Both the position numbers and the translations under genes were made by a program. Source: Planctomycetia bacterium (GTDB taxonomy: Bacteria > Planctomycetota > Planctomycetia > Pirellulales > UBA1268). Taken from it: DNA of 64,000 nt. The first letter of the stretch is position 1. Every line of letters starts with the position of its first letter. The stretch spans positions 15,745 to 79,744 of the forward strand of contig JBKDMX010000015.1 in assembly GCA_046343855.1 (NCBI GenBank). The letters run 5' to 3'. The notes below the pieces were generated by a model that was not told where the DNA came from, did not search any database, and worked only from the letters and a program-made list of their open reading frames with translations. Positions 1-64,000 of the stretch are shown here, one piece after another.

Positions 1-79
1 CTTCCAGCCCTACTGCCAAGCCGTCGCCGCGCCGAAGGTCGAGAAGGTCCGCAAAGTCTTCAAAGACCTGGTCCGGTAG
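1..79 (+). CDS. msrA: Peptide-methionine (S)-S-oxide reductase, 3' end only
   Basis: Frame 2 reads FQPYCQAVAAPKVEKVRKVFKDLVR*, matching the MsrA C-terminal QPYC..V..PKV.K.RK pattern. The stop TAG lies inside a REP. Confidence 0.7.
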   Translation, partial: FQPYCQAVAAPKVEKVRKVFKDLVR

Positions 80-97
80 GACAGGCTTCAGCCTGTC
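76..97 (+). repeat. GTAG-type REP, family A (GTAGGACAGGCTTCAGCCTGTC)
   Basis: GTAG followed by the palindrome GACAGGC-TTCA-GCCTGTC. Related copies at 8290, 9786, 9808, 18837, 18862 and 34244. Confidence 0.85.
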
Positions 98-305
98 ATG
101 CCTTGGCTCTGACGCTTGAAAACCACCCGCATTCGGAGCCGGCGGTAGGCATGCTCGAATCCGGTCGTGTTGAGAGTTTTAGTCTCGTGGGTTTTGATCA
201 GGAGCCAATAGTCCTCAACGACTCCCTTCTTCTGCGCGTGCCCACCGACCGTCTCCGCCGAAAGTGCTGAGCGCCTACGAATCCCTGACTGAGCACCTCC
301 AAATA

Positions 306-471
306 CGGGAGGCTTGGGGTGACCTGTGCCCCGGGAGCCGGCGTATGCCGCCAAGCGCAGCCAGGATGGCGAAGCGCAGGCGGCATCCGAGCGAGCGGAA
401 GGCATGGATGCCTGTAGCGAGCGTCCGGCGACGGGGTACGGGTCACCCCAAGCCGGCTTGGGCGAGTTGAT
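306..471 (+). repeat. Family E structured repeat, copy 1 (144-bp fold-back core 311-454)
   Basis: Near-identical to 18889-19054. Long terminal inverted repeat encloses the hairpins GCC-AGGAT-GGC and AGGC-ATGGAT-GCCT. Confidence 0.9.
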
Positions 472-491
472 ACCCCAACCAAGCGAAAACG

Positions 492-3400
492 CTACGCGTC
501 CGCGTACCGCACGACGAGTTCGCCCGCCTCGACCGGCGTGCCGGGCGTGACGAGCACCTCTGCGATCTTGCCGTCGCGGTCGGCGTAGACCGTCGTCTCC
601 ATCTTCATCGCCTCGAGCGAGAGCAGTTTCTGCCCCTTCGTGATCGCGTCGCCCGGGCGGACGGCCACCGTCACGATCAATCCCGGCATCGGCGCGCCCA
701 CTTCGCGGGCGTCGCCGGCCACCGCCTTCGGGCGGCGCTGGACCTTCGCCTCGAGGCTCTTGTCGGCGATCGACACGCTGCGGGGCTGGCCGTTGAGTTC
801 GAAGAACACGGTCCGGGTGCCGTCGGCGTGGGGCTCGCCCACGGTGAGCAGCCGGATCACGAGGGTCTTGCCCTCCTCGATGCTGACGGCCAGTTCCTCG
901 CCGGGCTTCGGGCCCTCGAGGAAGGCGGGAGTCGGCAGCACGCTCACGTCGCCAAACCGGGACTGGTGCTGCGCGAAATCCTGGAAGACACGCGGGTAGA
1001 GGAGCCAGGAGAGCACCTCCTTCGGCGACGCCAAGCGGCCGAGGAGCTCCGACGTCTTCTTCTCGGCGGCCTTGAAATCGGCCGGCGGCATCGATTCGCC
1101 GGGGCGGCCACTGACCGTCTTGCCGTCGCGCACGATCCGCTTGACCACGTCGGCCGGGAAACCGCCGGGCGGCTGCCCCATCCGGCCCGCGACGAGATCG
1201 AGCACCGACTCGGGGAAGGCGAGCTCGCGGGAATCGGAGAGTAGATCGGAGGCGTGGAGCCCATTGGTCACGAGCATCAGCGCCAGATCGCCCACCGACT
1301 TGCTCGTGGGCGTCACCTTCACGATGTCGCCCAACAGCTGGTTGACGTCGGCATACGCGCGGCAGACCTCTTCCCAACGGTCGCCGAGGCCGAGCGCCTT
1401 CGCCTGCTCGAGCAGATTCGTGAACTGTCCGCCGGGCATCTCGTGGAGATAGAGATCCGCGTCGGGCGACTTCATGCCGCACTCGAACGCCGTGTAGTGG
1501 TCGCGGACCGCCGCCCAGTAGTGGGCCAGGTGCCGGAGCGGCTCCGGGTCGAGGCCGGTGTCGAGCGGCGTGTTGCGGGCCGCCTCGACGATGGCGTTGA
1601 GGTTGGGTTGGCTCGTGAGGCCGGAGAACGGCGCGAAGGCCGCATCGACCACGCTGGCGCCCGCCTCGGCGGCCGTAAGCGCGCTGGCGAGCGACGCGCC
1701 CGACGTGTCGTGGGTGTGGAAGTGGATCGGGATGCCGATTTCAGCACGCAGCGCCGCGACCAACTTCCCGGCCGCGAACGGCTTGCAGAGGCCGGCCATG
1801 TCCTTGATGGCGAGCATGTGCGCGCCAAGCTTCTCGAGCTCCTTCGCGAGCTTCACGTAATACTCGAGCGAGTATTTCGGCCGCTTCGGGTCGAGCACGT
1901 CGCCCGTGTAGCAGATCGCCGCCTCGCAGATCGCGCCGCTTTCGCGCACGGCGTCGATCGCCACCTTCATGTTCGGCACCCAGTTGAGCGGGTCGAACAC
2001 GCGGAAGACGTCGATGCCGGCGTCGGCCGACTCCTTCACGAAGGCCTGCACCACGTTGTCGGGGTAGTTCGTATAGCCGACGGCGTTGCTCGCCCGCAGG
2101 AGCATCTGGAAGAGAACGTTCGGGATCCGCTCGCGCAGCAGGAGCAGCCGATCCCAGGGGCATTCCTTGAGGAACCGCATCGACGTGTCGAACGTCGCGC
2201 CCCCCCACATCTCGAGCGAGAAGAATCCCGCCGTCATCCGGGCATAGGCATCGGCCGCGGCGAGCATGTCGAAGGTGCGCATCCGCGTGGCGAGCAGCGA
2301 CTGATGGGCGTCGCGCATCGTCGTGTCGGTGAGCATGAGCCGCTTCTGCTGCCGCACCCAGGCGGCGAACTTCTCGGGGCCGAGTTGCTTGAGCTTCGTG
2401 CGGGTGCCGGCCGGCGGCGGCGCGAAGGCGTCGAACTCGGGAAGCGGCGCGGTGGCCCGCCGCACCGCGGCCGGCCGGCCCTTCACGAGCGGGTTGCCGT
2501 TGACGATCACGTCGGCGAGAAACTCGAGCACCCGCGTGGCGCGGTCGCGCCGCACGGGGAAGTCGAAGAGCGCGGGGGTCTCGTCGATGAATCGCGTGGT
2601 GCAGCGGCCGGCAAGAAACTCGGGGTGGGTGACGAGGTTGATCAGGAAGGGAATGTTGGTCTTCACGCCGCGGACGCGGAATTCCTGCAGGCAGCGCTCG
2701 ATGTGGCCGGCCGATTCGTCGAGGTTGAGGCCGCGGGCCGTCACCTTTACCAGCAGCGAGTCAAAATAGGGCGTGACGACGGCGCCCGAGAAGGCGGTGC
2801 CGGCGTCGAGCCGGATGCCCATGCCGCTCGCCGAACGGTAGGCCGTGATCCGGCCGTAGTCGGGCAGGAACCGGTTCTCCGGGTCTTCGGTCGTGACACG
2901 GCACTGGATCGCCGTGCCCATCGACTTGATCGCCGCCTGGTCGCCGAGCCCGATCTGCGGGTCGGAGAGCCGGTAGCCCTCGGCCACCCGCAGCTGGCGG
3001 CGGACGATGTCGATGCCGGTGATCTCCTCCGTGACGGTGTGCTCGACCTGGATCCGCGGATTGACCTCGATGAAGTAGAACTTGCCGGTGTCGGCGTCGA
3101 CGAGAAACTCGACGGTGCCGGCGTTTTCGTATTTCGCCGTGCGGCCGATCGCTAGCGCCGCCTCGCAGATGTCGGCCCGCATGGTCGGGGAGAGGTTCGG
3201 GGCGGGGGCCACCTCCACCACCTTCTGGTGCCGCCGCTGCACCGAGCAATCCCGCTCGAAGAGGTGCACGAGGCCGCCGTGGAGGTCGCCGAGCAGCTGC
3301 ACCTCGATGTGCCGCGCCCGCTGGATGAACTTCTCGACGAAGACGCTCGCGCTGCCGAAGGCCGTCTTGCTTTCGCGCTGGGCGCTTTCGAGCGCCACTG

Positions 3401-3941
3401 CCAGCTCGTCTTCGCCATGCACCACCCGCATGCCGCGGCCGCCGCCCCCGTGGGCCGCCTTGAGGATCACCGGCCAGCCGAGATCCTTGGCGATCTTGAG
3501 CGCGTCGCTGAAGCTCGCGACCGGCTTCGAGCTGCCGGCGAGGATCGGCACGCCGGCCTTGCTCGCCAGCTCCCGCGCGGCCGTCTTGTCGCCGAGCGTC
3601 TGGAGCAATTCCACTCGCGGCCCGACGAACGTGATGCCCGCCTTCTGGCAGGCGGCCGCGAAGTCGGGATTTTCGGAGAGGAAGCCGTAGCCGGGATGGA
3701 TCGCATCGACGCCATGCGCCTTCGCGAGCGCCACGATCCCTTCGATATCGAGATAGGAGCGGATCGGCTCGCCCGGCCTGCCGACGAGATAGGCTTCGTC
3801 GGCCTTGAAGCGGTGGAGGGCAAACCGGTCTTCGTGGGCGTAGATCGCCACGGTGCGGATGCCGAGCTCGTGCGCCGAACGGAAAACGCGGATCGCGATC
3901 TCGCTGCGGTTGGCGACGAGCAGCTTCTTGATGGGGCGCAT
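492..3941 (-). CDS. pyc: Pyruvate carboxylase
   Basis: Biotin carboxylase N-terminus ([23 protein letters not shown]), carboxyltransferase motifs ([18 protein letters not shown]) and biotinyl EAMKM. ATG at 3941 follows GAGGAAG. Confidence 0.97.
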
Positions 3942-4064
3942 CACTTCCTCACCCTTCTCGGCCGGCCTGTTGTGACTTTTGGCGAAACCTCGGGCCCGAA
4001 AAAAGGCCCGGCAATGGCGACAATCGTAGCCGGTCATCAGGGCCAGAATAGAGGCCGTCGCGGC

Positions 4065-4766
4065 CTAGCCGAAAGACCGGACCGCCGTCTCGTGGGCATA
4101 GCTGGGCCGCAGGTAATCGGGCACGAGGGAATGCGGGTCGTCGGCCCGCCCCGCCGCCACGAGTTCGAGCGCCAGGGCTCCCGCTTCGGCCGCGGTCGGC
4201 AGCCGTGCCGCGATCGGCGCCACGACCAGATCGGATCGCGCCGCAAGCCCGCCGCCGACGATCGCGAGCCCGGGGCCCGAGACGACCGCACCGCGCGGGA
4301 GCGACGCGAGCCAGTCGCCCGCCGAAAGGAGCCGCGGCTCGCTCACCCGCCAGCCACCGGCGACCTCGGCCGCCGGCGCGACGACCGACGCGAAGACGTC
4401 ACCGCGGCCGGCGTCATAGGCCACGTGCATGTCGCCGCCGGCGCGGCCTGTCTGCCGCGCAGACGCGCGGGCGACGAGTTCGAACCCCGACACGCCGATG
4501 AGCGTCGCCCCGGTCGCCCAGGCGATCGCCTTCGCCGTGGCGACCCCGACCCGCAGCCCCGTAAACGATCCCGGACCGCGAACCACGGCGACCAGTTCGG
4601 CATCGCGCGGCGACCAGCCCAATTCGGCCGCCATGGCATCGATCGCCGCCGCCAGCCGTCGCGCATGCTCACCAGCGGTGGGGAGCCGCTCCTCCACGAC
4701 CCGGCCGTCGGAGAGTGCGGCCACAGAACCAGCGGCAAGGCTCGAGTCGATGGCGAGTGTTTTCAT
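4065..4766 (-). CDS. tsaB: tRNA threonylcarbamoyladenosine biosynthesis protein TsaB
   Basis: MKTLAIDSS start, [12 protein letters not shown]-terminal LVPDYLR. Confidence 0.93.
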
Positions 4767-4871
4767 GGGGGCGGGAAGGGGGTGGGGCTGCTTGACCGTC
4801 ATTCAGCCCGTTGCGTAGAGTCACATGCTTTCCGGTGCATTGCCAGGGCCCGCGAGCGGGATCGAGCACGA

Positions 4872-5642
4872 GTGAAGCGGGCCATCATCAGCGACGTCCA
4901 CGGGAATCTCGAGGCGCTCCGCGCGGTACTCGAGGATATCGACCGTCAGGGGGTCGACGCCATCTACTGCCTCGGCGACATCGTCGGCTACGGCCCCAAT
5001 CCGTGCGAATGTGCCGGAATCATCCGCGACCGCTGCAGCCTCGTGATCCTCGGCAACCACGACCAGGGGGCGCTCTTCGATCCCGACGGCTTCAATGTCG
5101 GGGCCGAGCGGGCGATCCGTTGGACTCGGCAGCAGCTCGAACATCACGACCGCATGCCGAAGCACTCGGCGGACCGGCTCACCGACTTTCTCGGCGAGCT
5201 GCCCCGGATGCACACCGACGGCGATCTGCTCTTCGTGCATGGCTCGGCCCGGCGGCCGCTCGACGAATACGTCTTCCCGGAAGACATTTATAACCCGCTG
5301 AAGATGGAGCACATCTTCGAGCTCGTCGGCCGGTACTGCTTCCAAGGGCATACGCACATTCCCGGCATCTTCACGCCCGCCCCCGAATTCATCTCGCCGA
5401 ACATTCCCGCCGGCAGCGTCGAGTGCCGGCTGCCGTTGCCGGCCGGCAAGGCGATGGTGAACGTCGGCTCGGTGGGCCAGCCGCGCGACGGCGATCGCCG
5501 CGCCTGTTACGTCATCCTCGAAGACGACCAGGCCGTGCGGTACCGGCGGATCGAGTACCCCTTCGACGTCACCTGCCGGAAAATCCACGCGATCGGCGAC
5601 CTCGACAATTTCCTCGGCGACCGGCTCTCACAGGGCCGCTAA
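4872..5642 (+). CDS. Calcineurin-like metallophosphoesterase
   Basis: [23 protein letters not shown] and [12 protein letters not shown] motifs. GTG start. Confidence 0.9.
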
Positions 5643-5658
5643 CGCCAAAGCTCCGTCC

Positions 5659-5861
5659 GTAGGACAGGCCTCCGTGCCTGTCGCCAGCAGGCCGCCTGCA
5701 AAGTAGACCGCTTGCTCCGCAAGCGGATCTCAACTGGCGTCGCGCCGGCGAGGGGGCGGCAGAAGTCTCGTCGCGGTGTCCCTCGCGGACTCGGGCCAAA
5801 TGCTCCTCGAGCTTCCGCCGACCCCCTCGCCTCCCCCGTACGACAGGCCTCCGTGCCTGTC
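5659..5861 (+). repeat. Repeat mosaic: REP-B (5659-5682), REP-C (5703-5726), element D (5736-5837), REP-B (5838-5861)
   Basis: Each module recurs in other intergenic spacers of this window. Confidence 0.9.
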
Positions 5862-5973
5862 GAAAGCAGGCTGCTCGCGAAACATCCGGTCTCCCCGGCG
5901 GGAGAAGCGAATCAATTCTGTTTAACGCCTCCACGCTCTATACTGCCGTTTTCGCTTTTTTCTGGAATCATCC

Positions 5974-8286
5974 GTGGAACGCCGCTACATCCAGTTCGCC
6001 CTGATCTCGTTCGCGATCCTGCTCGGCAGCCAGGCGCTGCAGGCGTATCTCTTCCCGCGGCCTGCGCGTCAGCCTGCCAAGCAGCCGGCCGAGGAAAACA
6101 AGCCTGGGGCCGCTGCGGCGCCGGCCGCGGCTGCGGGCGAATCGGCCGCGGCCACGGTCGCCGCAGTGCCCGCCGCGACCAATGACGGCGAGCGGCCGGC
6201 CGCCGGTCCGCGTGCCCGCCATGTGCTCGGCTCCCTCGATCCGGCGTCGCCGGCGCGGATGCTCGTCACGCTCACCAGCCGCGGCGCCGCCGTCGAGCGG
6301 ATCGAGCTCGCCGGCAAACGCTATCTCGATCAGGATGATTGGTCCGGCTATCTCGGCCACTTGGCCCCGGAGGAGACGCCCTCGGGGTGCCGAATCGGCA
6401 TTGTCGGCGACGGCACTCCCGCGCAGGCCGCCGGTCTCGCCGCGGGCGACGTGATTGCCACGATCGACGGCACGGCCACGCCCGATCCGGAATCGCTTCA
6501 CAAGACCCTCGCCGCCATGAAGCCCGGTCAACGGGTGGCCATCGAGGTGGTTCGCGACGGACGCACGGAAAGCCGCGAGGCGATCTTGGGCCGCCGGCCG
6601 CTCGAGGTCGTGAGGCCGGAATATCGCACCCTGCCGATCGACGATCCGGATGGCCGGCCCCACGATCCACTCTCGTTTCGTCTCTCGCTCGAGTCGCGCG
6701 ACGGCGCGCGGCGAACAGAGCCCCTTGGCGAGATGCCGGGGCAGGAACTGGCCGACCGCGACTGGGTGGTGGAGAAGGCCGACGGCAACGGCGCGCGGTT
6801 CACGACCGAACTGCCGGGCGGCCTGCGGGTCACGAAGGAATACCGCTTGCTTGCCGACGGGCAGGATGGATACCGGCTCGACCTCGTCGTCGAATTCGGC
6901 GCTGGGCAGAGCGAATCCCGCGTGGTCTACGCGATCGATGGCCCCACGGGCCTGCCGACCGAGGGCTGGTGGTATACCGCCCGCGTGGCCCGCGACTGGG
7001 GCACGCTCGCGGTGCGCGACGTCGCGATGCGGTTCATCGGCGAGCAGAGCACGCTGGTGAGCGGCCTGAAATTGGCGGAGGCCGCCCTGGCGCCCGCCGG
7101 CGACGCCATGCCCGCCGCCACCGCCGTCCGCGAGGGGAAGCCGCTCTCCTTCGCCGGTGTCGATGCGCTCTACTTCGCGTCGGCCCTGATACCGGTGACG
7201 GAGGGACCGGAGGCGCCCGCGCTTGACGAGGTCAGGTCGCTCGTCGTCGGCGATGTGCCGGCCGCCGCCCGTCGCAAGCTCGTCGATGTCACCTGCCGGC
7301 TCGTGTCGCGAGAGATCGCGGTCGCTCCCGGCGGTACGGTGAAGCATCGCTATGGCATCTTCGCCGGGCCCAAGAAGCCCGAACTGCTCGCTGCGTTCGG
7401 CGCCGACACGGCGCGGATGGACGACCTCGTCTACTACGGCTGGTTCGGCTGGGTGGCCCGCCCGATGGTCGCGATCCTGCACGCCATCCATGCCCTCGTC
7501 GGCAACTACGGCCTGGCGATTCTCTTGCTCACCGTGATGGTCCGCGGGGCGATGTTCCCGGTCAGCCGCAAGCAGGCGATCTCGTCGCAGAAGATGCAAG
7601 TCTTGCAGCCGGAGATGAAGGCGATCGCCGAGAAATACAAAGACGAGCCCGAGAAGCGGACGAAGGCCACGCAGGAGCTCTGGCGGAAGCACGACTACAA
7701 CCCGATGGGCGGCTGCCTGCTCGTCTTCATCCAGATCCCGATCTTCATGGGGCTCTACCGGTCGTTGGCGACCGACGTCGAATTGCGGCAGGCGCCGCTT
7801 TTCAGCTCGGCGATCCGCTGGTGCTCCAACCTCGCCGCGCCCGACATGTTTTACGACTGGTCGCGGCTGCTGCCCGACTTTCTCGTCGCGCCCGAGGGCT
7901 GGCTCGGCCCGTTCTTAAACCTTTTCCCGCTGGCCACGATCGGACTTTTCCTCTGGCAGCAGCACCTCTTCATGCCGCCCGCAGTGGACGAGCAGGCACG
8001 AGTGCAGCAGCAGGTGATGAAGTACATGATGTTTTTCATGGCGCTGATGTTCTTCAAGGTGCCGTGCGGCCTGTGCGTCTACTTCATCGCATCGAGCCTC
8101 TGGGGCATTGCCGAACGGCTGCTGCTGCCGACGGCGGCGCCGGCCGCCGCGGCGACGGGCGCGGTCTCCGGCGGCGGCCCAGCGCCGACTCGCACGTTCG
8201 ACGTGCCGTTCGTGTCGGCAGGCAAGCCGAAGCCGCCGGCCGCCGATGCGGCCCGGCAGAAGCGCAAGGCCCGCAAGGGCCGGTAA
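5974..8286 (+). CDS. yidC: Membrane protein insertase YidC with a PDZ-like insertion
   Basis: N-terminal TM helix, TLTSRGAAVERIEL, YGWFG, GNYGLAILLLT, GGCLLVFIQIPIF. PDZ-like segment GTPAQAAGLAAGDVIATIDG. Confidence 0.93.
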   Translation: MERRYIQFALISFAILLGSQALQAYLFPRPARQPAKQPAEENKPGAAAAPAAAAGESAAATVAAVPAATNDGERPAAGPRARHVLGSLDPASPARMLVTLTSRGAAVERIELAGKRYLDQDDWSGYLGHLAPEETPSGCRIGIVGDGTPAQAAGLAAGDVIATIDGTATPDPESLHKTLAAMKPGQRVAIEVVRDGRTESREAILGRRPLEVVRPEYRTLPIDDPDGRPHDPLSFRLSLESRDGARRTEPLGEMPGQELADRDWVVEKADGNGARFTTELPGGLRVTKEYRLLADGQDGYRLDLVVEFGAGQSESRVVYAIDGPTGLPTEGWWYTARVARDWGTLAVRDVAMRFIGEQSTLVSGLKLAEAALAPAGDAMPAATAVREGKPLSFAGVDALYFASALIPVTEGPEAPALDEVRSLVVGDVPAAARRKLVDVTCRLVSREIAVAPGGTVKHRYGIFAGPKKPELLAAFGADTARMDDLVYYGWFGWVARPMVAILHAIHALVGNYGLAILLLTVMVRGAMFPVSRKQAISSQKMQVLQPEMKAIAEKYKDEPEKRTKATQELWRKHDYNPMGGCLLVFIQIPIFMGLYRSLATDVELRQAPLFSSAIRWCSNLAAPDMFYDWSRLLPDFLVAPEGWLGPFLNLFPLATIGLFLWQQHLFMPPAVDEQARVQQQVMKYMMFFMALMFFKVPCGLCVYFIASSLWGIAERLLLPTAAPAAAATGAVSGGGPAPTRTFDVPFVSAGKPKPPAADAARQKRKARKGR

Positions 8287-8289
8287 CCG

Positions 8290-8311
8290 GTGGGATAGGC
8301 TTCAGCCTGTC
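8290..8311 (+). repeat. REP family A variant (GTGG-headed)
   Basis: GTGGGATAGGCTTCAGCCTGTC, 3 nt after the yidC stop. Confidence 0.75.
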
Positions 8312-8323
8312 TTGGCCACACCC

Positions 8324-9745
8324 ATGCGGAACGTGCACGACCTGATCATCGCTCCGGCCACTGCGGGCGGTTCGGGAGCCCGGGCGATCATCCGGATCGC
8401 CGGCGACGGGCTCGACTGTCTGCTCGATGCGCTCTTCACGCCCCAGGCCGGTCAAGGCTTCGCCGCAGCCGGCGAACGGCCGCGGCTTGTCGCGGCGAGG
8501 CTGGGACCGGCGCTCGCCGCCGAATGGGGCGCTCTCGCCGTGGAGATCCTGCACTGGCCGGGCCCTGCCGGCCCCACGGGCGGGCCGCTCGCGGAGGTTC
8601 AACTGCCGGCATCGACGCCGCTGGTCGATGCGGTGATCGCGGAGGCCTGTCGTCACGGGGCGCGGCTGGCCCGTGGTGGTGAATTTTCGCTGCGGAGTTT
8701 TCTCGCCGGTCGGCTCGATCTCCTCCAGGCGGAGGCTGTGCTCGCCGTTGTCGATGCTCGTTCACCTGCCGAGCTCTCCGCAGCGCTCGATCGGATGGCC
8801 GGTGGCGCCGGCCGCGAGCTCCAAGCGCTCCGCGAGTCGATTCTCGATCTGCTCGCCGACATCGAGGCGGTGATCGATTTCTCCGACGAGCACGCGCCCG
8901 ACGCGATTCCCGTCGCCGCCCAATCATTCTGGGGCGGAGTCGAAGCGCGATTGCAGGCCACGGCAGCCGCGCTCGAGGCGATCGCCGGTCGGCTCGCCCA
9001 GCGTGATACGGGAGACGCGGGGCGGCTGCCGCGGGTCGTGATCGCAGGCCCGCCCAACATCGGCAAGAGTAGCCTCTTCAACGCGCTCGTCGGCCATGAA
9101 GCGGCGCTTGTGGCCGACGAGTCGGGCACGACCCGCGACTGGATCGCGGCCCGGCTCGAAGGAGATGGCGTGGCCTGCCTGCTCGTCGACGTGGCGGGCG
9201 TCGACGGAGCGGAGCGAGCGAGTGACGCGACGGCCGCGATCGGCCGCGAAGCGGCCGAGCGGGCGGTCGCGGAGGCGGAAGGCGCCGATCTGCTCGTGGT
9301 CTGCCGCGATGCGGCGGACGAGCCGGGGATAAATTCCACGCAGCGCCCGGGCGGCATGCGCCGGCTCGACGTCGTCACCCGCTGCGATCGTGTTTCTCAG
9401 CCGGTTCATCATGACGGCTCGGTCGCTGCCGCCACGTTCTTCACGAGCAGTCGGGAAAATGTCGGCATCGACGCCCTGCGGCGGGCGATCCTGCGGGAGG
9501 TGGCGGCGCTCCCCCCCTCGACCGGCGCGACCGTCCGCATGCGGGTGGGCATCGATGCCGCGCGGCAGAGCCTCGCCGCGGCTGCCGAGATCGCTGCTCT
9601 AGCGAGAAAGGGAGCGGCCTGCGACGAGGCGATCGTGGCCGCGCATCTCGGCCGCGCCGTCGCGGCGCTCGGCGAGGTGACCGGTGCTGAGCTTGGCAAC
9701 GACCTCATCGACCGCATCTTCGCCCGCCACTGCATCGGCAAGTGA
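8324..9745 (+). CDS. mnmE: tRNA modification GTPase MnmE/TrmE (divergent)
   Basis: GEFSLRSFLAGRLDLLQAEAV, GPPNIGKSSLFN, GTTRD, C-terminal CIGK. Lies downstream of yidC. Confidence 0.92.
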   Translation: MRNVHDLIIAPATAGGSGARAIIRIAGDGLDCLLDALFTPQAGQGFAAAGERPRLVAARLGPALAAEWGALAVEILHWPGPAGPTGGPLAEVQLPASTPLVDAVIAEACRHGARLARGGEFSLRSFLAGRLDLLQAEAVLAVVDARSPAELSAALDRMAGGAGRELQALRESILDLLADIEAVIDFSDEHAPDAIPVAAQSFWGGVEARLQATAAALEAIAGRLAQRDTGDAGRLPRVVIAGPPNIGKSSLFNALVGHEAALVADESGTTRDWIAARLEGDGVACLLVDVAGVDGAERASDATAAIGREAAERAVAEAEGADLLVVCRDAADEPGINSTQRPGGMRRLDVVTRCDRVSQPVHHDGSVAAATFFTSSRENVGIDALRRAILREVAALPPSTGATVRMRVGIDAARQSLAAAAEIAALARKGAACDEAIVAAHLGRAVAALGEVTGAELGNDLIDRIFARHCIGK

Positions 9746-9759
9746 AGCGGGCTGCTTTC

Positions 9760-9931
9760 GACAGGCACGGAGGCCTGTCCTACGTGACAGGCTGAAGCCT
9801 GCTTGGCGACAGGCTGAAGCCCATCCTACCGGGAGGCGAGGGGGTCGGCGGAAGCGTGCGAGCTTTTGGACCGAGTCCGCGAGGGACAACGCGAGGAGCC
9901 TTCTGCCGCCCCCTCGCCGGCGCGTTGCCAG
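9760..9931 (-). repeat. Repeat mosaic: REP-B (9760-9783), REP-A x2 (9786-9829), element D (9830-9931)
   Basis: Reverse-complement copies of modules seen at 5659-5861 and 34095-34350. Confidence 0.9.
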
Positions 9932-9958
9932 TTGGGATTTGCTTCAACGCCAAGCGTT

Positions 9959-10930
9959 TTATTCGCCGCGCAGGACCGCGAGCACGCGTTGCATGTCGGC
10001 GGGCAGCGGCGCCTCGAAGAGGAGCCGTGCGCCCGTGGCGGGATGATCGATCGCGAGGCTGGCGGCGTGGAGGGCCTGTCGCTCGATGAGCGGCGGGCCG
10101 GCCGGGCCGCCGAAGAACGAGCGATCGATGACCGTGCGGCCGCTGTAGAGGCCGTCGCAGAGCACCGGGCTGCCGATCGCCGCGAGGTGGACGCGGATCT
10201 GGTGCGTGCGTCCGGTCTTCGGCGTGACCCGCACGAGCGCCGCCCGGCCATACCGCTCGACCACCTCGAACCGGGTCACGGCCTCGCGGCTCGTCGAGTG
10301 GTCGCGGCGTACGGCCATCTTCTCCCGCTGATAGGGATGGATGCCGATCGGCAGGTTGATCTCGTCGCGGTCGAACTGCGGCTGCCCCTGCGTGATCGCG
10401 AGATAGGTTTTCTCCACCGAGCGCCGCTCGAACTGCTTGGCGAGCCGGTGATGGGCCTCTTCCGTGCGGGCCACCACGATCACGCCGCTGGTGTCGCGGT
10501 CGAGGCGATGCACGATGCCAGGCCGCGTGGGGCCGCCGGTCGTCGAGAGCCCGCCCGCGGCGCCTTCGGTATCGCGGCGCTCGAGGTGCCACTTGAGGGC
10601 CCCGGCCAGCGTGCCCTTCCAATTGCCCTTCGCCGGATGCACGACCATGCCCGCGGGCTTGTCGATGGCCGCCATCCATTCGTCGAGATGGAGGAAGTCG
10701 AGCGGGATCTCCTCGGCGTCGGGGCCGGCCCGTGGCGGCTCCGGCACCCGGAAGCACACGAGCGATCCCGGCCGCAGCTTCACCGAGGCGCGGGCCACGA
10801 CGCCGTCCACCCGCACCGCGCCCTTGTCGATCGCGCGAGCGAGAAACGAGCGGCTCTGTCCGGGAAACTCGCGGGCCAGAAAGACATCGAGGCGAAGACC
10901 TGCAGCACCCTCGTCCACCGTCCACGTCAC
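9959..10930 (-). CDS. rluD: RluA/RluD-family pseudouridine synthase with S4 domain
   Basis: RLDVFLA, DKPAGMVVHP, catalytic GIVHRLDRDTSG, TGRTHQIRVH, RQALHA. Start uncertain: GTG at 10930 or CTG at 10972 after AGGAG. Confidence 0.9.
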   Translation of the reverse strand: MTWTVDEGAAGLRLDVFLAREFPGQSRSFLARAIDKGAVRVDGVVARASVKLRPGSLVCFRVPEPPRAGPDAEEIPLDFLHLDEWMAAIDKPAGMVVHPAKGNWKGTLAGALKWHLERRDTEGAAGGLSTTGGPTRPGIVHRLDRDTSGVIVVARTEEAHHRLAKQFERRSVEKTYLAITQGQPQFDRDEINLPIGIHPYQREKMAVRRDHSTSREAVTRFEVVERYGRAALVRVTPKTGRTHQIRVHLAAIGSPVLCDGLYSGRTVIDRSFFGGPAGPPLIERQALHAASLAIDHPATGARLLFEAPLPADMQRVLAVLRGE

Positions 10931-10992
10931 CTCTTCGCCGGCCTGCGGCTGACGGGGGAGCGGCGTGTCCAGGGGCTTACTCCTGCAGGAGC

Positions 10993-11769
10993 TCACTCCT
11001 GCTTGTCTTGAGGCTTGTCTTGAGCTTTTTCTTGCGGCTTGTCGGCCGACGGCTGCTGCGGCGGCACGATCTTCTGCGCCGCAAACCAATCATACCACTG
11101 TCGGGAGGACTCCCGGCCGAGTTCCGCAGCATGGTCGGTGGCCAGTCGGGCAAGCGCGCCGGTGGGGAATTCCGCCGCGACGGCGGCATAGCCCCGCCGC
11201 GCCTCGTCGAGTTGTCCCAGGCTCTCGCGGGCCTTCGCGAGCCCAAACGTGGCTCGCTCCGCCAGCATGCCGGAAGGCCTGGTGCCGAGGATCGCACTGT
11301 AGAGATCGACGGCGGCCTGGAGCCGCGGCGTCGCGCGGTCCTTGTCGGCAAAGAGGAGTTCGGTGCCTTCGGTGAGGGCCATGTCGGCGAGCACGAGCCG
11401 CGACCATTCGGCCGCCGGCGTGCCCGGATACCGGCGGAGCACCTCGTCGAACGACTGCACCTCGCCGCTGGAGAGGCCGGCGAGATAGGCATCCCAGCTC
11501 TGCGACCGCGTGGCGGCCGACTGCGACGACACGAGCACCCAGCCGACCGCGGCAAGCAGGAGCCCGGCCGCCGCGAGCAGGAGCGTGTTCATGTGGGGCC
11601 GCAGGCGGTCGATGAACTCGACCGTCTTCTCGGCCAGGTCGTTGTCGCGGATTTCTGGATCGGCCTGCAGATCGTCCAGGCCAATGCCGTGCTGGCGGTC
11701 ATGATCGTGATCGTGCTCACGATCATGTTGGTGGTGCCGGTTGCCCGAATGCCTGCCGCGCGTCGCCAT
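10993..11769 (-). CDS. Single-TM tetratricopeptide-repeat protein (YfgM-like) with His/Asp-rich N-terminus
   Basis: GGAAGGAG RBS, one TM helix, TPR-like ATFGLAKARESLGQLDEARRGY...FP. Confidence 0.7.
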   Translation of the reverse strand: MATRGRHSGNRHHQHDREHDHDHDRQHGIGLDDLQADPEIRDNDLAEKTVEFIDRLRPHMNTLLLAAAGLLLAAVGWVLVSSQSAATRSQSWDAYLAGLSSGEVQSFDEVLRRYPGTPAAEWSRLVLADMALTEGTELLFADKDRATPRLQAAVDLYSAILGTRPSGMLAERATFGLAKARESLGQLDEARRGYAAVAAEFPTGALARLATDHAAELGRESSRQWYDWFAAQKIVPPQQPSADKPQEKAQDKPQDKQE

Positions 11770-11905
11770 GAATGACTCCTTCCAAATGGAATCGGGCAAA
11801 TAGAAACTTCCTCACCGAATGCGTCAAGGTGATCACCGTGCGGCGGCGCGAGGCTGCGTGTGGTACATTCCCGGTCTCCCGCTCTTCTTCGTGGAAAACC
11901 GCCCG

Positions 11906-13933
11906 ATGCAACTGAATCCGGCCCAGTCGCAGGCCGTCAACGCCCCCGTCGGGCCGCTGCTCGTGCTGGCCGGCGCCGGCACCGGGAAGACCCGCGTCGT
12001 CATCGCCCGCATCGCCCATCTCGTGCGCCGGGGCGCCCGCCCCGCGCGGATTCTCGCCGTCACCTTTACGAACAAGGCTGCCCGCGAGATGATCGCCCGC
12101 GCCGGCAAGCTCCTCGGGAAGTCGGCGGATGAGCAGCCGGAGATTTCCACGATCCACTCGCTCTGCGTGCGGATCTTGCGGCGTCATGCGACGGTGCTCG
12201 GCTACCCCGCGCGGTTTGCGATCATCGACCGCGGCGAGCAGGAGTCGATCGCCCGCAAGGTGCTCAAGGAGCTCAAGGTGGCCGAGGCCGTGTTGCGGCC
12301 GGGCGACCTCATCGATCGGATCAGCCGCTGGAAGAGCGCGGCCGTCCGCCCCGACTCCGCGTTCGACACGATCGCCGCCGACGCCCCGGAAGCCTGGACG
12401 CTCGCCGCGGCGGGCTATCGGCGATACCAGCACGCCCTGCGGACGGCCGGTGCCGTCGACTTCGACGATCTCCTGCTCGTGGTCGAGGAGCTCTTCACCA
12501 ACCACGAAGACGTCCGCCGCGCCGAGGCGGGCCGCTTCGACCACATCCTCGTCGACGAATACCAGGATACGAGCGGCATCCAGGAGCGGATCCTCTCGGC
12601 GCTCGCCCGCGACCACAAAAGCATCTGTGTCGTGGGGGACGACGACCAATCGATCTACGCCTGGCGCGGAGCGCAGATCTCCCACATCCTGGAGTTTCCG
12701 CAGCGCTGGCGCGGGGCGACGGTGGTGCGGCTCGAGGAGAACTACCGCTCGACGCCGGAGATCATCCAGGCCGCCAACCAGCTCATCTCCTGCAACACCC
12801 GCCGCCACGGCAAGACGCTCATCTCGAAGGCGGCCTCGGGGCTGCCCCCCGCGATCGTGCAGGCGCAGGACGAGCTCGACGAGGCCCGCCGCGTGGTGAG
12901 CGACGTCGAGGGGCGGCTGCGCGAGGGGGAGGTGGCGCCGAGCGAGGCCGTGATCCTCGTGCGCACCGGCGAGCAGACCCGCGTCTTCGAGCAGGAGCTG
13001 CGGCGCCGCAGCGTTCCGTATGAACTGATCGGCAGCCGCTCCTTCTTCGACCGCCGCGAGGTGAAGGACGTGATGTCGTTCCTGCGGCTCCTCGTGGATC
13101 CCGACGACGACATGGCGCTGGCGCGGATCGCCAACGTGCCGCCGCGCGGCCTCTCCACGCATGCGCTCGATCTGGCCCGCACCGCCGCGGCGGCCGCGGG
13201 CACGAGCGTCTGGCAGGAGCTGCTCGCCGCGCGTTCCGCCGGCCGGATTTCATCGGTGGCCGCGGGAGGCGTGACGGCCCTGGAGCGGCTCGTCGCGCTC
13301 GGGCGGCCCAGCCAGCCGCAGCCGGCGGCGGACATTGCGCGGGCGCTCCTGGCCGGGGTTGGGTACCAGCACTTCCTCGCCAAGGAATACGACGACCCGG
13401 CCGAGCAGGAATCGCGGTGGAACTACGTCGAAGAACTCGTCAACGCGCTGGCCGAGCACGAGCGCACGCACCGCGGCACACGGGACTTCGCCCACACGGT
13501 GCGGGAGTTTCTCGACGACCTCGTGCTCGACGTCCAGGAAGCGGAACGGTTTCAAGACGACAAGCCGCGGGGCAACGTGCTGCGGCTGATGACGCTGCAC
13601 GCGGCGAAGGGGCTCGAGTTCGACCAGGTCTGGATGGTGGGCATGGAGGAGGGCCTTCTGCCCCATCATCGCTCGCTCGGCGACGGGCTCGAGGCGATCG
13701 CGGAGGAGCGGCGGCTTTGCTACGTGGGCGTGACCCGCGCGAAGAAGCGGCTCTCGCTCTCGCTGTGCCTGACGCGGATGAAGTGGGGCAAGAGCCGTCC
13801 CGGCCGCCCGAGCCGGTTTCTCTACGAACTCACCGGGCAGGCCGACAAGTTCACGGAACAGCCCGCCGAGCCCGCGAAGGCCCCGGCCGGCAAGAAACCG
13901 CCAGCCCGCGGCAAACGCGCCGCACGAAAGTAA
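11906..13933 (+). CDS. SF1 ATP-dependent DNA helicase, UvrD/PcrA/Rep family
   Basis: LNPAQ, AGAGTGKT, VTFTNKAA, DEYQD, VGDDDQSIYAWRGA, NYRS, MTLHAAKGLEF, EERRLCYVGVTRA. Confidence 0.95.
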   Translation: MQLNPAQSQAVNAPVGPLLVLAGAGTGKTRVVIARIAHLVRRGARPARILAVTFTNKAAREMIARAGKLLGKSADEQPEISTIHSLCVRILRRHATVLGYPARFAIIDRGEQESIARKVLKELKVAEAVLRPGDLIDRISRWKSAAVRPDSAFDTIAADAPEAWTLAAAGYRRYQHALRTAGAVDFDDLLLVVEELFTNHEDVRRAEAGRFDHILVDEYQDTSGIQERILSALARDHKSICVVGDDDQSIYAWRGAQISHILEFPQRWRGATVVRLEENYRSTPEIIQAANQLISCNTRRHGKTLISKAASGLPPAIVQAQDELDEARRVVSDVEGRLREGEVAPSEAVILVRTGEQTRVFEQELRRRSVPYELIGSRSFFDRREVKDVMSFLRLLVDPDDDMALARIANVPPRGLSTHALDLARTAAAAAGTSVWQELLAARSAGRISSVAAGGVTALERLVALGRPSQPQPAADIARALLAGVGYQHFLAKEYDDPAEQESRWNYVEELVNALAEHERTHRGTRDFAHTVREFLDDLVLDVQEAERFQDDKPRGNVLRLMTLHAAKGLEFDQVWMVGMEEGLLPHHRSLGDGLEAIAEERRLCYVGVTRAKKRLSLSLCLTRMKWGKSRPGRPSRFLYELTGQADKFTEQPAEPAKAPAGKKPPARGKRAARK

Positions 13934-14127
13934 ACCGCTTGCAAAGTAGACCGCTTGCTCCGCAAGCGGTCTACTTTGCTCGAAGCGGTCTACGGGGGAG
14001 GCGAAGGGATCGGCGGAAGCTCGACGAGCGTTAGGAACTTTCGACCTTCTGAGGAAGGAATCGCCGTAGGTCGTCAGTGGAGAAAGTTTCTCCGCGAGGA
14101 GACTTCTGCCGTCCCTGAGCCGGCGCG
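13930..14127 (-). repeat. Repeat mosaic: REP-C cluster (13930-13993) and long variant of element D (13994-14127)
   Basis: Perfect 18-bp-arm palindrome GCAAAGTAGACCGCTTGC-TCC-GCAAGCGGTCTACTTTGC at 13941-13979. D arms flank an expanded middle. Confidence 0.85.
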
Positions 14128-14922
14128 CTACCCATCGACGCCATCATCCTCACCAAGCAGCAGCATCGCGCGCGGAAGCGTCGAATCGATGACCCGCGAG
14201 AGGGCGATCACGAAGCCATCCGGTCCGTCGCGCCAGCCGCCCTGCAGCAGATACGCCTTCGCGAAAGCCATCGCGCCGCGCCAGGGCATCGTCCAGCCGC
14301 TCGCGCGTTGCCCCTTGCCGCGCATGATGCCCGCCTTCAGCCGGGCATAGCGGATGGATCGCAGCAGCACCGCGGCGGTGTCGTCGAAACTGTAGTGCAG
14401 GATCGAGCCCGGCAGCGGCTGCGGCGGCCGCGAACTGCGCACCTCTTCGTGCACGGCATGCGTCGTGAATCCGGCGGTGGTGCGGTTGAACAGCCGCAAG
14501 ACGCGCTCCCCCCCCCAGGGGCCATGCCGCACCTCGCGGCGGCCTATGAACGTGCAACGCGTGAGCGACCAGCAGCGGACCGGATCATCGTGCTTGCCAC
14601 GCTCGCCGAGGTCGAGCCGGGCGATGGCGGCGGCCGCGGCGTCGTCGAGCACCTCGTCGGCGTCGAGCGAGAGAATCCAGTCGTGGGCGGCCAGTTCCAC
14701 GGCCCGGCGCTTCTGCGGCCCGTAGCCGAGGAACGGCTGCTGCTCCACGCGGGCCCCGGCGGCCCGGGCGATCTCCAGCGTGGCGTCGGCCGAGCCGGAG
14801 TCGAGCACGAGCATTTCGGCGCAGAAGGAAACGCTCGCGAGCGCGGCGGCGAGCCCCTTGGCGGCGTCTCGCGTGATCACCACGGCCGAGATCGGCAGCC
14901 GGTCGGTGGCGGTCGCGTTCAT
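14128..14922 (-). CDS. Glycosyltransferase family 2 (WaaE/KdtX-like)
   Basis: ISAVVIT, LDSGS.D.T, WILSLDADE, RLFNR, VHE, ILHYS. Confidence 0.88.
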   Translation of the reverse strand: MNATATDRLPISAVVITRDAAKGLAAALASVSFCAEMLVLDSGSADATLEIARAAGARVEQQPFLGYGPQKRRAVELAAHDWILSLDADEVLDDAAAAAIARLDLGERGKHDDPVRCWSLTRCTFIGRREVRHGPWGGERVLRLFNRTTAGFTTHAVHEEVRSSRPPQPLPGSILHYSFDDTAAVLLRSIRYARLKAGIMRGKGQRASGWTMPWRGAMAFAKAYLLQGGWRDGPDGFVIALSRVIDSTLPRAMLLLGEDDGVDG

Positions 14923-16631
14923 GACGGCGGGCCGTCGTCAGGATCGCCTGCGGGGAACATGGTCTGCCCCGGCTCCGCGCCCTCGGCCGCCTCCTGCAGG
15001 GGAAATTCAAGCGTGAACGTACTGCCCTCGCCCGGCACGCTCGTCGCGACGATGTCGCCGCCGTGTTCGCGGAGGATCTTCCGGCTCACGGTGAGCCCGA
15101 GGCCGGTGCCGCGGGAGCCCTTCGTCGAGACGAAGAGATTGAAGACAGTGGCGAGCGTCTCGGCGTCCATGCCCTGGCCGTTGTCGGCGACGACGATCCG
15201 CACGAGCTTCGCCTCACGGTCTGCGGAAACCTCGATCGCAACCCGGGGGTCCGGCCGGTTTTCCACGGCGTCGAGCGCATTGCTCACGACGTTCAGCACC
15301 GCGCGGGAGATGCCGTCGGGGTCGAAGACCAGCCAGGGGAGGTCGTCGGGCGGGGTCCAGCGGATCGTCGTGCCGGCCTCGTCGGCCCGCTGCTGCACGG
15401 TCTCGACGATGTCGGTGACGAGCCCCGCCAGATCGGACGGCACGGGATCGGGCTCCCGCTCCTTGCTGAAGGAGAGCATGTCCATCACGAGCGACGAGAT
15501 CTTGTTTTGATTGCGGGTGACGATGTCCCAGCCCTTGCGGAGCACCGCCAGGTCTTCGTTTTCCAGCCCCATTTCCACGAGATAGCTGCCGCCCCGGATG
15601 CCCTGCAGGATGTTCTTGATGTGGTGGGAGAGCGTGGCGATCGTCTGCCCCACGCCCGCCAGCCGCTCCGACTGCACCATCGCAGAGTAGTAGGTCGTGT
15701 CTTCGACGGCGAGCGCGGCCTGATGGCCGATCGCGATCATGAGCTTCAGGTGTTCGTCGGTGAACCGCCTCTGCCCCGTCTCGATCGACTCCGTCAGCGG
15801 CACCATCGTGTCGACGTAGATCACGCCCACGGTGCCGTAGCGGCCCTGCATCGGCACGCAGATCGCTTCGCGGATGCCCGACCGCAAGACGCTGTTGCCC
15901 GAACTGAAGCGGTCGTCGTCCTGGGCGTCGCTCGTGAGCACGCCCTCGCCGCGGTCGAGCACGTAGTCGAGGATGGTGCGGCTGATCGCCATCGAGGTGG
16001 TGTCGCCCACCGTGCGGTCGCGGCGGGCCTTCGTCCTGAGTTGCCGCGTTTCGGTGTCGAGCAGCATCACGCAGCCGCGGTCGGCGCCCACCCATTCAAA
16101 GACGAGCTGCAGGACTCGGCCGAGAAGTTCGTCGATGTCGAGCGTGTGGCTCACGGCCATGGCCGTGCGATACATCACCTGCACATTGCTGCGGGCCCGC
16201 GCGAGCCAGCGGTTTTGCGTGTCGTCGGGGGAGAAGAGGCCGATCTCGTCTTCGTCCTCGCGGATGGCCCGCACGATCCGCGACGCCTCGTGGGCGTCGG
16301 GGGGCACGATGTCCACCGTGCCGGCCGAAGGGACCGCGTCGTCCTTGGAATAGACGAGGATCGTGCGGCCGATCTGGATCTGGTCGCCGCTCGAGAGCTC
16401 CGCCCGCTCCACCTTCCGATTGTTGAGGTAGGTGCCGTTGGAGCTCTTCAGGTCGCCGACGACGAAGCCCGGGCCCACGCGGCGAATCTCCGCGTGGCGG
16501 CGGGAGACCTCGTTGTCGTCGAGCCGCACCAGGTTGCCCGCCTCGCGGCCGATGGTCACCGCCCCCTCGTGGGCGGCGAGGTCGTAACGCGTTCCCTTGT
16601 TGAAACCCTGGATGACGAACAGCGACGGCAC
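14919..16631 (-). CDS. FHA-GAF sensor histidine kinase
   Basis: FHA motifs (IGR, VSRRHA, SSNGT), GAF motifs (CVPM, GVIYVD), H-box LSHHIKNIL, NALDA, DNGQGM, GTGLGL. Confidence 0.92.
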   Translation of the reverse strand: MPSLFVIQGFNKGTRYDLAAHEGAVTIGREAGNLVRLDDNEVSRRHAEIRRVGPGFVVGDLKSSNGTYLNNRKVERAELSSGDQIQIGRTILVYSKDDAVPSAGTVDIVPPDAHEASRIVRAIREDEDEIGLFSPDDTQNRWLARARSNVQVMYRTAMAVSHTLDIDELLGRVLQLVFEWVGADRGCVMLLDTETRQLRTKARRDRTVGDTTSMAISRTILDYVLDRGEGVLTSDAQDDDRFSSGNSVLRSGIREAICVPMQGRYGTVGVIYVDTMVPLTESIETGQRRFTDEHLKLMIAIGHQAALAVEDTTYYSAMVQSERLAGVGQTIATLSHHIKNILQGIRGGSYLVEMGLENEDLAVLRKGWDIVTRNQNKISSLVMDMLSFSKEREPDPVPSDLAGLVTDIVETVQQRADEAGTTIRWTPPDDLPWLVFDPDGISRAVLNVVSNALDAVENRPDPRVAIEVSADREAKLVRIVVADNGQGMDAETLATVFNLFVSTKGSRGTGLGLTVSRKILREHGGDIVATSVPGEGSTFTLEFPLQEAAEGAEPGQTMFPAGDPDDGPPS

Positions 16632-16745
16632 GACGATACGCTCCTGCGAATTCCGGAAAACCGTTCGATTTTGTCACACGCGCCGCCCGGCGGGAAGCGG
16701 ATAGAATTGGTTTTGACCGGCTTCCGCTCCATTTGCGAGGGTTCC

Positions 16746-18620
16746 ATGAGTTTGGGTCGAGCGTTTCTCATCGCCGCCGCCTGTTCCGTCATGGTGCTGG
16801 CCACCGCCGCGGTTCGTGGACAGACCGCCGATGGCGGGGGCGACGATCCTGCCGCGCTCGTAGGCCGGCTGCGGTCGGCCGTCGAATGGCTCGCCGCGCC
16901 CGAGCGCGAAGGCCGCGGGCCGGGCACGAAGGGGATCGACCAGGCTGCTGATTGGGTCGCCGCAGAGCTGGCCGCGGCCGGCCTCGATACGACAGTGATC
17001 GGCGAAAGCCCCTACCAGCCGTTTGCCATGACGCTCGAGGCGAAGCTCGGTGCTGAGGAGGGCAACACCGCCGAACTCATCGGCCCGCCCGACGCGGATG
17101 GCCAGCCCGTGCGGCGAGCGCTCGAACTGGGCAAGGATTTCACGCCGCTGGCCGCCGGCGGATCGGGTCCCTTCGACCTGCCGCTCGTCTTCGCCGGTTT
17201 CGGCATCACGGCGCCGAAGGAGCACTACGACGACTACGCACCGCTCGGCCCCTCTGGCGCCAAGGGCGCCGCGGCGATCGTGCTCCGCCAGGAACCTCAG
17301 AAAGACAATCCGCACAGCGTCTTCGACGGCAATCAGGCCTCGCAATATGCGGCGCTGTCGCGGAAGGTGGCCAATGCCTCGGAGCACGAGGCCGGCGGAC
17401 TGATCTTTTGCAACGACGCCTCGGCCACCGACGACGCCCTGATGGCGTTCACCCGCGCCGGCGACGGCTCGGATCGCCGCACCATGCCGGTGCTGCAGGT
17501 GAGGCGAGAGGTGATCGACGGGCTCGTGAAGGAATCGCTCGGCAAGGACCTGGCGACGATCGAGAAGACGATCGACGAGAAGCTCGAGCCCGAGACGGCG
17601 CCGCTCACCGGCTGGCGGATCCGCGGCCGGGTGACGATCGAGCGGACGGAGACGGAAACGAAAAACATTCTCGCCATCCTGGCCGGCAAGCCAGGGGCGA
17701 CCGAGACGGTCGTGCTCGGCGCCCACTACGACCATCTCGGCTACGGCGGCGTCAACTCGGCGGCGCCGGGCGAGACGGCCGTGCATCACGGCGCCGACGA
17801 CACCGCCAGCGGCACCGCGATGCTCGTCGAGGTGGCGCGTCGGCTCGCGGCCGAGGCGGCGGCGAAGGGCCCCTTTCCGCGCACCATTCTCTTCGCGTCG
17901 TTTTCCGGCGAGGAGCGGGGGCTGCTCGGCAGCGCCCACTACACGGCCAATGCCGCGGTGCCGCTCGCGGAGACCGTCGCCATGGTCAATCTCGACATGG
18001 TCGGCCGGCTCGACGGCAACAAGGTGATCGTCCACGGCACGGGCACCGGCACCGGCCTCGACGCGCTCGTGGACAAGCTCGTCGGCGCGCACGCCTTCGA
18101 GGTGGCGAAGGAGCCGGGCGGCTTCGGTCCGAGCGACCACTCGAGCTTTTATGCGCGGAAGATTCCGGTGCTCCATCTCTTTACGGGCTCGCATTCCGAT
18201 TACCACCGGCCAACCGACACCGCCGAGAAGATCAACTACGACGGCATGGTGCGGATCACGGCGCTCGTCACCGACCTCGTGCGCGAGCTCGCCACGGCTC
18301 CCGAACGCCCCGCCTACATCGAGGTCGCCTCGAAGATGTTCGCCCGCGGTGGTGACCGGCCCTACTTTGGCAGCATCCCCGACTTCGGCAAGCCCGGGAA
18401 GGGCTACGCGATCACCGGCGTGACGAAGGATTCCCCTGCCGCCCGCGGCGGCCTCCAGGGGGGCGACATCATCGTGCGACTCGGCGACAGCGCCGTCACC
18501 GGCCTCGAAGACTTCGACAGCGCCCTGCGAAAGCACAAGGGCGGCGACACGGTGCCCGTCGTCGTGGTGCGAGACGGCGCCGAGGTCAAACTCGACGTGG
18601 TCCTCGACCCACCGAAGTAG
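16746..18620 (+). CDS. Secreted M28-family aminopeptidase with PA and C-terminal PDZ domains
   Basis: Signal peptide, GAHYDHLG, GADD.ASG, SGEERGLLGS, NLDMVGR, PSDH, DYHRPTD, C-terminal PDZ SPAARGGLQGGDII. Confidence 0.9.
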   Translation: MSLGRAFLIAAACSVMVLATAAVRGQTADGGGDDPAALVGRLRSAVEWLAAPEREGRGPGTKGIDQAADWVAAELAAAGLDTTVIGESPYQPFAMTLEAKLGAEEGNTAELIGPPDADGQPVRRALELGKDFTPLAAGGSGPFDLPLVFAGFGITAPKEHYDDYAPLGPSGAKGAAAIVLRQEPQKDNPHSVFDGNQASQYAALSRKVANASEHEAGGLIFCNDASATDDALMAFTRAGDGSDRRTMPVLQVRREVIDGLVKESLGKDLATIEKTIDEKLEPETAPLTGWRIRGRVTIERTETETKNILAILAGKPGATETVVLGAHYDHLGYGGVNSAAPGETAVHHGADDTASGTAMLVEVARRLAAEAAAKGPFPRTILFASFSGEERGLLGSAHYTANAAVPLAETVAMVNLDMVGRLDGNKVIVHGTGTGTGLDALVDKLVGAHAFEVAKEPGGFGPSDHSSFYARKIPVLHLFTGSHSDYHRPTDTAEKINYDGMVRITALVTDLVRELATAPERPAYIEVASKMFARGGDRPYFGSIPDFGKPGKGYAITGVTKDSPAARGGLQGGDIIVRLGDSAVTGLEDFDSALRKHKGGDTVPVVVVRDGAEVKLDVVLDPPK

Positions 18621-18622
18621 CC

Positions 18623-18883
18623 GTAGACCGCTTCGTCCCGAAGCGGATCCCCTGCCTGTTATCCGTCGTCAACTCGCCCAACCCGGCCCGGGGCTGCCTG
18701 TACCCTCTCGGCGGACGTTCGCTGCGGACATCCTGTCCTCCGCTCACTGCATGTCCGCTCGCTTCGGCATCCTGCCTACGCTCGCTCCCATAGCCCGCGA
18801 GAAGGTACAGGCAGCCCGGGCCTTCCCGCTTTCCAGGTAGGGCAGGCTTCAGCCTGCCTGGAACAGGCTGAAGCCTGTCCTAC
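18623..18883. repeat. Repeat mosaic: REP-C (18623-18646), element F (18685-18822), inverted REP-A doublet (18837-18883)
   Basis: F has ~25-bp inverted ends (GGCCCGGGGCTGCCTGTACC / GGTACAGGCAGCCCGGGCC) and, on the minus strand, GGC-AGGAT-GCC and GGAC-AGGAT-GTCC hairpins. Confidence 0.85.
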
Positions 18884-18888
18884 TAGAG

Positions 18889-19054
18889 CGGGAGGCTTCG
18901 GGTGACCCGTGCCCCGGGAGCCGGCGTATGCCGCCAAGCGCAGCCAGGATGGCGAAGCGCAGGCGGCATCCGAGCGAGCGGAGGGCATGGATGCCCGAAG
19001 CGAGCGTCCGGCGACGGGGTACGGGTCACCCGAAGCCGGGTTGAACCAGTTGAT
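18889..19054 (+). repeat. Family E structured repeat, copy 2 (core 18894-19037)
   Basis: Near-identical to 306-471, with compensatory substitutions. Confidence 0.9.
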
Positions 19055-19198
19055 GCCAGACAGCCAGCAAGCCCCCGGAAACACGCATTCTTCGCCGTGT
19101 TTTTTGCCCTTGAGCCAGCAAGGAGCGCCTGACATGATCCCGCCCGCTGCGGTCGCCCCGCATGCCCCTAACGTCAATCCAAGCAAGGAGTGCTTTCC

Positions 19199-19849
19199 GT
19201 GAAGTCGCAACTGGCAAGCGTCGTGTGTGTGGGCCTGATGGCCGTGGTCGAGGTCTCCGCGTTTGCCCAGGTGCCCGGCCAGATTCCGGCCGCGCAGGCT
19301 CCTGCCGCCCAGGCGCACTCCGCCGGCCCGGCGACCGCCGTTGCGGTGATCGACGTCGGCTACATCTTCAAGAACCATGCCGGATTCAAGGCCGCGATGG
19401 ACAGGATGAAGGACGAGGTGATGGCCGCCGAGAATGGCCTCAAGTCGGAACGCGACCGGATCAACGGCCTCATGGAGCAGATCAAGGGCTTCAACGTGGG
19501 CACGCCGGAATACAAGAAGCTCGAGGCCGAGATCGCCAAGGCGCAAGGCGATTTCAACGTCAACGCCCAGCTGCAGAAAAAGGACTTCATGGACCGCGAG
19601 GCGAAGGTCTATCTGCAGGTGTACTCCCAGATCGAGAAGGCCGTGGAGCAGTTCGCCCGCGAGCACCGGATCGCCGTCGTGCACCGGTTCGACGGCGAGC
19701 CGGTCGACAACAGCGACCGCAATCAGATCCTGCGCGGCATCACCAAGCCGATCGTCTACCTGGAGCCCGGCATCGACATCACGCCGGACGTCCTCAAGAT
19801 GCTCAACGGCCCGGCTGTCGCCGGCGCTCCGGCGCCCCGCACCCGCTAG
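19199..19849 (+). CDS. skp: OmpH/Skp periplasmic chaperone
   Basis: AAGGAG RBS, signal peptide, VAVIDVGYIF, coiled coil, C-terminal DITPDVL. Precedes lpxC-lpxA. Confidence 0.85.
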   Translation: MKSQLASVVCVGLMAVVEVSAFAQVPGQIPAAQAPAAQAHSAGPATAVAVIDVGYIFKNHAGFKAAMDRMKDEVMAAENGLKSERDRINGLMEQIKGFNVGTPEYKKLEAEIAKAQGDFNVNAQLQKKDFMDREAKVYLQVYSQIEKAVEQFAREHRIAVVHRFDGEPVDNSDRNQILRGITKPIVYLEPGIDITPDVLKMLNGPAVAGAPAPRTR

Positions 19850-19888
19850 TCGTCCGCATCCGGTTCAAGCCGCCCTGCGGGCTTCGTC

Positions 19889-20761
19889 ATGCCTCACCAT
19901 TCCCCCGCGCGGTCGCAACAAACCCTCCGTCGGCCGGCGCTCGTGGCCGGCCGCGGCTATTGGAGCGGCCGCGAGATCCGCGTCGAATTGCATCCCGCTC
20001 CGGCGGGCGCGGGCGTGGTGTTCGTTCGGGGCGATCTCGAGCCGGCGGTGCGGATTCCGGCGGCGCTCGGAAGCCGCGTGGATGCGGTGAATAGAACGAA
20101 TCTCGTCGCGGACGGCGCGCGGCTCGAGATGGTGGAGCACCTGTTGAGCGCGCTTGCCGGCGTGCATGTCGATTGCTGTCTCGTGCGGGTGGATGCCGAG
20201 GAGATGCCCGGCCTCGATGGCTCTTCGCGGGCCTTCGTCGAGGCGATCGAGGGGGCGGGGTTCGAGGATCTCGGCGCGCCCGTCGATCCGATCGTGGTGC
20301 GGGAAACCGTGCGAGTGGGGGATGGCGACGCCTGGATCGAGGCCTCTCTGCCCCGGTTCCCCGGGCTCTCGGTCGACTATTGCCTCGACTACGGCGCCGG
20401 GCCGATCGGTCGCCAGGAGCTTTCGCTGCGGATCACGCCGGAGTCGTATCGCGCCGAACTGGCCGCCGCGCGGACGTTCATCTCGACCGCCGATGCCGAG
20501 CGGCTGCGGGCCGCGGGCCTCGGGCTCGCGGTCTCGACCAAGGATCTCGTCGTCTTCGGGCCCGATGGCCCGGTGGACAACCCGCTGCGCTGGCCCGATG
20601 AATGCGTGCGCCACAAGGTGCTCGATCTCGTCGGCGACCTCGCGCTCGCCGGCCGGCCGATTCATGCCCACGTGACCGCGAGCAAGAGCGGCCATCGCCT
20701 CAACGCCGAGCTGGCGGGGCGGCTCGTGGCGCTGGATGAGCGGCTGGGGGTTTCGGTCTGA
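19889..20761 (+). CDS. lpxC: UDP-3-O-acyl-N-acetylglucosamine deacetylase
   Basis: VEHLLSAL, LDGSS, ARTF, RHKVLDLVGDL, KSGH. Confidence 0.95.
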   Translation: MPHHSPARSQQTLRRPALVAGRGYWSGREIRVELHPAPAGAGVVFVRGDLEPAVRIPAALGSRVDAVNRTNLVADGARLEMVEHLLSALAGVHVDCCLVRVDAEEMPGLDGSSRAFVEAIEGAGFEDLGAPVDPIVVRETVRVGDGDAWIEASLPRFPGLSVDYCLDYGAGPIGRQELSLRITPESYRAELAAARTFISTADAERLRAAGLGLAVSTKDLVVFGPDGPVDNPLRWPDECVRHKVLDLVGDLALAGRPIHAHVTASKSGHRLNAELAGRLVALDERLGVSV

Positions 20762-20797
20762 GGAACGCGCGAGCCGCGAGACGCAAGGAATCGCCTG

Positions 20798-21601
20798 ATG
20801 CCGGACATCCATCCCACCGCGATCGTCGAGCCCGGCGCGAGGATCGCGCCCGACGCGGTCGTTGGCCCGCATTGCCTGGTCTCCGGCCAGGCCGAGATCG
20901 GCCGTGAGACGGTGCTTGCGAATCACGTCACGATCCTCGGCGACACGCGAATCGGCGAGCGGAATCGGATCCATGCCAACTGCGTGATCGGTGGCGAGCC
21001 GCAGGATCTGAGCTATCAGGGCACGCGGACGCGCGTGGTGATCGGCGACGACAACATCATCCGTGAAAGTGTCACGATCAACCGCGCCACCGAAAAGGAG
21101 TTGGGCGAGACGACGATCGGCAACGCGAATTTTCTCATGGCCTGCTCCCACGTCGCCCACGATTGCCGTGTCGGCGACCACGTGATCCTCGCCAACGGGG
21201 TGCTCCTTGGCGGCCACGTGCGGGTGCATTCCCATGCGTCGCTCTCCGGCGCCGTGGCGGTGCATCATTGGGCCACGATCGGCAGTTGGTCGTTCGTGGC
21301 GGGGCTTTCGCGGGTGCTGCACGACGTGCCACCGTTCATGCTCTCCGAGGGCATGCCGGCGCGGCCGCGCTGCATCAACGTGGTGGCGCTGAAGCGCGGC
21401 GGCTTCGGGCCGGAGGCGGTCGATGCGATCACCGAGGCCTACCGGTTGCTCTACCGGGCGAAGGTCGGCCTCAAGAGCGCCGCCGAGATCCTGCAATCGC
21501 AGGGGATGCTCCTGCCGCCGGTGATGCAATTGATCGAATTCTTGACACGTCAACAGGAAGGGCGGCACGGGCGCGCCCGCGAACGAAGGAGGGCTGCATG
21601 A
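20798..21601 (+). CDS. lpxA: Acyl-ACP--UDP-N-acetylglucosamine acyltransferase
   Basis: IHPTAIV start, hexapeptide repeats, IGGEPQDL, RESVTINRAT, HVAHDC. Confidence 0.95.
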   Translation: MPDIHPTAIVEPGARIAPDAVVGPHCLVSGQAEIGRETVLANHVTILGDTRIGERNRIHANCVIGGEPQDLSYQGTRTRVVIGDDNIIRESVTINRATEKELGETTIGNANFLMACSHVAHDCRVGDHVILANGVLLGGHVRVHSHASLSGAVAVHHWATIGSWSFVAGLSRVLHDVPPFMLSEGMPARPRCINVVALKRGGFGPEAVDAITEAYRLLYRAKVGLKSAAEILQSQGMLLPPVMQLIEFLTRQQEGRHGRARERRRAA

Positions 21602-22668
21602 CGAGGCTGAAGGTCGCGGTGGTGGGCTGCGGGCATCTGGGAACGATCCACGCGCGGCTCCTGGCCGGCCGCGACGACGTGGAACTCGTCGCCGTCGTCG
21701 ATCCATCGCCCGAGGCCCGCGCTCGCGTGGCCGAGGCCAATGGCTGTGCGGCCTTGCCGGAGCCCGGCGATCTGGTCGGCAAGGCCGATGTCGCCGTCGT
21801 CGCCGCTCCGACCGGTCTGCACTCCCGGGTGTCGATCCCGCTCCTCGAGGCCGGGCTCGACCTGCTCATCGAGAAGCCGATCGCGGCGTCCGTCGAAGAC
21901 GCGCGGGCGATCGTGACCACCGCCCGCCGCCACGGGCGAGTCGTCGCCGTGGGGCACGTGGAGCGATTCAATCCGGCCTGGAAACTCGCCGTCGAGAAGG
22001 TGGGCCGGCCCGTGGCGATCGAATCGGCCCGCCTCGCGCCGTTCACGTTTCGCTCGATGGACGTCGGCGTCGTGCACGACCTGATGATCCACGACATCGA
22101 CCTCGTGCTCTCGCTTGAGCCCGGCCGGCTCGAGCATCTCGAGTCGCATGGCCTGTCGGCGACCGGCGGCCACGAGGATGCGGTGCGGGCACGGCTCGTC
22201 TTCTCGTCGGGGCTCGTGGCCGACCTCACGGCCTCGCGAATCAGTCCCACGCTGCGGCGGGCCGTCTCCATCTGGTCGGCCGACGGGATCGTGTCGGTCG
22301 ATTTCAACGCCAAGACGGTCGAGGTGATCACGCCCTCCGCCGATATCCGCGCCGGCCGGTTCGTCGCCGCGGACGTGCCGCCGGGGGAGCGGGCCGCCCT
22401 CAAGGATGCGTTTTTCACGCAGGTGCTCCCGCGCGAGACGCTGCCGGTGCCCGACGCCAACGCGATCGCCTGCGAGCACGACGACTTTCTCGACGCTATC
22501 CGCACCGGCCGGGCACCCCTCGTGCCCGGGTCGGCCGGCGCCGCGGCGCTCGAGATCGCCAACCGCGTGATCGATACGCTCGTCCGCACCCAGTTCGGCG
22601 GCTCCGCCCCGTCGGTGCCGCTCACGCCCCGGTCGACGGTATTTCCCCCGCGCCGCAAGACAGCCTGA
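21598..22668 (+). CDS. Gfo/Idh/MocA oxidoreductase, GnnA-like (putative UDP-GlcNAc 3-dehydrogenase)
   Basis: VVGCGHLG, IEKPIA, VGHVERFNPA, DLMIHDID, LTASRIS. ATGA overlap with lpxA. Confidence 0.85.
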   Translation: MTRLKVAVVGCGHLGTIHARLLAGRDDVELVAVVDPSPEARARVAEANGCAALPEPGDLVGKADVAVVAAPTGLHSRVSIPLLEAGLDLLIEKPIAASVEDARAIVTTARRHGRVVAVGHVERFNPAWKLAVEKVGRPVAIESARLAPFTFRSMDVGVVHDLMIHDIDLVLSLEPGRLEHLESHGLSATGGHEDAVRARLVFSSGLVADLTASRISPTLRRAVSIWSADGIVSVDFNAKTVEVITPSADIRAGRFVAADVPPGERAALKDAFFTQVLPRETLPVPDANAIACEHDDFLDAIRTGRAPLVPGSAGAAALEIANRVIDTLVRTQFGGSAPSVPLTPRSTVFPPRRKTA

Positions 22669-22780
22669 GGCCGCAGGGTTTGCCAAACCGGCAGCGGCGT
22701 CCTGCGCGGTTGCCGGCAATCACGGTCGACTGGCGTCGTCCGCTCACCGCAGCCGATAGACCTGTGGGAGGGGCGGACGA

Positions 22781-23371
22781 ATGCTGCGCGCGACGATCAT
22801 GCTCGTGGGCCTGCTCGTGCTCGTGCCGCCGGCGGCGGCGGACGAACTCGATTTCCGGCTCCATGATTTCGACGGTGTATCGTCGCTGGCTGCATCGCTG
22901 CGACAGAGCGACTTCGAAGTGAACGACGAGGCGGAGCGGCTCGGCCTGGTGGTGAAGGGGCCGACGTCCCCCGAGCAGTCGCAGCAACCGGTGATTGCGC
23001 AGATCAATCGCCGCATCGAGGGGATCAACGTGACGGCCGGCATGCAGGCCGACCGCAGCATGATGCGCGAGGGGCCGGCCCAGTGGATCGGCGGACTCGG
23101 CATGGCTTCGGAATGCGATCTCGGCCGCCGCTCGCTCGAACTCCGCACGTCGGTGGGACAGAACGACCAGTGGGGCGCGATCGGCCTGGAGGTGGGCCCG
23201 CGGCTCGAGCGCCGTCTGCCGGGCGGGATTCTCTTCGTGATCGACGGCAAGGCCGAGGCGCGCACGCTGCCGGCTGAGCCGGGCTTTGGCGGCCAGTCGC
23301 TCCCTGGGCAGGCCAACGAGAGCGGACTCGGCATGATCGGCCTCACCGGCCGCACGGGACTCGTGCGGTAA
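22781..23371 (+). CDS. Hypothetical exported protein
   Basis: 196-aa ORF with GGGAGGG RBS and signal peptide (AAA-DE). No family recognised. Confidence 0.65.
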   Translation: MLRATIMLVGLLVLVPPAAADELDFRLHDFDGVSSLAASLRQSDFEVNDEAERLGLVVKGPTSPEQSQQPVIAQINRRIEGINVTAGMQADRSMMREGPAQWIGGLGMASECDLGRRSLELRTSVGQNDQWGAIGLEVGPRLERRLPGGILFVIDGKAEARTLPAEPGFGGQSLPGQANESGLGMIGLTGRTGLVR

Positions 23372-23676
23372 GGAGACCGCTTGCTCCAAAGTAGACCGCT
23401 TGCTCCGCAAGCGGCTCCCCGGAGATCCGCTTTGTTTCGAAGCGGTCTACGTTGCGCAACCGCTCGCCCGGGCGGCAGAAGTCTCGTCGCGGTGGCCCTC
23501 GAAGACTCGGTCCAAATGCTCCTCGAGCTTCCGCCGACCCGGGCTCGCTGGCCTACATGGCGGGTAGGCGAGGGGGTCGGCAAACGCTCGAGGAGCGTTG
23601 GGCGTATCCTCGCCCTTGCGACAATCCAAAGGAGTTGCGACGCAACCGACTTTTGCCGCCCCCGAGCCGGCGCTAC
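23372..23676. repeat. Repeat mosaic: REP-C cluster (23372-23450), element D (+, 23463-23556), divergent D (-, 23564-23676)
   Basis: Two D copies in opposite orientation between convergent genes. Confidence 0.85.
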
Positions 23677-23694
23677 ACCGCGATGGAATAAGCC

Positions 23695-25185
23695 CTACGC
23701 CAGGTCGCGGTTCTGGAAGAGCACGAGGGCCACGAGCAGGGCCACGGCTGAATAGAGGCCGGCGTAGAGCGCGGCCCAGGCGAGGTAGCTCCACGGCACC
23801 GGCACGCCGCCGACGACGGCCGCCTCGATCGTGAAGTGCTCGAGCACCGGAAGGATCGTCGCGAACAATTGCCCCACGAACCGCACGATCGCGAATTTGC
23901 CCACGCTCGACTGCACGATGAGCGGCACGAGATGGCCGAGGGCGTAGACCGTGAAGCAGATGATGAGGTTCGGCACCATGCCCAGCCGCGTGGAGACCGC
24001 GAGGCTCACCGCCGCCAGCAGGATCGTCTCCAGGAGCGAAAGTACGAGGCCCGGCACGACCGTGATCATCTCGTCGGCGCAGTCGCGCCAGATCGGATCG
24101 ACCTTTGCCCCCTCGCGGGCGTCGTAGACCACCTTCAGGCTCGTGGTCGCCATGAGCACGCTGCCGAGGATCAGGAAGACGAGCAGCGCCACGAGCACGA
24201 GCCCGGCGAACTTGCCGAGGATGAACTGCGGCCGCGTGAGCGGCTTCGAGAGCACCGTGAGCGCCGTGCGGCCTTCGATCTCGTCGGCCACGGCCACGCT
24301 CGCCGTCCAGACGACGACGAGCAGCGCCAGCACCTTGATGAGCGTGAGGCCGCTGTCCTTGAGCATCTTCACATCTTCGCCGAACGTGTTGTAGGGGATG
24401 ACGATGAAGGCCAGGAGCAGGACCGCGCCGACGAAGAGCGCCACGGCGAAGACGGGCTGGCCGATCGCCTCCTTGCAGGTGGTGGATGCGACGGCGGCGA
24501 TGCGACGGGGCACGAGCCGGAAGACGGCATAGGCCGCCGCGACGGCGAGGAGCACGCCCGTCGTCCAGGGGAGGATGCCGGCCTGCGGAAACTCCGCCGC
24601 GAGGCGGCTGCGCACCCGCAGTTGCACCGGCTTGTCCGACGGATTGGTGGCCTCGAGCTTCGCCCGCTGGCCGAGGAAGGGGCTCGTCGCGTTCGCGGCG
24701 CGGGTCCAGGTCCAGGGCGTCGTGGCCGAGAGATCGACGTCGGGCACCTTCACGAGCGCGAAGCCCTCGATCGGCTGCTGCGTGCGGACGGTGATCGGGC
24801 CATCGCTGTCGAGTGTGATCGACTCGATTTCCTGCGGCCGCAGGTCGAGCTGGATCTCCTGCAGATTCGCCCGCGGAAGCACCGTGATCGTGCGATCGAA
24901 GTCGTTGGCTGACACGAGCCGCTGGAGGGAGCGGCCGATCTGCCCGAGCGGCACGAGCGGCGTGAACGCGATGGCCAGTGCCGCAAGCCCAAGCAACAGC
25001 CAGGCGAGTGGCCCCGCGAATCCGTCGCCGAGGCTCAACCGCGCCTCCGCGGCGGCCCGCGGCCGCACTGCCGCCAGCAGGGTCCAGGCGAGCAGAATGC
25101 CGAGCATCGCGAGCAACGCACCCATGCCGACGAGCCAGATCGGCGGCAGGGCGATCAGCCAGCGGTTGGCAAAGAGAGGGGCCAT
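23695..25185 (-). CDS. ABC-2 type transporter permease with periplasmic insertion
   Basis: Multiple TM helices, DEIEGRTALTVLSKPLTRPQFILGKF, C-terminal FQNRDL. Confidence 0.85.
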   Translation of the reverse strand: MAPLFANRWLIALPPIWLVGMGALLAMLGILLAWTLLAAVRPRAAAEARLSLGDGFAGPLAWLLLGLAALAIAFTPLVPLGQIGRSLQRLVSANDFDRTITVLPRANLQEIQLDLRPQEIESITLDSDGPITVRTQQPIEGFALVKVPDVDLSATTPWTWTRAANATSPFLGQRAKLEATNPSDKPVQLRVRSRLAAEFPQAGILPWTTGVLLAVAAAYAVFRLVPRRIAAVASTTCKEAIGQPVFAVALFVGAVLLLAFIVIPYNTFGEDVKMLKDSGLTLIKVLALLVVVWTASVAVADEIEGRTALTVLSKPLTRPQFILGKFAGLVLVALLVFLILGSVLMATTSLKVVYDAREGAKVDPIWRDCADEMITVVPGLVLSLLETILLAAVSLAVSTRLGMVPNLIICFTVYALGHLVPLIVQSSVGKFAIVRFVGQLFATILPVLEHFTIEAAVVGGVPVPWSYLAWAALYAGLYSAVALLVALVLFQNRDLA

Positions 25186-25192
25186 CAGAAGA

Positions 25193-26467
25193 CTATTGTG
25201 CCGCAAAACGTGCCGTTGCGGAAGCGTCGGCTGCGAGCGGCCCGGCCAAGACGGTGGCGCTCGGGCCGTGGGGGGGCCAGCGGTCGAGCACCCGGTGGAC
25301 GTCGTCGAGCGAAAGCCGCTCGACGATCCGGAGGTCGTCGGCCACGCTCCGGTAGCTGCCGGTGTGGGCCCATTCGAGCCCCACGCCGAAGAGCCGCCGC
25401 CGCGGCCGCTCGCCGCCGAGCACGACGCGGCCGGCCAGCTTGTTGCGGGCCTGCTCGAGCTCGCTCCGCGGGATGCCGGCCCGGGAGGCCTCCCGGTAGA
25501 CCTCGTCGATCCGGTCGAGGAGGGGCACGACATCATCGGCATCGCAGGAGAGTTGCGTGGCGAAAAAGCCGGCGTCGAGAAAATCGTGGTGGTGGCAGGA
25601 GGCGTGCTCCGCCGCGCCGGAATCGACGAGCGCCCAATAGAGGCGGCTTCCCGATTCGTCGCCCAGGAGCACCGCCAGCAGCTTGGCTGCGTAGCGGTCG
25701 TCGTCATCGCCGGTGGGGCCGGCCGACATTCGCACCGCGTATTCGAGCGTGGCGGCGGGCCGCGTGATGTGCTCGATCGTGGAGGCGAGCCGGGGCGGCC
25801 GCGTCTCCTGAGGCTGCCGGCGCTCGGTCACGGGCTGAGGCTCCCAATCGCCGCAGAGCCGCTTGGCCGATTCGACGAGCGCCGGAAAATCGACGGCACC
25901 GGTCGCGGCGAGCACGATGTTGCCCGGCGCGTAGCGGCGGCGGTGGTAGTCGCGCATCGCCTCGACGGGCAGCGCCTCGATCGATTCGACCGTCCCGAGT
26001 ACGCTCCGCGCGAGCGGGTGGCGGCCGAAGAAGGCGGCGCGGCAGCGGTCGTCGGCGCCGAAGGGGGGCTGGTCGTCGTACATCCTGATCTCCTCCAGGA
26101 TGACGAGCTTCTCCGTCGTGAAATCCTCCGCGCGCAGGGCCGGCCGCATCATCCGCGCCAGGAGCGACACGGCCTCCTGTTGCTGCTCGGGCAGCACCGC
26201 GGCGTGGTAGACGGTGTCTTCCTCGCTCGTGAAGGCGTTGGCGCTCGCGCCCATCCAGTCGAAGCGGCGGTTGATCTCGTCGCCGGAGAGATCGTGCGTT
26301 CCCTTGAACACCATGTGCTCGAGAAAGTGGCTCACACCCCAGAGGGCGTCGTTCTCGTCGCGGGCGCCCGTCTTCACGAAGAAGCCGATGCTCGAGGAGA
26401 GGGCGCCGTCGGTGACCTCGGCGATCACGTCGAGACCGTTGTCGAGCCGTTCATGCAGAAACTTCAT
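25193..26467 (-). CDS. M16B peptidase, catalytic subunit
   Basis: HxxEH motif SHFLEHMVFKGT, NAFTS, ILEEI, SRL. Confidence 0.92.
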   Translation of the reverse strand: MKFLHERLDNGLDVIAEVTDGALSSSIGFFVKTGARDENDALWGVSHFLEHMVFKGTHDLSGDEINRRFDWMGASANAFTSEEDTVYHAAVLPEQQQEAVSLLARMMRPALRAEDFTTEKLVILEEIRMYDDQPPFGADDRCRAAFFGRHPLARSVLGTVESIEALPVEAMRDYHRRRYAPGNIVLAATGAVDFPALVESAKRLCGDWEPQPVTERRQPQETRPPRLASTIEHITRPAATLEYAVRMSAGPTGDDDDRYAAKLLAVLLGDESGSRLYWALVDSGAAEHASCHHHDFLDAGFFATQLSCDADDVVPLLDRIDEVYREASRAGIPRSELEQARNKLAGRVVLGGERPRRRLFGVGLEWAHTGSYRSVADDLRIVERLSLDDVHRVLDRWPPHGPSATVLAGPLAADASATARFAAQ

Positions 26468-27698
26468 GCGGCACCTCCAGCGGCTCCCGGCCGAGTGAGA
26501 CGACGGACAGATCGCGGACCGGATTGGCGGCGAGCCAGGCCTCGATCGAGCCCACGCCGAGCCGGTCGTAGCGGGCGAGCTCTTCGCCGAGCGAACGCAT
26601 GCTGCCGAGGTGATACCACTGCCGCGCGATGGCGCCGGCCCGTGCCGCGCTCGATTCCTGCTGCATCACGAGGCCGCTCTTGGCCCGGGCCTTCACGCGG
26701 TCGAGCTCGGCGGCCTCGATCGTGCCGGGCAGGCGGTGGATCTCGGCGAGCATCACGTCGAGCGTCTGCTGCGCGCGGGCCGCGCTCGTGCCCGAATAGC
26801 AGATGGCGGCGGCGCAGTCGCGCAGGGTCTGGTAGCCGGCCGACACGCTGTAGCAGAGCCCGCGCCGCTCGCGGACCTCCGAGAAGAGCCGCGAACTCGA
26901 TCCGCCCCCGAGAATCGCCAGCGCCGCCGTCGCCTCGTAGGAATCGTCGCTGCGATAGGGCGGGGCGGACCAGGCCACCGCGATGTGGGTCTGCTGGGAA
27001 TCGTGCGGCACGTGCCGGAACCGCGGGCCGCGGGTCCCCGCCGGCACCGGAGCGACGCCTCCGGTGTTCCAGTCGCCGAAGAGGTTCTCGGCCTGTTTGA
27101 CGAAGTCGTCCCAGTCGATGCGGCCGGCGACGGCGATGATCGTGCCGGCCGGCCGCACGTGGTCCGCCACGAACGACCGCACGGTGTCGATGTCGATCTG
27201 CTCGACGTCGGCCGAGATGCCCTCGCTCGGCGTGCCCCAGGGGGCGGGATAATGGAGCTGGCGGAGGGCCGACATCGCCCGATGGGCCGGATCGTCTTCG
27301 GTGCCCGCGAGATTCTGCAGCACCATCTGGCGGGCGTTTTCGAGTTGCTCCTCCTCGAGCCGCGGCCGTCGCAGAATGTCGGCATAGATTGGCAGCGCCG
27401 CCGGGAGTTGTCGGGCGACCATCGCACCCGAAAAGCTCGCATGGCTCGTCGAGACCGACTGCGACCACTGCACGCCCGAGCCCTCGAGCGCCTCGACGAT
27501 CTGCCGACTGCTGCGGTCGCCCGCGCCGCGGAGCATCATCTCGCCGGAAAGCGTCGCCAGCCCGCAGCGGCCCGGCCCGTCATGCACGGCGCCGGCCGGT
27601 GTGTGGAAAGCGACCGCGACCGATTCGAGGCCGGGGAGCTGCTCGCCGAGCAGCACAATCCCGTTGTCGAGCGTCGCGGAATGGAGGGATTGCTTCAC
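26451..27698 (-). CDS. M16B peptidase, non-catalytic partner subunit
   Basis: M16 fold motifs (GGGSSSRLFSEVRERRGLCYSV) but no HxxEH. Confidence 0.9.
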   Translation of the reverse strand: MKQSLHSATLDNGIVLLGEQLPGLESVAVAFHTPAGAVHDGPGRCGLATLSGEMMLRGAGDRSSRQIVEALEGSGVQWSQSVSTSHASFSGAMVARQLPAALPIYADILRRPRLEEEQLENARQMVLQNLAGTEDDPAHRAMSALRQLHYPAPWGTPSEGISADVEQIDIDTVRSFVADHVRPAGTIIAVAGRIDWDDFVKQAENLFGDWNTGGVAPVPAGTRGPRFRHVPHDSQQTHIAVAWSAPPYRSDDSYEATAALAILGGGSSSRLFSEVRERRGLCYSVSAGYQTLRDCAAAICYSGTSAARAQQTLDVMLAEIHRLPGTIEAAELDRVKARAKSGLVMQQESSAARAGAIARQWYHLGSMRSLGEELARYDRLGVGSIEAWLAANPVRDLSVVSLGREPLEVPHEVSA

Positions 27699-27705
27699 GA
27701 GGGGG

Positions 27706-28320
27706 TCACGGGCAGGCAGGTTCGGCCAGACTCGCTCCCACGGCGGACGTGACGGATTCGCAGACCGAGACCTCGTCGGAGGCCTCCACCACCTTGTAGA
27801 TGGTCTTGGTGCGCCGGAAGCCGAGACGTTGGTAGAGGCGAACGGCTCCTGAGTTCTCAGCCGTCACCTCGAGGAAGGCCCGCCGCAACCCTTTGCCCCG
27901 AAAGCCGGCGAGCGCCTGCTCGATCAGGCACGTGCCCAGACCGAAGCCGCGGTGGCTGGGAACGACGCCGATATTCTGGATCGAGCCGACGCCGAGTTTA
28001 TCCACCACGCCTTGGATCGTGGCGCACCACTCGAGTTCGCCGAGGGCGTCGTTCCGCACCACGAGCCAGGTGGCCGCCGGCAGGAAGCCGGGCTTGTTGC
28101 GGATCTCCCGCATCAGCCGGCGGCAGCCCTCGATGTTGCCGAGGCAGGGGAATACCAGCGCGTCGATCTCGCCGCGGAAGGAGCGATGCTTCGTGCGGGC
28201 GTGGACGTCGAGCAGGGCCTCGTTCCACGAGACGAAGCGGTAGCCGGTGGGGAGGGGCAGGGGCCGCCTCGGAGCCGACAGGTCCGCGTCCATGCGAAAC
28301 CGCTTGAAATAGGTCGACAT
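27706..28320 (-). CDS. GNAT-family N-acetyltransferase
   Basis: IGVVPSHRGFGLG, LEVTAEN, AVRLYQRLGF. Confidence 0.88.
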   Translation of the reverse strand: MSTYFKRFRMDADLSAPRRPLPLPTGYRFVSWNEALLDVHARTKHRSFRGEIDALVFPCLGNIEGCRRLMREIRNKPGFLPAATWLVVRNDALGELEWCATIQGVVDKLGVGSIQNIGVVPSHRGFGLGTCLIEQALAGFRGKGLRRAFLEVTAENSGAVRLYQRLGFRRTKTIYKVVEASDEVSVCESVTSAVGASLAEPACP

Positions 28321-28429
28321 CGCATCGCTCCCGGAAACCGCACGAATGCTCTGATGAAGGTAAGTATGCCCTCCGGGAAGGTCAACGCGCCGGTGAGTGC
28401 CACGCCGGCATCGGCCCGAAGATGCCGGT

Positions 28430-28498
28430 TTGCGGGGCTATGCGGGCCTGGAGTATGCTTTTTGGGGCTTCAAAAAATGCTTTTTGGCTTTTCAAAAC
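28430..28498 (+). promoter_or_regulatory. Putative sigma70 promoter with two tandem DtxR/TroR-type operator palindromes
   Basis: TTGCGG (28430)-N18-TATGCT (28454). TTTTTG-N6-CAAAAA at 28459-28476 and TTTTG-N6-CAAAA at 28482-28497, with a 22-bp period. Confidence 0.65.
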
Positions 28499-29409
28499 TC
28501 GGTCTGCTTTCGCTGGCGTTCGTCGCCCTGGCGGCCCGCTCGGCGGCCGAGGCCGCGCCGCCGGACGACGGGAAGCCGGTGGTCGTCGCGACGACGACGG
28601 TCGTGGCCGACCTCGTGCGTGAGGTGGCCGGCGACCGCGTGGTGATCGATTCCCTGATGGCGGCGGGCATCGACCCGCACAGCTACAAGGCCACGCCGCG
28701 GGATGCCGATCGTCTCGCGCGGGCCGATCTTGTGGTGGCGTCGGGGCTGCATCTCGAGGGCAAGCTCGCCGAACTGCTCGCGCGGCTCGCGAAGCGGGTG
28801 CCGGTGGTCGCGGTGGCCGACACGCTGCCGGCCGACCGACTGCTCGAGGCCGATGCGGGGCTGCATGATCCGCACGTCTGGTTCGATGCCAAGCTCTGGA
28901 GCCTCTGCTCGGCCGTCGTGGCGAAGGCGCTCGCCGGGATCGACGCGGATCACGCCGCCGAGTACACGGCGCGGGCGGCCGGTTATGCCGCGCGGCTCGA
29001 GCGGCTCGACGACGAACTGCGGCACAGAATCGCGACCATTCCCGCCGATCGGCGAGTGCTCGTCACCGCGCATGATGCCTTCCGCTATTTCGGGCGTGCG
29101 TATGGGATCGAGGTGGTCGGCGTGCAGGGCACGAGCACCGAGAGCGAGGCAGGGCTCCGCGACATCAATCGGCTCGTCGATCTCGTCGTCGAGCGGCGGA
29201 TCCCCGCCGTGTTTCTCGAGACGAGCGTCTCGGACAGGAGCGTCGCGGCGCTGCGCGAAGGCGCGAAAGCCCGCGGGCACGATGTGCGCCTCGGCGGCCG
29301 GCTCCACTCCGATTCGCTTGGCGAACCGGGCGCCCCGGCCGGATCGCTCGAAGGAGCGCTCCGCGAAAACGTCGAGACGATCGTCGCCGCGCTCGCCGGA
29401 GGCCGCTGA
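28477..29409 (+). CDS. troA: Mn/Fe/Zn ABC transporter substrate-binding protein (TroA/MntA-like)
   Basis: VVATTT, GIDPHSY, DPHVWFD, TAHDAFRYFG, FLETSV, LHSDSLG. Confidence 0.9.
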   Translation: MLFGFSKLGLLSLAFVALAARSAAEAAPPDDGKPVVVATTTVVADLVREVAGDRVVIDSLMAAGIDPHSYKATPRDADRLARADLVVASGLHLEGKLAELLARLAKRVPVVAVADTLPADRLLEADAGLHDPHVWFDAKLWSLCSAVVAKALAGIDADHAAEYTARAAGYAARLERLDDELRHRIATIPADRRVLVTAHDAFRYFGRAYGIEVVGVQGTSTESEAGLRDINRLVDLVVERRIPAVFLETSVSDRSVAALREGAKARGHDVRLGGRLHSDSLGEPGAPAGSLEGALRENVETIVAALAGGR

Positions 29410-30179
29410 TGGCGGCGCCATACGCGGTCGAGTTTCACGACCTGACGGTCGCCTATGGCGGGCGGCCGGTGCTCTGGAACATCGATCTCGCCATCGACTC
29501 GCCAGGCATCTTCGGCATCATCGGCCCGAACGGCGCCGGGAAGAGCACGCTCCTGAAGGCGGCGCTCGGCCTTGTGCCGTTGGCCGGCGGCAGCGTGAAG
29601 CTCTTTGGGCGACCGCTCGACGAGGTGCGGCGGCGGGTCGGATACGTGCCGCAGCGCGAGACGGTCGATTGGGATTTTCCCGTGAGCGTGATGGATGTCG
29701 TGCTCATGGGCACCTATCCGCGGCTGGGCTGGTTTCGCCGTCCGGGGCAGCGCGAGCGGGCGCTCGCCACCGCGTGCCTCGACCGCGTCGGGCTCGCCGA
29801 CGTCGCCGGCCGGCAGATCGGCCGGCTTTCCGGCGGCCCGCAGCAGCGGGGGTTTCTCGCGCGGGCGCTCGCGCAGGAGGCCGATCTCTACTTTCTTGAC
29901 GAGCCGCTGGCCGGCGTCGATGCCCGCTCGCAGGAGACGATCTTCCGCGTGCTCGCCGACCTGCGGTCGGAAGGGAGGCTCGTCGTCGTCGTGCATCATG
30001 ACCTCCGCACCGCCGCGGAGTGGTTCGATGCGGTGGCGCTCGTCGACATGCGGCTCGTCGCCGCGGGGCCGACGGCTGCCGTGCTCACGCCCGACAACCT
30101 GCGCCGCACCTACGCCGGCCCGCTCGACGTGCTCGACGAGCTCGGCCGCGCCGTCGCTCAGGGGAGGCGAACCCCATGA
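29409..30179 (+). CDS. troB: Metal ABC transporter ATPase (TroB-like)
   Basis: GPNGAGKST, YVPQR..VDWDFP, LDEP, VHHDL. The signature motif reads LSGGPQQR. Confidence 0.92.
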   Translation: MAAPYAVEFHDLTVAYGGRPVLWNIDLAIDSPGIFGIIGPNGAGKSTLLKAALGLVPLAGGSVKLFGRPLDEVRRRVGYVPQRETVDWDFPVSVMDVVLMGTYPRLGWFRRPGQRERALATACLDRVGLADVAGRQIGRLSGGPQQRGFLARALAQEADLYFLDEPLAGVDARSQETIFRVLADLRSEGRLVVVVHHDLRTAAEWFDAVALVDMRLVAAGPTAAVLTPDNLRRTYAGPLDVLDELGRAVAQGRRTP

Positions 30180-31039
30180 GCCCGCTTGGGGGGATTCCCT
30201 ACAACACGCTCGTCGTGGCCGCCGGCGTGGCGGCGGTGGGATTCGCCGCCGGCGTGATCGGCAGCCTGGGGCTGTTGCGGAAGCGAGCCCTGGCCGGCGA
30301 CGCGGCAGCGCACGCCACGCTCATGGGCGTGGCGGCCGCGTTTCTCGCGACCGGCCGCCGCGATCTCCCCATGCTCCTCCTGGGCGCCCTCGTGGCGGCG
30401 GTCGCCAGCCTCGGCGTGCTCGTCTTGATCCGCCGTTGGACGCGCACCCGCGACGATGCGGCGACGGCCATCGTGCTCGGCGTCTCGTTCGGCCTCGGGA
30501 TCACGCTCATCTCCGGCATCACCGCCCGCGGCATTCCCGGCGGCGGCGGGCTCGAGCAGTTTCTGCTCGGCCACACCGCCGCGCTCACGGCGGCGGATGC
30601 CGTGCTCCTCGCGGCGGTCTCTGTCGTGGCTGTGGCAACGCTCGTCGTGGGCTTCAAGGAGGCGGTGCTCGTCGCCTTCGATCCGGCGTTCGCCGCGGCC
30701 ACGGGCTGGCCGGTCGCGGTCGTCGATTATCTGCTCGTCGCGCTCGTCGCAGTCATGGTCGTCGTGGGGCTGCCCGCGGCCGGGGCGGTGCTCGTGACGG
30801 CGCTCGTCGTGATCCCGCCGGCCGCCGCGCGGCAGTGGACCGATCGCGTCGGCACCATGCTCCCACTTGCCGGAATGATCGGCCTGGTCTCCGCCGTCGC
30901 GGGCGTCGCGGCGAGCGCCGTTTTTCCGCGGCTGCCGACCGGGCCGATGATCGTGCTGGTCGCGGCGGCGATGTTCGGCCTGTCGGTACTGGCGGCGGCG
31001 ATCCGTGGCCGGCTCGCAGCGCGGAGGCCGCTCGCATGA
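30176..31039 (+). CDS. troC: Metal ABC transporter permease (TroC-like)
   Basis: ALAGDAAAHATL.G, AFDPAFA, IPPAAARQWT, PTGP. Confidence 0.9.
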   Translation: MSPLGGIPYNTLVVAAGVAAVGFAAGVIGSLGLLRKRALAGDAAAHATLMGVAAAFLATGRRDLPMLLLGALVAAVASLGVLVLIRRWTRTRDDAATAIVLGVSFGLGITLISGITARGIPGGGGLEQFLLGHTAALTAADAVLLAAVSVVAVATLVVGFKEAVLVAFDPAFAAATGWPVAVVDYLLVALVAVMVVVGLPAAGAVLVTALVVIPPAAARQWTDRVGTMLPLAGMIGLVSAVAGVAASAVFPRLPTGPMIVLVAAAMFGLSVLAAAIRGRLAARRPLA

Positions 31040-32331
31040 CGATCGCCGCTGGGTGGCTTTCGGAGCAGGCCGTGATGCACGGCTGGGCGATGGCCACGGC
31101 GGCCGTGGTGTCGGCGGGCTGCGCGCTCGTCGGCACGCTGCTGGTCGTGCGCCGCATGAGCCTGTTGGGCGACGCGATCAGCCATGCCGTCTTGCCTGGC
31201 ATCGTCGTCGCGGTGCTTGCGGGCGGACGGATGGGCGGGCCAATCGTCCTGGCCGGTGCCACCGCGACGGCGCTTTTCACCGTCTGGCTCACGCGGTCGC
31301 TCGCGGGGCGGCCCGGCGTGTCCGAGGACGCAGCCGCGGGAATCGTGTTCACGACGCTCTTCGCGGTCGGGGTCGTGCTCGTCTCGGCGCTGGCCTCGCG
31401 GGTCGATCTCGACGCCTCGTGCGTGCTCCACGGCATCCTCGAGCTCGTGCCGTTCGACACGGTGCCGCTGGCGGGCTTCGAGATTCCGCGCGCGTTTCTC
31501 ACCGGCGCGATCGTGCTCGCAGCCCTGTCCGTCGCGGCGATGGTGAGCTGGAAGGAACAGCTCTTCGTCGCCTTCGACAGCGACGCGGCGCAGGCCGCGG
31601 GCATGCCGGTGGGGCTGGCGACGACAGGCCTGCTCGCGGCGACGGCGCTGGCCACCGTGGCGAGCTTCGAGGCCGTGGGGGCGGTCCTCGTCGTGGCGAT
31701 GCTCGTCGTGCCGGCCGCGACCGCCGAAGTGCTCGTGCATCGGCTGCACTGGATGGCATTCGTCGCCATGCTGATGGCGGTCGTTGCCTCCTGCGTCGGC
31801 TATCTCGCCGCCTGGCACTTCAACACGAGCGCCGCCGGGATGATCGCAGTCGTGCTCGGCCTGGGCTATCTCGCCGCTGCGCTCGTCGCGCCGGATGGCG
31901 TCGTGGCGCGGCTGGCCGCGCGGGCGTGGCTGGCGTGGCGAATCACGTGCGAAGACTGTCTCGCCGCGCTCTGGCGCGGAGAGGAGGCAGGGGCGGTCGC
32001 GGCGGTTCCCCCGGCGGTATTTCCGGCATCGCTCCGTCAGCATGCGGCCCTTCTCTGGCTGCGAGCCAGCGGGCGAATCGACGCGGTGGCCGATGGCGGC
32101 TGGCGGCTGTCGCCACGGGGCCGGGCCGAGGCGGAGACGGTCGTGCGGTCGCACCGCCTCTGGGAGGCCTGGCTCGGCCGCCACGCCGAATTGCCGCTCG
32201 ACCATCTCCATCCGCCGGCGGAATGGATCGAGCATCATCTGGGCGCGGCCGTCCGCGAGCGGCTCGAGGCGGAAGTGGGCGTGGCGGCCAGCGACCCCCA
32301 CGGCCGCACGATCCCGCCGGAACGAACGTAG
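31036..32331 (+). CDS. Metal ABC transporter permease (TroD-like) fused to a DtxR-type metal-binding/dimerisation domain
   Basis: Permease motif SLLGDAISHAVLPG, followed by VRSHRLWEAWL, AEWIEH and DPHGRTIP. Confidence 0.9.
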   Translation: MTIAAGWLSEQAVMHGWAMATAAVVSAGCALVGTLLVVRRMSLLGDAISHAVLPGIVVAVLAGGRMGGPIVLAGATATALFTVWLTRSLAGRPGVSEDAAAGIVFTTLFAVGVVLVSALASRVDLDASCVLHGILELVPFDTVPLAGFEIPRAFLTGAIVLAALSVAAMVSWKEQLFVAFDSDAAQAAGMPVGLATTGLLAATALATVASFEAVGAVLVVAMLVVPAATAEVLVHRLHWMAFVAMLMAVVASCVGYLAAWHFNTSAAGMIAVVLGLGYLAAALVAPDGVVARLAARAWLAWRITCEDCLAALWRGEEAGAVAAVPPAVFPASLRQHAALLWLRASGRIDAVADGGWRLSPRGRAEAETVVRSHRLWEAWLGRHAELPLDHLHPPAEWIEHHLGAAVRERLEAEVGVAASDPHGRTIPPERT

Positions 32332-32342
32332 CCCGCTCTGTG

Positions 32343-32506
32343 ACGCACCGGCTCGGGGGCGGCAGACGTTCTTTGTCCGCCGTTCCAACGTCGGATTGGT
32401 GACTCGCGGTGGCCCTCGCGGACTCGGTCCAAATGCTCGTTACGCTTCCGCCGACCCCTCGCCTCCGTCGGCGGAAAGTAGACCGCTTGCGGAGCAAGCG
32501 GTCTAC
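32343..32506 (+). repeat. Repeat mosaic: element D with insertion (32343-32467) and REP-C (32478-32506)
   Basis: Same D arms as other copies. GTAGACCGCTTGC-GGA-GCAAGCGGTCTAC abuts the nfo stop. Confidence 0.85.
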
Positions 32507-33417
32507 TACCGCTGCAGGCGGCGGAGGGTGGCGAGGTTGCCGCGGTCCTTCGCCGGCGACACCTTGCCGTCGGCGCCTTCCTTCGGCGTCTCGAGGATGA
32601 GCGGGATGTGGGCGAGCTTCGGGTGCCGCATGATCAGGCGGAAGGCCTCGCGGCCGATCTTGCCCTTGCCGATCGCCTCGTGCCGGTCGACCCGGGAGCC
32701 GAGCTCCCGCTTGGAGTCGTTGGCGTGGATCACGACGAGCCGTTTCAGCCCGATCGCGCGATCGAATTGCCGCAGCGTGGCGTCGAGGCTCTCCTGCGGC
32801 GAGAGCGGATAGCCGGCGGCGAACACGTGGCAGGTGTCGAGGCAGACGCCGACCCGCTTCGCCAGGCCGGGCTGCTTGTCGATCCGGGCGAGCATCGTGC
32901 CGATTTCCTCGAAGGCGGCGCCCAAGCAGGAGCCCTGGCCGGCGGTCGTTTCGATCAGGATGCCGGCTGCGAGCGTGCGGGTGGTCTCGAGCGCGGCGGC
33001 GATGCCGTCGGCCGCGCGGGCCACGGCTTCGTCGAGGGGCTGCTCGCCGGCCGCACCGGGATGCGCGACCACCCAGCGAATGCCGAGCGCCTCGGCCCGC
33101 TCGAGCTCCGTGACGAGGCCGGCGATCGACTTCCGCCGCAAGGCGTCGTCGGCGGAGGCGGGATTGATGAGATAGGAATCGTGGGCGACGACGAGGGCGA
33201 GGCCTGCATCCTTCACCGCCCGGCGGAAGGCAGAGGCTTCGCCGGGGTCGAGCGGCGAGACATCCCAACGATTGATGTTGCGGGTGAACACCTGCAGGCA
33301 TTCGCAGCCCGTCTCGATGGCGCGCTCGACCGCCTTCGTGAATCCCCCCGCGATCGACTGATGGGCACCGAGCGGCCGCGGGCGCGGCATGGCTTTTGTG
33401 CGAGCGGTCTTTTTCAT
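32506..33417 (-). CDS. nfo: Endonuclease IV
   Basis: LGAHQSIAGG, HDSYLIN, HPG, ETTAGQG, CLDTCH, HANDSK, DRHE, LETPK. Alternative start at 33390. Confidence 0.95.
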   Translation of the reverse strand: MKKTARTKAMPRPRPLGAHQSIAGGFTKAVERAIETGCECLQVFTRNINRWDVSPLDPGEASAFRRAVKDAGLALVVAHDSYLINPASADDALRRKSIAGLVTELERAEALGIRWVVAHPGAAGEQPLDEAVARAADGIAAALETTRTLAAGILIETTAGQGSCLGAAFEEIGTMLARIDKQPGLAKRVGVCLDTCHVFAAGYPLSPQESLDATLRQFDRAIGLKRLVVIHANDSKRELGSRVDRHEAIGKGKIGREAFRLIMRHPKLAHIPLILETPKEGADGKVSPAKDRGNLATLRRLQR

Positions 33418-33567
33418 GACGGGCATCGTAACGGAGGTTCGGGTAAACCAGCCACGAACGCCTGTGGCCGAAAACGCGGGCTCGTCGCGGCCGGCCAAAG
33501 CGACGACTTTTGACGATTGTTTCCGCGGTCGTACACTTCATCCATTGGACATCGCACGCTCCTGGAG

Positions 33568-34077
33568 ATGCCACCCGTGGGAAACGCCCTGTTTTTTCTG
33601 TCCGCGATCGCGATCGTGGTGGCGTCGGTCATGGTGTTGGCGGTGGCGCTGCGACCGATTCGCGCCGCGAGGCAGGCGGAGAAGTTGGCCCGGGCCCAGC
33701 GGGATTTCCACCGCCAGCGCGAGCAGCTCGAGGCGAAGTTCATCGAGCGGGCGAGCGTCAGCGGCAAGCCCCGCGGCCTGCGGTGGACCGACGTGCTCTT
33801 CGACGACGACGTGGTCTACGCCCGCGACCGCCATACCGGCGGACTCAAGGCGCTCGTGGCGATCGAGGTGAGCTTCGAGGCGATCGAAGGGGGTGGCATG
33901 GAAGAGGTGGAGGCCGTCTCCAACGTCCGTGCCGCCACGGCGGAGTTTCTCTACGAACCAAACGGCCGCTGGAAGACCGACGGCCGCGTCTTCTTCAACC
34001 TCGCCCCGACGGCCACGGTGAAGTACCTCAGCTCCGACCTGGAACTCGTTGCCGAAGAGCACGCCGCCCGCGCGTAA
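33568..34077 (+). CDS. Hypothetical single-TM protein (planctomycete type)
   Basis: N-terminal TM helix, then GKPRGLRW...FEAIEGGGMEEVEAV...GRVFFNL. Start ATG 33568 or GTG 33577. Confidence 0.75.
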   Translation: MPPVGNALFFLSAIAIVVASVMVLAVALRPIRAARQAEKLARAQRDFHRQREQLEAKFIERASVSGKPRGLRWTDVLFDDDVVYARDRHTGGLKALVAIEVSFEAIEGGGMEEVEAVSNVRAATAEFLYEPNGRWKTDGRVFFNLAPTATVKYLSSDLELVAEEHAARA

Positions 34078-34094
34078 CGGCTCAGAATGCATGC

Positions 34095-34350
34095 GTAGGA
34101 CAGGCCTCCGTGCCTGTCTTGCTCCGCAGGTGCATCTCTCTGGCGTCGCGCCGGCTCGGGGGCGGCAGAAGGTTCCTCGCGGTGGCCCTCGCGGACTCGG
34201 TCCAAATGCTCGTCACGCTTCCGCCGACCCCCTCGCCTTCCCGGTAGGATAGGCTTCAGCCTGTCGCCATGCACGCTTCAGCCTGTCGAAAAGAGACCGC
34301 TTGCTCCGCACGCGGATCCCCGCGATCCGCGTGCGGAGCAAGCGGTCTAC
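34095..34350 (+). repeat. Repeat mosaic: REP-B (34095-34118), D (34141-34243), REP-A (34244-34265), extended REP-C (34293-34350)
   Basis: All modules recur elsewhere in the window. Confidence 0.9.
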
Positions 34351-34356
34351 GAAGCC

Positions 34357-36066
34357 CTACCGGGTCTCGTTCAGGTGCTCGAGCAGGATGCGCTCGATTT
34401 CCATCACCGTCTGCGGGTGGTGGTGCACGCGGGTATGGGTGGCCGGCACTTCGAGCTCGCTCGTGACACCCGGCAGCCGCGCGCTCGATGCCGGCACGAC
34501 GCAATCGTCGGGGCCGCTCACGAGCGATTGATGTGCGGTGCCGATGATGCTGTGCGTGGTCACCCAGCAGGGAGTGCGGAGCTCGCGGAGGGCCCGCAGG
34601 ATGCTCGAGCTGGGCTCGAGGATGTCGATCGTCGTCGGCAGTGAGCGCTGATAATCGGAGTGGAAGGCATCGGGGTTCATGACGACGGCCTCGTCGTGGA
34701 TCGCCTTCGACTGCGGGGGCTGCTGCACCGTGAGCGCCGCAATCCTGCCCACGCCGCGCGACGCCAGCGAGGAGCCGGCGTGGGGTGTGGCGACGAACAC
34801 GACCCGCTTCACGAAGGGGAGCGGCTCGAAGAAATAGTTCTGCCGGACGCGTTCCTTGAGCTCCGGCCGCAGCACGATCTGCTCGAAGGGCACGTAGGAG
34901 ATCGCGTCCCAGAGCTGCGTGCCGGGATCGACGACCTGCAGCTTCGCGTGCAGGCCGCCCATGCTGTGGCCGACGAGCACCATGTTTTGCAGCGCGCGAT
35001 CGGTGCCCTGGGGATCGAGCCGCTGCACCGCTGTTTGCAATTCCCGGCGGAGCACGGCGGCGGAGTGGAGAAACGTCGCGCCGGTCGGGTAGCGATAGAC
35101 CCAGGCTTCGTAGCGCCGGTGAAACGTCGGCCAGGTGCGGAGCTCGTTGATCAGGTCGAACCACGTGCCTTCGTCGCTCGCCAGGCCGTGGATGAACACG
35201 ACCGGGATGCGGCCTGGCTGATGGGGCTCGAGAAACTCGAGTTTCGGCACCGTGTCGCCGCGGCCGTAGGGCTGCAGAAACCCGGTGATGCTCGACGTCT
35301 TCGGCATGCCCTCGAGCATGTCCAAGAGCGGCAGCGAGAGATCCGCCGCCAGGAGCGGCCGCGCCGGCCCCACGTGCACGGCGGCGATCTCGACGGGATT
35401 CGCGAGGTCGAGGATCGCCGGCGCATGATCCCGCGCGAGCGGACCGGAGAACTTCTGCAGGAAGTTCTCGTCGCCCGGCATCTTGAATCGCAGCACCGCC
35501 GTCGCCGCCAGGGATTGCCGCGGCGGCGCGAATTCCTCGCCCGTTCCGCCCACTCCCCGCGCGAGCCGCACGGCAACGGGCAGGCCGAAGCCGCCGCGGA
35601 CGTGCTGCCGCGTGAGCCGGCGGTCGCCGGCCGGGGGCCGCGCCACCACGCGCTCGATGGCCGACGCCTCGACCGGCAGCGCCCGCGTCTCGATCGGCAC
35701 GCAGATCGGCTTCCAGGCGGGGCCGACCACGAGGCCGTTGCCAGAGAGCCGGCCGTGCTGGTCGGCCGTCACGAGCAGCCCCTCGAGCGCGGCGGCATAG
35801 AGGCACGATGCCTCCTCGAGGATCGGCCGCGATCCGGGGCAGGTCCAGACGGCGTTCCAGGCGGCCTCGGCGGACGCATAGAAGCCGTCGACCGCCCGCA
35901 CGTCTCCCTTCTCGGCCATCGTGGCCGATGCATTTCCGTAGTCGACGGCCTGCTTCAGAAAGCCGCGCGCCGTCTGTTCGGGATTCTCCCGCTCTGCGGC
36001 TGCGATCGGCGCGGCGCAGAGGCAGACGACGATCGCGGCACCGCGCAGCATCCACGCCAACGTCAT
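34357..36066 (-). CDS. Secreted alpha/beta hydrolase (esterase/lipase)
   Basis: Signal peptide, PVVFIHGL, nucleophile elbow GHSMGG, ATPHAGS, DCVVP, C-terminal His. Confidence 0.88.
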   Translation of the reverse strand: MTLAWMLRGAAIVVCLCAAPIAAAERENPEQTARGFLKQAVDYGNASATMAEKGDVRAVDGFYASAEAAWNAVWTCPGSRPILEEASCLYAAALEGLLVTADQHGRLSGNGLVVGPAWKPICVPIETRALPVEASAIERVVARPPAGDRRLTRQHVRGGFGLPVAVRLARGVGGTGEEFAPPRQSLAATAVLRFKMPGDENFLQKFSGPLARDHAPAILDLANPVEIAAVHVGPARPLLAADLSLPLLDMLEGMPKTSSITGFLQPYGRGDTVPKLEFLEPHQPGRIPVVFIHGLASDEGTWFDLINELRTWPTFHRRYEAWVYRYPTGATFLHSAAVLRRELQTAVQRLDPQGTDRALQNMVLVGHSMGGLHAKLQVVDPGTQLWDAISYVPFEQIVLRPELKERVRQNYFFEPLPFVKRVVFVATPHAGSSLASRGVGRIAALTVQQPPQSKAIHDEAVVMNPDAFHSDYQRSLPTTIDILEPSSSILRALRELRTPCWVTTHSIIGTAHQSLVSGPDDCVVPASSARLPGVTSELEVPATHTRVHHHPQTVMEIERILLEHLNETR

Positions 36067-36266
36067 GCCATCATCTCCCCACCCTGTCGCGGATCCCTCG
36101 CGCCATGGTGAACTATCGACGCGATTCGACCGCCAACGGAAGCGGCGGGGCGGTTCGTCGAGATCGCACCCCGAGATTCGCGAGACTGCCAGCAGCCGGG
36201 GAACCCTGGCAAAATGAAACGACGCGGTGACGAAGCCTCAAGGCCGCTCGATGCTCGAGCAGCGAA

Positions 36267-36677
36267 CTATCGCGATTGCAGCGAAAAGTCGATCCGGTTG
36301 GTTCCGGGCTGAACCACAGCCTCGAGCACGGTGGCGGCGTGATACCGCGGCGGCAGGATTTCGCGGCCGCCGTTCTCCTCCGTCGCCGTCATGATCCGCA
36401 CGGTGTGTCGGCCGAGATTCGCCCCTTCGATGTCGCGGAGATAGCGGAGGCGGTAGCCGCCGGCCGAGTCGGTGGAGCCGAGCGACGTGCGGCCGGGGCC
36501 GTCGGGCGTGAAGTGCACGGCGGCGGCGGCGAGCGGGCGTCCGTCGAGCGTGACGGTGCCCGTCACCGTGCCCAGCGGTGGGCGATTGTCAGGGGAGCAG
36601 CCCGCCAACGCCGCCAGCAGCAGGGCCGAGGCGAGCGTGTTCCGCGCAGCCAATGGGGAGGGCATGCAATCGCTCAT
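36267..36677 (-). CDS. Lipoprotein with carboxypeptidase regulatory-like domain (usual DUF1559 partner)
   Basis: Lipobox LAGC, VTGTVTLDG.PL, TDSAG.Y, LPPRY, N.IDF.L. ATGA overlap with the upstream gene. Confidence 0.85.
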   Translation of the reverse strand: MSDCMPSPLAARNTLASALLLAALAGCSPDNRPPLGTVTGTVTLDGRPLAAAAVHFTPDGPGRTSLGSTDSAGGYRLRYLRDIEGANLGRHTVRIMTATEENGGREILPPRYHAATVLEAVVQPGTNRIDFSLQSR

Positions 36678-38518
36678 GGCGCGAGGGCGAGCGATGCGGA
36701 CTGGCCATCGCGCATCGAGCCGAGCAGTGGGAAGACGGCGTTGTTGTCTTTGGCATCGATGAATTCGTCGAGCCAGTGGACGGAGCCGTCGGCCATCGCA
36801 AACGACGCCCCGCCCGGATGGTCGCTGCCGGGCGACTCGAAGAAGAGGTTGTTCATGCCGCCGGGATTGGAGTGCGTCGGGTCGGTGGACGTGGTGAAGA
36901 GCGTCGCCACGCCGCCGGCGGCCCAGCCATCGTGGCTCGTGCGGTTGTGGGTGTCGGCGGCGCTCGTCGCGCCGGTGATCGGCCGCAGTCGCTGCATCTC
37001 CCCGAGCATGATCGTATTCGAGAGGCCGTCGCGAATCGCTCCGGTAGCCACGCCCAGATTCGGCAGAAACACACTCTCGCGCCGGCCCACGGAGCCGGGG
37101 ATCGCGGTGCCACGGTGGGCGAAACGATGGTCTTCGGAGGTGGCATTGAGAAAGCCGTCGAGCCGGCCGTAGCAGCCGCCGTAGTCTGTGCCGCCGCCGC
37201 GCCAGGCAGTGGCGACGAGGTTGCGATGGTCGTCGCGTCCCGTGCGAATCCCCGACCGCCGGGTCGGGCAATAGAGCAGGCGGATGTCGGCCTGCGCGAT
37301 CAAGGCATTGCCGAGCACGTTGGTCTGCCTGTCCCAGGAATTGAAGACCGCCGTTTCGTCGAGGAAGGGGAGTGTTTCGAGGATCCAGCTCGTGCCGTGC
37401 TTGCTGCCGGCGGGTGAGACGGAGGTGAGTTGCGCCTCTCCCCATGGGTTCCAGCAGCCGGCGCAGGTGGCGGTATTGAATCCTTCGCTGACGATCGCGG
37501 CCGGCGGGAAACGCGAGTTGGCATTCTCGTAGCCGAGGACGCCGAGCGCGACCTGCTTCAGGTTGTTTTGGCAGTGGCTCCGCCGGGCCGACTCCCGCGC
37601 CGACTGCACGGCCGGCAGCAAAAGGCCCACCAGCAGGCCGATGATGGCGATGGCGACGAGCAATTCCGTGAGCGTGAAGCCGCGGCGCGGGGCCGGCCGC
37701 GGACGCCGGCGCGCGAGGAGGATGACGGAGCAGGCCCCGCCGGCGATCGCGGATGCAAGGGCAGAGGGCTCCGGCACGAACGCGATCTGGAAATTGTCGA
37801 TCGCGATCGTGTCGCGGGCGCCCGTGCTTGTGGACGCCGACAGGGCCGCGACACGGAACCAAACGCTCGGCTGGTTCGACATCGCCGTGAGCGCCGCGCT
37901 CGAGAACGTGATGGGCGTCGTGCCCCAGACGCCGGGGTCAGCCCAGGTGGCGATCGTGGTGAACGACGTGGGAGTCGTGCCGAGGCCGTATTGGAGGGAC
38001 CAGGTGACCGACCGCGGCTCAACGTCGAGCAGCATCAGGTCGATCGAGCCGGCGGTGAGCGTCAGGCGGGTGGAGTCGAAGTTCAGATTGAACGCCGCAC
38101 CGGGGTCGCCAAAGTCACTGGCAGTGCGCACACCGACGGCTCGGTTTGTCGAAGCGCGTTGCGATTCAGTGGAGGCGTTGCTCGAGAGGCCGGTGGCCGA
38201 GGCCGTGTTGATGAATCCCTTGGCGTTATCGCCCCACGTCTGCTTGATGACGCTCGGGCCGACCGTGCCGAGCGCAGTTCCGGTGGCTCCGGTGCGCACA
38301 TCCCAGCCTGCCGGCAGCGTGGCCGAACCCGAGGCGGTCCCGAGGGAATCGAACGACTGGACGTAACTCGTGCCGCTCAGCGTGAGCAGGCCGGCTGCGG
38401 TAGGGCTGGCAGCAATCGCCACGCAGGCTGCTGCGAGCGCCAACAGAATCGCCTGAACCCATCCTTGCCCTGCGCGGACTCCCCTTCCTGTGGGAAGCCC
38501 CTGGCTGCCTGCCTTCAA
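36674..38518 (-). CDS. Fusion: signal peptide + beta-rich domain + PEP-CTERM signal + prepilin N-methylation motif + DUF1559 domain
   Basis: FVPEP-hydrophobic-RRR runs directly into RRG|FTLTELLVAIAIIGLLVGLLLPAVQSARESARR..CQNNLKQ. C-terminal HPGGASFAMADG. TTG start uncertain. Confidence 0.9.
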   Translation of the reverse strand: MKAGSQGLPTGRGVRAGQGWVQAILLALAAACVAIAASPTAAGLLTLSGTSYVQSFDSLGTASGSATLPAGWDVRTGATGTALGTVGPSVIKQTWGDNAKGFINTASATGLSSNASTESQRASTNRAVGVRTASDFGDPGAAFNLNFDSTRLTLTAGSIDLMLLDVEPRSVTWSLQYGLGTTPTSFTTIATWADPGVWGTTPITFSSAALTAMSNQPSVWFRVAALSASTSTGARDTIAIDNFQIAFVPEPSALASAIAGGACSVILLARRRPRPAPRRGFTLTELLVAIAIIGLLVGLLLPAVQSARESARRSHCQNNLKQVALGVLGYENANSRFPPAAIVSEGFNTATCAGCWNPWGEAQLTSVSPAGSKHGTSWILETLPFLDETAVFNSWDRQTNVLGNALIAQADIRLLYCPTRRSGIRTGRDDHRNLVATAWRGGGTDYGGCYGRLDGFLNATSEDHRFAHRGTAIPGSVGRRESVFLPNLGVATGAIRDGLSNTIMLGEMQRLRPITGATSAADTHNRTSHDGWAAGGVATLFTTSTDPTHSNPGGMNNLFFESPGSDHPGGASFAMADGSVHWLDEFIDAKDNNAVFPLLGSMRDGQSASLALAP

Positions 38519-38658
38519 CGATCGTTCCGAAACCTAAGCGTGATGAATCCGGGAATGCCTCAGGGGGCACTACTGGTAATGCGAAAGAGGGGCATTCTAT
38601 AGAGGGGGTGAAACAGTGCAAGGGGTGGTATGAAAAAAAGTAAACGGCAAGGCGTGCG

Positions 38659-38815
38659 GACAGGCACGGAGGCCTGTCGTACGAGCGAGCGGAGCTCGCC
38701 AAGCGAAAATCGGCAGGATGCTGATGTTTCGCGTGTCGCGAGACAGGCACGGAGGCCTGGCGTACGAGCGAGCGGAGCTCGCCAAGGACACATGAGCAGG
38801 ATGCTCATGTGTCCG
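38659..38815 (+). repeat. Tandem of two 83-bp units: REP-B (minus) plus family G double hairpin
   Basis: Unit: GACAGGCACGGAGGCCTG.CGTAC, then GA-GCGAGC-GGA-GCTCGC-CAA, then stem-AGGAT-stem. The long stems differ between units but each pairs. Confidence 0.88.
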
Positions 38816-38818
38816 TGT

Positions 38819-38857
38819 AAAAAGAAAAGGGCCCGTGGTTGGGGAAACCACGGGCCC
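38819..38857 (-). terminator. Rho-independent terminator
   Basis: Perfect 12-bp stem GGGCCCGTGGTT/AACCACGGGCCC followed on the minus strand by TTTTCTTTTT. Confidence 0.85.
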
Positions 38858-38990
38858 GAGTAGCGGCTATCGAGGTGTGGGTCTTTGGGGGGGGGGAACA
38901 GCCGCTGAAAAGATTGTTGTTGTATTGTTGAATCCGAGGTCTCCGCCACCTCGGACACCACAAACATACACGGCATCCGGCGCCGTGTCG
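38819..38990 (-). ncRNA. Candidate small RNA or leader
   Basis: Three hairpins, an AAC-rich linker and a C10 loop end in a strong terminator. No credible CDS lies upstream on this strand. Confidence 0.45.
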
Positions 38991-39171
38991 AATCTGGAGC
39001 CGGGAATTTTTTGGACTGCGGATTTTCCGCGAAATAAAGCTGTTTCGGCGGGGCGAACGCCAGAGCGAATGGCCGCTGGACACGTGGGCGTGGCCGGTTG
39101 GGACGATTTCGGTAGGCTACCCCCATCCAACCCCCAAACCCTCGCACGTATCAGAAAGGCTTCGCACCACG

Positions 39172-41889
<2,718 letters not shown>

Positions 41890-42157
41890 CCGCGATCGGC
41901 GCCACCGCTTCCTCCGTCACGTCTTCGCGAGGCCGCACGGCTTTTCAGCGGGCGGTTTTTCGCGGGAAAACCGCGCGGGCGGAAACAGGGCTCGCGCCGG
42001 CGAAATCGCAGGGGTTCTGTTCGTCGCGGCTCTGATTTTTTACAGTGCGATTCGTCCGTCGAGCGGATCGACGGCCGATGTGGCCCCTGGAATGCGGGCC
42101 GATGTCACTCGAGTGTGCGGCTTCCGACGGGAGTCGCCCACGAGGGAGGGAGTTTTC

Positions 42158-43747
42158 GTGGGAAGCTCGACCGCTTTTTCATCTGGTTCGCCGGTTGCCG
42201 CCGCCGCCAGGAGCGAGCCGAAGGCATCGTCCCGTTCCGCGATCACGCGGGTCGTGTTCGAAGAGCTCGCGCGGGTGCAGGCGCCGGCGCAGCGCAGGCC
42301 GCTGACGCCGGGCATGACGCTCGCGGAGGCCGGAGTCGGCCCGATCCGCTTCCTCGACGCCGTCAACCGGATCGAGGGCCGCTACCAGATGCGGTTCGCC
42401 GACGAATGGCTCGATCGGATCCACACCTGCGGCGATCTCGTCGAGTGCATCGCCGAGCATATGTTCGACGACGTCGATCGTCAGCCGCCGGTGGCCCCGC
42501 GGCAGTCCAGCCCGCCGGCTGGCAGACCCGCTCCGGTCGCGACGGCCGACGAGGAGCAGCTGTTTCCGGAGTGCGTCGCGCTTGAGGAGCGGTTGCTCGG
42601 CCTCGAGCAGGCCGGCCTTGCCAATCCCTTTCTCGTGGCCAACGAGCGGGTGGACCAGCGCGTCGCCCGCATCGACGGCCGCGACGTGATCAGCTTCACG
42701 AGCTTCGATTACCTGGGACTCGCCGGCCATCCCGACGTGACGCGGGCCGCCAAGGCGGCGATCGACCGGTTCGGCTGCAGCGCCTCCGCCAGCCGCATGG
42801 TCGGCGGCAACAACACGATCCTTGACGCGCTCGACGACGAACTCGCGAGGTTTCTCGGCGCCGAGCGGGCGGTGGTCTTCCCGTGCGGCTATGGCACGAA
42901 TGCCTCCGTCTTCAACCATCTCTTCGGCGAGGGCGATCTCATCCTCTACGACGAACTCGCCCACAACAGCATCATGCAGGGGGCGAATGCGTCGAAGGCT
43001 GGGAAGCGTTCGTTCCGCCACAACGACCACGAGCAGCTCGACGGCCTGCTGCGCGACCTGCGGTCGCAGTATCGCCGCGTAGTGGTGGCGATCGAGGGCG
43101 TCTATAGCATGGATGGCGACTATCCCGATCTGCCGAAATTCATCGCGGTGAAGAAGCGGCACGACGCCTTGCTCTACGTGGACGAGGCCCACTCGCTCGG
43201 CACGATGGGCCCCGGCGGCCGCGGCATCTGCGACTTCTTCGGCGTCGATCCTGCCGAGGGCGACCTTTGGATGGGCACGATCAGCAAGGCGCTCGGCGCC
43301 GGCGGCGGCTATCTTGCCGGCCGCGATCGGCTGATCCGCTACCTCGGCTACACGACACCGGCCTTCGTCTTTTCGACCGCCTGCTCGCCGCCGAACGCGG
43401 CCGCCGCGCTCGAGGGGCTGCGGGTGATCCAGCGCGAGCCCTGGCGTGTGACGCGGCTCCGCGAGCGGTCGGACTTGTTTTTGAAACTGGCTCACGACTG
43501 CAATCTCGACACCGGCACGAGCGCCGACACCCCCGTGATCCCGATCATCCTCGGCAGTTCGTCGCGGGCGATCCTCGTCTCGCAGATGCTGCTCGAGCGG
43601 GGCATCAACGCCCGGCCGATCCTCTATCCGGCCGTCCGCGAGTCGGCGGCCCGCGTGCGGTTTTTCCTCACGGCGGAGCACACGGAGGAGCAGATCGTGC
43701 GCACCGTCGAAACGCTCGCCGCCGTTGTCGCCGCCACTGCGCGGTAG
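42158..43747 (+). CDS. PLP-dependent alpha-oxoamine synthase (BioF/SPT family) with N-terminal ACP-like domain
   Basis: GAGGGAG RBS and GTG start. SFDYLGL, SASRMVGG, HNSI, EGVYSMDGD, DEAHS, GTISKALG. The N-terminus has an ACP-like helix pattern. Confidence 0.88.
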   Translation: MGSSTAFSSGSPVAAAARSEPKASSRSAITRVVFEELARVQAPAQRRPLTPGMTLAEAGVGPIRFLDAVNRIEGRYQMRFADEWLDRIHTCGDLVECIAEHMFDDVDRQPPVAPRQSSPPAGRPAPVATADEEQLFPECVALEERLLGLEQAGLANPFLVANERVDQRVARIDGRDVISFTSFDYLGLAGHPDVTRAAKAAIDRFGCSASASRMVGGNNTILDALDDELARFLGAERAVVFPCGYGTNASVFNHLFGEGDLILYDELAHNSIMQGANASKAGKRSFRHNDHEQLDGLLRDLRSQYRRVVVAIEGVYSMDGDYPDLPKFIAVKKRHDALLYVDEAHSLGTMGPGGRGICDFFGVDPAEGDLWMGTISKALGAGGGYLAGRDRLIRYLGYTTPAFVFSTACSPPNAAAALEGLRVIQREPWRVTRLRERSDLFLKLAHDCNLDTGTSADTPVIPIILGSSSRAILVSQMLLERGINARPILYPAVRESAARVRFFLTAEHTEEQIVRTVETLAAVVAATAR

Positions 43748-43755
43748 CCTGCCTG

Positions 43756-46095
43756 TCACGCGACGTGGCGGGCCGGCTCGCCGGTGCGGTTGAGCGCGGG
43801 CGAGCCAAACGGCGCAGTGCCGAAGATGCCGTCGCGCCAGGATGCCTGATTTTGTCGGGCCCGCCACCGGGTGACGATCGCCTCGGTCACCACGAGCAAG
43901 GCCGGCAGGAGGATGAGCTCGGCGATCGTCGCGGCGGCCACCGCCGCGCAGGCCAGCCGCCCAAAGCCGGCGAGCGACGGCACGCTGCTGGCGAGCACGA
44001 CGGCGAAGCCCACGGTGAGCACCAGTCCGCCGATCATGATCGGGTTGCCCGTTTCGGCGACGGCCCGCCGCACGGCCGTCGTGATCGACACCCCTTCGCG
44101 GCGCTGCCGCGACACCGCCGAGAGCACGTGCACGGTGTCGTCCACCGCGAGCCCCAGGCAGACGTTGAAGACGATCACGGTGGCCGGGTCGAGCGACCGG
44201 CCGCTCAGGACGACGAGCGAGGCGATCACGGCGAGCGGGAAGATGTTGGGGATCAGGCTCACGATGCCCGCCAGCGGCGAGCGGAAGGCCAGCGCGAGGA
44301 TCGTGCCGATGACGGCGATCTCGAGCGTGAGGCTCGAGCCCAGGTCGCGGACGAGCTGCCGAATATTGCGGGCCGACACGACCGAGATGCCCGAGAGTTC
44401 GAACGTCCAGCCTGGGCGGGCGGTGGCGATCCCCGCGAGCCCCGTATCGATCCGGTCGTAGACCTTCTCGAGCGCCCGCGAGCCGGCGTCGGCCACGCGG
44501 GTTCGCACGATCGCCATGCGGGCTGCCGGGTCGATCATGTCCGGGAAGTGGTCGGCATCGAGCCGGCTGCGGGCGCGGTCGGGGAGCGACGCAGCCACCG
44601 TGGCGAGCGAGATCGGCCGCGTGAGCCCGCCATCCCGTTCGAGCACGCCATGCACCGCCTCGAGCGCGTCGAGCACCGCCGGATCGCGCCAGTCGATGCC
44701 TGCGGGCCACCGGACGACGACGTCGATGCCGGAGGTGCCGCCAAAATCGCGGTCCACTCCCATCAGCGCCCGCGAGGCCGGGGCGCCGCGCGGCAGCGCG
44801 TCGGCCACGCGGTTGTCGGCATCGAGCCCGAGGCTCACGAACCCCAGCACCGCCGTGGCGGCCACGCCGGCGATCGCGATCGGGCGGGCATGGCGGACCG
44901 AGAAGGCGGTGAGCAGGCCGGCGAGCCGGCCGGCCGGTCGCCACGATCGGCCGATGTGCATGCCACGGAAGAGGCTGGTCGAGGCGATGAGGGGCGTGAG
45001 GAGCGTGACGGCCAGGAAGCTGGCGATCGCGCCGGCGGCCGCCGCGATCCCGAACAGCCGCACCGTCTCGATCCGTGCGAAGGCCAGCGACGCGAAGCCG
45101 ATCGCCGTGACGAGGCTCGTCAGGCCGCAGGCGGCGCCGATCCGCTGCATCGCGCTGCCCGAGGCGGAGAGGGCATCGACGCCGCGGCGGCGGCTGCGGC
45201 GCATGTCTTCGATGAAGTGGATCGAGTCGCAGGTGCCCACGACGAGCGCCAGCGACGGCACTACGCTCGTGAGGATGTTCACCGGCGCCCCGCAGAGACC
45301 GAGGATGCCCATCGCCCAGACCGCGCCGACGAAAGGCGGCACGCTCGCCACCACGGTCGAACGGAGGCTGCGGGCCGCGAGGGCCGAGAGCACGACCGCC
45401 AGCATGAGCCCCATCGAGTTGAAAACGATCATGTCGCGCCGCAGGGCCTGCGTGGCCTGGTGGCGGAGGGCCGGCAGGCCGGTGAGTTCGAGCGCGAGCG
45501 GCGTGCCCGATCGCCGCGCGTCGGCGAGCACCTGCTCGATGGCGGCGAGCGCCGGCCCCAGCCCGGCCGAGGCATTGGCCTCCGCGGTCAGCCGCACGAG
45601 CACGAGCGACGACGCGGCGTCGGGGGTGAGCAGGTGCCCGGCGGTCAGCGGATGGTCGAGGGCGCGGCCGCGGGCAGCGGCGAGCTGCTCCGCATCGAGC
45701 GGCTCCGACGAGCGGGGGATCACGGGCAGGAGGGCGCCCGCGGTCCCCTGACGGCGCACGTCGAAGATCGAACGCACCTGCGCCACGCCCTTCACCCGCC
45801 TCAGCTCGTCGCAGAGCCGACAAAGGTCGTCGAGAGGCCGGGCTGCGAAGAGGTCGCCGGCGGGGGCGGTCGCGCGGATGATGCAATCGCGGTCGGGGGC
45901 GCCGAAGCGGCCGGCGATCTCGTCGATGAGCGCGAACTCGGCGTCGTTGTCGCGCAGGAGCGAACGCAGGTCGTCGTCGAGCCGGAGCCGGGAGATGCCG
46001 AAGAGGGCCAGCGCCGTCAGGACGGCGGCGAGGACGAGGGCAGGGGCTCGCCAGCGGCCGGCAGCAGGTGGCGTTCCTCGGGGTCCACGATCCAT
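43756..46095 (-). CDS. MMPL/RND-family transporter
   Basis: Two TM repeats, ELTGLP, LTSLVTAIGF, GLAVDDTVH, FGRL. Confidence 0.88.
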   Translation of the reverse strand: MDRGPRGTPPAAGRWRAPALVLAAVLTALALFGISRLRLDDDLRSLLRDNDAEFALIDEIAGRFGAPDRDCIIRATAPAGDLFAARPLDDLCRLCDELRRVKGVAQVRSIFDVRRQGTAGALLPVIPRSSEPLDAEQLAAARGRALDHPLTAGHLLTPDAASSLVLVRLTAEANASAGLGPALAAIEQVLADARRSGTPLALELTGLPALRHQATQALRRDMIVFNSMGLMLAVVLSALAARSLRSTVVASVPPFVGAVWAMGILGLCGAPVNILTSVVPSLALVVGTCDSIHFIEDMRRSRRRGVDALSASGSAMQRIGAACGLTSLVTAIGFASLAFARIETVRLFGIAAAAGAIASFLAVTLLTPLIASTSLFRGMHIGRSWRPAGRLAGLLTAFSVRHARPIAIAGVAATAVLGFVSLGLDADNRVADALPRGAPASRALMGVDRDFGGTSGIDVVVRWPAGIDWRDPAVLDALEAVHGVLERDGGLTRPISLATVAASLPDRARSRLDADHFPDMIDPAARMAIVRTRVADAGSRALEKVYDRIDTGLAGIATARPGWTFELSGISVVSARNIRQLVRDLGSSLTLEIAVIGTILALAFRSPLAGIVSLIPNIFPLAVIASLVVLSGRSLDPATVIVFNVCLGLAVDDTVHVLSAVSRQRREGVSITTAVRRAVAETGNPIMIGGLVLTVGFAVVLASSVPSLAGFGRLACAAVAAATIAELILLPALLVVTEAIVTRWRARQNQASWRDGIFGTAPFGSPALNRTGEPARHVA

Positions 46096-46517
46096 CCCCG
46101 GCAGTTGAACGCCCCGCACCGGCAGGGGATCGCCGCGTCGGCCGGCCAGCAATAGTCGATCGAAAGCTCCTCGCCGGGCTCGATGGTTCGGATCGTTTGC
46201 AGCCACAACCGGTCTTCCTGGGCGGGAGCGTCTTCGTCGAACCAATAGAAAAGTTCGCAGTTGGGATCGCAACTGTGATTCACGAATCGCAGCGGGGCGG
46301 CCGGTTCGAGCACCCGGCCGCTCTGCAATTCCATGCAATAACTGGGGTCGGCGGGATGCTCGTCCAGCACCTGACCGAGAATTTCCCCGATCACGATGCC
46401 CGATTTGAGCCGCCGAGCCGCGAAGACGCCCTGGCCGACATGGGTGGAGCCCACGCGGATGAGCCGCCGCAGGCGGTCGCGATTGTTTTCGGCAACGGGG
46501 GTATGCTGAGAACTCAT
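46017..46517 (-). CDS. SET-domain lysine methyltransferase with post-SET cysteines
   Basis: GQGVFA, RFVNHSCDPNC, GEELSIDY, CRCGAFNCRG. Confidence 0.92.
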   Translation of the reverse strand: MSSQHTPVAENNRDRLRRLIRVGSTHVGQGVFAARRLKSGIVIGEILGQVLDEHPADPSYCMELQSGRVLEPAAPLRFVNHSCDPNCELFYWFDEDAPAQEDRLWLQTIRTIEPGEELSIDYCWPADAAIPCRCGAFNCRGWIVDPEERHLLPAAGEPLPSSSPPS

Positions 46518-46596
46518 GGTGCGAAGGCCCGGGAGCGTGTTTCCGCCGGGCACATCGTCCAATTCGGGCCCTTGCAGCCAAGGAACTCTACCGATC

Positions 46597-47664
46597 ATGC
46601 TCCGCACGAGTCAACGCATCGTCGTCATCGCCGCGTGGCTTGCGATCGGCGCGTCGGCCGTGGCCACGCGGGGCGACGAGTCGCCCGCCACGCCGCCCGC
46701 CCCCCGCACTCTGCGGATCGTCTGCTTCAATGCCGAAAATCTCGCGGCCCCCGGCGAAGACACCAAGCTGACTCGATTCCGGTTCGAGCCCGCCCGCCGC
46801 CGCCACCTCGAACGGGTGGCCGCGGTGGTCGAGACGCTCGCCCCCGACATCATCGTGATGCCGGAGGTGATATCGGCCGCCGGCGTGGAGGCCGTCGTCG
46901 GGCTCCTCCACGAGAAGGGGCTGGCCGACTACCAGGGTCACCACGTCAACGGCCGCGACAATTTCTCCGGATTCGACGTCGCGATCCTCTCGCGGCTCGA
47001 GCCCGATCTCGTGGACGGCCGTCGGATTCATTTTTTTGCGCCCGGCCGGCAGGCCGACGGCGGCCCCGACGAGGCCTGGATGCAGCAGGACTACTCCTTC
47101 GAGGGGGAGCACGGCCGCGAGCAAAAGAAGACGGCGGTGCTGCAGCGGCATGCGGTGGCCTATTTCACCATCGGCGGCCGGAAGATCGCCGTCTGCGGCG
47201 TGCACCTGAAGAGCAATCCCTCCGAAATCTCGAGCAACGCCCAGCGGACGGCGGAGACCAAGATCGTGCGCGAGATCGTGAAGCGTAAGATCGTCTCGCT
47301 CGGCTACCTGCCGATCGTGCTCGGCGACATCAACGACTACGATCCCGACGTGCCGATGGCCGACTCCTTCCGCACGACGCGGACGACGGTGCTGCGCGAC
47401 CTCAAGGACTACGACGGCGCGACGTCGGGCGAAGAGCTTGTCAATGCGGCGACCTTCATGCCGCGGGTCGCCGATCGCTACACGTCGCACTGGGATTTCA
47501 ACGAGAACGGCGCCGCCGACCGCGATGACGTCTTCACGATGATCGACCACATCCTCGTGCACCGTGACCTCGCCCCCGGGATCACGCGGGCCTTCATCTC
47601 CCACGCCATCGATCTCGACGTGTCGGACCACTTCCCGGTGGTCGTCGATATGCGGCTGCCGTAG
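46597..47664 (+). CDS. Secreted endonuclease/exonuclease/phosphatase-family protein
   Basis: Signal peptide, FNAENL, PDII...E, VHLKS, GDIND, IDHI, SDHFPV. Confidence 0.88.
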   Translation: MLRTSQRIVVIAAWLAIGASAVATRGDESPATPPAPRTLRIVCFNAENLAAPGEDTKLTRFRFEPARRRHLERVAAVVETLAPDIIVMPEVISAAGVEAVVGLLHEKGLADYQGHHVNGRDNFSGFDVAILSRLEPDLVDGRRIHFFAPGRQADGGPDEAWMQQDYSFEGEHGREQKKTAVLQRHAVAYFTIGGRKIAVCGVHLKSNPSEISSNAQRTAETKIVREIVKRKIVSLGYLPIVLGDINDYDPDVPMADSFRTTRTTVLRDLKDYDGATSGEELVNAATFMPRVADRYTSHWDFNENGAADRDDVFTMIDHILVHRDLAPGITRAFISHAIDLDVSDHFPVVVDMRLP

Positions 47665-47683
47665 GGCGGGGAGCCGGAGGCAA

Positions 47684-47707
47684 GACAGGCACGGAGGCCT
47701 GTCCTAG
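47684..47707 (-). repeat. REP family B overlapping a stop codon
   Basis: Minus strand reads CTAGGACAGGCCTCCGTGCCTGTC. Its TAG is the stop of 47704-48615. Confidence 0.85.
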
Positions 47708-48615
47708 GCGGCCAGTTCGGCGCGGATTCGCTCGAGGAGTTTCTTCGTCGCGAGGATGCCCTCGGCCTCGGGCAGGGCCGTGCCCTCGTACTCGATGCCG
47801 ATCCAGCCGCGATAGCCCGCGCCCACCACGAGCCGAAGCATTTTCTCGTAGTCGGTGCGAACCTCGTTGCCCGCGTCGTCGAACTCGTGGCTCTTGGCGC
47901 TCACGCCCTTCGCGAAGGGCATGAGCTCCTCGACGCCACGGTAGCGGTCGTAGTCGTGGAAGTTGCCGAAATCGGGCAGCGTGCCGCAGTTCGGCTTGCC
48001 GACCCGCTTCATCACGCCCGCCAGCCACTCGCCGTTGCTCGAGAGCCCGCCGTGGTTTTCCACGATCACGTTCATCTGCATCTGCGAGGCGTAGTCGGAC
48101 AGCCGCGCGAGGCCGTCGGCGGCCAGTTTCTGCTGCTCGTCGAACGAGCCTTCACTCGCCGCGTTGACGCGAATCGAGTGGCAGCCCAGCCGCTTCGCGG
48201 CCTCGACCCAGGGGAAGTGGTTTTCGACCGCCTTCGTGCGGGCGGCGGAGTCGGGATCGCCGAGGTTGCCGAGGCCGTCGCACATGACGAGCACGTTCGT
48301 CACGCCCTCGTCGGAGGCCCGCTTGGCGAGCTCGGCGATGTAGTCGGTATCCCGCACCTTGTCCTTGAAGAACTGATTGACGTATTCCACGGCGTCGATG
48401 CCAAACGTCTGCTTCGCGGCGCGCGGGAAGTCGAGGTTGTCGAGCTTGCCGGCGAAGAGCGTCTTGTGGAGCGACCACTCGGCGAGCGAGATCTTGAAGA
48501 GCGGCGCATACGCGGGAGGGGTGGCGGTGGCGGGCGAAGACGCAAGCCGGGCGGCCGCGCCGGCTGTGGCGAGGGCCGCGAGAAATCCGCGGCGGGTCTG
48601 CAAACGCTTCGTCAT
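47704..48615 (-). CDS. Tat-exported sugar phosphate isomerase/epimerase (xylose isomerase-like TIM barrel)
   Basis: TRRGFL Tat motif, ISLAEWS, VENHGG, LPDFGNF, SAK, IEYEG. Confidence 0.88.
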
Positions 48616-48628
48616 GCCGATCGGGCCC

Positions 48629-49993
48629 TCATGCTCGTGTCTCGGAGGCCTGTTCTTCCGGTCGAATATACCGCTGCGTGGGCAGGAACACAGCCACCGG
48701 CAGGAAGCAGACGGCCGCCGCGGCCATGGCTCCGGCGAAGAGCAGGTAGTAGGTGGTGCCGGTCACCAGCGGCGTGCCGTCGGCCGCCGTCGTGAGCCAA
48801 TTGACGCCGGCCGCGAGCAGGTTGCCGGCCGACACGCTCAAGAGATACAGGCCCATCACGATGCTTTTCAGGGCCAGCGGAGCCTGGGTGTAGGAAAACT
48901 CGAGGCAGGTGACGCTCACCATGATCTCGGCAACCGTGAGCACCGCGTAGGCGGCGATCTGCCAGCCGATCGTCGGTCGCCCGCCCGCCTCGATGAGCGC
49001 TTCGGCCCAGGCGATGATCCCGAACGACGCGGCGGCCAGGAACAGCCCCAGCGCGATCCGCGAGAGGGGCGGCATCGGCACGAACCGCTCGATGGTCGGC
49101 CAGACGACGTAGGAAAACAGCGGGATGAAGGCGAGCACGAGGAGCGGATTGACCGCCTGGATCTGCGAGGGGAGCCATTCGATGCCGGCGAACTGCCGAT
49201 CGAGCTTCGCGGCCTGCAGCACCCACGACGATCCCGTCTGGTCGAAGAGCGCCCAGAAGACCGCCACGAAGAGATAGACGATTCCCAGGCGGCTGAGCGC
49301 CGATCTGCCCTCCGGCCCGAGCGCTTCCTTGAGCGCGGCCAAGCCCGCCGGCGGCACGTGCACGAAGGTGTGGCGGCCGAGCCAGAAGATCACCGTGGCC
49401 ACGGCCATGAAGAGCCCAGGCACGCCGAAAGCCACCCACGGGCCATGCCGCTCGAGCAGCCACGGCGTGAGCAGGCTCGACACGAACGCGCCGAGGTTGA
49501 TCGCGAAATAGAACCAGCTGAAGACGCGGGGCAGGAGGTGCTCGTTCGAGGGGCCGAATTGGTCGCCCACGTGCGCCGACACGCAGGGCTTGATGCCCCC
49601 CGAGCCGATCGCGATCAGCGCGAGCCCGATGGCCAGGCCGGTGCGGGTCTCGTCGAGCGCAAGCGCCGCGTGGCCGGCGCAGTAGACGAGCGAGAGCAGC
49701 ATGATCGTCGGATACTTGCCGAGCAGGAAGTCGGCGAGGATTGCCCCCACGATCGGAAAGAAGTAGACGGCCGCCGAGAAGGCGTGATACCAGAACTTCG
49801 CCTCGCCTTCCCCCATCGGCTGCGGGGCGCCGTCCCGGCCCGCCAGCAGCGTGGTCATGAAGACCACGAGGATCGCCTTCATGCCGTAGTAGCTGAACCG
49901 CTCGGCGGCCTCGTTGCCGACGATGAAGGGCACGCCGGCGGGCATCCGCGTCGTCGCCTGCGGGCTCGTGCGGTAGGGCTGGCGTGCTGCCAT
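48629..49993 (-). CDS. POT/PTR proton-dependent oligopeptide transporter
   Basis: [10 protein letters not shown] (ExxERFxYY), [16 protein letters not shown]. Confidence 0.93.
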
Positions 49994-50104
49994 GGGCGAG
50001 GGCCTTCCGGGAGGTGGCGTTCGTCGTCCGGGGAGCATGGAGGATCGTGCGGCGAAAGGCAATCCGGATGGCAACCGGCGCGGAATCTGCACAATGGACC
50101 GATC

Positions 50105-51322
50105 ATGGACTCTCCCGCCAGCCACGCCACGCCGCCGGCCGCCCGCGGCCTGCTCGTCGTCACGATCGACCGCCTTCCCGCCTGGATGCTGCCCGCCTGG
50201 GGAGCCACCTGGGTGTCGACGCCGAATCTCGACGCGCTCGCGGGGCGGGGGCTCGTGTTCGACCGCCTGCTGGCCACGTCGCTCGATCCGCGTGCGACGC
50301 TCGGGGCGCTGGCTGCCGATGGTGGCCTCTGGCGGGAGGCCGCCGCGGCCGGCTGGTCGGCGGCGGTCGTCACCGACGAAGCCTCGCTGCCGGAGGTCAC
50401 GCCGGGCGTGGAACGCATCGAGGTGCCTGCTGCGGCCGTGGCCGTCACCGCAGCCGGCGATGACGACACGAACGCGGCGCGGCTCTGCGCGCGTGCCCGC
50501 GACATGGTCGCCGCGGGCGGCCATCGACTCGTGTGGTGCCACATGAGCGGCCTCGCCGTGGCGTGGGATGCGCCCGATGCCTGTCGCGAGGGCTACGTGG
50601 ATCCCGACGATCCACCGCCGCCGCCGGGCGCCCGCGTGCCGCATTTCACAGTCGGTGAAGACACCGATCCCGATCTCGTCGTCGGCATCCGGCAGGTCTT
50701 CGCGGGGCAGTTGACGCTCGTCGACCGTTGCCTGGGGACGTTGTTCGAGGCCGCCGCGGCCGCGGGCTGGGCGGTGCTCCTGGCCGGCGTGCGCGGGATG
50801 CCGCTGGGGCTGCATGGAGTGGTCGGCTGCGCGCAGGGCAATCCGCCGGGTGGCTTTGCCTACGGCGAATGGGCGCACCTGCCCGCGATCCTCGTCGATG
50901 CCGCGGGACGGATGGCGGGGCAGCGGTATTCCGGGCTCGTCGTGCCGGCGGAGATCGGCGCGACGCTCGTCGACATCGTCGCGGGCCGGCGGCCGTTGCC
51001 AAGCCCGCATCCGGCGAGTCTCATCGGGCTTTTCGACTCGTGGTCGGCACCCACCCGCGATCGCGTGATCATCGACGCCGGAGAGCAGGCGGCGATCGTG
51101 ACTGATGGCTGGCACCTCGTCGCCTCGCGTCCGCATGGCGGCGATGAGCAGCCCGCACGACTGTTTGCCAAGCCGGACGATTCCTTCGAGTTTTCCGACG
51201 TGGCAAACCGCTGTGCCGCCGTGGCCGACGAACTCGGGCAGGCGATCGAGCCGGTCTGGCGCGGCGCCATCGCAGACGCCTACGCCCGACCGCTCTCGCT
51301 CGACGCCACAACACCCTCGTAG
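50105..51322 (+). CDS. Degenerate sulfatase/alkaline-phosphatase superfamily protein
   Basis: LLVVTID, TPNLDALA..G.VF, QLTLVD..LG.L, HLPAI, LF..PDD..E..DVA. Lacks the C/SxPxR motif. Confidence 0.7.
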   Translation: MDSPASHATPPAARGLLVVTIDRLPAWMLPAWGATWVSTPNLDALAGRGLVFDRLLATSLDPRATLGALAADGGLWREAAAAGWSAAVVTDEASLPEVTPGVERIEVPAAAVAVTAAGDDDTNAARLCARARDMVAAGGHRLVWCHMSGLAVAWDAPDACREGYVDPDDPPPPPGARVPHFTVGEDTDPDLVVGIRQVFAGQLTLVDRCLGTLFEAAAAAGWAVLLAGVRGMPLGLHGVVGCAQGNPPGGFAYGEWAHLPAILVDAAGRMAGQRYSGLVVPAEIGATLVDIVAGRRPLPSPHPASLIGLFDSWSAPTRDRVIIDAGEQAAIVTDGWHLVASRPHGGDEQPARLFAKPDDSFEFSDVANRCAAVADELGQAIEPVWRGAIADAYARPLSLDATTPS

Positions 51323-51352
51323 ACCGCTTCCGGAGCAAGCGGTCTACGAGGG
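51314..51352. repeat. REP family C overlapping a stop codon
   Basis: CCCTCGTAGACCGCTT-CCGGAGC-AAGCGGTCTACGAGGG. TAG at 51320-51322 is the stop of the upstream CDS. Confidence 0.85.
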
Positions 51353-51490
51353 GCGGTCTCTCTGGGCCGTATTTCCCGGGGCTTCTCGACGGTCAACCTC
51401 CCTTTGCGGGGCCGGGCGGGGCCGCTATGCTCCCCGCCCCTTTGATCCCCCAGTGTGATCCCCCAGAGTGCCTCGCCCACCGATCACTTC

Positions 51491-54400
51491 ATGGCCGATT
51501 CGCTTCCACCTCTTCGAACACGATTGCTGCGCCGCGTCGGCCTGGCCTGCGCCATCGTGATCGCGATGCTCTCCGGCCGGCCGGCGCGGGCTGTCGGCGG
51601 TGATCTGCCGGTGGCGATTCGCGTGACCTGGGGAGGCGGGAAGGCCGTCGCCTGGTCGGGCAGCATCCGGTTGATCGGCTTCCCCGACTCGAGTGGAGCG
51701 CAAACGACCGCGGCCACGGTGCCTGAGTGGCGAATCCTGTCTGACGATCCATCGGCGCCGGCGACGATGCACGCCGATTCGAGCGGCATCGTGATCCACG
51801 AGGAGCGTGGGCTCGACCTCAACGGTGTGGAATTGCAGGTGGCCGACTGGCGCCGGGCCCGATTGAGCGTGGAGCTTGTGCCCAAGAGCGGGCGTGACAA
51901 GCCGACGCGGGTCGACGTCGCGGTGGCGGATCTCGTCGTGTCGCCCGTGCAGCAATCGCTCGATGCCGACGGCAATCGGCTTGCAATCAGGCGGGCGCCC
52001 GGAGACGAACTGCGGGTCGTCTTCGACGAAGCCGCCACGTCGATCCGCAGGTCCGGTGAAACGATCCGGTTTACGGTGCATCCGCTGTTGTCTCGCATGG
52101 CGACGGCGACGGCGCCCGAGCTGCGGCTGCGGCTGAAGCGTTCGGCCGGGGGCGCCGAAATCCAAGCACAGTCGAAGGTTCTCGAAGTTCTTTCGGACGA
52201 GGCGCCGCGCGCCGCGGGGCCCGCGCCGCAGCAATGTGCCCCGGTGCCGCTCGCGGTCACCTTGCCGGAGCAGGAAGGCGGCTACGACATCGAGATGGAG
52301 CTCGTCGAGCGCGGCGGGCTGCGTTGGTCGCGATCGCTTGCCACACGAACGCTGCAGGTGGTCGCCGTCGCCGATGCCGCGCCGAAAGAACCCGCCGGTG
52401 ACGATTGGCGAGTGGTCTATGAGCTCGACCCGGGAAGCCCGAAGCTGCTCGAACGGCTGCGGCGTCTGCCGGGCGTCTCCATGCCGTCGATGGGGATGCC
52501 GTCGGTTCCCATGCCGAAAATGCCGCTGCCATCGTTCTCGCTGCCGAAGGTGCCGCTTCCCACGCCGTCGTTGCCGAACGTGCCGCTGCCCAATGTGCCG
52601 GTGCCCAAGATGCCGGTCCCCAAGATGCCCTCGGTCAATTCGATGGTGCCAGGTCTTTCGGGCCTGCTTTCGGTGGGGCATTCGACGCTCGACACCCATC
52701 CATTGGGGGCGATGCTGAAGCTGCCTGCGGCGGGCGCGGAGCCAGCGTGGGAGGGGATCGCGCTGGTGTCGGCGGAGACCGGCAGGCCGCATCTGGTGGA
52801 GATCGAGTATCCGCTCGACCAAGACACGCTCGTCGGCGTGCGAGTGCTCGAGCAGTCGGGGGCCGTCGTGCGGGCCACCGGAGGCAGCGGCTTCGAGGTG
52901 CGCCGGCCGCTCGTTTCCGGCGGAGCAACGCCGAAGCTGGGCGTGCATCGCTTCGTCTTTTGGCCGCACACGCGAACGCCGCTCCTGCTCGTCGCGAACC
53001 TCTCGCCGCGATCGACCGCGAGCTTCGGCCGCGTGCGCATCCTCGCCGGCCCGTCCCGTCTCGCCGCCGCCGCCAGCCTGGCGCAGCAGGGCAGCTCGCG
53101 GCGAGTGCTCATGCACCTGCCCACGGCCGACTTCTCGTCGTTCGGAGCCGTCGATGGGTCGCGGGACTGGGATGCCTTGCTCGGGGGCGTGCGGCGATCG
53201 GCTGAATGGGCCTTGGCCCAGGGCGTCGCGGGCGCGGTGCTCGGCGTCTATGCCGATGGCGCCGCCATCTGGCCGACGGCGCTCACGCACGGCGCGCCGC
53301 GGTGGGGCAGCGGGGGATCGTTCGACGGCGCGGTTGAGACGATCCCAAAAGACGTGCTCGAACTTGCCTGTCAGATCTATGAGCGGGAGCGGCTGCGGCT
53401 CGTGCCGGCGGTCGTCTGCAATGGCGCCGTGCCGGCGCTCGAGGCGCTGGCCGCACGCGACGGAGAGCCCGCGGGCATTCTCTGCGTCGGTCGCGACGGG
53501 CGAACCGACTCGGGCGGCGACGGCACGCGGGCGATCCGCTACAACATTCTCGACCCACGGGTGCAAGACGTGGTGGAGCGGCTCGTCTCGGAGTTGGCCG
53601 ACCGCATCAGTGCATCGTCCGCCGTCGATGGGATCGCGATCGTCCTTCCGCACGACGGTTGGCTCCACGCACCCGGTGTGGCATGGGGCCTCGATGACAC
53701 GACGTTCGGCCGCTTCATTGCGGCGGCAGGGCAGGAGGCGGCGGTGCTCGCCGGCCCCGTGCTCCCCGGTGTCGATCCGAATAGCCGCCGATTCGAGGGG
53801 CGGGCGGCGCTCGTCGAGGGTCCGCTGCGCGAGCAATGGCTGGCCTGGAGGGAAACGGAGGTGGCCGCCTTCTACGGACGCCTGGCCGATACGATCGTGG
53901 CCCGCAAGGGTTCCTGGAACCTGTATGTCGCGCCGACGACGCTCTTCGTGGCTGGGCCGCTGGCCGCCCGGTTTCGGCCGACGCTCGCGGCGAATCCGCC
54001 GGACGCCGACGTCATGCGGTCGATCGCGCTCGACCCGGGCCGCATCACGGCGCACGACCGTATCGTCTACGTCTCGCCGCACGTGCACGCGGCGACCGAC
54101 GACGTGGTCGAGCGCGGGCTCGTGCACCAGGCCAACCACTCGTTGCCGCTCCTGCGGGCCGCGGCGCAGGCGGCGCGTCGTGGGGCCGCCTTCGTGGAGC
54201 AGCCCGCCACGCTCGACGTGAGGCCCGTGCTGTCGCATGGCCCCTTCGCCACCACCACCGCGGCGCCTGTGGCCGTGCCGGCGGTGTCGACCGGCGTCGA
54301 GGTGCGACGGCCGCTGGCCGAGGCGCTCGTGGCATCGGACATCGAAGTGGTCTTCGACATGGGGCTCGCGCACCGAAGGATCGACGACGATGACCGACGG

Positions 54401-55504
54401 CGCCAGCGGGCGATCGAGTTGCTGCCGGCCGAACGCCTCGAATTGGTCGAACAAGCCCCCGCGCCGCTCGTCGTGCGTACCAAGACGGGCGAGTCGGGCA
54501 CGTGGGTGACCGTCGTCAATGCGAGCGCCGCGGCCTGCCGGGCGGCGGTGTCGTGCGACCACGCGCCGCCGGCCGCCGTCGATGCGGCCACGCGGGCGGC
54601 GCTGCCCGTCGCGCCCGCGGGCGAGGTCGCCATCGATCTCGACGCCTGGGAGACGAAGACGATCGTCTTCGAAGGAGAGCGGCGGGTCGTGTCGGCCCGG
54701 CCGGCATTCGCGCCGGAGATGCAGGAGCAGATCGCCCGGCTGATCGCCGACCTCGGACAACGTCGTGCCGCGCTCGAGGCCGCCGTGCCGATGGCGGTGC
54801 TCGACAATCCGGGCTTCGAACTGCCGCAGTTGGGCGGGCTGGTGCCGGGTTGGGAATTGCTCGAGCCGAAGCGCGGCTCGCTTGCGCTCGTGGCCGGCCG
54901 GCCGGCGGATGGCGGGCGCGGTGCGCGGTTCGCCTCGGTCAACGGGCTCGCGACGCTCCGCTCCAATCCGTTTCCGCCGCCGACGACCGGCCGCATCAGC
55001 GTCGCCGTGTGGGTGCGGATCGCGGCGGGCGACCAGCAGCCCCCGTTGCGGATCGCCATCGAGGGCGTCGAGGACGATCGCGAGTTCTACCGATTCGCTC
55101 CGGTGGGCCGCGGTTCGGGCGCAATGCCGGTATCCGGCGAATGGTCGCAATTCGTGCTGCAGATCGACGACCTCCCGACGCGGGGCATCGAATCGCTGCG
55201 GGTGCGGCTCGACCTGCTCGGGCCGGGCACGATCGAGCTCGACGACGTGCGGGTGTTCGATCTGGCGTTCGACGAATCGCAGCGGGTGCAGCTCACGAGG
55301 CTGCTGGCCGTCGCAGAGGAACGGCTCGTTGCCGGCGACCTCGGCGGCTGTTTGATCCAGCTCGAGGGCTACTGGCCGCGGTTTCTCGCCGAGCGGGTTC
55401 CTGCGGAAGGGCCGCTGTCGGTCGCGGAGCCGGCCGTCGGCCCGAAGGCATCTCAGCCGAGTCGCACGAGCGTAATGGATCGCGTTCGCCGCTGGTGGCA
55501 GTAA
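51491..55504 (+). CDS. Large exported protein, possibly a GHL10-like barrel with C-terminal CBM-like domain; Pro-rich pentapeptide linker
   Basis: Signal peptide, YNILDPRVQ..V.ELA....VDGI (GHL10-like), LDNPGFE...PGW...LDDV (CBM-like). Family call is tentative. Confidence 0.6.
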   Translation: MADSLPPLRTRLLRRVGLACAIVIAMLSGRPARAVGGDLPVAIRVTWGGGKAVAWSGSIRLIGFPDSSGAQTTAATVPEWRILSDDPSAPATMHADSSGIVIHEERGLDLNGVELQVADWRRARLSVELVPKSGRDKPTRVDVAVADLVVSPVQQSLDADGNRLAIRRAPGDELRVVFDEAATSIRRSGETIRFTVHPLLSRMATATAPELRLRLKRSAGGAEIQAQSKVLEVLSDEAPRAAGPAPQQCAPVPLAVTLPEQEGGYDIEMELVERGGLRWSRSLATRTLQVVAVADAAPKEPAGDDWRVVYELDPGSPKLLERLRRLPGVSMPSMGMPSVPMPKMPLPSFSLPKVPLPTPSLPNVPLPNVPVPKMPVPKMPSVNSMVPGLSGLLSVGHSTLDTHPLGAMLKLPAAGAEPAWEGIALVSAETGRPHLVEIEYPLDQDTLVGVRVLEQSGAVVRATGGSGFEVRRPLVSGGATPKLGVHRFVFWPHTRTPLLLVANLSPRSTASFGRVRILAGPSRLAAAASLAQQGSSRRVLMHLPTADFSSFGAVDGSRDWDALLGGVRRSAEWALAQGVAGAVLGVYADGAAIWPTALTHGAPRWGSGGSFDGAVETIPKDVLELACQIYERERLRLVPAVVCNGAVPALEALAARDGEPAGILCVGRDGRTDSGGDGTRAIRYNILDPRVQDVVERLVSELADRISASSAVDGIAIVLPHDGWLHAPGVAWGLDDTTFGRFIAAAGQEAAVLAGPVLPGVDPNSRRFEGRAALVEGPLREQWLAWRETEVAAFYGRLADTIVARKGSWNLYVAPTTLFVAGPLAARFRPTLAANPPDADVMRSIALDPGRITAHDRIVYVSPHVHAATDDVVERGLVHQANHSLPLLRAAAQAARRGAAFVEQPATLDVRPVLSHGPFATTTAAPVAVPAVSTGVEVRRPLAEALVASDIEVVFDMGLAHRRIDDDDRRRQRAIELLPAERLELVEQAPAPLVVRTKTGESGTWVTVVNASAAACRAAVSCDHAPPAAVDAATRAALPVAPAGEVAIDLDAWETKTIVFEGERRVVSARPAFAPEMQEQIARLIADLGQRRAALEAAVPMAVLDNPGFELPQLGGLVPGWELLEPKRGSLALVAGRPADGGRGARFASVNGLATLRSNPFPPPTTGRISVAVWVRIAAGDQQPPLRIAIEGVEDDREFYRFAPVGRGSGAMPVSGEWSQFVLQIDDLPTRGIESLRVRLDLLGPGTIELDDVRVFDLAFDESQRVQLTRLLAVAEERLVAGDLGGCLIQLEGYWPRFLAERVPAEGPLSVAEPAVGPKASQPSRTSVMDRVRRWWQ

Positions 55505-55509
55505 GCGGG

Positions 55510-55827
55510 CTATTCAGCCGGATTGACGTCGGAGGGCTGGGCGGGCTTGCGGCTCCGGCGACGGGGCGTTCGCGGCAACGCCCATTCTTTCGTCAGTTCC
55601 TCGAACACCTCCGGCGTCTCGTAGCGGATGACGCCCGTGCCCTCGGGCATCGGTCCGATGAGCGACCGGAAGACCGGCGCCCCGCGCAGCTCCAGATCGG
55701 TGCTGCAGTCGTCCACGCCCATCTGCAGATGCGTCCGCAGGATCGCCTCGGGTGAATCGAAATCGTGGATCACGAGCTCCCCGTCGGGGCCGCGGGTCAC
55801 GATCCGCCAGGTGTTTTTCTTCGCCAT
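55510..55827 (-). CDS. Small hypothetical protein
   Basis: GAGGGAG RBS, 105 aa, host-like codon usage. Confidence 0.75.
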   Translation of the reverse strand: MAKKNTWRIVTRGPDGELVIHDFDSPEAILRTHLQMGVDDCSTDLELRGAPVFRSLIGPMPEGTGVIRYETPEVFEELTKEWALPRTPRRRSRKPAQPSDVNPAE

Positions 55828-55936
55828 GATTCTCCCTCGTTGAGGGAGTCATCGGCCGGCGACAGGCGGGTTCGCGAATCGGGGCCGGCGGAGTGTCATC
55901 GCCGTCACCAGCGGTCCAACCGGAACGGCCTCCAGG

Positions 55937-57094
55937 TCAGGCGGTGCAGCCCGACGCCAGGGCTTCGGGTGTGGCGGGCCGCCGGCCGAAGTCGGTCTCG
56001 ATCGCATGCTTCGACATTCTCAAGAGCGTCGCGTCGTCGAGCGTGGGGCAGGGGATGTGACCGGCAATCGCGTCGGTGTTGCTTCTGTCGAAGGAGGGAT
56101 CATTGCGGAAGTAGCTCTGGTAGACGTCGAGTTGCGTCCGCAGGTTGTCGGCGAACCAGTGTTCGTCACAGAGATCCGGATCGTCCGGCGACGCGGCCTG
56201 CGAATACCGCTCGACCGCCTCCTGGATGACTCGGCCCACCGCGAGCATCGGCAACGGGTCCGAGTGGGTGACGTGCAGCGTGCGGCCCCGCACGTCGGGT
56301 GTCTGCACGGCATGGGCGATGACCTGCGCGACCCAATCCACCGGAACGAAGTTTTTGCGATCCGCAGGATCGACGCCGAGCAGACCGAGCATCGCCGGGC
56401 CGCTCGTCGAGCCGATGGCTACTCGCGTGAGGAGCGTGTGGCCGAGCCGCAGCCCCGCGAAGAAGCCGTGGTAGGTGGACGTGAAGCCGGTGCGGGAATC
56501 GCCGACGATGATCGACGGGCGATAGACCGTCGCCGAGGCCAGGTGGTCGGCGGTGCGCACCATCTTTTCGGCCTCGACCTTGCTCATCTCGTAGTCGTTG
56601 CCGAACGCCTGCCCCACGTCGAGATCGTCCTCGAGCACCACGCCGCTGCGGAGGCCGCAGACGTAGGCGGTGGAGACGTGGTGAAAGTGCTCGATGCCCG
56701 TGGCGCGAGCCAGATCGAGCACGTTGCGGGTGCCCGTCACGTTCGTCAGCCAGGGCTCGGCGCCGCGGTCGGTGCCGCGGAAGCTGAGCGAGGCGGCGTT
56801 GTGCAACACGTCGCCGCAGTTCCAGTGGATCCAGTGGCGGTCTTCCTCGCCGAGGCCGCAGAGCGGCTCGTTCAGATCGCCCTCGAAGACCACCGGCCGG
56901 GGGAGGCTCATGCCAAGCGCGTCTTCCCACTGTTGCACGACCGCGTCGACGCGGCTGGCGGCCGATCGCTTGCGATCTCGCCGCACGATGAGCGCGAGGC
57001 GGCGGCCCGCGAGGAGCAGATCGCGGACGAGGTATGAGCCGAGCAGGCCGGTGCTGCCGGTCAGGAGCAGGTGATCGGGGGCGGAAAGGGTCAA
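55937..57094 (-). CDS. Extended SDR, thioester/fatty acyl-CoA reductase-like (NAD_binding_4)
   Basis: LLTGSTGLLG, LHNAA, HVSTAYV, YEMSK, YRPSIIVG, FVPVDWV. TTG start inferred. Confidence 0.85.
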   Translation of the reverse strand: MTLSAPDHLLLTGSTGLLGSYLVRDLLLAGRRLALIVRRDRKRSAASRVDAVVQQWEDALGMSLPRPVVFEGDLNEPLCGLGEEDRHWIHWNCGDVLHNAASLSFRGTDRGAEPWLTNVTGTRNVLDLARATGIEHFHHVSTAYVCGLRSGVVLEDDLDVGQAFGNDYEMSKVEAEKMVRTADHLASATVYRPSIIVGDSRTGFTSTYHGFFAGLRLGHTLLTRVAIGSTSGPAMLGLLGVDPADRKNFVPVDWVAQVIAHAVQTPDVRGRTLHVTHSDPLPMLAVGRVIQEAVERYSQAASPDDPDLCDEHWFADNLRTQLDVYQSYFRNDPSFDRSNTDAIAGHIPCPTLDDATLLRMSKHAIETDFGRRPATPEALASGCTA

Positions 57095-57179
57095 CGCTGC
57101 CTTCGTGCGGCGAAGAGAGGTCTGGATGGGATGCGACGCAAGGTACCCCTCGTTTCGCGGCCCGACAAGGGTGATGAAC

Positions 57180-57209
57180 TTGAGCCGCGAAGGCATCGCG
57201 ATTTATATT
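57180..57209 (+). promoter_or_regulatory. Putative sigma70 promoter of tRNA-Ser
   Basis: TTGAGC-N18-TATATT, ending 14 nt before the tRNA. Confidence 0.6.
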
Positions 57210-57223
57210 GACGATGTCGATTC

Positions 57224-57306
57224 GGAGGGTAAGCGAATTGGCCAGCGGTCTGACTCGAAATCAGATGTCCCGAAAGGGATTGTGGGTTCGAATCCCATGC
57301 CCACCG
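57224..57306 (+). tRNA. tRNA-Ser(CGA), atypical acceptor and D arm, no encoded CCA
   Basis: Anticodon arm TCTGA-CT-CGA-AA-TCAGA, long variable arm GTCCC-GAAA-GGGAT, T arm GTGGG-TTCGAAT-CCCAT, discriminator G73. Confidence 0.88.
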
Positions 57307-57311
57307 CTTCC

Positions 57312-57340
57312 GTAGGCCGCTTGCGACGCAAGCGGCCTCC
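57312..57340. repeat. REP-C variant between tRNA and addA stop
   Basis: GT-AGGCCGCTTGCG-A-CGCAAGCGGCCT palindrome. Confidence 0.75.
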
Positions 57341-60300
57341 TTACACGGCGACGACGGTGCCGGCCCGCATGAAGACGAGGTTGGCGGTAATGCAGCGGGG
57401 CGCGAGGCCGAAAAGCTGCCCGACCGCGCGGCGGTAGTCGGTGAGTTGCGGCGTGTAGAAGGCCGTCTTCTCGGCGATGAGCCTGGCCTGCTCGGCCGCG
57501 CCCGCGTCGCCCCCCACGCCGTCGAACTTGAAGTCGATCACCTCCGCGGCGATCGGCTTGCCATCGCGCGACCAGACCACGAGCCGGTCGATCACGCCCT
57601 GCATGATGCCCTGCTCGTCGCGGAGCACGAACGCATGCTCGCGCAAGAGCCGCGGCTCGGCCGGGCCGGCGACGATGCCGCGGGCGACGAATGTCTGCGG
57701 GAGCATCGCCGGTGGCTCCGCGAGCACCGCGGCGACGGCGGGGCGGCCGACCATCGTGCGGAAGTCGGCCAGAAGCGTGTGGTGCTGCGCGGCAATCGCC
57801 GGATGCTGGGTTGCAAGCGCCGGATGCTGCGTTGCGATCGCCAGCAGTCGTTCGTCGGAGGGAATGATCGCCGGCCAGCCGAGTTCCTCGGCCCAGGCGT
57901 GGAGGAGCGTGCCGACGTCCTTGGCCTGTTGGGAGCCCGCGTCGAGGAGCGCCGCCGCGGTCATGATGCGGCCGCCCTCGGCCGACGACGGTGTTCGCAG
58001 GGGCGCGCCGCGGCGGCGCACGCCGTCGGCGAGCGGCGCGAGGAAGATCGGTCCGGCGATCGCCGTCACCGTAGCCGGCGCTGCCGTCGCGGCGCCCGCC
58101 ATGAGCCTGTCGTTGCCTGCATCGGCATGGTGCGCATGCGTGAAGAGCACCGTGTCCGGCGGCGCATCCGGCGTGTCGGGCAGCGTGGCCCGCAGGGTGC
58201 CCGCCAGCGTCGTCGGCAGTTTCTTTTCGTTGTCTTTCGCCGGCGCGATCACGATCTCGAGGCCCTGGATCGCGCGGGTGAGCCCCACGTAGAGCGTCGC
58301 GATCGCCTCGCGGACGATCGGCTGCGGAGCCGCATCGCACCGCGCTTTCCACTCGGCGGGAAGGAGCGGCTGCAGTTCCTTCGGCACGGCGGCAAGCACC
58401 CGCCGGATCGGCGCGAGCGGGCCCGCCCGGTCGATCACCACCCGCGGCGCACGGGGCATGAGTTTGCGGTCGAGGTCGGTGAGCACGACGAGGTCGAACT
58501 CGAGCCCCTTCGCCTTGTGGATCGTCATCACCCGAATCGGCGAAGGCACCGGATCGGCCACGCTCGTGCGACGGCATTGAGCGATGAAGTTGGCGGTGCG
58601 AGCGAGGCCCACGCGCGGTCCACCGGCCGCCAGATCCCAGGCCCGCGCCGATTCGACGAATTGCTCGAGCCGCCGCGCATCCCGCTGAGAACCGCTCGGC
58701 GCCACGATGGCTGCGAGCCGGCCGAGCACGGGGCCGTAGCCCTCGTCGATGAGCTCGCGCCGCAGCCGGTCGATCGCCGCGATGCACCCCGGGGGCGGGG
58801 CCGCTGCGGCGGCCGTCGCGTCGTCGAGCCCGAGGGCGGCCGCGAGCGGCGACCGGCCGACATGAAAGCGGGCGATCGAATCGGAGGGATGGTCGACGAG
58901 CGTGAGCACCGAGAGGAGCAGCTCCACGGCGGGCGAATCGTCGAGCGGATTGCCCCCCTCGGCACTGGCCACGATGTTTTCGCAGCCCTTGAGTCGGGCG
59001 ATCACCTGCTCGGCGGCGCGATTGGTCCGCACGAGCACGCCGATCCGCGCGGCGGGATTTGCCCGCGCGAGCGCCGCGGCCCGCGCAGCCGCGTGCGCGA
59101 GGACCACGTCAGGCTGCTTCTCGTCGTCGCCCGCGGCCGGCGCCGTCCGCAGCCGAACCCAGCCGGGCAGGGACCGGTTCCGCGCCGCCGCGGCGTGCGG
59201 CACGAATGATTCGGCCCACCGCGCCGCCACCTCGGCATGCTCGGCCAGCGGCTCGCAGCCGGCGAGATGCTCGAACACCTTGTTCACGACGTCGAGCACG
59301 GCTGGGCTCGAGCGGTAGCTCTCCGAAAGCTGCAGCATCGCCAGTGGCGTCGCGGCCTGGTCGAAGAAGTCGGCGAGCGAATCGATCAATTCGGCCTTGC
59401 CGCCGCGCCAGCCGTAGATCGCCTGCTTGTCGTCGCCCACGGCGAAGAAACTGCCGCCGCTGGTGGCCGTGTGCTCGGCGAGCCGTTCGAGCACCCGCCA
59501 CTGCGCGAGCGACGTGTCTTGGAATTCGTCGAGCAAGAGGTGCTTCGCGAACGAGATGCCCCGCCACCGCGCGGCGTCGAGCGTCCCGTCGCTCGCGGCC
59601 AGGCCGACCAGGCGCGTGACGTCGTCGAACGACACGATCCCCTCCGCCGCGGCGAGGCGGTCGGTCGTCTCGACATACCGGTCGAGCACGTCGCGCATGC
59701 CACGGGTCTGCGCCTTGATCCTGGCGAGCACCATCGTCTGTGCCAGATCGAGCAGTGTACGATAGGCCGCCTCCACCTCGGGCTCGATCGGCTTGTTGGA
59801 ATAGGTCGCTTCGCCGGCGAGCACCTTGCCCGCGATGCCCTTGCCCGCGAACGTCTTCCAGTCGGCGGCGCGAAACGCGACGAGATCCTTGTCGCGGGCC
59901 TGCGCGAGCCGCTTGTCGGTGAAAGCCGTCGCCTCGATCGCGGCCATGGCGGCGTTGATCGCGTCTTCGGCAGGGGGGCGGGGCACCGTGAGCCAGTCCC
60001 AGGCGGAGTGCTCGGCCTCGCGATGCACGGCCGCCAGATCGGCGACGACACCCTCGAGCAGTGATTCGAGGCCGGTGGTCGTCGCTCCGCCCGACACGCG
60101 GACGAGGAGGGCGGCCATCGTGGCCGCCGGGGAGCGGCCGTCGTCGTCACCGACGGCCTGTTCGATCGTGCCGTGGATCGCCCGCCGCCGCTGCGATGCG
60201 AGCTCGGCCTCCGTGCCGATCGTCCAATTGGCGGGCAACCCGAGTTCGAACCGCGTGGCATCGGCGCAATGGACGAAGAAGCTGTCGAGCGTGCCCACCG

Positions 60301-60628
60301 CCAGCCGGTCGAGCGACGCCATCACCTTCAGGAGCAGTTCGCGAAAGAAATCGGCATCGGCTGCGGGCCGCTCGATCGCCGCGGCCAACTCGGACGTCGC
60401 GGCCGACGACGCCGGCCCGGACGTCGCGGCCGCCGGCCCCGCCGCCGATGCCAGCCGATGGAGCACGCGGGCGAGGATCTCGCCGGCGGCCTTGCGGGCA
60501 AACGTCGCTGCGAAGAGATCCCCCACCTCCGCGCCGTCGGCGAGCAGTCGGATCATCCGCGTCGTGAGCGCGTGCGTCTTGCCGGTGCCGGCGCTGGCTC
60601 GCACGCTGACGAATGGCTCCGGGCTCAT
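57341..60628 (-). CDS. addA: AddA/RecB-type helicase-nuclease
   Basis: ASAGTGKT, TF.RKAA.E, DEFQD, VGDDKQAIYGWRG, MTIHKAKGLEF, YVGLTRA, nuclease GVIDRL...IDFK. Confidence 0.9.
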   Translation of the reverse strand: MSPEPFVSVRASAGTGKTHALTTRMIRLLADGAEVGDLFAATFARKAAGEILARVLHRLASAAGPAAATSGPASSAATSELAAAIERPAADADFFRELLLKVMASLDRLAVGTLDSFFVHCADATRFELGLPANWTIGTEAELASQRRRAIHGTIEQAVGDDDGRSPAATMAALLVRVSGGATTTGLESLLEGVVADLAAVHREAEHSAWDWLTVPRPPAEDAINAAMAAIEATAFTDKRLAQARDKDLVAFRAADWKTFAGKGIAGKVLAGEATYSNKPIEPEVEAAYRTLLDLAQTMVLARIKAQTRGMRDVLDRYVETTDRLAAAEGIVSFDDVTRLVGLAASDGTLDAARWRGISFAKHLLLDEFQDTSLAQWRVLERLAEHTATSGGSFFAVGDDKQAIYGWRGGKAELIDSLADFFDQAATPLAMLQLSESYRSSPAVLDVVNKVFEHLAGCEPLAEHAEVAARWAESFVPHAAAARNRSLPGWVRLRTAPAAGDDEKQPDVVLAHAAARAAALARANPAARIGVLVRTNRAAEQVIARLKGCENIVASAEGGNPLDDSPAVELLLSVLTLVDHPSDSIARFHVGRSPLAAALGLDDATAAAAAPPPGCIAAIDRLRRELIDEGYGPVLGRLAAIVAPSGSQRDARRLEQFVESARAWDLAAGGPRVGLARTANFIAQCRRTSVADPVPSPIRVMTIHKAKGLEFDLVVLTDLDRKLMPRAPRVVIDRAGPLAPIRRVLAAVPKELQPLLPAEWKARCDAAPQPIVREAIATLYVGLTRAIQGLEIVIAPAKDNEKKLPTTLAGTLRATLPDTPDAPPDTVLFTHAHHADAGNDRLMAGAATAAPATVTAIAGPIFLAPLADGVRRRGAPLRTPSSAEGGRIMTAAALLDAGSQQAKDVGTLLHAWAEELGWPAIIPSDERLLAIATQHPALATQHPAIAAQHHTLLADFRTMVGRPAVAAVLAEPPAMLPQTFVARGIVAGPAEPRLLREHAFVLRDEQGIMQGVIDRLVVWSRDGKPIAAEVIDFKFDGVGGDAGAAEQARLIAEKTAFYTPQLTDYRRAVGQLFGLAPRCITANLVFMRAGTVVAV

Positions 60629-63537
60629 GGCTCCTCCTCACCGTCATCCTCGACGATCGCGGCGGTCTGGCAGATCGCGTCGAATTCGGGAAACGCCCTC
60701 GCCGCCGCGTCGTTGGCCGGCCAGAAGATGCCCGCCCGCACCCGCCGCACGACCTCGCGGGCCGTCTCGTCGGCGGCCGCGTAATCGGCCTCGGTCCATG
60801 TCGGCGTCTTGATGCCGATCTCCTCCACGCGGGCCGGCACGTTGAAGTAGCCGACATCCACGAGCGCGGCATCACCGATGCCCGGCACCTCGCCGAGCAG
60901 GTGGCGGTAGAGCGGCAGTTGCAAATCCACCCACGCGCCCGCGCGGCGATGGCTCTCCTCGGGAGTCCTGCCCCGCGCCGAGGTCTTGTAGTCGAGCACC
61001 TGCCAGCGGCCCGTCTCGGGATGATGGTCGACGCGGTCGATGCGGGCCGAGAGCTTGATCGGCGTGCCATCCACGTCGAGCGTGGCATCCTTGACGTGGT
61101 GCTCCGTGAGCTGGATCGTCCAGCCCGCCGCCGCCCGGCTGGCCTGCGCATGCGCAAAACATTCGAGCCGGCGCCGCGCCAGCTCGGCCTGCACGGCCAC
61201 CGCCGGCGCCGCCTGCGATCCGTAGCGGAAGTGGACGAATGTGTCGAGGATGCGCGAGAGTTCGGTCGCCAGCAGGTCGCCGTCGGTGCACGAGGCGAGA
61301 TCGTCGCGCTTCGCGAAGCGATCGAGGCATTCGTGGATCAGCGTGCCGAAGTCGGCGGCCCCGAGCTCGAGCGCGTCGTCGGAGACGCGTGCGAGCCGGA
61401 GCCTGTGCCGCAGCCAGTAGCGGTAGGGACAGGCAAGGTAGTCCTTGAACTCCGTTACCCGCATCGAGGCCAGCGCGACAGGGCCCTCCGGAGGCCTGGG
61501 CACCACGAGCCGCGACGACGCCACCGGCACGAGCGCCGCGGCAGCCTCCGGCTCTTCCGCCGCGAAAAATGTCCGCGCGGCCGTCACCATCTCGGCGGGC
61601 TCACGCCGGAAGAGAAGCCGGCTCGGAACCGTCGGCGATCCATCGGCGCCACGGCGCGGCACGAGCACGAGCAGGTCGCGGCGGCAGCAGGCCGCAAGCG
61701 AGAGAATCCAGGCATCGCGGGCCGCGATCCGCGAGGCATCCTCGAGCGCCAGCGGCGTGCGCAGCGTTTCCGGGAGGAGCGGATCGCGGATGTGCCCGGA
61801 GGGCAGGCAGCCCTCGACGGCCGACGTGATCACGACCGCCGCGGCATCGTCGAGCGGCACCTCGAGCCAGCCGACGATGTCGATCGCGTTGGCGATCGGC
61901 AGGGGTGGCACCAGTTCCGCCGACCAGTTCGCGAGCAGGAGCCGCGCGAGACCATCGGAGCCGGCGGCCGCCACGAGCGGATCGGGAATCGTGGCGAGCG
62001 ACGAGAGCAATTCGCCAAGCGACCCAAGCGCACGGGCGACGACGCGGTTGTCGGGGGCATCGCGGTCGATCGACACGCCTTCAAGCGCTACCGCCACGGC
62101 CTGCCGCACCGCGTCGGTCCACGTGGCGGCGAGCGAGCAGCCCTGGGGCGCTGGCTTGGACTTTGCTTTGGATTTCTTCGTGGTCGGCGGGCGATCGACT
62201 GCGGCGGACGCTTGGCGGACCGCCGCGAGCCAGACATCGATGCAATTCATCAAGGCCAGGAACCGCGCATTCGATTCCTGGTGCTCCGGTCGCTCGGCGG
62301 CCTTGGCCAGGTGCTCGCGGTCGATCGCAAGCGGTAGATGGCGGGCGGCGACATCGTCGGCGAGCGCCGCCGGCAGCGCGATGCCGGTCTGTCGTTTGAT
62401 CAAATCGACGACGGCCGGCGCTCGTACGAGCGCGGCGAGCGTCGCGAAGTCGCCGCGGGCCAGCCAGTCGAAGACGGCCGAGAGCATCTGCCAGGGAGTC
62501 GAACGCCTCACGGTGCGGCCGGTGCCGTAGCGGCCTGTCGCGCCGGCGGCAGCGAGTTTCTGCTCGATCGCGGGCGCGACCTTGTCGTCGGGCACCGCGA
62601 TCGTGATTTCGTCGGCGGCGAAGCGGCCGCCGAGGCTTCGCAGCCAATCCACGATCGCGTCGGCCTGCGCGTCGGTGTCGCCCACGAGCCGGATCGAGGC
62701 GAGCGGCAGGGGTATCGCGCGGGTCGTCCAGGCGTCGGGCACGATGCAACCGAAGGCGTCGAAGCAATGTGAAAACTCCTCCGCGGTCATGTCGGGGGGC
62801 GTCGCGACGAGCGCGTCGATCGTTGTGGCGGTCGCGGCCAGCATCTGCCGCTGCAGCGGGTCGATGTCGACCGTGGCCAGGAGGACGATTCGTTTGTCGC
62901 AGCGGACCTCGTGCCGCTTGATGGCTTCGCGGCGGGCGGTCTGGCGATCCCAGCGGCCGGCGGCGTCGATCCGGTCGAGGTAATCCCGCTCGATGCGGGC
63001 GAGGGCATCCCACCGCGCATGGTCGCCGAATCCCGGCAGGACGTGGTCGGCCTGTTTGGCGAATTCATGGAAGCCGAGGCCGATCGACGCCAGTTCGCGA
63101 TGTGCGGCCACGAGCGACCGCGCCACCTCGACGAGCCGGCCCTGCGCGACGCCGATGCCGGGGGCGATCCGTTCCCGGTCGGCATCGCTCGCGCCGGCGA
63201 TCGCGGCGACCCAGGCGAGCGTTTCGACGGCGTCGTCGGCGAGCGGCCGGGCAGGCGCATAAAGAAGCTCGGGGAGTTTGCCGAGCGTGACCGTCTGCGG
63301 CGGCACGAGATCGAGCGACCGCGATGCCGCGAGGTCGAGCAGAATTTCGAGCAGGCGATGCCCGGCCCGTCGGCCCGGCACGACGACCATCACGTTCGAG
63401 AGATCGGCCGCGGCATCGCCCCCCGCGGGATCGCGGGCATGCTCGAGCAGCCATGCGGCGGCCGCCGGCAAGACGCCCCGCGCGGCGTCGAGCCGATGCA
63501 GCGTGCAGCGGGCGGCGGGTGTCGATGCGGTGGCCAA
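60625..63537 (-). CDS. addB: AddB-type partner with PD-(D/E)xK nuclease domain
   Basis: GGAGGAAGGAG RBS and TTG start, VVVPG.R, ACPYRYW, GTLIH, ARIDRVD, LDYKT, LQLPLY. ATGA overlap with addA. Confidence 0.88.
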   Translation of the reverse strand: MATASTPAARCTLHRLDAARGVLPAAAAWLLEHARDPAGGDAAADLSNVMVVVPGRRAGHRLLEILLDLAASRSLDLVPPQTVTLGKLPELLYAPARPLADDAVETLAWVAAIAGASDADRERIAPGIGVAQGRLVEVARSLVAAHRELASIGLGFHEFAKQADHVLPGFGDHARWDALARIERDYLDRIDAAGRWDRQTARREAIKRHEVRCDKRIVLLATVDIDPLQRQMLAATATTIDALVATPPDMTAEEFSHCFDAFGCIVPDAWTTRAIPLPLASIRLVGDTDAQADAIVDWLRSLGGRFAADEITIAVPDDKVAPAIEQKLAAAGATGRYGTGRTVRRSTPWQMLSAVFDWLARGDFATLAALVRAPAVVDLIKRQTGIALPAALADDVAARHLPLAIDREHLAKAAERPEHQESNARFLALMNCIDVWLAAVRQASAAVDRPPTTKKSKAKSKPAPQGCSLAATWTDAVRQAVAVALEGVSIDRDAPDNRVVARALGSLGELLSSLATIPDPLVAAAGSDGLARLLLANWSAELVPPLPIANAIDIVGWLEVPLDDAAAVVITSAVEGCLPSGHIRDPLLPETLRTPLALEDASRIAARDAWILSLAACCRRDLLVLVPRRGADGSPTVPSRLLFRREPAEMVTAARTFFAAEEPEAAAALVPVASSRLVVPRPPEGPVALASMRVTEFKDYLACPYRYWLRHRLRLARVSDDALELGAADFGTLIHECLDRFAKRDDLASCTDGDLLATELSRILDTFVHFRYGSQAAPAVAVQAELARRRLECFAHAQASRAAAGWTIQLTEHHVKDATLDVDGTPIKLSARIDRVDHHPETGRWQVLDYKTSARGRTPEESHRRAGAWVDLQLPLYRHLLGEVPGIGDAALVDVGYFNVPARVEEIGIKTPTWTEADYAAADETAREVVRRVRAGIFWPANDAAARAFPEFDAICQTAAIVEDDGEEEP

Positions 63538-63598
63538 GGCTCCTTCCTCCGGCGGGGGAGGAGCAGTATACGGATTGCACCGCGACGCCGGCACAGCG

Positions 63599-63845
63599 GA
63601 CAGGCGTTTCTGCCTGTCTTCCGCGATGAGACAGGCACGGAGGCCTGTCCTACGGAGGACGCACGGCGCAGCAAGCGTTCTCCTTGAGGCGCCAGGCCCG
63701 GAGGGCCGGGTAAGCACCAGCGAGCGGAGCTCGCCAAGGAAATCACGGCAGGATGCCGTGGATTTCCGGGAAGCAAACCGGCCGGGTGAGCACCAGCCGG
63801 CGGATGCCGGCCAAGGAAAGTTTGGCAGGATGCCAAGACTTTCCG
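63599..63845. repeat. Repeat mosaic: REP-B and variant (63599-63653) plus two tandem family G units (63704-63845)
   Basis: GCCGGGT.AGCACCA, then a GGA(T)-loop hairpin, CAA, then an AGGAT-loop hairpin, repeated twice. Confidence 0.85.
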
Positions 63846-63848
63846 TGT

Positions 63849-64000
63849 TTACAGCCGCTCGATCACGAGCGGGTCGTGGGCGCGCACGTCGCCGATGCGG
63901 AGGGCGGCCTTGCCGGAGAGCAGGTCGTCCACGAGCGGCCCGACCATCTGCGCCCGCCAGCCGGATGCGAGCAGCGGCTGACGTTCCTCGTCGTGGTAGC
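63849..64000 (-). CDS. rnd: Ribonuclease D, 3' end only
   Basis: ...PLLASGWRAQMVGPLVDDLLSGKAALRI... matches the RNase D C-terminal L..GWR..VG pattern. Confidence 0.65.
   Translation of the reverse strand, partial: YHDEERQPLLASGWRAQMVGPLVDDLLSGKAALRIGDVRAHDPLVIERL

Follow-up and report, generated by a model that had tools for sequence, protein, structure and literature searches.

The fbcH product of Bradyrhizobium (cytochrome b-c1) is a bacterial membrane polyprotein that is split at an internal signal-peptide-like site, by a single cut of a periplasm-facing signal peptidase and with neither a sorting signal nor a pilin involved. Two further gene fusions place a tripartite sorting signal in the middle of a protein: a Haloferax ArtA substrate fused to NifU, whose internal signal is processed by archaeosortase and which is described as strain-specific (PMC6098224), and Myxococcus MXAN_5598, which has an internal MYXO-CTERM for which processing has been proposed (PMC11980579). 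PEP-CTERM substrates of exosortases (TIGR02595, PF07589; PMC1569441) combine a signal peptide, a Ser/Thr-rich domain, a PEP motif, a hydrophobic helix and a basic cluster, with the signal lying a median of three residues from the C-terminus. Their route across the outer membrane is undefined (PMC12188702), whereas substrates of the GlyGly-CTERM/rhombosortase and MYXO-CTERM/myxosortase systems reach the surface via type II secretion (10.1101/2023.06.07.544157; PMC11980579), a precedent for coupling sorting signals with the machinery of type IV filaments, but one whose substrates are not each encoded beside a cognate pilin. Finally, the Planctomycetota DUF1559/H-X9-DG prepilin-like proteins (PMC8567305) carry N_methyl, SBP_bac_10 and H-X9-DG behind a short cytoplasmic leader and have a lipoprotein gene next to them.

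Within the window analysed here (the whole stretch of DNA, 64,000 nucleotides), a freshwater planctomycete gene on the minus strand (36674-38518) joins the last layout to that of the PEP-CTERM substrates. A first-pass annotation had read it as one uninterrupted ORF carrying both signals, and translation bears this out: 614 codons without an internal stop encode, in order, a leader, a ~205-aa beta domain, VPEP, a hydrophobic helix, an Arg cluster, G/FTLTE and DUF1559. In place of the usual three residues, 363 follow VPEP and include a second membrane-spanning exported protein; the class III prepilin site is at residue 280, so that a whole exported protein stands where a short N-terminal leader would be expected. 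Unlike the Haloferax and Myxococcus fusions, which lack a prepilin site and a second protease, this layout recurs over many gene pairs. Among the papers searched, neither a described PEP-CTERM/prepilin fusion nor any other prepilin with an exported protein as its leader turned up. Misassembly at the junction is ruled out by Logan contigs, which cross it unchanged and gap-free in all seven DNA runs compared (any of which may be the source sample). Six of these runs show no differences, and the 1,100-base contig of X18 has a single one at 38612, outside the junction. The sole RNA run, X20 (share 0.13), yielded low-depth contigs within 38100-38519, and not one of its contigs crosses the junction.

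The N-terminal part opens at a TTG codon with a leader of ~22 codons and a Sec signal peptide, the latter predicted (38393..38518, minus strand; aa 1-42), in which a helix is predicted at aa 16-33 with low pLDDT and a hydrophobic stretch, an AxA-like end and the cleavage site were assigned by eye. It continues into the cargo (37778..38392, minus strand; aa 43-247), which the first-pass annotation had called a Ser/Thr-rich beta domain of ~200 aa; it is a beta-sandwich domain of ~205 aa, predicted to be CBM- or adhesin-like, and the N domain has 28% Ser+Thr. With a model of modest confidence as query, Foldseek gave hits at E 4e-6 to 3e-5 to gingipain adhesin domains, CBM4 and a MAM-domain protein. 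Because the full-length AlphaFold model is of low confidence (mean pLDDT 43.5, with aa 300-614 below 50), only its N domain and its placement of helices were used. The same domain occurs in ordinary PEP-CTERM proteins. Among 90 relatives of the N domain, 53 have xPEP, after which nearly all of them end in a tail that is hydrophobic and basic, and 14 carry the T9SS C-terminal domain PF18962; close cargo relatives without the fusion (P0290, P0291) also exist.

The candidate sorting signal consists of VPEP (37766..37777, minus strand; aa 248-251), a predicted TM helix (37712..37765, minus strand; aa 252-269, at aa 253-268 in the model, with a best 15-residue Kyte-Doolittle mean of 2.13) and the Arg-rich, predicted cytoplasmic linker RRRPRPAPRR (37682..37711, minus strand; aa 270-279). 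P249, E250 and P251 are invariant in 22/22 aligned rows, and VPEP shows synonymous changes only across 8 genome loci. The corresponding 15-residue hydropathy medians are 2.11 for fused and 1.92 for split junctions, and the last 14 residues of fused linkers include 5 K/R at the median. Motif, helix and basic cluster are those of a PEP-CTERM signal, but the signal falls below every curated cut-off: PF07589 gave no match to the protein at E<=1, it is absent from the 21 PF07589 matches of the genome, NF038120 scored 20.8 bits where 80 are required, and a custom model ranks it 17th of 19 genome hits (16.5 bits). Curated cut-offs are reached in the fused relatives P0154, P0166, P0180, P0202 and, exactly at the cut-off, P0015. 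We base its identity on positional homology with the xPEP-bearing N-domain relatives, and the signal is C-terminal in the free cargo relatives. The genome encodes an exosortase (PF09721, 207.6 bits) with the motifs VDACSG, NSIRI and FHD read from its sequence, which hold the Cys/Arg/His catalytic triad.

Downstream of the linker, the class III prepilin site lies between G280 (37681-37679) and F281 (37678-37676), with Glu at +5 (E285) and a long predicted pilin alpha-1 helix (37517..37681, minus strand). Both models exceed their cut-offs here (Pfam N_methyl at aa 278-300, 30.2 bits against 21.2; TIGR02532, 27.6 against 16.3); F281, L283 and E285 are invariant in 22/22 rows and G280 in 21/22. 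As the first-pass annotation had stated, a complete DUF1559 (SBP_bac_10) domain follows (36677..37606, minus strand; aa 305-589, 130.2 bits against 23.3) with an H-X9-DG motif at 36820-36785 (TIGR04294, 29.2 against 19), as does the lipoprotein partner gene, with an LAGC lipobox (36267..36677, minus strand), whose start overlaps the stop of the ORF as ATGA. This partner has a match to CarboxypepD_reg under the cut-off (E 2e-5), and lipobox ORFs come next after 10 of 17 loci checked. The genome also encodes an A24 prepilin peptidase with both Asp residues present, six T2SSE matches, four T2SSF matches and a secretin. A gene for a PilD Zn-domain adjoins the exosortase gene in the window's family; outside the family this adjacency was seen at 0/11 loci and in none of the longer stretches, several of which are cut by contig ends.

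The Sec export and positive-inside rules are established. Under them, the signal peptide would export the cargo, the PEP-CTERM helix would stop transfer with the Arg cluster left inside, and the pilin helix would re-initiate export of DUF1559, giving an out-in-out topology of one 614-residue polypeptide likely made from a single 5' start. RRRPRPAPRR is predicted to serve as both PEP-CTERM tail and prepilin leader. Prepilin peptidase would cut between G280 and F281 on the cytoplasmic side, releasing a mature DUF1559 pilin-like protein beginning (N-methyl-)FTLTELLVAIAII at F281, and exosortase would cut at VPEP, freeing the beta-sandwich cargo for surface display. The effect would be a fixed 1:1 co-production of cargo and pilin, which are normally translationally coupled neighbours. 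On balance, we think it probable, judging from sequence features, that the gene encodes such a polyprotein, in which a whole exported protein forms the pilin 'leader' and which prepilin peptidase and exosortase split. For this dual-protease reading, first put forward in the initial annotation, the open frame, the fused homologues, the absence of any sign of an internal start and the presence of both enzymes speak in favour; the two cuts themselves are predicted.

It is unlikely, though worth weighing, that the polypeptide receives only one cut or none and that the pilin part, still attached to the PEP-CTERM helix, persists in the inner membrane as a protein with two helices, whether or not exosortase releases the cargo, because prepilin peptidase fails on a membrane-tethered leader or because DUF1559 proteins are not routine substrates. 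The literature search found no paper demonstrating PilD cleavage of a DUF1559 protein, and none in which PilD processes a substrate whose leader is anchored through a TM helix. Tuwongella proteins with N_methyl and SBP_bac_10 fractionate unlike plain pilins (PMC8567305), and the A24 peptidase of the genome has no A24_N match. The pilin part is modelled at an overall pLDDT of 84.6, with a 52-residue helix at about 90, and pilins or pseudopilins make up the top 21 of 29 rows of structural matches; the best of these is weak (type IV pilin PilA4, Z only 5.0, rmsd 3.4, 120 aligned), and Foldseek returned no match at E<=0.001, which also suits a tethered protein. Against it, G-1, F+1 and E+5 are kept in fused proteins while the adjoining linker drifts. 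In 21 close relatives, in which PEP and F/L/E are invariant, column identity is 0.98 for VPEP and 0.91 for GFTLxELL, compared with 0.75 for the cargo, 0.59 for the basic stretch and 0.46 for the helix. Linker length, at 29-68 residues and 377 in G004, likewise fits a segment that is thrown away better than one that forms a structural hairpin.

A polyprotein further presupposes one translation start. The first-pass annotation had reported no in-frame ATG, GTG or TTG between VPEP and GFTL, which the window sequence confirms, and ATG is absent from 37679-37800 in any frame. The Val codon of VPEP is GTT in 2/8 loci, so its GTG is no conserved start. The 5' start and leader are instead the pilin gene's own: a TTG or GTG start lies 50-56 codons ahead of a conserved SYxQxFD motif in 8/8 fused orthologue loci, and the ~22-codon leader is shared with unfused DUF1559 orthologues, aligning with that of G143, where it runs straight into RR/GFTL. 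Just inside the coding start, RNA folding predicts a hairpin with GGA in its loop (38476..38500, minus strand), which resembles a CsrA site; the whole-region fold is not significant (z -0.5), and GGA-type hairpins occur in 8/8 fused and 14/19 unfused loci, counted without a shuffle control.

Junction codons, Met counts and leader comparisons support one start, at the 5' end, with none inside the frame. We regard it as improbable that the pilin has its own translation, beginning at an internal start that is leaderless or non-canonical, and that the fusion is a tolerated stop loss in a coupled operon. Such an origin would suit the dominance of split pairs, enriched in the overlap frame (frame 2; 67/121 among the pairs listed, and 32/52 among those listed from the genome-wide scan), and a Met is present in 10/55 fused linkers. 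Several fused linkers also have an in-frame GTG or TTG, and in G171 an MKFRR...GF stretch resembles a leader. Against an internal start, Met within 18 residues before G is much rarer at fused junctions (10/55) than at split ones (31/38), although the rows are related and a p-value would overstate the difference. The rival is further countered by the absence of in-frame start codons at the junctions of the window, G142 and the G092 locus L100, by the lack of a conserved position at the others, and by the location of the pilin's ancestral start at the 5' end. The linker of G004 is another counterargument: it has grown by 948 bases and contains an IS110-like remnant in antisense, and its frame has stayed open, with 0 in-frame stops compared with 7-13 in the other five frames (an open frame arose in 40/20,000 Markov simulations, run post hoc).

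The fusion is recurrent and modular, not confined to one family. In all, 55 fused junctions were found (21 proteins from the first protein set, 24 from the second and 10 genome loci); P0233, the dubious L115 and L072 were removed as false fusions. Of these junctions, 48 fall into 15 cargo groups, so that at least 15 groups exist, among them dockerin-bearing, PATR, phosphoesterase and GH-like cargo. On trees built with FastTree and LG+G4, the fused DUF1559 domains require 21 changes over 147 rows, 12 of them forced by starred branches (L072 being mislabelled as fused in this tree), and the fused state requires 17 changes, 10 forced, on a 50-row IQ-TREE tree; a single clade of fused domains is rejected (p-AU 1.6e-11). 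That the fusions are non-functional accidents, such as read-through, assembly or binning errors, recurring through frequent adjacency of both genes, is highly improbable. Some observations fit accidents: at 90% identity, 8 of 10 distant representatives have no other cluster member, so that read-through errors could be among them, the tail of P0292 resembles an out-of-frame prepilin (by eye, from protein only), and PMC1569441 comments on long-tailed PEP-CTERMs. The window fusion, however, is kept in 8 genomes of 4 genera and in clusters with identities as low as 55%, clades of several members are formed by other fusions (P0133/P0150/P0263, P0148/P0166, P0196/P0230 and L100/L103/L104/L105/P0174), and the P0154 cluster has 64 members. 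For the window's family, accident is largely refuted.

PEP-CTERM and prepilin genes very commonly occur as a pair of separate genes, and the fused gene is the less frequent arrangement. A genome-wide scan yielded at least 52 pairs (among 120 rows listed, 60 of them noise); of the 52 listed, 4 are fused and 48 split. Because the scan's pattern needs GAG-CTN codons, it matched 0/63 loci and a variant missed L066, which makes these counts lower bounds. In-frame pairs spaced by no more than 102 nt proved fused in 8/8 examined. The two signals share the requirement for a basic cluster in that position, so loss of the usual overlap's stop and ATG spares both, and the join would arise easily. The minority status implies that the cargo is dispensable for most DUF1559 orthologues. 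Counting against the polyprotein reading are this dominance of split forms, the unfused cargo relatives and the finding that a PEP-CTERM gene lies upstream in only 1/24 unfused orthologue loci, several of which are cut by contig ends. In a phylum sample the pair pattern was present in 26/401 genomes, with no credible fusion among 23 junctions listed of 27 new loci. L122 and L133 were rejected as fusions, being in frame but with signals that are not PEP-CTERM.

Together, fusion on repeated, independent occasions, the frequency of the coupled pair and the PilD Zn-domain gene beside the exosortase point to a link between the exosortase and type IV pilin/T2SS pathways, which are usually treated separately. 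If the polyprotein reading is true, a type IV prepilin would be led by an entire exported protein, so that prepilin peptidase would split a polyprotein. It would offer a handle on exosortase cleavage through a detectable long C-terminal product, much as an internal signal did for archaeosortase activity (PMC6098224), on whether the very large DUF1559 family comprises true prepilin-peptidase substrates, and on the passage of PEP-CTERM proteins through the outer membrane. More tentatively, prepilin peptidase may act as a polyprotein protease and the recurrent fusion may serve as a Rosetta stone that reveals a so far undescribed export module in Planctomycetota and Verrucomicrobiota, in which each DUF1559 pilin-like protein, with its lipoprotein, might be a dedicated pseudopilus or pilus subunit carrying, or displayed with, its own PEP-CTERM cargo. 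Were this export-module reading true, PEP-CTERM proteins of these phyla would cross the outer membrane by way of type IV filament machinery, which would supply the route that is missing so far and would also belong to the 'fishing rod' capture fibres that have been proposed.

Translation of the frame at window:38518-36674(-) gives 614 codons without an internal stop, so the single uninterrupted ORF proposed in the first-pass annotation is borne out, and each element it named was found in the sequence at the coordinates claimed. N_methyl, DUF1559 and H-X9-DG passed their curated cut-offs in an HMM scan of the window protein. The proposed PEP-CTERM fared unevenly: a PF07589 search of the protein gave no match, NF038120 scored 20.8 bits against a cut-off of 80, and in its own genome the signal came 17th of 19 with a model trained on 50 free tails. 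Among 90 relatives of the 205-residue N-terminal cargo domain, however, 53 have xPEP at the corresponding position, and in nearly all of these a helix and a basic tail follow, with the end close by; judged by its position in these sequences, the window signal is a PEP-CTERM, though below curated cut-offs. A further 14 of the 90 carry a T9SS sorting domain, and the cargo domain is thus a module given a surface-sorting signal wherever it is found. Proteins P0363-P0377 join it to the T9SS C-terminal sorting domain PF18962, so that one module occurs with two unrelated surface-sorting signals.

The cargo domain was modelled, at modest confidence, as a beta-sandwich like CBM4, gingipain adhesin and MAM domains (E 4e-6 to 3e-5). 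For the part from residue G280 onwards, the predicted fold (pLDDT 84.6) opens with a helix of 52 residues and, among solved structures, comes nearest to type IV pilins and pseudopilins, a weak match (best Z 5.0, rmsd 3.4, 120 aligned); at the sequence level the pilin match is limited to the N-terminal helix of the DUF1559 part. The host genome has a GC content of 67%, and the matching sequencing runs are from freshwater. Single contigs bridged the junction gap-free in 7/7 DNA runs, which may include the source sample, so the assembly held at this point. Upstream of the fused gene, a repeated intergenic element (window 38636-38800; two near-copies by eye) attracts many variant contigs, piling up to roughly ten- to twentyfold the depth nearby. 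An alpha/beta hydrolase gene (window 34357-36066(-); Abhydrolase_6, 31.4 bits) follows the lipoprotein gene on the same strand. Further away, a metal ABC permease (window ~31000-32331(+)) appears by eye to be fused in frame to a C-terminus resembling a repressor dimerisation region, which we take to be of the DtxR/TroR type.

The fusion has independent homologues. A protein search returned 21 further clusters that combine the two motifs in a single frame, the linker being 32-61 residues long in 20 of them and 377 in protein P0013; full-length identity among fused relatives falls to 55%. When a junction profile was searched against 1.84 billion representatives, 25 of the 150 proteins among the matches listed had the two motifs in a single frame; removing P0233 left 24. 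At the DNA level, a pattern search found PEP-to-prepilin pairs in 99/176 family genomes, with 0 control matches. The 121 pairs among the matches listed (judged PEP-CTERM-like by eye; 166 matches lay beyond these) comprised 30 in frame and 24 and 67 in the other two frames. Twenty in-frame pairs were fetched, yielding 11 credible fusions, 1 dubious case and 8 split pairs; at a spacing of <=102 nt, 8/8 were fused. With a stricter pattern applied genome-wide (120 matches listed), at least 52 real pairs were present among the matches listed: 48 split, mainly in Planctomycetota and Verrucomicrobiota but also in Armatimonadota and further groups; the 4 fused pairs all come from Planctomycetota. In the window's own genome, 6/19 PEP-CTERM matches have a prepilin site <=300 nt downstream (0.0012 expected per site); five pairs are split and the sixth is the window fusion.

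The cargo is diverse, with 15 BLAST groups among 48 fused proteins having >=100 cargo residues. Enzyme-like cargo occurs in P0200 and P0202 (an endonuclease/exonuclease/phosphatase with dockerin; a GH43/GH32-like domain). On a FastTree phylogeny of 147 DUF1559 rows (one mislabelled), the fused label needs 21 changes, 12 of them forced, and on an LG+G4 tree of 50 chosen rows 17, with 10 forced; neither count separates gains from losses. A single clade of fused DUF1559 domains was rejected (p-AU 1.6e-11).

Could the fusions be non-functional accidents? Eight of ten distant representatives are singletons at 90% identity, several nonetheless within wider multi-member clades, and long-tailed PEP-CTERMs may, it has been cautioned, be non-functional (PMC1569441). 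In 21 aligned rows, mean identity per column stands at 0.98 in VPEP and 0.91 in GFTLxELL but drops to 0.75 in the cargo, 0.59 in the basic stretch and 0.46 in the helix, and at 8 genome loci the PEP and G/F/L/E codons vary synonymously only; both processing motifs are therefore kept up inside the fusion. For the window fusion family, this sequence-level upkeep answers the caution. Non-functional accident is considered very improbable.

The pilin part might instead be made by internal initiation. A Met lies <=18 residues before the G in 10/55 fused and 31/38 split junctions, although kinship among rows inflates the significance. No in-frame start codon was found in the window's junction, as the first-pass annotation had stated, nor a start position shared across 18 fused loci. 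In 8/8 fused orthologues, a TTG/GTG start lies ~50-56 codons ahead of SYxQxFD, followed by a GGA-loop hairpin. A similar leader precedes unfused orthologues and, in genome G143, at the same locus, is joined directly to RR|GFTL; the cargo thus sits within the pilin gene's own leader. The hairpin (window 38476-38500(-)), just inside the coding start, occurs in 8/8 fused and 14/19 unfused orthologue loci (L004-L011, L041-L062) and presumably resembles CsrA sites; the genome has 4 CsrA matches. In genome G004 (locus L039, G004:C321; P0013), the VPEP-GFTL linker has been expanded by 948 bases to 377 codons and contains a decayed antisense transposase, IS110-like by eye. It has 0 stops in the fused frame against 7-13 in each of the other five (40/20,000 simulations open). 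Although this is one example singled out post hoc, such an open frame would be expected for a pilin that relies on the upstream start, with the linker thrown away. Internal initiation is rated unlikely.

The exosortase and prepilin peptidase that had been suggested as worth looking up are both encoded: the genome carries a single exosortase and an A24 peptidase in which both aspartates are present, together with T2SSE (6 matches), T2SSF (4 matches) and a secretin. In 17/19 family loci (L001:118-2409, G000:C76; L148-L172) the exosortase lies directly downstream of a gene with the PilD four-cysteine domain (A24_N), whose protease part is degenerate and lacks the conserved GxGD; no such neighbour was found at the loci examined from other families. 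The intact A24 peptidase (locus L002) has no A24_N match, and in this family PilD thus seems to be divided between two genes. The four-cysteine domain is reported to be required for pilin methylation, not cleavage, and the peptidase aspartates to sit at the membrane's cytoplasmic face (PMC3584216).

A single frame, conservation of both motifs, recurrent fusion and the presence of both enzymes are thus observed. We favour, with some reserve, a polyprotein: the whole frame would have a single translation start and an out-in-out membrane topology, prepilin peptidase would cut at G|F and exosortase at PEP, and cargo and pilin would be made 1:1. The fbcH polyprotein is a comparison case. That the protein stays tethered, or is cut once only, is rated less probable.

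Unlike PEP-CTERM proteins, the window protein does not have its signal in C-terminal position, and unlike prepilins it lacks a short N-terminal leader; it therefore fits neither family as a typical member, though each half probably works as members of its own family do. Internal sorting signals arising by gene fusion are reported for a Haloferax ArtA substrate, with processing shown (PMC6098224), and for MXAN_5598, with processing proposed (PMC11980579). We found no description of a PEP-CTERM-prepilin fusion in the literature searched, which covered main texts and few subscription papers; PMC6668835 does not mention Planctomycetes. DUF1559 prepilins are described as a large expanded family, often with signal-peptide genes alongside (PMC8567305), and pilin-like 'fishing rods' are hypothesised in polysaccharide uptake (PMC12078418). 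GlyGly-CTERM and MYXO-CTERM proteins are reported to require type II secretion (10.1101/2023.06.07.544157), and for PEP-CTERM proteins the path through the outer membrane is described as undefined (PMC12188702).

A DUF1559 orthologue (E<=1e-60) occurs in 62/176 family genomes and is fused to window-type cargo in 8, from 4 genera; a PEP-CTERM gene lies upstream at 1/24 unfused loci, several of which end at contig edges. In two of the 21 further clusters, P0023 and P0073, the same DUF1559 subfamily is joined to unrelated cargo. Such exchange, with many cargo-less orthologues, argues against a strict cognate cargo-pilin interface, and for this reason we rate as less likely than not a wider export-module reading, in which DUF1559 pilin-like proteins would carry, or be displayed with, their own PEP-CTERM cargo, with the type IV filament machinery as the outer-membrane route. 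The fusion itself is a real, conserved and recurrent architecture assembled from known parts.
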